From: Candidatus Kuenenia stuttgartensis | GTDB lineage: Bacteria; Planctomycetota; Brocadiia; Brocadiales; Brocadiaceae | Direction: 5' to 3' | Length of the DNA stretch: 32,000 nt | Assembly (NCBI RefSeq): GCF_900232105.1 | Contig: NZ_LT934425.1 | Location: 3,630,001-3,662,000 of the forward strand | Shown here: positions 1-32,000 of the stretch, piece by piece | How positions within the stretch are numbered: the first letter of the stretch is position 1 | How the letters are laid out: the number at the start of each line of letters is the position of its first letter | Translations under genes and position numbers: made by a program | Notes under the pieces: model-generated | What the model was told of the DNA's origin: nothing | What the model saw: the letters and a program-made list of their open reading frames with translations, nothing else | Database searches by the model: none

Positions 1-1935
1 AAGCAAACAGATTTTACGCCTTTTAGAAAACCCATTTCGCTTTCAACTACCACGGAAAAAGTAGAAAAAAAATCGTGGGAATATGAAGTGATGCCGGAGA
101 AGGAGGTTTTAGGAGGAAAGAAAGAGGGAGTACCGGATGAAATTATATATCCTTCTGAGTACAGAAGGCCTGAACCGGCGCTCTATAAACCAGCGTATAC
201 CGGGGAAAAAATTGATATTGCACTCAACTTTGATGATGCAGAAATCAAGGATGTGGTACAGGTAATATTGGGGGAAATTTTAAATGTGAATTATGTGTTG
301 GATAAAAGAGTTGGGGGAAAAGTAAACCTTCATGCCAGCGGAGAAGTCTATAAAGAAGAATTGATCTCTATGCTTAATTCACTCCTTTATGTGTATAATT
401 TTACGATACTGAAAGACGGGAATCTATACAATGTGCTGCCGCAGGCGGAAGCCAGACGGGAAACAAGTATCATTATACACGGAGATAAAATTCCCGAATG
501 GAGTAAAGATATTATTATTCAAATTGTGCCATTGAAATATGCCGACCCGAAAAAATTGAGTTCAACCGTGAAGCAATTCATGTCTAGTATTGGAAATATT
601 GTTACCCACGAAGACTTTCCCTATTTAATGATTATCGATAATGCCTCTGTAATGGAAAAACTGCTTACCATAATAAAAATATTTGATGTGCCTTTTTTAG
701 CAGGGAAAGCCATGAGATTTTATGAGTTTAAATATGTTGATGCACGGAATATGTCGAAGGATCTTGGGAGTTTGGCAAAATCTTTAGGGGCAAAGGTCGG
801 AGGGGACGGGGAATTTGATTTTGTGCCATTCTCAGATACAAATAAATTGATAGTGATTACGAAACTCCCGGAACTCTTGCCTAAAATAGACATGTGGATA
901 AAAAATATCGATGTTCCTCCCACGCAGTTAGACGAGGAAATGAGAGTGTATATATATAAAGTTCAGCACCAGAAAGCAGAGACAATTGTGCCGATTATCA
1001 CTCAGATGTATAGCGAAAAGATGGCGGCGCAGCCGAAGAAGCTTGGAAGAGATATAGTAGAATCAATGAAGGTGCTTGCGGACACTGAAACCAATTCGGT
1101 CATTATGAAGACCTTTCCCAGTGATTACAAGAGCATTAAAGCTATTATAGAAGCAATTGATGCAACCCCGCAACAGGTGTTTATAGAAGTATTGATTGTA
1201 GAAGTCACTCGTAACGATACATTAGACTACGGAACGGAGTGGTTGTGGTCGGGAAGTAATTTGCAAGTATATGGGGTAGGTGATATTGCAAGGGCTGCCG
1301 GTAATGCAGCGGTGCAGTTTACCAACACATTTGCGAAAGGGAGCTTTGAAATTCTTATTGATATTCTCGCCACAAGTTCTAATGCAAAAATACTTTCTGC
1401 GCCGCATATATTAGTACGGGACGAACAACCGGCAAGTATTCAGGTGGGAGAAGAGGTGCCGATTCTTACCAGTTCCGGCCAACAGACGGGCACTACGATT
1501 ACTTTTGAACAGGTACAGTATCGTGATACTGGTATTATCCTTACCGTTACACCACATATTGCCGAAAATGGCCTTATTACACTGGAGGTAAATCAGGAAG
1601 TAAGCAATGCTAAACTAACAGACACAGGCGTTGAGAAATCCCCGACGTTTTCCACTCGTCAGGTGCAAACTTCGCTGGTGATAAAAAGCGGCCATACGAT
1701 AGGTCTTGGTGGTATTATTGAACAAAAAAATGAGAAAGAGGTGAAAAAAATCCCTCTTTTGGGTGATATTCCCTATCTGGGAAATTTGTTTAAGGCGACA
1801 TCGCTTATTGATAAGAGGACTGAGTTAATAATGTTAATTACACCATATATTGCAAATAACGCAGAAGATGCCGATTCGTTAACGCAGGCATTCGAGAAAA
1901 AATTGCAGGAAATTGATTTTCTGGTAAACCAGTAG
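1..1935 (+). CDS. gspD: Secretin, GspD/PilQ-family outer-membrane channel (probably 5'-partial at window edge)
   Basis: ORF 88..1935. It carries a C-terminal secretin signature (LSAPHILVRDEQPASIQVGEEVPILT, IPLLGDIPYLGNLFK, TELIMLITPYI) and an N0-like segment (IDIALNFDDAEIKDVVQVILGEILNVNYVLD). The frame is open from base 1 to 88 and no signal peptide follows the GTG/ATG at 88/91, so the true start is likely upstream of the window. Confidence 0.9.
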   Translation, partial: KQTDFTPFRKPISLSTTTEKVEKKSWEYEVMPEKEVLGGKKEGVPDEIIYPSEYRRPEPALYKPAYTGEKIDIALNFDDAEIKDVVQVILGEILNVNYVLDKRVGGKVNLHASGEVYKEELISMLNSLLYVYNFTILKDGNLYNVLPQAEARRETSIIIHGDKIPEWSKDIIIQIVPLKYADPKKLSSTVKQFMSSIGNIVTHEDFPYLMIIDNASVMEKLLTIIKIFDVPFLAGKAMRFYEFKYVDARNMSKDLGSLAKSLGAKVGGDGEFDFVPFSDTNKLIVITKLPELLPKIDMWIKNIDVPPTQLDEEMRVYIYKVQHQKAETIVPIITQMYSEKMAAQPKKLGRDIVESMKVLADTETNSVIMKTFPSDYKSIKAIIEAIDATPQQVFIEVLIVEVTRNDTLDYGTEWLWSGSNLQVYGVGDIARAAGNAAVQFTNTFAKGSFEILIDILATSSNAKILSAPHILVRDEQPASIQVGEEVPILTSSGQQTGTTITFEQVQYRDTGIILTVTPHIAENGLITLEVNQEVSNAKLTDTGVEKSPTFSTRQVQTSLVIKSGHTIGLGGIIEQKNEKEVKKIPLLGDIPYLGNLFKATSLIDKRTELIMLITPYIANNAEDADSLTQAFEKKLQEIDFLVNQ

Positions 1936-1944
1936 GCAGGTGAG

Positions 1945-2415
1945 GTGATGAAATTCATTTTGTCTCAAAAAAGAAAAGGATTTACCCTGCTTGAGGTTAT
2001 GGTTGCGATGGCAATTATCGGCGTTTCCATTGGTATTTTTTTCAGCATGGTGGGTAATTCTTCCAGAATTAGAGGGAAAATCGACGATCATACAAATTCG
2101 TTGTTGCTGGCAAGGACAAAAGCAGAAGAATCCTTTTTGGGAATACTTGATGGGATATACACCAGGCTGGATGAAAAAACAATATATGAGGGGGTTACCG
2201 AAAAGGGTGTTAAATGGAAAATCATGGAAATTGATAAATATAAAGAAGCACGTATGAGAGTTATGATGGGGGAGGAGGATGAGGAGCGAGAATTACCCCC
2301 GGAAGGTTATATGGCATTAAATACGCAAGTAGAGGGGATAACGATTGATACGGTAACATTTATCGAACAGAAGAGAAATGATACTATAAAGAAAAAGAAG
2401 AAGGGGAATGAATAG
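1945..2415 (+). CDS. Minor pseudopilin (GspH/I-like) with prepilin-type N-terminal cleavage/methylation motif
   Basis: N-terminus MKFILSQKRKGFTLLEVMVAMAIIGVSIGIFF has the G-F-T-L-x-E motif plus a hydrophobic helix. The gene starts 10-13 nt after the secretin stop (GTG 1945 or ATG 1948). Confidence 0.8.
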   Translation: MMKFILSQKRKGFTLLEVMVAMAIIGVSIGIFFSMVGNSSRIRGKIDDHTNSLLLARTKAEESFLGILDGIYTRLDEKTIYEGVTEKGVKWKIMEIDKYKEARMRVMMGEEDEERELPPEGYMALNTQVEGITIDTVTFIEQKRNDTIKKKKKGNE

Positions 2416-3211
2416 TAATTATTGTAGCGTATATGATGATGCGGTTGGCATACATGACAAAAAAGGCTTCACCTTATTCGAGTTACTAATAGCGCTTTTT
2501 GTTGGTATGGTGCTTGTTATGTCAGGGGTGTATGCGATCAGAATTGGCTTGTTTTCTATGGAAAAAGAGGGCGTTTGGTTCAGTGATTCCACAAGGGAAA
2601 AAGCGGCCTTTGATTTCCTTTGGCAGCAAGCGTCTGCCCTGTATAATCAAAAACTCCCGAAAGAAAACAGACTTCTAAATGATAATGTGAAAAAAAAGAA
2701 GGATAAAATGTTTGTTGGTGAAGAAGATTTTCTTGCTTTTGTCTCGCCGCTTTCTTTAAAAAAACATTATTCACAGGGATTGGTAATTGCAAATTATAAG
2801 GTGAAAATGAATGATGAGGGCAGGTTGGATTTGATTTATGTTGAAACACGATTGAATCCAAAATTGTTAATGGATTTGGCGGAAGGATTTAAAACGAATT
2901 TTCGTATGGAATCTAACGCCGTTTTGTATGAAGAGTATACGGTATTTTTTAATGACTGTACATCCGTTGCATTTGAATATTTAGTATCTGATGAGGACGC
3001 AATGGACGATGACGTGGATATTGCAGGAGGGGAAGTGTCTCCTTCTCAACAGAGTGATAATAGTAAAGAAGGCGTGAAAGCAGTATGGAAGGGAAAAATT
3101 ATAGGGAAAATCCCGAAGGCAATAAAACTAACGGTAACAAAAAATGGGGAAGAACAAACGCTTATAACTCCAATTATGGCTATGTACTCGTTTTTAGCCT
3201 ATGGACAATAG
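2408..3211 (+). CDS. Pseudopilin (GspJ-like) with prepilin-type N-terminus
   Basis: KKGFTLFELLIALFVGMVLVMSG lies near the N-terminus. There is an 8-nt overlap with the upstream stop, which suggests translational coupling. Confidence 0.7.
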   Translation: MNSNYCSVYDDAVGIHDKKGFTLFELLIALFVGMVLVMSGVYAIRIGLFSMEKEGVWFSDSTREKAAFDFLWQQASALYNQKLPKENRLLNDNVKKKKDKMFVGEEDFLAFVSPLSLKKHYSQGLVIANYKVKMNDEGRLDLIYVETRLNPKLLMDLAEGFKTNFRMESNAVLYEEYTVFFNDCTSVAFEYLVSDEDAMDDDVDIAGGEVSPSQQSDNSKEGVKAVWKGKIIGKIPKAIKLTVTKNGEEQTLITPIMAMYSFLAYGQ

Positions 3212-4137
3212 TAGTTATAGGATTTATCGCATTAAGTTTTACCCGCAATACCGGTATTGCGATAAAAACCGAATTGGCGTTTACTGAGCGTATAAAAAAT
3301 GTTTATGCTGCCAGAGGGGCATGTATTTATGCGATAAAAATGCTATTGCTCCCGGAAAAACAGGTTAAAAAAACAGAGGATAATAAAAAAAAGCCGCGCG
3401 GGAAAGAGAAGAAGGGACAAAGTGTACGCCAATGGGTACCAAGCAATAAACCGTATTCTGTATTGATAGGGGATAGGAATTGTGATGTGCATATTTACGA
3501 TGAAAGCGGCAAAATAAACATAAATAAGATTACTGATGAGACGAAACAGGGTTTTATTAAATTCCTTTTAGCCCTGAAGATCGAAGAACATGCAGCAGAA
3601 ATTATAACGGATTCTATTTTGGATTGGGTGGATGAGGATGATTTGCACCATGTAAATGGAGCGGAAAAAAATTACTACAGCTCATTACCTGAACCTTACG
3701 AACCGAAAAATGGGGCATTTGAGATAATTGAAGAGTTAACATTAGTAAAGGGCGTTACCCCGCAAGTATTTGAATTATTACGGGAGCATGTAACCATCTA
3801 TGGAGCCGGCAAAATTAATGTTAATTTTGCTTCTAAGGAAGTGTTGCTTTCCGTGCCCGACATTTCACCGGAAATAGTTGATGCGATTATTCAATATAGA
3901 GATGAAAACGGGAAAATAGAAAAATTCGGAGATTTAAAGGAATTATTCAGAGGGTATGGGGTCATAGGCAAATCCTTTCAGGAAGTGACGAAATATTTAA
4001 CCGTGTACGATTCAAGTTTTTTGACAATTAATGCTCTTTCGCACCCTGAAAAATCAGAAAACTCTTATGGCTCTTACAAGATGATTGTGCGGAAAGGCAG
4101 CGGTGATTTTACTATTATTGCGGTATATCCTGATTAA
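3085..4137 (+). CDS. gspK: GspK-like type II secretion minor pseudopilin
   Basis: Has an N-terminal TM helix (GYVLVFSLWTIVVIGFIALSF) and a GspK-like core (NYYSSLPEPYEPKNGAFEIIEELTLVKGVTPQVFELLREHVTIYG, INVNFASKEVLLSVPDISPEIVDAII). The only canonical start before the TM helix is ATG 3085, which gives a 127-nt overlap with the upstream gene. Confidence 0.75.
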   Translation: MEGKNYRENPEGNKTNGNKKWGRTNAYNSNYGYVLVFSLWTIVVIGFIALSFTRNTGIAIKTELAFTERIKNVYAARGACIYAIKMLLLPEKQVKKTEDNKKKPRGKEKKGQSVRQWVPSNKPYSVLIGDRNCDVHIYDESGKININKITDETKQGFIKFLLALKIEEHAAEIITDSILDWVDEDDLHHVNGAEKNYYSSLPEPYEPKNGAFEIIEELTLVKGVTPQVFELLREHVTIYGAGKINVNFASKEVLLSVPDISPEIVDAIIQYRDENGKIEKFGDLKELFRGYGVIGKSFQEVTKYLTVYDSSFLTINALSHPEKSENSYGSYKMIVRKGSGDFTIIAVYPD

Positions 4138-4349
4138 TAAGTGTCTGGCGAAGCCTCCGACCGATAAAAAGATATTTAAACCACAGATATAGGGTGGATT
4201 AAGCGATTGCGAATCCACCTTTCCTGTAAACACTATTGGTGGATTTTTGGTATATAAAAATTTTAAAATTGTAGAACGAAGCGCCTGCTTCGTTATGAGC
4301 GAAGTTGCACTTCGCCCTACATTCAGAAAATCGCCTAAGGACTAATGCT

Positions 4350-5618
4350 ATGAGTAGGATTCCGTTTGTTGGTGTCTTTTCCCCCAGTGGCACTGGTTTA
4401 TCTTTGCACGGGGATGATCTTGTTATTACGTTTGTTTCCAGGAAACTAATCAAATTATCGTATGAAACGTTTGTAGTAAAAGATTTTTTAATTAAAGATA
4501 GCCAGCAATTAAAACCCATTTTAGTGCAACAAAAGAAATTTGCCGGAGAGATAATCCTCTCCGTGCCCAGAGAATTATGTATTATCAGAGAAATAGAATT
4601 TCCCTATGCAAATATTAAAGAATTACGGGAAGCGTTATCATATCAGTTAGATAGTTTTATTCCTTTTAATAACGAAGATGTTTATTTTGATATTCACTTG
4701 CTTTCCCGCAACCGGCACAATTCAAAGGTACTCATTGTTGCGGTAAAAAAAGAGGCATTGGATGATATATTGTTGCGTTTGAAAGCTCTCGAAATAATGC
4801 CATCTCGGGTTATTATCACACCCTTCGCATTTATTCCTCTCATAGCAGACAAACGAGGCGCTGTTGCCGTTGTTAATAAAAATAAAAAGGATTACTGCTA
4901 CAGCCTGTATGAAAATAGTTTCCTGAGGTCATCGTCGATTGTGAAGAATCTGGATGAGTTGACAAAACAGGTAAAGGCGAATGCTCCCGGAGCAGTTTTT
5001 TATATAAATAACGGTGATACAATTTTGCCGGAAGACTATTCTGTTCAAACAAAACGGATGGATGAGAATGCAGAATCATATGGCGCAGCGCTTTATGGCG
5101 TTTCTGGTTATCCGTGTAATATAAGCTTAATTAAGTTAAAGAGAAAACAACGCAATCCTCAAATATCGGCAATGTGTTTTTTGACAGGCTTCTTAATATT
5201 GTTTATTTTTTTGATACCCTATATTCAGAAAATGAATAACCTTACAAGAATAAAAACCGTGGATTCAATAATTAAATCATTAAAAAAAGAGATAAAGATT
5301 GTTGAAAATACAAAAGAGAGGATGGAGTTGTTGGAGAATACGGTGATTAATGTTGACAAAATCAGCGAAAAATACATTCCAAGAATTGATATTATCCTGG
5401 AATTAGCGAGAATTTTGCCGAACGACGCCTGGGCTAAAACCATTAAAATAGATAATAATCTGTTTGAGATAGAGGGTGATGCGGTATCTTCCACCCATTT
5501 AATACCCATTCTGGAAAATTCACCTCTTTTATCAGCGATTGGTTTAGCATCTCCTGTTACCAAAACGCAGAGCGGGAGGGAGAAATTCCGGATAAAGGGT
5601 AAGGTTGAAAGGCAGTAG
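4350..5618 (+). CDS. GspL / PilM-PilN-like inner-membrane assembly protein (cytoplasmic domain + 1 TM + periplasmic PilN-like domain)
   Basis: Start moved to ATG 4350 (MSRIPFVGVF...) because the track start at 4305 lies inside intergenic hairpins. The central TM helix is ISAMCFLTGFLILFIFLIPYI. The C-terminal part (LPNDAWAKTIKIDNNLFEIEGDAVSSTHLIPILENSP) resembles PilN/GspL periplasmic domains. Position after gspK supports the call. Confidence 0.6.
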   Translation: MSRIPFVGVFSPSGTGLSLHGDDLVITFVSRKLIKLSYETFVVKDFLIKDSQQLKPILVQQKKFAGEIILSVPRELCIIREIEFPYANIKELREALSYQLDSFIPFNNEDVYFDIHLLSRNRHNSKVLIVAVKKEALDDILLRLKALEIMPSRVIITPFAFIPLIADKRGAVAVVNKNKKDYCYSLYENSFLRSSSIVKNLDELTKQVKANAPGAVFYINNGDTILPEDYSVQTKRMDENAESYGAALYGVSGYPCNISLIKLKRKQRNPQISAMCFLTGFLILFIFLIPYIQKMNNLTRIKTVDSIIKSLKKEIKIVENTKERMELLENTVINVDKISEKYIPRIDIILELARILPNDAWAKTIKIDNNLFEIEGDAVSSTHLIPILENSPLLSAIGLASPVTKTQSGREKFRIKGKVERQ

Positions 5619-6223
5619 TGATGGAAAAACTGATTGCTGTATTGAGAAGATTTAAAGTACGAGAAAGAGTTCTGCTGATTGGTGCAATACTCGTTCTCTT
5701 TTATATTGTCATCGATAGGGCAATAATTACCCCCTTCTTTACATCGATCAATGAAACGAAGCAGAGTTTAGAAACGAAAGAAAAACTGCTGGAGAAGAGT
5801 TACTCGTTTATTGCAAATAAAAAACGATACGAAGAACGATTGAGTGAGTTGGAACAATATTATGAAAAAATGAAGAAGAAGTTTTTTTATGAGGAGACGG
5901 AAGAACTTGCATCTGCAAAATTGCAGGAGATAGTAAATAATATTGCGAAAAAAAACGGTTTGGTGGTATCGAGAAGCACTGCACTAAAGAGAAATATCAT
6001 CAATAAGAATCCGTATCTCATAGCATTATCAATTAATATTGAAATAAGCGATATCGCAAGTACGGAAGAATTGCGGAATTTTCTCTATGATATCGAATAT
6101 GATAACGACAAAACACTTTTTATTGACAATCTCAGAATTAAAGTATTAGGTGTTACGGCAGTGAAGGGTGCGGTTCTTAACTCGACCTTAACAGCGGTTG
6201 CCTTTATAGAAAAGAAATCATAG
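5618..6223 (+). CDS. GspM/PilO-like single-TM coiled-coil assembly protein
   Basis: Overlaps the upstream stop (TAGTGATG; ATG at 5621). It has an N-terminal TM helix (VLLIGAILVLFYIVIDRAII) followed by a coiled-coil-like charged region. The call rests on architecture and synteny only. Confidence 0.5.
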   Translation: MMEKLIAVLRRFKVRERVLLIGAILVLFYIVIDRAIITPFFTSINETKQSLETKEKLLEKSYSFIANKKRYEERLSELEQYYEKMKKKFFYEETEELASAKLQEIVNNIAKKNGLVVSRSTALKRNIINKNPYLIALSINIEISDIASTEELRNFLYDIEYDNDKTLFIDNLRIKVLGVTAVKGAVLNSTLTAVAFIEKKS

Positions 6224-6399
6224 AATAGCATAGACTGCACCGAACAAATCCAGTAATTTCTTTGCACACTTCCATTCGTCAGTGCGTGCTTTTTGGCAAA
6301 ATATTTAATGCTTGCTTCTGCAGTCGGCAATCGGCTGTTGACCAATGACTAATGAATGACAGTTACAGTATAATCGCCTCATAATAAACGCTAATTTTC

Positions 6400-6427
6400 T
6401 TGACAATTCAACTTGTCAAACTAAAAT
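6400..6427 (+). promoter_or_regulatory. Sigma70-type promoter candidate (TTGACA-16 nt-TAAAAT) with palindrome over the -35
   Basis: TTGACA at 6400-6405 and TAAAAT at 6422-6427, about 55 nt upstream of the TPR gene ATG. TTGACAA (6400-6406) and TTGTCAA (6413-6419) form an inverted repeat. Confidence 0.4.
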
Positions 6428-6482
6428 GCCATAAGAACGGCGGCATTATTAATTATTTGAAAAGGAATTCGGGGAAAATAAC

Positions 6483-7517
6483 ATGAAAAAAACAAATTGC
6501 CATTTTGAATTTCTTTCGTGGTTAAAACCAATCTTCAGTTCTGCGTTTTTTTTTGCCTGTTGTTTTGTCTTGGTCAATGCGGGCTGCGGGAAAAAAGAAA
6601 GCCCTTTAACGGAAATAATTGAAATAGAACGAATAGAACCAGTTGCAGTAACGCCAGTTCCTTACGCGGTTACAATGGACACAAGGCCTCCTTTGGACAT
6701 AAATGCCATTGCAGGCGTTCAAGCGCCGGAAACAACAGAAAAATCAATTCCTCCAGAAAAGCAACAAGCCGAACAACCTATTCAGGGAAAACCACTCACG
6801 GCAAATGATTATTACAACAAAGGATGTGAACTCTTTCAGCAGGGGTGGATAAACGAATCGACAGAAGCATTTAGTCTGGCGGTCAGTTTAGATCCGACGA
6901 TGAAAGAAGCATTCAGGATGCTTGCTTTATCATATACTAAATCGGGCAAAGCAAACGAAGCGATTGCAAACTTCAAAAAAGTGATAGAATTAGATCCTCG
7001 CGACGCAAAAGCACTCCTTGAACTTGGAACTCTTTACTACAAGAACCGCATGGCCGATGACGCCATTGCTACCTTTGAAAAATATGTCTCGCTTGATCAA
7101 GGCAATGCCAATGTTTACTATAATATGGGATGTATTTATGGAGAAAAAAACAGGTTTGACAAAGCAGTAAAAGCATACCTTATGGCATTAACCATTAATC
7201 CGAATCATGTCCCAACGTATTACAATATCGGCGTAGCATATAATATGATGGAGAGATTTGATGAAGCCATTGAAGCGTTTAAAAAAGTTTTAAACCTTGA
7301 CCCTGAAAATCATGATGCGCTGTACAATCTTGGATTTGCATATAATAAAAGTGGATTATACGGTGAATCTTTAGAAATTTGCAAAAGACTGACGGAATTA
7401 AACCCTGCAAACACCAATGTGCGCTTGTTGATGGGAGATTCATATAATAAACTCGGCAAACACGAAGAGGCGAAAAGAGAATTTGATATTTACAAAGAAC
7501 TTGTATTTAAGAAATGA
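6483..7517 (+). CDS. TPR-repeat protein, probable secreted lipoprotein (PilF/PilW-like by context)
   Basis: Signal peptide with VNAGC (possible lipobox), then 6 or more TPR units (e.g. AKALLELGTLYYKNRMADDAIATFEKYVSLDQGN, ANVYYNMGCIYGEKNRFDKAVKAY, YYNIGVAYNMMERFDEAIEAFKKVLNLDPEN). Confidence 0.8.
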   Translation: MKKTNCHFEFLSWLKPIFSSAFFFACCFVLVNAGCGKKESPLTEIIEIERIEPVAVTPVPYAVTMDTRPPLDINAIAGVQAPETTEKSIPPEKQQAEQPIQGKPLTANDYYNKGCELFQQGWINESTEAFSLAVSLDPTMKEAFRMLALSYTKSGKANEAIANFKKVIELDPRDAKALLELGTLYYKNRMADDAIATFEKYVSLDQGNANVYYNMGCIYGEKNRFDKAVKAYLMALTINPNHVPTYYNIGVAYNMMERFDEAIEAFKKVLNLDPENHDALYNLGFAYNKSGLYGESLEICKRLTELNPANTNVRLLMGDSYNKLGKHEEAKREFDIYKELVFKK

Positions 7518-7524
7518 AATTATT

Positions 7525-7676
7525 TGTAACACTTTAGTTTTTTGAAAAATTCTAATAATAGCGATGTTTACCGCATAGTGTAGTGGCGAAGCATTTGCCC
7601 GTTTGGGTATGAATGCTTTTATGACAATTTGCAGCAAATACTTCGCCCCTAATTTTTCAAAAAACTAAAGTGTTAC
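7525..7676. mobile_element. MITE-like palindromic element, family A, copy A1
   Basis: Outer inverted repeats are TGTAACACTTTAGTTTTTTGAAAAA and TTTTCAAAAAACTAAAGTGTTAC. An inner hairpin is GGCGAAGCATTTGC...GCAAATACTTCGCC. The element is flanked by AATTATT / GATTATT (6/7 direct duplication) and starts 8 nt after the TPR gene stop. Confidence 0.75.
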
Positions 7677-7767
7677 GATTATTTTGCTTATTACCACGCG
7701 TTGCGTCCTGATTGTGGATTATTTATTTTTATCCCCATTTGTGACTAAAGTTTATGGATGTTTCATT

Positions 7768-8058
7768 ATGAAAAAAGTTTTGATTTTAATGTGCTTTTTT
7801 CTGCTAACGGGCAGTTTGTTTTCCGGCAGTTTCATTTACGCCCAAACAACACAGGGAAGTAATCAAACAGAGGAAGCCAAACAACCGCAACAATTTCAAA
7901 CTTCCTCTCCCCTCCCGGAAATAACGCCATATCCACGGTCAAAACTAGAGATTATTCAATACATATTGCTGCCATTCGCCATTGGCGCATCGATCTGGCT
8001 CATCTTGCGGTTAGATAAACAGGAACAGAAAGAAAAAAACGAAAAGGAGGAAAACTAG
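7768..8058 (+). CDS. Small secreted/membrane protein of unknown function (signal peptide, Q/P-rich segment, C-terminal TM, KE-rich tail)
   Basis: Start moved to ATG 7768 (MKKVLILMCFFLLTGSLFSGSFIYAQ). The track start 7684 lies next to the MITE. The stop is 3 nt before the next gene. Confidence 0.5.
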   Translation: MKKVLILMCFFLLTGSLFSGSFIYAQTTQGSNQTEEAKQPQQFQTSSPLPEITPYPRSKLEIIQYILLPFAIGASIWLILRLDKQEQKEKNEKEEN

Positions 8059-8061
8059 TTT

Positions 8062-8745
8062 ATGTGTGAAAAAAGAACCAAACTACTCTCTCTCATTGCT
8101 ATTTTGGGAATAGTGTTTTTTTGCCGTGAAATGCACGCCCAATATACCATACAACTTGAGCGTCCCGGCAAACTGTTCAGTCCTGCAAAAATCCCGCTGC
8201 TTGAGAATCCGGAACGTGATGTCTGGCAAAAACCGGAATTACTGCTGGATGCGCTGGAAATCAAAAAAGGGAGCGTTGTTGCTGACATTGGAGCCGGTTC
8301 CGGATACCTTGTTATGAGACTCTTAAAACGTACCGGACCAACCGGGACTGTTTATGCCGTCGATATACAACAAGAAATGCTTGATTACATTAAAAACAGA
8401 TTAAATGCGGAAGATGAAAAAACAGTTCGTCTCGTGCTGGGCGGCATGGACGACCCCTTATTGCCTGCAAATAGTATTGACACGGCAATCTTGCTAAGCA
8501 TATACCATGAAATAGCGCATCCTGTCGATTTCATGAAGAAAGTGAAAGCATCACTGAAACCCGAAGGCCGGCTAGCAATTATAGAATTTAGCAAAGAGAG
8601 TCCCATTGGCCCACCGATCAATATCCGCTTGCCGGAAGAATTGGTTATCAACGAATTAAAACAGGCGGGGTTTACATTACAAAAGAAATATGACCTACTC
8701 CTTCCTTACCAGTATTTTCTGGTGTTTAGCCCAGAGGCATTATAG
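8062..8745 (+). CDS. Class I SAM-dependent methyltransferase with N-terminal signal/anchor sequence
   Basis: Motif I is VADIGAGSGYL. Later motifs are VYAVDIQ and LKPEGRLAIIEF. The N-terminus is hydrophobic (LLSLIAILGIVFFC). Confidence 0.8.
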   Translation: MCEKRTKLLSLIAILGIVFFCREMHAQYTIQLERPGKLFSPAKIPLLENPERDVWQKPELLLDALEIKKGSVVADIGAGSGYLVMRLLKRTGPTGTVYAVDIQQEMLDYIKNRLNAEDEKTVRLVLGGMDDPLLPANSIDTAILLSIYHEIAHPVDFMKKVKASLKPEGRLAIIEFSKESPIGPPINIRLPEELVINELKQAGFTLQKKYDLLLPYQYFLVFSPEAL

Positions 8746-8758
8746 TCAACCTGTCCCT

Positions 8759-9040
8759 TAGGCTGGCACAGCCGGAATCAAACAAGCAATATATAAAAAA
8801 TACGAAATTCGAAGTACGAAATACGAAACAAATCCGAATAACAAAGCATAAAATTCAAAACAAATCCAAAACTTACAATAATATGAAGCACGAAATGCGG
8901 GATACGAAAGGTGTACTTGTTTAGAATTTCAAATTATTTTGTCATTAGAAATTGTCTCGTATTTCGTGTTTCGTATTTCGGATTTCATCTAAGCCGGCAC
9001 AGCCGAAATCAAACAAACACGAAATGCGGGATTCGTAATT
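8759..9040 (+). repeat. Composite intergenic repeat region: two family-C boxes plus ACGAAAT-type heptamer tracts and internal inverted repeats
   Basis: Boxes: TAGGCTGGCACAGCCGGAATCAAACAAGC (8759-8787) and TAAGCCGGCACAGCCGAAATCAAACAAAC (8990-9018). The heptamer-phased stretch is ACGAAATTCGAAGTACGAAATACGAAAC, and its reverse complement occurs at ~8955-8988. CACGAAATGCGGGAT occurs twice, at ~8891 and ~9018. Confidence 0.7.
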
Positions 9041-9080
9041 ACACTTATTCACACACCATGAAAATCAATGGAGTATATTT

Positions 9081-10022
9081 ATGGCCAGAAAAAAAATAAC
9101 CATTATTGGCGCAGGGAATGTCGGAGCCACATTGTCACAACGCCTTGCAGAAAAGGAACTCGGAGACTTGGTACTTTTAGACATAGTGCAGGATATGCCG
9201 CAAGGAAAGGCCTTGGACATCCTGGAGGCAGGTCCTGTTTATGGATATAATACGAAAATCACCGGTGCGAACGGGTATGAAGAAACAAAGGATTCGGATA
9301 TAGTAGTTATCACCTCTGGTGTGTCGAGAAAACCAGGAATGAGCAGGGATGACCTGCTACAAATAAATACGGGTATCGTAAAAGGAGTTACTGAAAACAT
9401 AGCAAAGACCTCGCCGAATGCCATTCTTATCATAGTGTCTAACCCACTGGATGCCATGACATATGTGGCTTACAAAATCAGCAAATTTCCCAGGCGTCGC
9501 ATTATCGGAATGGCAGGCATTCTTGATGCTGCGCGTTTTAGCGCTTTTATTTCAATGGAGCTTGGTGTGTCCGTTGAAAATATCCATGCATTTGTCCTTG
9601 GAGGGCATGGGGATACTATGGTGCCCTCCACCCGGTATACCACTATTGCCGGCGTTCCTGTTGAAGAATTAATTCCACAGGAACGATTGAATGAAATTGT
9701 TGAGCGAACGAGAAATGGCGGCGCGGAAATTGTTAATTTGCTGAAAACCGGTAGCGCGTTTTACGCCCCTTCGGCAGCCGTTGTGGAAATGGTTGAGGCT
9801 GTTTTAAAAGACAAACGAAAGATAGCGCCATGCACCGCTTTGTGTGAAGGAGAATATGGAATAAATAATCTTTTTGTTGGTGTGCCGGTAATACTTGGAT
9901 CCAATGGGGTTGAAGATATTTTTGAAATCAAGCTCAACGAAAAAGAGTCCGTTGCTTTACAAAAATCTGCTAATGAAGTAAAACAGCTATGCAATAAGGT
10001 TGACGCATTATTGGGACTTTAA
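9081..10022 (+). CDS. mdh: Malate dehydrogenase (LDH-like family)
   Basis: Has the Rossmann motif [13 protein letters not shown], the substrate-loop sequence [13 protein letters not shown], and GGHGDTMVP. Length is 313 aa. Confidence 0.92.
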
Positions 10023-10047
10023 AGCGTATCGCTTCTATTAAATAACT

Positions 10048-10080
10048 CACGAAGCAATCGCTTCGTGCTACAACTTTTTA
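10048..10080 (+). terminator. Hairpin terminator candidate downstream of mdh
   Basis: CACGAAGC-AATC-GCTTCGTG (8-bp stem) followed by CTACAACTTTTTAC. It lies 26 nt after the mdh stop. Confidence 0.5.
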
Positions 10081-10314
10081 CGGAAAAGAGGGGGACTTTA
10101 ATTCCTGGGCTAAATCCATGCGCAAAGTGGACAGTTTAGCGCAGGAATTATGTATGGTGTCTCCTGAATTACCTGCGGTTGGATTCTTTACTATTAAATC
10201 AATATGTGAAGTGTATAAAAAAAACTTATAATACCCTTCACCTCCCGACACTCTACTTCTCTTTTTACGTCATTGTTATGCAAAAAACAAACTGCCAATT
10301 AGGTGAGCCATAAG

Positions 10315-11175
10315 ATGAAACTACTGTTGAAATATATGGATAGAATGCCTAAAATAATAATCGCAGCAAGCAGCTCTTTATTGGTTGTTTTTCTTGGCAT
10401 TATAGACTATGCCTCAGGTTCCGAGATATCGTTTTCAATTTTTTATCTGTTGCCTGTGCTAATGGCAACGTGGTTCGCCAAGCGAAGATATGGAGTCGTA
10501 ATCTCTGTTTTCAGTGCAATAACATGGTATCTGGCAGACATCAATTCTGGTCATGCATATTCGCATTATATAATTCCTGTCTGGAACTCGATTATGCGGT
10601 TAGGGTTCTTCTTAATTGTTACCTCCTCCATTGACAAAGTCAGAAATCTGTTAAATAAGGAAAAATCTATGGCGCGAAACGATTTTTTAACGGGAGTGGC
10701 TAATAGGCGTTTTTTTTATGAAATAGCTACAAAAGAAATAGAACGAATTGCAAGATTTATTCACCCATTGTCACTTGCTTATATTGATATCGATAATTTT
10801 AAGCAGGTAAATGATACCCTTGGTCACAGTGCCGGTGATAAACTCTTGCAAGTAGTTGCTGGCACAATAAAAGAAAACATTCGATCAATTGATACAGTAT
10901 CGAGACTCGGAGGTGATGAATTTGCACTTCTAATGCCAGAAACAAATGCTCAAAGTGCTATTACAGCTTTAAATAAATTACGACATGCTCTTTTAGATAT
11001 GGTGCATGAAAATAATTGGCCGGTGACTTTTAGCATAGGCCTTGTCACATGCTCCGAATCTTGCAAATTGAATGAATTAATAAAAGAAGCTGATAATCTC
11101 ATGTACACAATAAAAGCGAGCGGAAAAAACAGAATTGAAAATAAAGTCCACTCATTTAATAAAACAAGTGCATAA
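10315..11175 (+). CDS. Membrane-anchored diguanylate cyclase (GGDEF domain with RxxD I-site)
   Basis: C-terminal GGDEF domain: DFLTGVANRRFF, IDNFKQVNDTLGHSAGD, RLGGDEFALL. RSID lies 5 residues upstream of GGDEF, the canonical I-site position. The N-terminal ~110 aa contain several TM helices. The track start is GTG 10303; ATG 10315 is preferred. Confidence 0.9.
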   Translation: MKLLLKYMDRMPKIIIAASSSLLVVFLGIIDYASGSEISFSIFYLLPVLMATWFAKRRYGVVISVFSAITWYLADINSGHAYSHYIIPVWNSIMRLGFFLIVTSSIDKVRNLLNKEKSMARNDFLTGVANRRFFYEIATKEIERIARFIHPLSLAYIDIDNFKQVNDTLGHSAGDKLLQVVAGTIKENIRSIDTVSRLGGDEFALLMPETNAQSAITALNKLRHALLDMVHENNWPVTFSIGLVTCSESCKLNELIKEADNLMYTIKASGKNRIENKVHSFNKTSA

Positions 11176-11368
11176 CATTTCAATCAAGGCTATGGGGAGT
11201 AAACGCTGTTTGGTTTTCAACAAGCTGGTTGCCATTGCGCCGTATTGTTTTCGTTAAGAGTTCATCAACCGCTGCAGATATCTTTGCGAACTATAATTGA
11301 CTGGCATTTTCAGACCAGTAGTTAAGATGCATTTTGGGTAGGATATAATAACAATGGAGGTCTGAAAA

Positions 11369-11740
11369 ATGAGAAAGAGTTCTAATACAGAATTTATGGC
11401 AAAAGTGGCATTAGAAGCGATCAGGGATGAAAAAACGCTAGCAGAGTTGTCATCACAGTACGAAATGCATAGGACGCAAATAGCAAAATGGCGTAAACGA
11501 GCGATAGAAGGATTAGGTGGGATATTTCAGGAGAAGGAGGCGAAGTTAGTCGGAGAGAAGGAGAAAGTAATAGATGAGTTGTATCGGCAAATAAGGAAAT
11601 TGAAGGTGGAGAACGAATGGCTTAAAAAAAATCTACACAGATTGAGCATTCATGAGAAAAGGGGGATGATAGAGGTTTACAATAAGGAGTTAAGCAGTGT
11701 GACTTTTTTGTGGTTACAGAGATCAAACCGGTACTATTAG
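11369..11740 (+). mobile_element. IS3-family transposase OrfA remnant (no DDE OrfB follows; degenerate IS)
   Basis: HTH-type OrfA (TLAELSSQYEMHRTQIAKWRKRA) and a leucine-zipper-like segment (LYRQIRKLKVENEWLKK). An A8 run at ~11624-11631 sits where IS3 slippery sites occur. The sequence decays after ...LQRSNRYY, with only ~220 bp before the next feature. A possible left end, TGACTGGC, is at ~11298. Confidence 0.75.
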
Positions 11741-11880
11741 CCAGCCAGTGGTTTCGAGTGAGACCGTAAATATTTCTTAACCAAGTTGTATTCCACATAC
11801 ATTTCAAACCGGCTGAACTGTTGCTATGCTTACTGCACACATCCTCCCTCGGTGTCGGAATGTGTGTTGTAAACATAAAA

Positions 11881-11914
11881 GTTAAAGTCTTTTTAAAAAG
11901 ACTAAAGAGTTACA
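11881..11914. repeat. Short palindrome related to family-A terminal repeats
   Basis: GTTAAAGTCTTTTTAAAAAGACTAAAGAGTTACA. Its right half resembles the A-family right end (AAAAAACTAAAGTGTTACA). Confidence 0.4.
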
Positions 11915-11956
11915 AATATTTTAAAATATTTTTTTTGCCAAACCGCGATAATTTTC

Positions 11957-11985
11957 TTGACTAATTAATGTATTTTGGTAAAAGT
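11957..11985 (+). promoter_or_regulatory. Promoter candidate for riboswitch transcript (TTGACT, extended -10 TGGTAAAAG)
   Basis: TTGACT at 11957-11962. After a 16-nt spacer comes TAAAAG at 11979-11984, preceded by TGG (TGn extended -10). It ends just upstream of the aptamer. Confidence 0.45.
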
Positions 11986-12078
11986 GTGCATACAAAGGCA
12001 AACCAATCGTGAGGTTGGGACGCAAAGCCATGGGTCTTATTTTTTGGAAAGAATGCCAGGTTGCCACCTATAATGGTG
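11986..12078 (+). promoter_or_regulatory. c-di-GMP class I (GEMM-I) riboswitch aptamer
   Basis: ACAAAGGCAAACCAATCGTGAGGTTGGGACGCAAAGCCATGGG matches the conserved GEMM-I core (GGCAAACC ... GGGACGCAAAGCC), as in the V. cholerae Vc2 aptamer. The hairpin CCAATC-GTGA-GGTTGG has a GNRA tetraloop at the expected position. A second helix region ends ...GCCAGGTTGCC. Confidence 0.8.
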
Positions 12079-12226
12079 TAAAAGCTGTTTATTGATCAGG
12101 CGCTGAGCCGGTAAGTATTTTGTTTGTAAAAGGTTTAGCTATAAACTTACGGTTGAATCCCTTTTATAAAATGTGATGCTTTATTGATTAGGTTCAAGAT
12201 TTCAATAGGCTTTTAAGATAACCCAA

Positions 12227-12270
12227 AACCCAAGGCATATGTGGCATATTGTCTTGGGTTTTTTTATTTT
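12227..12270 (+). terminator. Intrinsic terminator (probable riboswitch expression platform)
   Basis: AACCCAAGGCATATG-TGG-CATATTGTCTTGGGTT followed by TTTTTTATTTT. It lies between the aptamer and the RBS/ATG of the downstream gene. Confidence 0.75.
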
Positions 12271-12327
12271 ACAATGGGTATAAAATTGTTGTTTTTGTTA
12301 GAGAAATTTTTTTTGGAAAGGAGTAAA

Positions 12328-13461
12328 ATGATGAAAAGGAAATTAGTTTTAAGTGTATGGACGATTGTATTTACAGGTATTTATTTGTCGTTTGTAGTGG
12401 AGGGGGCTGGAGCGGATACCCTTTATAAAACCAGCCTTACCGTCAGTGATTCAAGCGCTTTTGATGGAGACAAATTAGATGCAAGTGTTGAAATAAACAA
12501 AAATGGAAAAGTAAAATTATCAATATCCAATTTAATACATCTTGATACACTACTGTATGCCAATAAAACATGTGCCTTGGTAATTGAAACAGAAGTGAAC
12601 GATATCGCAAAGCCATATGAATTTCCATTTGAGATTGAAGAGGGAATTGCGTTGGAGGATATGGACCTTGTTCTTCAATCAGGCGATAAAGTGGAGATTG
12701 TAAGCGTCGTTATTAACGAAAAGGCTTCCCCTACAGGAACCCCAACGCCTTCTCCCATTGCCGTTGCTTCTCCTTTGCCGGCAGGTTCTCCAACTCCTGT
12801 TGCAACGGCATCTCCAATTGCAACCACCTCGCCCGTTGTGACGCCTACCGCAACTGTTGCGCCATACTCAACCTCTGTTTTGGAAGTTTCGGCAGAGATA
12901 TCCGGGGATGATGTTGAATTGCTGGTTCCGGGAGGTTTGATTACTGATGCCGAAATAACGCCTACACCAACGTCATTTGCCACGCCTGCGGCAACGCCAA
13001 CAGAACCTTCTGCAACTCCCACATCAACACCAGTCGAGACGCCTTCTGTAATAGAGGCATATGTGAGCTTCCAGTCAAAGACGATAAATCTTAATAGTAA
13101 CGGTAAGTTTATTGCCAATATAAAACTACCTTCCACGCATAATATCGAAGATATAGTATGTGAAACAGTAGTGTGTGAAGGTGCTGTTGCAATTGATTGT
13201 GATGAAAAAAAGAATAAACTTAAGGTCAAGTTTAATATAAGTGATTTAGAAGTTGGTTTAGATTTAAAAACAAGTGAATCACAAAGTGTTGAATTTACCA
13301 TTACAGGGGAATTATCAGATGGTACAAAATTCGAGGGAAGCGATACCGTTAAGGTGAAGGGAAGTAAGAAGGGAAAAAACGATGACAACGACGATGAAGA
13401 CGAAGACGATGATGATGGCGATAAAGGCAAGGACAAGGGAAAAGGGAAAAATCGACGCTAA
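12328..13461 (+). CDS. Secreted protein of unknown function with Pro/Thr-rich linkers and a highly charged D/E/K C-terminal tail
   Basis: RBS GGAAAGGAG (12315-12323) and ATG 12328. The signal peptide is MMKRKLVLSVWTIVFTGIYLSFVVEGAGA. PT-rich linkers include SPTGTPTPSPIAVASPLPAGSPTPVATASP and TPTPTSFATPAATPTEPSATPTSTPVETP. A C-terminal beta-rich module is KTINLNSNGKFIANIKLP...VEFTITGELSDGTKFEGSDTVKVKG. The tail is NDDNDDEDEDDDDGDKGKDKGKGKNRR. The track start 12241 lies inside the terminator. Confidence 0.75.
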   Translation: MMKRKLVLSVWTIVFTGIYLSFVVEGAGADTLYKTSLTVSDSSAFDGDKLDASVEINKNGKVKLSISNLIHLDTLLYANKTCALVIETEVNDIAKPYEFPFEIEEGIALEDMDLVLQSGDKVEIVSVVINEKASPTGTPTPSPIAVASPLPAGSPTPVATASPIATTSPVVTPTATVAPYSTSVLEVSAEISGDDVELLVPGGLITDAEITPTPTSFATPAATPTEPSATPTSTPVETPSVIEAYVSFQSKTINLNSNGKFIANIKLPSTHNIEDIVCETVVCEGAVAIDCDEKKNKLKVKFNISDLEVGLDLKTSESQSVEFTITGELSDGTKFEGSDTVKVKGSKKGKNDDNDDEDEDDDDGDKGKDKGKGKNRR

Positions 13462-13549
13462 TGAACAATCGTAGGATTGAGATTAAATTTGAATGGTTAA
13501 TCAAAGATTTTATTCGGTTAGAGGTATCGTAGAGAAAGGAAAAAACCTT

Positions 13550-13590
13550 TCCCAACCTCTTGAAAGAGAGGTTGGGAGGCTTTTCCTTTT
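13550..13590 (+). terminator. Rho-independent terminator
   Basis: Perfect 11-bp stem TCCCAACCTCT / AGAGGTTGGGA with loop TGAAAG, followed by GGCTTTTCCTTTT. Confidence 0.8.
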
Positions 13591-13698
13591 GGGAATGTTG
13601 CAGACTATTAAAAAGGGTTGATTAGTAATAAAAGCTGCTGCCGATAAGATAGTTTGGTCAAAATTTGATATCACTTAGGAGGTGAAAAGGAGATTATT

Positions 13699-13890
13699 AT
13701 GGATAATACGTTGACAAATCTTGCGCAAAGCATGTCGAATAACGTGGTTATGGCAAAACAAGCCATGGAGTCAATGAAAACGGAAGGCGCTACAATTTTA
13801 AAGCTTATTGGGGATTCTGAAAGTGTGCGGACAGATAAGGGAGCAACTAATCCTGATGGTGTTGGTAAAAATGTTGACGTTTTCGCCTAG
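13699..13890 (+). CDS. Small YjfB-like (putative motility protein family) protein
   Basis: Strong RBS (AGGAGGTGAAAAGGAG). The 63-aa product MDNTLTNLAQSMSNNVVMAKQAMESMKTEGATILKLI...GKNVDVFA resembles, from memory, the YjfB-like pattern: an N-terminal MD..., a central VMKKAMD-like segment, and a C-terminal G.N.D..A. Confidence 0.6.
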   Translation: MDNTLTNLAQSMSNNVVMAKQAMESMKTEGATILKLIGDSESVRTDKGATNPDGVGKNVDVFA

Positions 13891-13920
13891 GAACTTGTCC
13901 ATAAATATGGTCAAACAAAT

Positions 13921-14072
13921 ACTAACATTTTAATTTTTTGAAAAATTCCAATAATAACATTGTCTTGCCGCACGATATAGGGGCGAAGCATTTGCAATAA
14001 CTGGCATACATGCGTTCATGCCCAAACATGCAAATGCTTCGCCCCTACGGTTTCAAAAAACTAAAGTGTTAC
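13921..14072. mobile_element. MITE-like palindromic element, family A, copy A2
   Basis: Same architecture as A1. The inner 18-bp hairpin is perfect: AGGGGCGAAGCATTTGCA (13979-13996) / TGCAAATGCTTCGCCCCT (14029-14046). The right terminal repeat is TTTCAAAAAACTAAAGTGTTAC. It is flanked by a perfect 7-bp direct duplication, AACAAAT (13914-13920 and 14073-14079). Confidence 0.8.
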
Positions 14073-14566
14073 AACAAATAAGGTTCTCGAAAGAAGAACA
14101 ATAAAATTCATCGTAATAGGTGGCACGGACAAACTCTGTTTGTCCGTGTTGTTATGAGTTGAAGCAATTTTACTGACAAACAAGATTATCAGTGCTACCC
14201 ATCAAGCTGTCTGAGCGCAACGCAAATGCAGGCATTCCCAAACAGGGGTTTTTGGTAACGAGTCGTGTTTCTGCAATTTAATATATTACGTTGAATAGTT
14301 ACTCAAAAAACTATCAAAAGGAATAAAAAGAAGAATGACTTGAATACCCTGAGAATAGCGATAAAATAATATACTATTGCAAGCAAAAAAATAATAAACT
14401 ACATGGGAAATCCATAGGGAATTATACTGTAAGAGCTCACAAATAGGGATTTCTAAAATTAGATTCAACTTTTGTTGACATAAATAGTTATAGCATTTCT
14501 TAAATCACATTTTGTGAACCCCTTGAGTATAGTATAGGATAATTCATCACAATAAGAGTAATTTAT

Positions 14567-14704
14567 GTAACTTCTCAATAAGTTGTGTTTTTTATAATAA
14601 TTTCTACCTTCCACCGTCCATAATCTGCAATTTGCCGACTGTACAGTATTCCACATTAATAAAGGGAGCAGGGGCGGTGTTTACCTCAACCTATTGAGAG
14701 TTCT
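14567..14704. mobile_element. MITE-like element, family B, copy B1
   Basis: Terminal inverted repeats GTAACTTCTCAATAAG ... CTATTGAGAGTTC. The interior is shared with B2 (TTTTTATAATAATTTCTACCTTCCAC..., CTGCAATTTGCCGACTGT, ACAGTATT..CATTAATAAAG). It is flanked by a perfect 8-bp duplication, TAATTTAT (14559-14566 and 14705-14712). Confidence 0.8.
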
Positions 14705-14796
14705 TAATTTATGAGGTATTTTATTACCTATCCTTCCGTAAATAGCCGCATGGTAACCGGTAAAAATGTCCCCATAAACTATCTAATCTTTATTTC

Positions 14797-16923
14797 ATGT
14801 TAAAGATAACAAAGGTTTCAGTTGTTCGATGCGAGGTCTATGACAAGGAAAAGATTTCTATTGCTCTTGCGCAAACGTTTGACTTTTTTGGCGGCCTTGG
14901 CAATGTAATAAATAAAGGGGCAAAAGTGCTCCTGAAACCGAACTTTTTGAAAGAAAGTAACTATGGCGATTGTACGGTCACCCACCCGCTTGTTATCGAG
15001 GGAATAGCGGAAAAACTATTAGAATTTGGAGCAACGCCAATAATTGGAGACAGTCCTGCTTTTGGGGCAGTGTCAAAGATTGTCAGACGTCTGAAGCTTG
15101 ATACATTTGCGGAAAAACATGGAATCGACATTGTCGAGCTTGATAACGCACGCAGGGTAAAAGCGCAATGCGGGACAAAGACCTTTAACTTAACGGTTTC
15201 CGGAAAGGCGTTAGATGTTGATGCTATTATAAATATTCCAAAACTTAAGGCGCATGTACAATTGTTATTTACCGCCGCAGTTAAAAATATGTATGGTTGT
15301 GTCAGTGGCAAAAGAAAGGTATGGAGGCATTTCCGGTCAAATAACGACATCAGATGGTATACGGAAATGTTATTGGCAAACTATCATAGGGTAAAACCAT
15401 CATTTACTATTGTGGACGCTGTTATGGCTATGGAAGAGCGGGGACCTTCGGGCGGGGTTCCCAGAAATGTGTCACTGTTAATTGGTGGAAAGGATTGCAT
15501 TGCCATTGACCGCGTTATTGGAGTATCTCCCTCACAGTCGCCTATTTTACAAACAGCAAAATTGCATAACATAGGAGAGCAAGATTTGAACAGAATAGAA
15601 ATTCATGGTGAATCATTGTCTGCCGCAAAGGTGAACAATTTCAGGCTTCCGAAATTAACACCAATAGGGTTCGGTTTTTTTAGAGTAGTAAAAAGTCTTT
15701 TAAAACACTTGTTGATGAAAAATTTCGGGAAAACAGCGTGTATCCTTTTTTTTTGTATCTTAACGTTAACTCTAAATGCTTTTTCTGAGGAAGAAAAGGT
15801 GACGAGATTAAAACATTTTCCGCAAAAAGTGGAGGTTGAGGATATTGTTCACGTGCCGACAGGGATAATAATGAATTTTACTGATGTATTAAAATTCTTT
15901 GATTCCGCCGGCATCATCTACGTGGGGGAAATACATGCCGTCGATGCTACTCATAGGGCGCAGTTAAAGGTATTGCAGGCGTGTTATGAAAAATACGGAG
16001 AAAATCTTGCTATAGGCATGGAAATGTTTACAAGACAGTATCAACCTTTTTTGGACCAATGGGTTGCCGGAGAGATTGACGAGAAGAAATTTCTGGAATA
16101 TACAGACTGGGATAAACAATGGGGATTTGACTATTACTTGTATAAAGATATATTGGACTTCGCAAGGGAAAAAAAGATCAGCGTACGTGCGTTAAATGCG
16201 CCAAAAGAAGTGGTTAAAATGGTGAGCGAAAAGGGGCTTGAATCTTTAACGGAGGAAGAAAAAGCACAACTCCCAGAAATAGATACAACAGGTTTTTTCC
16301 ACCGTATTTATTTGCAGGAAGTTATCGGCGGCCATATGCACGGGAAGGAAAATCTGGAAAAATATAATAATGTGCAGTGCCTTTGGGAAGAGTATATGGC
16401 GCAATCAATTGTGGACTATTTATCCTCATGGGAAGGTAAGGGTAAAAAAATGTTGGTTTTTGTGGGGAACGGCCACATAATCTACGATTTTGGCATACCG
16501 GCCAGGGTGTTCAGGCGCACTTTATTGCCGTATTATACTATCTACCCTACCGTGTTTAACGGCGGGATGCCGGGCGGGGACCATCACATGTTTATCTCTT
16601 CAATCCCCCTGGAGCCGGCGGATTTTATCTGGGTTGTAGCAACTACAACATCACAAACAAAGAGAATATATCTTGGCGTACATATACAAAACAGGGATGA
16701 TAAGAAATTAATTATACAAAAATTAAGTGAAGGCAGTCCTGCGGAGAAGGCAGGACTTATGGCAGGCGATGTTATCTTGGCGGTTGACGGCAAGGCGATG
16801 AATACTGTCGCTGAATTGGTACACTACCTTCAAACAAAGCAGTTTGGGGATTCGTGTACCGTTAACATAGACCGCGACGGCACTAAAATTACGTATGCAG
16901 TTACATTGTTTGAAATGAAATAA
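14797..16923 (+). CDS. Fusion protein: DUF362 domain - TM/signal-like helix - ChaN-like (haem-binding/Tiki superfamily) domain - PDZ domain
   Basis: The N-terminal ~300 aa are DUF362-like (GAKVLLKPNFLKE...VTHPLVIEGIAEKLLEFGATPIIGDSP). Residues ~307-330, MKNFGKTACILFFCILTLTLNAFS, look like a signal peptide. The ChaN-like region is IIYVGEIHAVDATHRAQLKVLQA...AIGMEMFTRQYQPFLDQWVAGEI...ILDFAREKKISVRALNAPKE. The C-terminal PDZ is GSPAEKAGLMAGDVILAVDGKAM. Confidence 0.8.
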   Translation: MLKITKVSVVRCEVYDKEKISIALAQTFDFFGGLGNVINKGAKVLLKPNFLKESNYGDCTVTHPLVIEGIAEKLLEFGATPIIGDSPAFGAVSKIVRRLKLDTFAEKHGIDIVELDNARRVKAQCGTKTFNLTVSGKALDVDAIINIPKLKAHVQLLFTAAVKNMYGCVSGKRKVWRHFRSNNDIRWYTEMLLANYHRVKPSFTIVDAVMAMEERGPSGGVPRNVSLLIGGKDCIAIDRVIGVSPSQSPILQTAKLHNIGEQDLNRIEIHGESLSAAKVNNFRLPKLTPIGFGFFRVVKSLLKHLLMKNFGKTACILFFCILTLTLNAFSEEEKVTRLKHFPQKVEVEDIVHVPTGIIMNFTDVLKFFDSAGIIYVGEIHAVDATHRAQLKVLQACYEKYGENLAIGMEMFTRQYQPFLDQWVAGEIDEKKFLEYTDWDKQWGFDYYLYKDILDFAREKKISVRALNAPKEVVKMVSEKGLESLTEEEKAQLPEIDTTGFFHRIYLQEVIGGHMHGKENLEKYNNVQCLWEEYMAQSIVDYLSSWEGKGKKMLVFVGNGHIIYDFGIPARVFRRTLLPYYTIYPTVFNGGMPGGDHHMFISSIPLEPADFIWVVATTTSQTKRIYLGVHIQNRDDKKLIIQKLSEGSPAEKAGLMAGDVILAVDGKAMNTVAELVHYLQTKQFGDSCTVNIDRDGTKITYAVTLFEMK

Positions 16924-16954
16924 GGTGCGGTAAAAAAGGAGCATTATTGTTGAT

Positions 16955-17134
16955 ATGAAGAAAGAACCGATTCCCATCAGGATAGAAGAAGAATTGCACC
17001 GTTGTCCTCAGTGTGGATACGAGGATGGTTTTCATATGTCATTTATAAGGAGAGAAAAGAAGAAAACCGGGATTATCCTGATATGCCCAAGCTGTCACGC
17101 AAGGTATGACCCTGATTGGAGTATCGAATATTAA
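16955..17134 (+). CDS. 59-aa zinc-ribbon protein (CPxC...CPxC), below the ORF-track length cutoff
   Basis: Hand translation gives MKKEPIPIRIEEELHRCPQCGYEDGFHMSFIRREKKKTGIILICPSCHARYDPDWSIEY*. AAGGAG at 16936-16941 is 13 nt upstream of the ATG. The ORF fills the gap between two convergent genes. Confidence 0.5.
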   Translation: MKKEPIPIRIEEELHRCPQCGYEDGFHMSFIRREKKKTGIILICPSCHARYDPDWSIEY

Positions 17135-17159
17135 TGGGAAAAGAAGGGGAAATTCCGAT

Positions 17160-18284
17160 CTAACCATTCTCGTCAATATATATCCTTGGTACCCGGTAAC
17201 TCACATTACAGGTTATTTCATAGGGAATGGTTTTTCGCTGCTCTGCAACAGATTCTATTGAAATAGTTTCTTTTCCCTGTCTGCCATAGATCACGACTTC
17301 GTCTCCCACCGATACGTTTTTTATCGTGGTTACGTCAATAAAACATTGATCCATACAAATTCTTCCGATAACAGGAACCTTATTTCCCCGCACAATGACC
17401 CTTCCCTGATTTGATAATAACCGGTTGTATCCATCATCGTAACCTAAAGGCAGCGTCGCTACACGGGTAGTCCGGGTGATTTTATATGATCCGCCATAGC
17501 CCAAAGTCTCTCCCGGTTCCATTGTTTTGATATGTATAATCCTTGTTTTTAAACTCATAACAGGTTTAACAGACAGGTTGCGCGATTCTTTATCTGATAC
17601 GTGTAAACCGTAGAGTGAAAGGCCAGGCCTTGCCATGGTAAAATACGAGTCATTGTAACGCAGTATTGATCCGGTATTTGCCATATGCTTCAGCGGAATT
17701 ATTATACCAGCCGTATCAAGTTTCGCAATAATGTCCTTGAAATTTCTTATTTGCCGTTCCGTGTTAGTGGAATCATTATCGTCCGCAGAAGAACAGTGTG
17801 TGTAAATCCCTTCGATAACGAGGCCGTTCATTTCGGTCAGATGTTTTATACATTCAAAAGCGACGTCATGTCTCACTCCCGTGCCGCCCATTCCCGTATC
17901 GATATAAACGTGGACATTAACGGTTTTTCCGGCAGAATGTGCATGATGTGCAAGTTTTTCGGCAAGTGTCAGATCGTAAACGGTTGGCGTGAGGTTGTAG
18001 TGAATAATCGCATCAATTTGTTCTTCAAAGAAACCGCCAAAGAGGAGTAACGGAGAAGTGATTCCTTTTTCCCTAAGGTGGACGCCTTCTTCGAGAATGG
18101 CGATGCCGAGCATTTCAACGCCATTTTTTACCAATAGCGCACCAATTTCGTAATCACCGTGACCGTATGCATTTGCCTTTACAACGCCAAGGATTTTTAT
18201 GTTTGCCCCGATGCGTCTTCTTATTTCCTGCAGATTATGTCTCAGGGCGGAAAGGTCAATCTCCGCCCATGTAGGCCTGTGCAT
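17160..18284 (-). CDS. alr: Alanine racemase
   Basis: The PLP-lysine motif GVVKANAYGHG is near the N-terminus. Also present are the C-terminal GYGGSY and RICMDQCFIDV. Length is 374 aa. Confidence 0.92.
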   Translation of the reverse strand: MHRPTWAEIDLSALRHNLQEIRRRIGANIKILGVVKANAYGHGDYEIGALLVKNGVEMLGIAILEEGVHLREKGITSPLLLFGGFFEEQIDAIIHYNLTPTVYDLTLAEKLAHHAHSAGKTVNVHVYIDTGMGGTGVRHDVAFECIKHLTEMNGLVIEGIYTHCSSADDNDSTNTERQIRNFKDIIAKLDTAGIIIPLKHMANTGSILRYNDSYFTMARPGLSLYGLHVSDKESRNLSVKPVMSLKTRIIHIKTMEPGETLGYGGSYKITRTTRVATLPLGYDDGYNRLLSNQGRVIVRGNKVPVIGRICMDQCFIDVTTIKNVSVGDEVVIYGRQGKETISIESVAEQRKTIPYEITCNVSYRVPRIYIDENG

Positions 18285-18298
18285 GGAAGAGTCACTCC

Positions 18299-19474
18299 TT
18301 ATCGTGGCGAATGTTCATTCAAAAATCCAATGTTACACAATACTTCAATTAATCTGTCAAGATGGTGTTTCTCGTGATTTGCCATAAGGGAGACACGCAA
18401 ACGGCAGGTTCCCTCGGGAACGGTTGGAGGCCTGATTGCGGGAATTAGTATGCCGTTTTTAAATAGTTTCAGTGAAAGAGACAGTGCGTCTTTGGCTGAC
18501 CCGGCAACAAAGGGGAAGATAGGGCTTTCGCTGGTAATGGCAGGGGTAAAATGAGACAAACGGGCGTTGAGATAACGGATATTTTCCCACAAGTTATTCA
18601 TTAGGGATAAATCTTTCCGGATTAGGCCCAGTCCGGCCAGTGACGCTGCGCATACGGCCGGTGGCAGGGCGGTGGTATAAATAAAATGCCGTGCCTTGTT
18701 TTTTAAGAAATCAATGAGCTGCTGACTGCCGGCAATAAATCCGCCAACACTGCCAACAGCCTTGCTTAATGATCCCATGATGATTTCCACCTGTCCTTCC
18801 AGTCCGTAATGTTCAATCAATCCTCTGCCGTTTTCCCCGAATACCCCGGTAGCATGGGCGTCATCCACCATGAGCAGCGCGTCGTACTTTTTTGCGACGC
18901 TGGCGATTTCCACTAAGGGGGCAGTATCGCCATCCATACTGAATACACTGTCTGTTACTACCAGTTTTCTGCGGTATGATGAAGACCTCTGCAGCAATGA
19001 CTCCAGTTTATTTATATCTTTGTGTGGATAAACACGGAACGTTGCGCCGGAATATAGGCATCCGTCAATAATACTTGCATGGTTCAGCTTATCGCCGATA
19101 ACGATGTCTTCTTTCGAGACAAGTGTACATATTGCACCAAGATTCGCCATATAGCCCGTGGGGAAAAGCAATGCGGCCTCTGTTTTTTTGAGTTGGGCAA
19201 TGTTCTTTTCCAGTTCTGTGTGCAGGGACATAGTGCCGGATACCAGCCGTGATGCGCCGGTTCCACAGCCATACTGGCGTATAGCCTCTATGGCTGCCTG
19301 CTTTACTATGGGATGGTTGGCAAGTCCCAGATAATTATTTGAGCAGAAAGAGAGATAGGGTTTTTCATTTATCTGTACAGTTGGCTCCTGAGCGCTTTCA
19401 ATCGTTATGTAATCACGCAGTAGGGAGCGGTCTTTTAATTCATCTAATATGCCGGAAATAAATTCCATAGTCAT
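18299..19474 (-). CDS. bioF: 8-amino-7-oxononanoate synthase (alpha-oxoamine synthase family)
   Basis: Family motifs: SNNYLGLANHP, GSGASRLVSG-like (GTGASRLVSGT), DDAHATGVFG, and the PLP lysine in SLSKAVGSVGGF. Sharing a strand with bioB favours BioF over Kbl. Confidence 0.85.
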   Translation of the reverse strand: MTMEFISGILDELKDRSLLRDYITIESAQEPTVQINEKPYLSFCSNNYLGLANHPIVKQAAIEAIRQYGCGTGASRLVSGTMSLHTELEKNIAQLKKTEAALLFPTGYMANLGAICTLVSKEDIVIGDKLNHASIIDGCLYSGATFRVYPHKDINKLESLLQRSSSYRRKLVVTDSVFSMDGDTAPLVEIASVAKKYDALLMVDDAHATGVFGENGRGLIEHYGLEGQVEIIMGSLSKAVGSVGGFIAGSQQLIDFLKNKARHFIYTTALPPAVCAASLAGLGLIRKDLSLMNNLWENIRYLNARLSHFTPAITSESPIFPFVAGSAKDALSLSLKLFKNGILIPAIRPPTVPEGTCRLRVSLMANHEKHHLDRLIEVLCNIGFLNEHSPR

Positions 19475-19580
19475 AACATAAACACCTTTTCGTTTTCCGG
19501 TAACACTTTTTTTGGCAAAATATTTAGAGGTGCTATCCGATTATTGTGAAATCCTAAGTCCTCAATACACACGCAAAATT

Positions 19581-19644
19581 ACGAAAGGGGAACCGCAGAT
19601 TACACAGACTTCGTCGTGAGCTAAGTCGAACGATTACACAGATT
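19581..19644 (+). repeat. 64-bp repeat, copy X (inverted partner at 20793-20856)
   Basis: ACGAAAGGGGAACCGCAGATTACACAGACTTCGTCGTGAGCTAAGTCGAACGATTACACAGATT is ~90% identical to the reverse complement of 20793-20856. Confidence 0.8.
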
Positions 19645-19648
19645 TTCA

Positions 19649-19680
19649 GGTGTTTTCAGGTTTGCAAACCTGAAAACACC
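19649..19680. other. Perfect 32-bp palindrome / hairpin between bioB and bioF
   Basis: GGTGTTTTCAGGTT-TGCA-AACCTGAAAACACC (14-bp stem). It lies 20 nt downstream of the bioB stop on the minus strand, with no clear U-tract on either strand. Confidence 0.7.
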
Positions 19681-19699
19681 ATGAGGCTTGTTTTGAATT

Positions 19700-20701
19700 T
19701 CAAATCATTTCGTCATTAGAAGTTCTTTCTAATTCTAACCCCAGGTCTTTTATCATTTGCAGGTCTTCCTCTCCTGGTTTCCCTTTTGTCGTTAAATAAT
19801 TTCCAATCATTGTGCTGTTTGCCCCGGCGTAAAACATCCATGATTGCAGGCTTCTCAGATTCTTTTCCCTGCCGCCGGCGATTTTGATTTCTTTATCAGG
19901 CAAAATAAACCGGAAGAGAGAGATAATTTTTAATATTTCCATAGGAGTCAGAACTGAGCGGTTTCCCATAGGGGTGCCTGGGATGGGATGTAGAAAATTG
20001 AGTGGCACGGAATCGACGTCTAATTTTTTCAAAGTAAATGCAAGATGAATACGATCCTCCGTTTCTTCGCCAATGCCAAATATTGCACCACAGCAAATTT
20101 CGAGTCCGGCTTGTTTTGATGCGTATATTGTGTTTAAACGGTCAGCGTAGGTATGGGTAGTGCAAATGTTGCGGAAAAATCGTTCGGAGGTTTCCAAATT
20201 GTGATTTATTCTCTTTAAACCGCTCTTTGCCAGAGCATCCGCCATTTCTCTTGTTAATACGCCGAACGAGCCGTGTGGATGTATGTGTGCATCGCGGGAG
20301 ATGGTACTTATTGCGCGGCACACACGGTCCAATTCATTTTCATTGTCAATACTATATCCGCTGGTAACGATGCCAAGCGAGTGGGCACCGGTATTTTCCG
20401 CGTACAATGCGGCATCGACTATCTTATTTTCTTCAATGAGATTATATTTTTCAATTGCCGTGGGATAATATGAAGACTGGGAACAAAAGGCACAGTCTTC
20501 TGTACACGTTCCCTGTTTGGCACTTACAATAGAGCATGCCTTTACTGTTTGCCCGAAATATTTCAGGCGAATTCTGTTTGCCCAATAAAAAAGATCATAC
20601 ACTTCGTCGTTTCCTGCCTGCGATAGATAAATGGCGTCTTCATGGCTGATCTCATTGTTCTGTAACGATTGTTGGGCGATTGTTTCTATCCGGTTATGCA
20701 T
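19700..20701 (-). CDS. bioB: Biotin synthase (radical SAM)
   Basis: The CxxxCxxC radical-SAM motif is CTEDCAFCSQS. Further Cys residues are spaced as in BioB, and the C-terminal motif is YLTTKG. Length is 333 aa. Confidence 0.92.
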   Translation of the reverse strand: MHNRIETIAQQSLQNNEISHEDAIYLSQAGNDEVYDLFYWANRIRLKYFGQTVKACSIVSAKQGTCTEDCAFCSQSSYYPTAIEKYNLIEENKIVDAALYAENTGAHSLGIVTSGYSIDNENELDRVCRAISTISRDAHIHPHGSFGVLTREMADALAKSGLKRINHNLETSERFFRNICTTHTYADRLNTIYASKQAGLEICCGAIFGIGEETEDRIHLAFTLKKLDVDSVPLNFLHPIPGTPMGNRSVLTPMEILKIISLFRFILPDKEIKIAGGREKNLRSLQSWMFYAGANSTMIGNYLTTKGKPGEEDLQMIKDLGLELERTSNDEMI

Positions 20702-20706
20702 AATTT

Positions 20707-20748
20707 TTGGTCATTGGTCATTGGTCATTGGTTATTAGTTATTCGTCC
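20707..20748. repeat. Heptamer tandem repeat (TTGGTCA)x3 plus about 3 degenerate units
   Basis: TTGGTCA TTGGTCA TTGGTCA TTGGTTA TTAGTTA TTCGTCC. The tract begins 5 nt upstream of the bioB start codon on the minus strand. Confidence 0.9.
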
Positions 20749-20792
20749 TTTTGCAGGGACGTGGTACTCCGTGCTCCTACTATTTTTTTTTT

Positions 20793-20892
20793 AATCGGTG
20801 TAATCGTTCGACTGAGCTTACGACGAAGTCTGTGCAATCTGTGGTTTCCCTTTCGTGTTTCGTGCTTGTTTAGTTCTGTCTATGCCAGTTTA
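20793..20892 (-). repeat. 64-bp repeat copy Y (20793-20856) plus family-C box (20864-20892) anchored on a stop codon
   Basis: The minus strand reads TAAACTGGCATAGACAGAACTAAACAAGC ACGAAACACGAAAGGGAAACCACAGATTGCACAGACTTCGTCGTAAGCTCAGTCGAACGATTACACCGATT. The leading TAA is the stop of the 20890..21912 CDS. Confidence 0.8.
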
Positions 20893-21912
20893 GGGGTGTT
20901 TCTTTCTGTATTTTAAATAGGCGTTGCGTACATTTTGCCAAACGATCTCAGGACGGTCAGACCGCACGTAAGTCATGCAATCTGTGCCTTCAAAACTCCA
21001 TGTGGCGATATTATGAATCCCGGTATTGTATGCAACGTCAACCGCCGTCATTATTTCTTCTTCCCTGTTGGCAGGAACTCTATATCCCTGTATCCATATT
21101 TGTGGTTCTTTTTTATGTTTTAATGATAGAGAGAGAACCGCTGATGAAATCTCTCTTACAAATTCCGTAACCTCTTTTTTATAGGCATACCAGTAAGGAT
21201 CGCTGCCGAATATATCCATACTTTTAATCATCGCAACCTTTTCCCATTCATATATGCCGTATCGTGGGTCTGTCGTCGGGAACAGACACACGGAATTCCT
21301 GAGTCCCTTTTGAGAAGCAGTGTTTGCCAGGTATTCCAGAAAATCAACAATAGTGGATTGGCGAAATGCCTTTACCTCACCAGTAAATTCCAGTGGCATT
21401 TCATAGCCGTATTTCTGTTTGAACAGGTCGCGGCACGTGTTGCATACACAGCCCCATACGTCCTTTTTTCTGCCCCCGAAAAGGTGGGTAAATTCCCCGA
21501 AGAAAAGGTGTGGTTCATCCCAAAAAACCCCGTCTGTGCCTGTTTTTGCCGCCAATTCAATCCAATTTGTCATGTAATCCCTGAAAGTTTTTACGTTCAA
21601 GCAGGCCTTGTATATCATCATATCGCCTTCCGCGAAGTTCAGCTTTTGTCTGCAATGCGGGTATACCTTTACAAAAGCGGAAAAAGACTCTCCGCCAAAA
21701 ACACGGCCTATGCCCCATGGATCGAGGAATACCTCAAGTCCGGCGTCATGGCTTGCTTTGACGATATCTGACATGTTTCCGGAATGGTACGTGACGTCGT
21801 GTTCGCTCATGGTGTGAACAACGAAGGTACACCCATCGTCTGCCATCTTTTCCATGTCTGTTTTTACATGACGTACTATTCTGTTAGCAAAATAACTGGC
21901 TCCGAATTTCAT
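20890..21912 (-). CDS. Hypothetical protein, possibly a TIM-barrel glycoside-hydrolase-like fold
   Basis: Start moved to the ATG at 21912 (MKFGASYFANRIV...). Alternating hydrophobic/loop pattern (GLEVFLDPWGIG, DGVFWDEPH, DIFGSDPYWY). No family is confidently recognised. Confidence 0.55.
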   Translation of the reverse strand: MKFGASYFANRIVRHVKTDMEKMADDGCTFVVHTMSEHDVTYHSGNMSDIVKASHDAGLEVFLDPWGIGRVFGGESFSAFVKVYPHCRQKLNFAEGDMMIYKACLNVKTFRDYMTNWIELAAKTGTDGVFWDEPHLFFGEFTHLFGGRKKDVWGCVCNTCRDLFKQKYGYEMPLEFTGEVKAFRQSTIVDFLEYLANTASQKGLRNSVCLFPTTDPRYGIYEWEKVAMIKSMDIFGSDPYWYAYKKEVTEFVREISSAVLSLSLKHKKEPQIWIQGYRVPANREEEIMTAVDVAYNTGIHNIATWSFEGTDCMTYVRSDRPEIVWQNVRNAYLKYRKKHP

Positions 21913-22310
21913 GCATGCAATATTAAACTTAAGCAACATTTCTGTCAAGAGAATCAAATGAACATCCGAAAACAAAAACCCCCTGATTGTTTTCAGACAA
22001 AAGTATTCCATTTTAAAAAAACTATTATTTGTAAAACTTTTTTTCGCTTGCCAGAAAATATATTTATTGCTAACATGAATTTACTTTTAAGGGCTCTGCC
22101 ATGTACGTGGATAGAGGTATAATTTTTAAGACCTATAACAATAATTTGGGATCCCGTCTTTGTTAGTGGCGTATATAGTCTCCAGTGAGAAAAATACAAA
22201 GCTATCATTGGGAATACCACCGTAAAATACGGGTCATTTAAAAAAAACTCACACGGCATTGCGGTGGAGCCTTTATGCCTATCAATACAACTGAAACAAC
22301 AAAAATAGAC

Positions 22311-22476
22311 GTGACTTCTCAATAAGTTGAGGTTTTTATAATAATTTCTACCTTCCACAGTCCACAGTCCACAGTCGGCAATCTACAATCTGCAATTTGC
22401 CGACTGTAGATTGCCGACTGTTACAGTATTTTCATTAATAAAGAGGGTTGTTTCCCTCTGCTTATTGAGAAGTTAC
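22311..22476. mobile_element. MITE-like element, family B, copy B2 (expanded heptamer interior)
   Basis: Terminal inverted repeats GTGACTTCTCAATAAG / CTTATTGAGAAGTTAC. The interior has heptamer-phased units CCACAGT x3, CGGCAAT, CTACAAT, CTGCAAT (22355-22396) and the hairpin CAGTCGGCAATCTACA...TGTAGATTGCCGACTG. Flanks are AAATAGAC / AAATAAAC (7/8 direct duplication). Confidence 0.8.
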
Positions 22477-22626
22477 AAATAAACCTTCCCACTTGGCATT
22501 ATCAAAGAACCACCTTTTTTACCGGTCGCATATTTTCTTAAAATTTGAATTAAAAATTGCAGAATACTCACTTCGTCGGGAACATTATCCAGTACTTAAC
22601 TGTTTGTAAGGATGCATTGAGAAAAA

Positions 22627-23214
22627 ATGAAGGGAAACGACACAAGAAAAGAATTCGAAGAACTCACAATGCCGCACGTAGATTCCCTTTATAATATGGC
22701 AGTGCGTATGTCAATGAACAAAGAAGATGCGGAAGATCTTGTTCAGGAAACATACTTGAAGGCATATCGGTTTTTTAACACATTCCAAAAGGGGACAAAT
22801 GTTAAAGCATGGCTTTTTAAAATCCTAAGGAATACATTTATAAATAAATACAGAAAGACTATCAGTTCCCCAGGTGAAGTGTTTTACGAAGATATTGAAT
22901 TAGTAAGCTCTTATGTATCAAACAATAATGAACCAGACACAAAGGAATCAATTGATACATTGAAAAGCAAGGTAGAGAGCCTTGATGATATACTGGGAGA
23001 TGATATAAAGAACGCAATAGATAGTTTGCCCATCGAATATCGCGAGGCAATAATATATTCTGATATTGAAGAATTAACGTATAAAGATATCGCAGAAATT
23101 ATAAATGTTCCCATCGGAACAGTAAAATCAAGGATTAATCGCGCAAGAAGTTTGCTGAGAAAAAATTTGTGGAACTATGCGAAAGAAAGAGGCTTTGTTA
23201 AGAGGGAGAAATGA
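22627..23214 (+). CDS. ECF-type RNA polymerase sigma factor (sigma-70 family, group 4)
   Basis: Region 2 is DAEDLVQETYLKAYRFFNTFQKGTNVKAWLFKILRNTFINKYRK. Region 4 HTH is LTYKDIAEIINVPIGTVKSRINRARSLLRKNL. Confidence 0.9.
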   Translation: MKGNDTRKEFEELTMPHVDSLYNMAVRMSMNKEDAEDLVQETYLKAYRFFNTFQKGTNVKAWLFKILRNTFINKYRKTISSPGEVFYEDIELVSSYVSNNNEPDTKESIDTLKSKVESLDDILGDDIKNAIDSLPIEYREAIIYSDIEELTYKDIAEIINVPIGTVKSRINRARSLLRKNLWNYAKERGFVKREK

Positions 23215-31481: not shown

Positions 31482-31511
31482 TGTGCATCCTCTTTCTTAC
31501 GTTTTAACGAA

Positions 31512-31790
31512 TTAAGCTCGACTGGTAATTTCTATAAGGTGGTAGCCAAATTGCGTACAGATTGGTCCGTGAACTTTTCCTACTTCATCCCTGAATACTA
31601 CCTGGTCAAATTCCTTAACCATTTGCCCTGGTCCGAATTCTCCAAGATCTCCTCCCTGTTTGCCTGATGGACATTGCGAATACTGCTGGGCCATTGTTGC
31701 AAATTCTTCTCCATTTTGAATTTTTGATTTAATATCTTCGCATTCCTGTTGAGTTGAAACCAGAATATGACGCGCCCGTGCTCTTACCAT
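31512..31790 (-). CDS. ppiC: Parvulin-type peptidyl-prolyl cis-trans isomerase (PpiC-like)
   Basis: Start moved to the ATG at 31790 (MVRARARHILV), which is preceded by AAAGGAG. Motifs: ARHILV, CPSGKQGGDLGEFGPGQMVKEFD, TQFGYHLIEI. Length is 92 aa, typical for PpiC. Confidence 0.85.
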   Translation of the reverse strand: MVRARARHILVSTQQECEDIKSKIQNGEEFATMAQQYSQCPSGKQGGDLGEFGPGQMVKEFDQVVFRDEVGKVHGPICTQFGYHLIEITSRA

Positions 31791-32000
31791 GCGGTACTCC
31801 TTTCGTAGTTTAAAATGATTAATTATCTGTACTATTTCACTGAAAAATTGCATAAAAGCCGAATTTTATTTCTGGCTCTCGTTCACACATGTTAGGCCAA
31901 TAATTCTTTTTCCCCGGTTAAGAGCGGTGTTGAAGAAGGCCTTCAGCAACTCCACAAGGGGGATTTATGGAGTTGTTCCACACACCACATAAACTATTCA

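Follow-up and report, generated by a model that had tools for sequence, protein, structure and literature searches.

Locus and regulated gene

The window analyzed here is a stretch of 32,000 nucleotides from Candidatus Kuenenia stuttgartensis. On its forward strand, a candidate promoter, a c-di-GMP-I class aptamer, a long spacer hairpin and an intrinsic terminator precede the ribosome-binding site (RBS) of a gene for a secreted protein (Table 1). The original prediction, made from the sequence of the window, had described a complete regulatory unit at this position. The promoter, aptamer, terminator and RBS are indeed conserved as a block where the upstream genes differ, and the conserved aptamer blocks, the P2 hairpin with its GNRA tetraloop, the TTGACT promoter just upstream, the strong terminator with its T-run and the RBS with its ATG were all found where they had been placed.

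Table 1. Features of the leader and the regulated gene, with coordinates relative to the first nucleotide of the window.
Feature	Position	Strand	Details	Basis
-35 box	11957-11962	+	TTGACT	Sequence
Extended -10-like element	11976-11984	+	TGG-TAAAAG (TGGTAAAAG), 16-nt spacer	Sequence
c-di-GMP-I class aptamer	11988-12069	+		cmscan, 7-sequence pairing, Vc2 contact residues from PMC4744006
Conserved aptamer block	11997-12004	+	GGCAAACC	Sequence
Vc2 G20, A47 and C92 equivalents	G11997; A12024; C12064	+		CM-consensus alignment
Clamp	11998-99/12022-23	+	Vc2 G21-C22/G45-C46	CM-consensus alignment
P2	12003-12018	+	CCAATC-GTGA-GGTTGG, flanked by the two blocks; GUGA tetraloop 12009-12012	
Conserved aptamer block	12017-12029	+	GGGACGCAAAGCC	Sequence
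Vc2 C44 and G83 equivalents	C12021; G12055	+	G12055 in P3 bulge	CM-consensus alignment
P3	12026-12062	+		Model alignment
3' hairpin	12065-12078	+	CACC-UAUAAU-GGUG, right after the C92 equivalent, at the place of the P1 3' strand	CM alignment, recurrence
Spacer domain	12079-12216	+	Long irregular hairpin, 138 nt; closing helix UAAAAGCU (12079-12086)/GGCUUUUA (12208-12215)	MFE folds, RNAalifold
Predicted switching sequence	12219-12236	+	UAACC 12219-12223 can pair with GGUUG 12059-12063; AAAACCCAAGGC 12225-12236 can pair with P3 5' strand GCCAUGGGUCUU 12027-12038	MFE, duplex energies
Intrinsic terminator	12227-12270	+	Stem 12227-12241/12245-12260, bulged U12250, loop UGG, U-run 12259-12265, then A UUUU	Folding
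RBS and start codon	12315-12330	+	RBS GGAAAGGAG 12315-12323; ATG 12328-12330	Sequence; motif kept in L005 and L135
Regulated gene	12328-13461	+	377-aa secreted protein	Translation, public gene call

The gene start deserves mention. The list of open reading frames opens this frame at GTG 12241, inside the terminator stem, as had been pointed out beforehand; public gene calls start at 12328 and agree with the proposed RBS and ATG, giving a protein of 377 amino acids, an identical copy of which is encoded on NCBI CP049055.1 and in other assemblies. This protein comprises a signal peptide, two beta-sandwich domains, disordered Pro/Thr-rich linkers and an acidic/basic tail, with the two domains (residues 30-131 and 240-345) modelled confidently by AlphaFold2 (pLDDT 82-94). 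A Pfam search of the protein returned no match, and a Foldseek search against the PDB returned only generic Ig-like, macroglobulin and integrin matches. All 57 homologues are hypothetical proteins of anammox planctomycetes (Candidatus Kuenenia, Brocadia, other Brocadiaceae or Planctomycetes MAGs). The product is probably a Brocadiaceae-specific cell-surface or matrix protein.

Conservation and promoter

The whole leader is kept in three Kuenenia lineages (L005, L132/L129, L135), despite differing upstream genes. L005 represents a second Kuenenia species with an orthologue 70% identical to the protein of the window; its upstream genes are entirely different, and similarity of the leader is continuous through aptamer, spacer, terminator and RBS. 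A metagenome scan recovered the same promoter-aptamer-terminator-RBS unit from L132, a close relative, and from L135, a third lineage. More distant orthologues (L006 and L008, ~40-46% identical) have plain leaders with no aptamer upstream, from which it follows that this gene acquired its riboswitch within the Kuenenia lineage.

A conserved promoter at 11957-11984 is plausible from its sequence. Similarity between the Kuenenia species starts ~20 nt 5' of the -35 box, which reads TTGACT in the window, L005 and L135 and TTGACA in L129. The element CGATAATTTTC just 5' of this box is identical in the window, L129 and L005 and carries one or two base changes in L132 and L135; the -10 region reads TGGTAAAAG in the window, TGGTATAGA in L005 and TGGTATAGG in L135. 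A consensus promoter scanner made no call at 11957-11984, because the final T (position 6) is missing from the -10 element. Transcription is predicted to start at ~11989-11993, leaving ~5-11 nt before the G20 equivalent of the aptamer. The promoter that the scanner did propose (TGGAAA-18-TATAAT, 12045-12074) was rejected, as its supposed -10 box, TATAAT, forms the loop of the 3' hairpin and is not kept in L005.

The aptamer and its binding pocket

Scanning of the 32-kb window with Rfam cmscan gave a single riboswitch match, at 11988-12069 (+), with 61.5 bits and E 2.2e-12, above the gathering score of 59. The match spans the full model and reaches E 3.8e-14 when the local region is scanned. 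The top-scoring model is RF03167 (c-di-GMP-I-GGC), which belongs to the same clan, CL00126, as RF01051. The expectation of a covariance-model hit was thus sustained at the level of the clan, while the anticipated label, RF01051, was not the one assigned. A second model of the clan also scored above its own gathering score on the window and was masked by clan competition; this is presumably RF01051 (gathering score 35).

The predicted structure is well supported by comparison. The 24 modelled pairs all form, and pairing is retained in 98.2% of cells across seven related sequences (P2, clamp, P3 and 3' hairpin), against only 30-54% in controls with a slid register. Two pairs of P2 covary among the seven sequences, and the clamp pair 11998/12023 changes from G-C to C-G in L131 and L134. 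In Vc2 numbering, c-di-GMP is contacted by G20, A47 and C92, with the adenine of A47 intercalating between both guanines of the ligand (PMC4744006). The equivalents of all three contacts (G11997, A12024, C12064) are present in the window. Both nucleotides of the interhelical C44-G83 pair are likewise present (C12021, G12055) and may form the tertiary pair. The RNA is almost certainly a class I c-di-GMP aptamer and, given its canonical pocket, its ligand is most probably c-di-GMP. The riboswitch class is well known and widespread; the window adds a member from an anammox planctomycete in which both the closing element and the expression platform depart from the usual.

The RF03167 label raises the alternative that the locus encodes a c-di-GMP-I-GGC variant riboswitch, with an altered pocket and a ligand other than c-di-GMP. 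RF03167 is the top clan member not only in the window but also in L005 (59.8 bits) and L129 (61.0 bits). The name of this variant and its meaning, a G replacing the intercalating A47, reportedly go back to Weinberg et al. in 2017. In their cores, the RF03167 and RF01051 consensus sequences part at a single position, Vc2 A47, where the former has ACGC-G-AA and the latter ACGC-A-AA; the variant-defining position was taken from this comparison of both CM consensus sequences. In the window, A12024 aligns as a mismatch to the RF03167 consensus G, so the variant-defining G is absent.

The same holds well beyond the window. In a genome pattern scan that permitted A or G at the A47 position and yielded more than 120 loci from many phyla, all 128 pattern matches over the fetched loci (~123 of them new genomic) carry A. 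When 20 of the scanned loci were submitted to Rfam, every short-P3 aptamer (17/17) was labelled RF03167, with 60-78 bits, and the RF01051 label went only to aptamers with a P3 of the tetraloop-receptor type, with 70-90 bits. Each of the 21 RF03167-labelled aptamers examined other than that of the window has A at the variant position. Since short-P3 aptamers with A are still labelled RF03167, the label tracks the scaffold and not the pocket. The P3 of the window is itself short, without the tetraloop-receptor extension (CUAAgg...uAuGa) of the RF01051 consensus; it shares the short-P3 scaffold with the GGC variant, hence the best model score, and differs from the variant in having A12024 where the variant has G. 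The ligand triad is canonical, as A12024 stands together with G11997 and C12064, and another clan model passed its own gathering score on the same sequence. We therefore regard the RF03167 label as a scaffold artefact of the short P3 rather than a property of the pocket, and a variant of altered specificity at this locus as very improbable. The 'c-di-GMP-I-GGC' label is given to many short-P3 aptamers with canonical pockets; automated annotation may therefore flag altered specificity in aptamers that do not have it.

A hairpin at the place of P1

Vc2 of Vibrio cholerae, the structural reference for the class, had been named as the model for the layout of the aptamer. The likeness extends to the GGCAAACC and GGGACGCAAAGCC blocks, the GNRA-capped P2 and the equivalents of G20/A47/C92 and C44/G83. 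The aptamer of the window differs in having no closing helix P1, with a local hairpin immediately 3' instead, in its short P3 and in having a terminator as its expression platform.

P1 pairs are flagged as non-canonical in the CM alignments of the window, L005 and L129. GGUG, the sole strand able to pair with CACC, was sought over 60 upstream nucleotides in each of the window, L005 and L135 and was not found. Nearly all of ~105 unselected class I aptamers carry a 5' CG(A)...3' C92-CG(AA) signature, neither half of which occurs in the Kuenenia type. P1 has no place in the RF01051 consensus structure, and its absence is therefore no bar to class membership.

The hairpin that follows the C92 equivalent recurs with variations. 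It reads CACCU-GUAA-AGGUG in L005 and L135, CACC-UUAAC-GGUG, with a different loop, in L133, CACCU-AAA-AGGUG in L131 and CACCUC-AAAA-GGGGUG in L134. In three of the lineages the search pattern had preset the four core pairs, so independent support comes only from the extra (fifth and sixth) pairs and from the loop variation. This arrangement is found before at least two different genes in Brocadiaceae and also in an unrelated AT-rich lineage (L131/L134). The hairpin probably stacks beneath the pocket and so stands in for P1 constitutively.

Two other placements were considered and rejected. An alternative P1 register, GUG 11986-88 with CAC 12065-67, has just three pairs, requires a 9-nt J1/2 and is missing in L005 and L135. 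The UAAAAG after the hairpin could be read as a permuted J1/2-G20, and the CU that follows cannot pair with G12022-C12023, while the 5' GGC covaries with its own partner.

Taken together, these features tentatively suggest a distinct c-di-GMP-I sub-architecture, a possibility to which we give somewhat less than an even chance. In such a design, the ligand-gated P1 would be replaced by a constitutive hairpin 3' of C92 (a permuted P1), the transcript would start in J1/2 and occupancy would be read through strand exchange in P3 and not through P1. Nothing on permuted c-di-GMP-I aptamers was found in the literature searched. If confirmed, a P1-less design with P3 as the switching helix would be an additional way to couple a class I aptamer to an expression platform.

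Expression platform

The terminator lies ~160 nt downstream of the aptamer and folds with -17.1 kcal/mol and one bulged U (ViennaRNA). It is kept in L005, L132 and L135, with one compensatory change from A-U to G-C. A simple terminator scanner made no call at 12227-12270 because the stem carries the bulge.

The intervening spacer had been suspected of holding an antiterminator or a second structured element. The latter part of this suggestion is in line with the long hairpin found there, which shows some covariation; the predicted antiterminator lies outside the spacer, formed by the 5' strand of P3 with the 5' strand of the terminator. RNAalifold finds the closing helix of the spacer invariant across four leaders and places four of the five compensatory pairs of the whole leader in the spacer's inner stem, in an alignment of only four sequences. 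An Rfam scan of the spacer to E 10 gave no credible second aptamer or known RNA family, and when the window and 135 loci were searched for the spacer as a repeat or mobile element, no additional copy turned up. In L006, 21 nucleotides match; they fall within coding sequence and were put down to chance. The spacer may lengthen the time window for ligand binding, and the 138-nt hairpin of the Kuenenia orthologues could serve as a kinetic delay line or a second input.

Folding of five leaders (window, L132, L005, L135 and L133) indicates a terminator-type expression platform, in which a terminator and a mutually exclusive antiterminator that uses aptamer nucleotides are both present. In transcripts cut before the 3' strand of the terminator, the MFE structure is the P3-strand antiterminator in all five leaders, with UAACC paired in addition to GGUUG at the 3' end of P3, and this structure is better than the aptamer-enforced fold by 3.8-9.9 kcal/mol. 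In full-length leaders, the combination of aptamer and terminator is the MFE structure or lies within 2.5 kcal/mol of it. Likewise, RNAduplex selects GCCAUGGGUCUU as the aptamer target of the terminator 5' strand in five of five leaders, with duplex energies that stand out from those of shuffled sequences (p 0.017 for the window, 0.044 for L132, 0.002 for L005, <0.001 for L135 and 0.002 for L133). The GGUU/AACC pairing is recovered by RNAalifold as well. Because the 5' strand of P3 is invariant in all sequences, the antiterminator draws no support from covariation and rests on recurrence and on the shuffle statistics.

The paralogue-type leader L133 is informative in this respect. Its aptamer and 3' hairpin are the same, the spacer is unrelated and ~45 nt long, and the gene downstream is a different one, for a PAS-domain protein. 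In its terminator, the 5' strand AAGACCCAUGGC matches the P3 5' strand as an exact reverse complement (12/12), and the stem of the terminator itself is imperfect.

Regulatory model

The wiring of aptamer, antiterminator and terminator leads us to predict an OFF switch. The promoter at 11957-11984 would drive a leader RNA of ~275 nt with the aptamer at its 5' end, and the hairpin at 12065-12078 would stack under the pocket in place of P1. The spacer hairpin would set the 5' strand of the terminator side by side with the distant P3 strands. When no ligand is bound, the emerging terminator strand would invade P3 and form the antiterminator, allowing read-through into the gene for the secreted protein. 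Binding of c-di-GMP would lock P3, the terminator would form and transcription would stop, such that the gene is off at high c-di-GMP. As a complete explanation of the locus, an OFF switch operated by the locking of P3 on c-di-GMP binding has, in our judgement, a moderately better than even probability; for strand exchange in P3 as the means of switching off, our estimate starts marginally lower, at a little above even.

Some cautions attach to this prediction. P3, being a local hairpin, folds when its competitor is still ~190 nt from being transcribed, and invasion needs to be kinetically feasible. At equilibrium, the full-length RNA prefers the terminator with or without ligand. In addition, c-di-GMP might be expected to induce a secreted Ig-like protein rather than repress it.

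An ON switch, in which the ligand prevents termination or relieves another block and thereby induces the secreted protein, would fit the usual behaviour of c-di-GMP as an inducer of surface and matrix proteins. ON designs do exist in this lineage: a neighbouring riboswitch of L129, a close relative, at 215-302 on the minus strand, is clearly wired in this way, with the aptamer's own 3' part as the 5' strand of its terminator. At the locus studied here, however, the terminator is separate from the folded aptamer and compatible with it. The only significant alternative partner of the terminator 5' strand is P3, which the ligand should protect, and we found no fold that ties up a terminator strand in the bound aptamer. 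An ON switch at this position is, in our judgement, unlikely.

The leader could also be a non-switching relic, with the terminator acting as a constitutive attenuator or the ~275-nt terminated leader serving mainly as a stable small RNA or as a sponge for c-di-GMP. Such a reading would accommodate the absence of P1, normally the switching element, and the presence of the terminator in the full-length MFE structure regardless of ligand; a precedent is the Bc1 riboswitch of Bacillus thuringiensis, which couples a c-di-GMP-I aptamer to a long platform and gave no response in vivo (PMC11218506). Yet the aptamer core is near-invariant in three Kuenenia lineages while the spacer falls to ~60-70% identity, the pocket and tertiary nucleotides are intact, and the aptamer, the 3' hairpin and the P3-complementary terminator recur before a different gene in L133. 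These observations argue for selection on a working switch and make a relic quite improbable, more so than an ON switch.

Relation to known systems

No paper on riboswitches in Kuenenia or other anammox bacteria was found in the literature searched. The riboswitch predicted here would place an RNA-level c-di-GMP receptor, and thus part of a c-di-GMP regulon, in these organisms, whose aggregation and granulation are of practical importance and whose genetics are inaccessible. It would also name a concrete c-di-GMP target, the Brocadiaceae-specific secreted protein with two beta-sandwich domains.

A functional parallel is provided by the Cd1-type OFF riboswitches of Firmicutes, such as that in the flgB leader of Clostridioides difficile. 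In these, reportedly described by Sudarsan et al. in 2008, the switching strand is said to overlap the 3' side of the closing helix. The window resembles this type in its succession of aptamer, antiterminator and intrinsic terminator and in the predicted premature termination by c-di-GMP. It differs in that its predicted switching strand is the 5' strand of P3, ~190 nt away and bridged by the 138-nt hairpin.

A second parallel is Bc1, in which a class I aptamer is likewise followed by an unusually long structured platform with rho-independent termination (PMC11218506). Bc1 carries a pair of terminators, 28 bp apart, and exerts dual control over transcription and translation (PMC11218506), whereas the leader studied here has just one terminator, its spacer forms one long hairpin, and the two sequences are unrelated.

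Further aptamers in related genomes

A second c-di-GMP-I aptamer (70.6 bits) is found in the close Kuenenia relative L129, divergent from and about 230 nt upstream of its orthologous leader. This aptamer has a normal closing helix (CCCGA...GCCGAU) and no counterpart in the window. The 5' strand of its terminator is the aptamer's own P3-3'/P1-3' segment, which amounts to ON-type wiring. The orthologous leader on the same metagenome contig is interrupted within the terminator after CATATTGT, and the sequence picks up again well inside the coding sequence. It thereby lacks the 3' half of the terminator, the RBS and, at the N-terminal end, one third of the gene. The break reflects a deletion or else an error of assembly.

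Class I aptamers occur in tandem in Candidatus Brocadia sp. DTUAMX2. The two copies score 71 and 73 bits, and both have A at the position equivalent to the ligand-contacting A47 of Vc2. The gene downstream of them encodes a secreted protein longer than 1241 amino acids, for which a Pfam search returned no match.

Aptamers are also present in two AT-rich contigs from another organism (L131, L134). In these, GCC...GGGACGG shows the G21-C46 pair inverted by compensatory change, and the 3' CACC...GGUG hairpin seen in the window is likewise present. A terminator is absent at both aptamers; a conserved AATGGCTAAAGA box, partly complementary to the 5' strand of P3, lies downstream. The L134 aptamer precedes a gene for a signal-peptide DUF2202 (ferritin-like) protein, and the L131 contig ends early in a signal-peptide ORF resembling it.

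Sequence elements around the riboswitch promoter

Two AT-rich perfect palindromes are positioned directly upstream of the riboswitch promoter. L129 and a second close relative, L132, retain most of both palindromes, which could serve as operator or terminator elements. The predicted transcription start region is itself self-complementary in each lineage, namely in the window, in L129 and in the second Kuenenia species (L005).

A promoter scanner reported a different promoter, at 12045-12074. This is probably a chance match, given that its TATAAT forms the 3' hairpin's loop, which reads GTAA in both L005 and the third Kuenenia lineage (L135).

Coordinates of the features described
Feature	Sequence	Position	Strand	Detail
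GGDEF gene	Window	10303-11175	+	
Palindrome	Window	11886-11903		AGTCTTTTTAAAAAGACT
Palindrome	Window	11914-11931		AAATATTTTAAAATATTT
Self-complementary start region	Window	11984-11993		GTGTGCATAC
Self-complementary start region	L129	530-539		Perfect palindrome GTATGCATAC
Self-complementary start region	L005	about 2655-2670		(AT)n
Scanner-reported promoter	Window	12045-12074	+	TGGAAA-18-TATAAT
63-aa ORF	Window	13699-13890	+	
6S/SsrS RNA	Window	22090-22271	+	RF00013
Second aptamer	L129	215-302	-	
Leader break	L129	~795 onward		
Tandem aptamer	L092 (DTUAMX2)	3709-3793	-	
Tandem aptamer	L092 (DTUAMX2)	3826-3902	-	
Aptamer	L131	175-268	-	
Aptamer	L134	8342-8438	-	
~90-nt element	L008	4020-4108	+	
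~90-nt element	L008	5323-5410	+	

Neighbouring genes and RNAs

A diguanylate cyclase gene of the GGDEF family (Pfam E 2e-41) precedes the riboswitch at a distance of about 800 nt. This linkage is absent from the other Kuenenia species (L005), which encodes ATP sulfurylase upstream. Among other K. stuttgartiensis assemblies, the gene is split in L004, whereas in L003 its place is taken by a region containing part of a DDE transposase. A 63-aa ORF that follows the regulated gene has been called as a gene in every K. stuttgartiensis copy as well as in L129; its match to YjfB_motility is weak (E 0.002, below the cut-off).

Outside the Kuenenia lineages, a Brocadia sp. contig (L008) carries two nearly identical copies of an element comprising a hairpin and a T-run, both of which are sub-threshold MicX hits (31-33 bits versus a gathering score of 75). 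Within the window, Rfam cmscan gave a full-length match to 6S RNA (55.8 bits; gathering score 46.4).

Follow-up and report, generated by a model that had tools for sequence, protein, structure and literature searches.

The window, a stretch of 32,000 nucleotides from Candidatus Kuenenia stuttgartensis, contains a c-di-GMP riboswitch leader, the gene for a putatively exported protein (P0001) that the leader precedes, and a short open reading frame of doubtful coding status downstream. The leader comprises the following elements.

11959 to 11987, forward strand: putative promoter-like stretch (TTGACT, about 17 nt, TAAAAG), read in the sequence directly before the aptamer
11988 to 12069, forward strand: c-di-GMP-I (GEMM-I) aptamer (RF03167, 61.5 bits, E 2e-12)
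12027 to 12037, forward strand: 5' strand of aptamer stem P3, the anti-terminator arm (segment A), which pairs with 12228-12236 in the nascent transcript
12079 to 12215, forward strand: long spacer hairpin in minimum-free-energy folds
12226 to 12270, forward strand: intrinsic terminator of the leader, consisting of arm B (12226-12241), arm C and a T-run (hairpin -19.2 kcal/mol)
12316 to 12324, forward strand: Shine-Dalgarno sequence GGAAAGGAG, read in the sequence and kept in the leader alignment

A preliminary description of this DNA had placed the gene under control of a c-di-GMP riboswitch, and the leader agrees with this, since an aptamer above the Rfam gathering threshold (61.5 against 59 bits, RF03167) and a terminator precede the gene. 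The best Rfam model is the GGC variant and not RF01051. The aptamer reads GACGCAAAG, with an A, as in canonical c-di-GMP-I aptamers, where the GGC-variant consensus has a G. GGCAAACC and GACGCAAAG are the same in each of the 10 anammox aptamers, whose core is invariant; we set these motifs against the ligand contacts of Vc2, which we take to be G20, A47 and C92. A search of the same genome returned seven aptamer matches, the window's at 61.5 bits, and the others precede pilin-like and envelope genes. The promoter-like stretch is kept in three Kuenenia leaders and failed a strict consensus scan.

Two mutually exclusive pairings compete in the expression platform. In the nascent window transcript, segment A (12027-12035/12037) pairs with 12228-12236 at a probability of 0.85-0.98, forming an anti-terminator that competes with the terminator hairpin (12226-12263) and is conserved in four leaders. 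Nascent-transcript probabilities for the pairing of segment A with arm B are 0.85-1.0 in the window, L002, and L021. In L001, the partner of arm B is the same stretch of the aptamer, in a shifted register (about 0.9). The 137-nt spacer hairpin brings aptamer and terminator together in minimum-free-energy folds; as the spacer is unique in the genome, it was rejected as a repeat or MITE. The terminator is kept in K. hertensis with changes in its arms, and it forms with a probability of about 1 in the full-length ensemble. In Kuenenia the terminator is the more stable structure (-22.9 kcal/mol, against -14.0 for the anti-terminator duplex), and at equilibrium the terminator forms whatever the state of the aptamer, so that the switch must act kinetically, if it acts at all. 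In L117, also counted as an OFF-type platform, the corresponding duplexes have -22.6 (A:B) and -21.6 kcal/mol (B:C).

Aptamer and terminator are compatible with each other in all four leaders of the Kuenenia clade, and a single pairing competes there, the anti-terminator, one strand of which comes from the aptamer; this is the layout of an OFF switch. The leaders of L011 and L120 are of the ON type, since their aptamer's 3' strand doubles as the 5' arm of the terminator, and orthologues may therefore respond to c-di-GMP in opposite directions. The preliminary description implied the opposite logic for this locus, with high c-di-GMP leading to production of a matrix protein or adhesin that glues cells into aggregates or granules. 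For Kuenenia we consider this unlikely. The two ON-type lineages are in its favor, the head-stalk-foot layout of the protein (described below) would suit an adhesin, and a review ties higher c-di-GMP to more extracellular polymer in anammox granules (PMC11224092). The four Kuenenia-clade leaders nevertheless show an OFF design, and P0001 matches no adhesin family.

Aptamers were found upstream of 13 family loci besides the window, one of which has two in tandem. These include L001, L002, and L021, which with the window make up the Kuenenia clade; L031, L033, L034, and L038 of a groundwater clade; and L011, L117 (the tandem case), L118, L120, and L121. No aptamer was found at about 28 family loci with enough upstream sequence. 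A survey of homologues for upstream GEMM-I elements, as had been proposed, thus shows that the arrangement recurs in several genera, but most homologues, including those of Brocadia, lack it. On the protein tree, the riboswitch label has to change five times, at least three of these changes being forced; the aptamer loci fall into at least three separate groups, and genes with a riboswitch are found on deep branches in each of the two main clades. A neighboring GGDEF gene was left out of account, as its adjacency is not conserved in the close relative L001.

The riboswitch could also be a decayed or ligand-switched relic, the gene then being in effect constitutive or under another signal. The preference for the GGC-variant model, the dominance of the terminator at equilibrium, and the many homologues without a riboswitch are compatible with such a relic. 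We regard it as very improbable given that the aptamer core is invariant in the 10 anammox aptamers, with A at the variant-defining position, that aptamer, anti-terminator, and terminator are all kept in four Kuenenia leaders whose arms change together, and that aptamer and gene are found together in several genera, in one case with two aptamers in tandem.

The gene behind the leader and the segments of its product are listed here.

12328 to 13461, forward strand: cargo gene, open reading frame translated to P0001 (377 aa)
12328 to 12414, forward strand: predicted Sec-type signal peptide, residues 1-29, cut at AGA|D (from the sequence, homologue alignment, and a model helix at 5-23)
12415 to 12720, forward strand: predicted N-terminal beta-sandwich specific to the family, residues 30-131 (pLDDT 83-91)
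12721 to 12912, forward strand: Pro/Thr/Ala/Ser linker 1, residues 132-195 (67% P+T+S+A; pLDDT <50)
12913 to 12945, forward strand: LLVPGG island, residues 196-206 (P201, G202, and G203 invariant)
12946 to 13044, forward strand: Pro/Thr linker 2, residues 207-239 (79% P+T+S+A; predicted disordered)
13045 to 13362, forward strand: predicted C-terminal Ig-like beta-sandwich, residues 240-345 (pLDDT 79-96)
13363 to 13458, forward strand: charged tail, residues 346-377, by composition Lys-rich, then poly-Asp/Glu, then a Lys/Gly/Arg end
13548 to 13589, forward strand: intrinsic terminator of the cargo gene, a bidirectional hairpin with a 14-bp stem (13548-13579) and a T-run

The start codon is the ATG at 12328, a position also favored by the alignment of homologues; the public version of the protein (P0003, 395 aa) starts at 12274, probably 18 codons too early. 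A signal peptide had been proposed, and one of the Sec type is predicted here: MMKRK is followed by 19 hydrophobic residues (mean Kyte-Doolittle 2.18) and the AGA|D site, with no lipobox Cys in the signal peptide. The mature protein would have 348 residues and is strongly acidic (pI about 4.4). RNA libraries cover the region, with a word depth of 299 over 11994-14059 compared with 18-45 in the downstream spacer (run X1); these data are assembled contigs, one of them spanning 11994-14059, from which transcript ends and terminator read-through are not readable. The terminator previously ascribed to the gene is present.

Beyond this terminator lies the second open reading frame of the locus.

13699 to 13890, forward strand: 63-aa open reading frame P0002 with a strong Shine-Dalgarno sequence, a separate unit of doubtful coding status

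This frame had been described as a YjfB-like protein with a strong ribosome binding site. The frame and the site exist, but the match to YjfB_motility (PF14070) is below the cut-off (18.5 bits against 27; 18.3 bits, E 0.0096, in the genome search) and coding is doubtful. P0002 was found in just two near-identical genomes, those of Kuenenia stuttgartiensis and a Kuenenia sp., between which its nucleotide identity equals that of intergenic DNA. Its codons differ by four synonymous and six non-synonymous changes, with no sign of purifying selection in this two-genome comparison. Because it lies behind a strong terminator, is restricted to two genomes, scores below the Pfam cut-off, and shows these codon changes, P0002 is a separate, doubtful gene and is not to be counted with the cargo. 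A sigma-28 promoter for it is not supported: GCCGATAA occurs 51 nt before the ATG, but the genome contains 196 copies of this octamer where 119 would be expected, and TAAA is absent from the -35 position upstream of it.

Searches with P0001 recovered 57 relatives at E <= 0.001, and those with names all belong to Brocadiaceae or Planctomycetes. Full-length relatives are confined to Brocadiaceae, where they are present in 21 of 44 genomes and 5 of 12 genera with up to three copies per genome; the Kuenenia genome studied here has one. The family is missing from the other 7 genera, complete genomes included, and so does not belong to the core anammox machinery. As the preliminary description had supposed, the protein matches no curated family: no Pfam or NCBIfam model fits (the sole Pfam row is SdiA-regulated at E 0.092, and NCBIfam gives none), including the curated adhesin and S-layer models in these collections, and profile searches of the PDB returned nothing under E 0.01. 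Nor do these two collections give a match to a C-terminal sorting signal (LPXTG, PEP-CTERM, T9SS CTD, or GlyGly-CTERM), and the tail is wholly charged. Neither this protein nor the riboswitches of Kuenenia turned up in searches of the literature.

The peptides and tail quoted in the preliminary description are all found as written in the translation, and the architecture that it outlined, an unrecognised N-terminal domain, two long linkers, and a striking charged tail, is retained. In a structure model built by AlphaFold2 with 46 homologues, the N-terminal domain is a predicted beta-sandwich, for which sequence and profile searches found no relatives outside the P0001 family. Its best structural match is a Greek-key fold like that of Cu,Zn-SOD (Z 7.7), which is not distinctive; the folds of both P0001 domains are generic, as the best Z of 7.7 is under the noise level of about 8 for the tool itself. 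A relationship to Cu,Zn superoxide dismutase was rejected, with no His in invariant or nearly invariant columns and the likeness limited to the level of the fold. Searching the PDB and Swiss-Prot models with the whole model in Foldseek gave two-lobe matches only (integrin, Vps26), which are meaningless because the model contains long disordered linkers. The two domains are also not detectable as duplicates of each other (hhalign probability 1.2%). Between the linkers, an [LIVM]x[VA]PGG island is present in 87 of 92 relatives; in the model, LLVPGG forms a strand (197-202) that may, with low confidence, belong with the N-terminal domain, since structural alignments span 31..202.

The tail contains 10 K+R and 13 D+E among its 32 residues, and the pattern is conserved. 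An acidic run of four or more residues lies within the final 45 positions in 76 of the 92 unique full-length relatives, the longest run having a median of 7 and a maximum of 23 residues, and 77 of the 92 have basic residues at the very end; going by these sequences, the acidic tail is a trait of the family. It is not essential to it, since the riboswitch-controlled paralogues L118 and L121 are without it. A His stands beside the Asp run in 80 of 92 family tails, and some members have a second Asp-rich insert within the N-terminal domain.

In anammox bacteria, proteins with a Sec signal may also end up in the periplasm or the anammoxosome. P0001 might thus be a cation-binding protein of one of these compartments, whose poly-Asp/His/Lys tail buffers or delivers Ca2+, Fe, or another metal. 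The His residues flanking the Asp run, acidic runs of up to 23 residues, the second Asp-rich insert, and the confinement of the family to anammox bacteria would all fit this role. We judge it improbable, as the gene is missing from most genera of the lineage, long Pro/Thr linkers and the C-terminal domain are typical of extracellular proteins, and L118 and L121 have no such tail.

The C-terminal module was described as beta-rich. It is beta-rich and without a curated model, and it is not unique to P0001: a search with the domain returned 982 clusters at E <= 0.001, almost all of them matching just the C-terminal part of the protein. Of 151 proteins outside the family, 103 have the domain at their extreme C-terminus, and it usually ends diverse surface or extracytoplasmic proteins of bacteria and archaea, including NosD/beta-helix, RCC1, SdrD_B, DUF3344, IgGFc-binding, and amidase_3 proteins. 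Its signature is TVxCEGAxA together with TGEL-DGT-FEGSDT-[RK]V, usually followed by a short tail of the KGKGK type; about 15 non-family proteins have an acidic tail after the domain. Its structural neighbors come from secreted enzymes, adhesins, and S-layer proteins, in which they are Ig-like accessory domains, and weak matches to Glucodextran_B occur in 7 of 63 members. A role as a general sorting tag in Kuenenia is ruled out by its single occurrence in the genome. The domain is also not generally found behind c-di-GMP riboswitches, as no aptamer was present in the fetched flanks of 47 C-domain-only loci and five acidic-tail loci, some of the latter archaeal.

We tentatively favor, at somewhat less than even confidence, the explanation that P0001 is an accessory, anammox-only, Sec-exported acidic protein of the envelope or matrix that is coupled to c-di-GMP and made at low c-di-GMP in Kuenenia. 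In the ligand-free RNA, the terminator's 5' arm would be taken up in a duplex with the 5' strand of aptamer stem P3, and the resulting anti-terminator would let transcription read through; ligand binding would free this arm and allow the terminator to form, so that the protein would be made when c-di-GMP is low. The N-terminal beta-sandwich would be the head, an exposed functional end, on a stalk of probably extended Pro/Thr spacers. The Ig-like module and the Lys/poly-Asp/Lys tail would be the foot, which we infer anchors the protein to the cell envelope or the matrix by way of its charge or of divalent cations, and the protein may alter surface charge, cation binding, or adhesion. The extracellular role first suggested (matrix, adhesin, or surface component) thus gains a predicted export signal, but is itself a plausible inference.

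Anammox bacteria are central to nitrogen removal from wastewater, where growth as single cells or granules matters in practice, and to our knowledge the proteins behind this choice are poorly known. P0001 offers a good, concrete candidate for a component of the cell surface under lifestyle control, being an accessory and lineage-specific exported protein tied to the second messenger that governs bacterial lifestyle. The locus also flags a recurring link of c-di-GMP riboswitches with acidic surface proteins, orthologous genes that seem to be wired to their riboswitches in opposite senses, and a domain of about 980 sequence clusters without a curated model that ends many surface proteins. A bolder proposal, which we consider a long shot, is that the acidic protein is a c-di-GMP-controlled surface coat that helps to decide between single cells and aggregation with mineralisation. 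Kuenenia would then carry a negatively charged, cation-binding brush at low c-di-GMP, other genera would have the opposite wiring, and the C-terminal domain and its charged tail would together make up a module for envelope attachment that is new and widespread in bacteria and archaea.

Several known systems share parts of this arrangement. Like PPC, Glucodextran_B, and Big/Ig-like accessory domains, the C-terminal domain of P0001 is of a type (a beta-sandwich of ~105 residues) found at the extreme C-terminus of diverse exported proteins; unlike them, it has a signature of its own, and no member reaches a curated Pfam or NCBIfam threshold. Its structural likeness to domains of EA1, Sap, and SbsC is limited to a Z of about 7. 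The staphylococcal Sdr/Clf proteins (poly-Asp, Ser-Asp stalk) are likewise exported with an acidic low-complexity tract, whereas P0001 has no LPXTG signal or sortase, its family's acidic run is short (5-23 residues), placed at the very C-terminus, and flanked by Lys/His, and no sequence relationship to poly-Asp/Ser-Asp stalk proteins was found. The anammox S-layer or matrix glycoproteins Kustd1514 and BROSI_A1236, reportedly Ser/Thr-rich and implicated in the surface and biofilm matrix, resemble P0001 in being anammox-specific and exported with Ser/Thr-rich regions, but are much larger, and P0001 has no detectable similarity to any S-layer model in Pfam or NCBIfam.

With respect to regulation, the Vc1 riboswitch of Vibrio cholerae is associated with gbpA, and riboswitches of Clostridioides difficile lie before CD2831/CD3246 and zmpI. 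As in these cases, the Kuenenia gene encodes a putative secreted or surface protein and has a c-di-GMP aptamer in its 5' leader, with control through a terminator, of which ON and OFF versions are both known. A c-di-GMP riboswitch also precedes the surface-protein gene pilA1 of C. difficile (PMC11224092). Unlike in the Vc1-gbpA and C. difficile systems, the cargo here is an unrelated protein with no known domain that is limited to anammox bacteria, its orthologues appear to carry platforms of opposite sign, and in Kuenenia a 137-nt hairpin stands between the two parts of the platform.

The best-supported reading of the cargo gene is that it encodes an accessory, exported and very acidic head-stalk-foot protein whose production follows c-di-GMP. 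Every element of the layout given in the preliminary description, from the riboswitch through the cargo gene and its own terminator to a small open reading frame (ORF), was found:

11988-12069, aptamer of the c-di-GMP-I clan (Rfam, 61.5 bits, E 2e-12)
12316-12324, plus strand, Shine-Dalgarno sequence supporting the ATG at 12328
12328-13461, plus strand, cargo gene (ORF of 377 residues)
13548-13579, strong terminator 3' of the cargo gene
13699-13890, plus strand, 63-codon ORF behind this terminator

The Shine-Dalgarno sequence and the homologues (17 of 17 aligned start with M(M)K(K/R) and then a hydrophobic helix) support 12328 as the probable correct start codon. The public 395-aa version of the protein (P0003) starts at 12274, in the T-run region of the leader terminator, and with the extra stretch 12274-12327 appears to begin 18 codons too early. 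Close relatives of the protein, which is encoded in a complete 4.41-Mb genome, share 96% identity in a Kuenenia sp. and 70% in K. hertensis, placing the organism among anammox planctomycetes of the Kuenenia stuttgartiensis type. The parts of a Sec signal are present at the N-terminus (MMKRK, 19 hydrophobic residues with a mean hydropathy of 2.18, and AGA|D) and a lipobox is absent from this signal peptide, in agreement with the secreted protein proposed earlier. An AlphaFold2 model (46 homologues) has confident beta-sandwiches at residues 30-131 (N domain) and 240-345 (C domain), matching the ~140-aa N-terminal domain and beta-rich C-terminal module first noticed; the two long Pro/Thr/Ala/Ser linkers are likewise borne out, both being disordered in the model with Pro/Thr/Ser/Ala contents of 67% and 79%. 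Of the 32 residues in the acidic and lysine-bearing tail, 13 are acidic and 10 basic. An internal cation-binding protein is a rival reading that we favour less.

Pfam and NCBIfam searches of the whole protein returned no family match, consistent with the earlier failure to recognise a characterised family. A word-indexed search gave 57 relatives, all named ones being Brocadiaceae or unclassified Planctomycetes bins. Exhaustive HMMER searches found just 9 clusters at E <= 1e-30, each a full-length family member, and 982 at E <= 0.001, nearly all covering residues ~200-350 only; since matches beyond the family are almost confined to that region, the N domain is family-specific. No relation was detectable between the N and C domains, or by sequence between the N domain and solved structures. 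The best structural matches of the N domain are Cu,Zn-SOD-like Greek-key sandwiches (Z 7.7, rated background by the tool itself), and an SOD was ruled out because the conserved columns contain 0 histidines. An invariant LLVPGG island, shared by 87 of 92 relatives, separates the two linkers. The model shows it as a strand (197-202; pLDDT about 50, low confidence), and structural alignments place it, with low confidence, in the N-domain sandwich (model range 31..202).

An alignment of 63 members defines the C domain as a module of ~105 residues with motifs including TVxCEGAxA and TGEL-DGT-FEGSDT-[RK]V. No curated Pfam or NCBIfam model covers it in the 63 members checked, the best sub-threshold matches being Glucodextran_B (7/63) and Ig_like_ice (6/63). 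Its structural neighbours (Z about 7) are Ig-like accessory domains of secreted peptidases, S-layer domains and adhesins, and it resembles uncharacterised Atlas clusters from Bathyarchaeota and Planctomycetota (TM 0.6-0.7). The domain occurs with NosD/beta-helix, RCC1, SdrD_B, DUF3344, IgGFc-binding and amidase_3/SpoIID proteins. At most five residues follow it in 103 of 151 non-family proteins, with KGKGK or GGKK as typical ends; about 15 proteins have Asp/Glu-rich tails resembling that of the cargo protein, and in a few the domain continues into T9SS-like or dockerin-like ends. It is rare in Planctomycetota (12/249 genomes), and its single occurrence in the cargo gene's own genome excludes a general export tag there. 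Archaea are among the carriers. Two archaeal C-domain proteins with long Asp/Glu-rich tails (L108:2501-4081 and L109:2501-4678) are encoded by genes that archaeal-type pheT divergently adjoins, a conserved synteny for an uncharacterised surface protein. For the cargo protein, we infer attachment through the C domain and tail, a surface location and a physiological effect from domain company, composition and regulation.

Among 44 Brocadiaceae genomes the N domain was found in 21, spread over 5 of 12 genera and including 4/4 Kuenenia genomes and 9/14 genomes of the genus holding the Brocadia records; it was not found in the seven other genera, several of whose genomes are complete. Some Brocadiaceae genomes have 2-3 paralogues. 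This patchy distribution marks the cargo gene as accessory, which makes a core role in the anammoxosome less likely. Divergent mutL and a gene for a glcF-like Fe-S protein flank it in Brocadia and many groundwater bins, a setting from which that of Kuenenia differs. Just past the homologue stop (about 3960-4260 in L003-L012), in the gene 3' end and the spacer before the glcF-like gene, repeated sub-threshold Rfam matches (MicX, sraA, L20 leader, CsrC/RsmZ; 16-33 bits, both strands) probably derive from GAT/GAC repeats of the poly-Asp run and the terminator. In the groundwater clade, a minus-strand group II intron D1-D4-4 match (L031:1710-1828, L034:2041-2159, L038:2770-2888; 36 bits vs a gathering score of 49) sits downstream of the homologue under riboswitch control, at a distance of a few hundred bases. 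Just upstream of the Kuenenia riboswitch are a GGDEF diguanylate cyclase gene (10303-11175) and an IS3-type OrfA remnant (11369-11740); a search of the 3 kb ahead of the orthologous locus in the close Kuenenia relative L001 found neither, so that cyclase and riboswitch are not conserved neighbours. A 6S RNA (RF00013, 55.8 bits) occupies 22090-22271 on the plus strand.

Rfam-threshold aptamers precede homologues at L001 and L002 (both Kuenenia), L011, L021 and the groundwater-group loci L031, L033, L034 and L038, and our own covariance model, built from ten anammox aptamers, added L117 (two in tandem), L118, L120 and L121. The tandem aptamers (L117:1152-1418; 78 and 81 bits) belong to G275, of another Brocadiaceae genus. 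The association with GEMM-I recurs beyond Kuenenia but is not universal: the same model found no aptamer in at least 350 nt upstream of each of about 28 other family loci, among them every Brocadia locus and, in two Kuenenia-genus genomes, the second paralogue. Mapping the riboswitch label onto the protein tree takes 5 changes, of which at least 3 are forced, and riboswitch-bearing genes sit on deep branches of both main clades. The coupling is no local accident, whether an old link was lost often or gained repeatedly. In Brocadia sp. WS118, a c-di-GMP-I aptamer (L010:5922-6004; 38.7 bits Rfam, 44.9 bits own model) lies ~1.9 kb downstream of a riboswitch-less homologue, past the glcF-like gene. 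All ten of ten anammox aptamers have A where the GGC-variant consensus has G, at what we take to be A47 of Vc2, and on this basis we read them as putative ordinary c-di-GMP sensors.

The Kuenenia leader terminator (12226-12263, followed by a T-run) has an equilibrium probability of about 1, and the aptamer can fold alongside it. While the nascent transcript still lacks the terminator 3' arm, 12228-12236 within the 5' arm (arm B) pairs, at a probability of 0.85-0.98, with 12027-12035 on the 5' side of aptamer stem P3, and the two are brought together by a 137-nt spacer hairpin. The same pairing is predicted at L002 and L021 (0.94-1.0), and arm B of L001 engages this part of the aptamer at an offset register (about 0.9); the arm of K. 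hertensis and L021, AAGACCC, fits the aptamer strand better. Bound c-di-GMP would lock the aptamer strand, free arm B and let the terminator form. The modelled pairing is a classic OFF layout (expression lowered by c-di-GMP), and we consider it somewhat likelier than even that the Kuenenia cargo gene is OFF at high c-di-GMP. In L011 and L120 the aptamer's own 3' strand doubles as the terminator 5' arm, a layout that by sequence is classic ON. A matrix glue made at high c-di-GMP, a rival reading, would suit such ON leaders better than the OFF pairing predicted in Kuenenia. At -14.0 kcal/mol the Kuenenia anti-terminator duplex is less stable than the terminator (-22.9 kcal/mol), which means that switching, if it occurs, has to be kinetic. 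A relic switch is a further rival reading. The anti-terminator design recurs at L117, where the first aptamer comes with an anti-terminator and terminator of its own at balanced energies (-22.6 vs -21.6 kcal/mol). The L038 aptamer and the second L117 aptamer end about 32 nt upstream of the start codon, 31 nt in the L117 case, with no clear platform.

A consensus scan of the stretch from the leader terminator to the start codon found no promoter-like site. One near-consensus candidate (TGGAAA, 18 nt, TATAAT; 12045-12074; 10/12 matches) overlaps the aptamer 3' end, and a transcript arising there would bypass the sensor; such sites are no commoner here than in shuffled sequence, and K. hertensis does not preserve this TATAAT -10 box. 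The cargo region is represented, as assembled contigs, in four RNA libraries. Words from 11994-14059 have an average depth of 299 in one run (X1), against 18-45 immediately beyond and 96 for the following gene. Because depth is comparably high ahead of the aptamer, the contigs do not reveal transcript boundaries.

The 63-codon ORF exists, but its description as YjfB-like is not supported, its score against YjfB_motility being 18.5 bits (cut-off 27). Apart from one Kuenenia sp., its relatives are confined to genomes of the K. stuttgartiensis type, and it is missing after the K. hertensis gene. Compared with L001, it has 4 synonymous and 6 non-synonymous codon changes and a nucleotide identity of 94.8%, in effect equal to the 94.2% in neighbouring non-coding DNA. 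The upstream octamer GCCGATAA resembles a sigma-28 -10 box but is a common word in this genome (copies 196 vs 119 expected). We treat this ORF as a separate, doubtful gene outside the cargo.

The genome has seven aptamer hits, six of them elsewhere:

1687677-1687770, GEMM-I hit
1231993-1232077, GEMM-I hit
591797-591879, GEMM-I hit
2705405-2705484, GEMM-I hit
2703174-2703253, GEMM-I hit
3231489-3231534, GEMM-I hit

Downstream of these are two prepilin-type DUF1559 genes, genes for a PAS sensor, a TPR protein, an Amidase_2 wall hydrolase and a large signal-peptide protein with no Pfam match in its first 489 residues, and an ORF resembling a transposase. Together they resemble a small envelope-gene regulon under c-di-GMP riboswitches; the aptamer-linked genes are mostly envelope or surface genes, and the cargo fits the set. 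The regulatory idea is the same as in the Vc1-gbpA and C. difficile surface-protein riboswitches. New relative to those cases are the cargo family, its C-terminal module that no curated model describes, the split platform, and wiring that seems to be opposite between orthologues.
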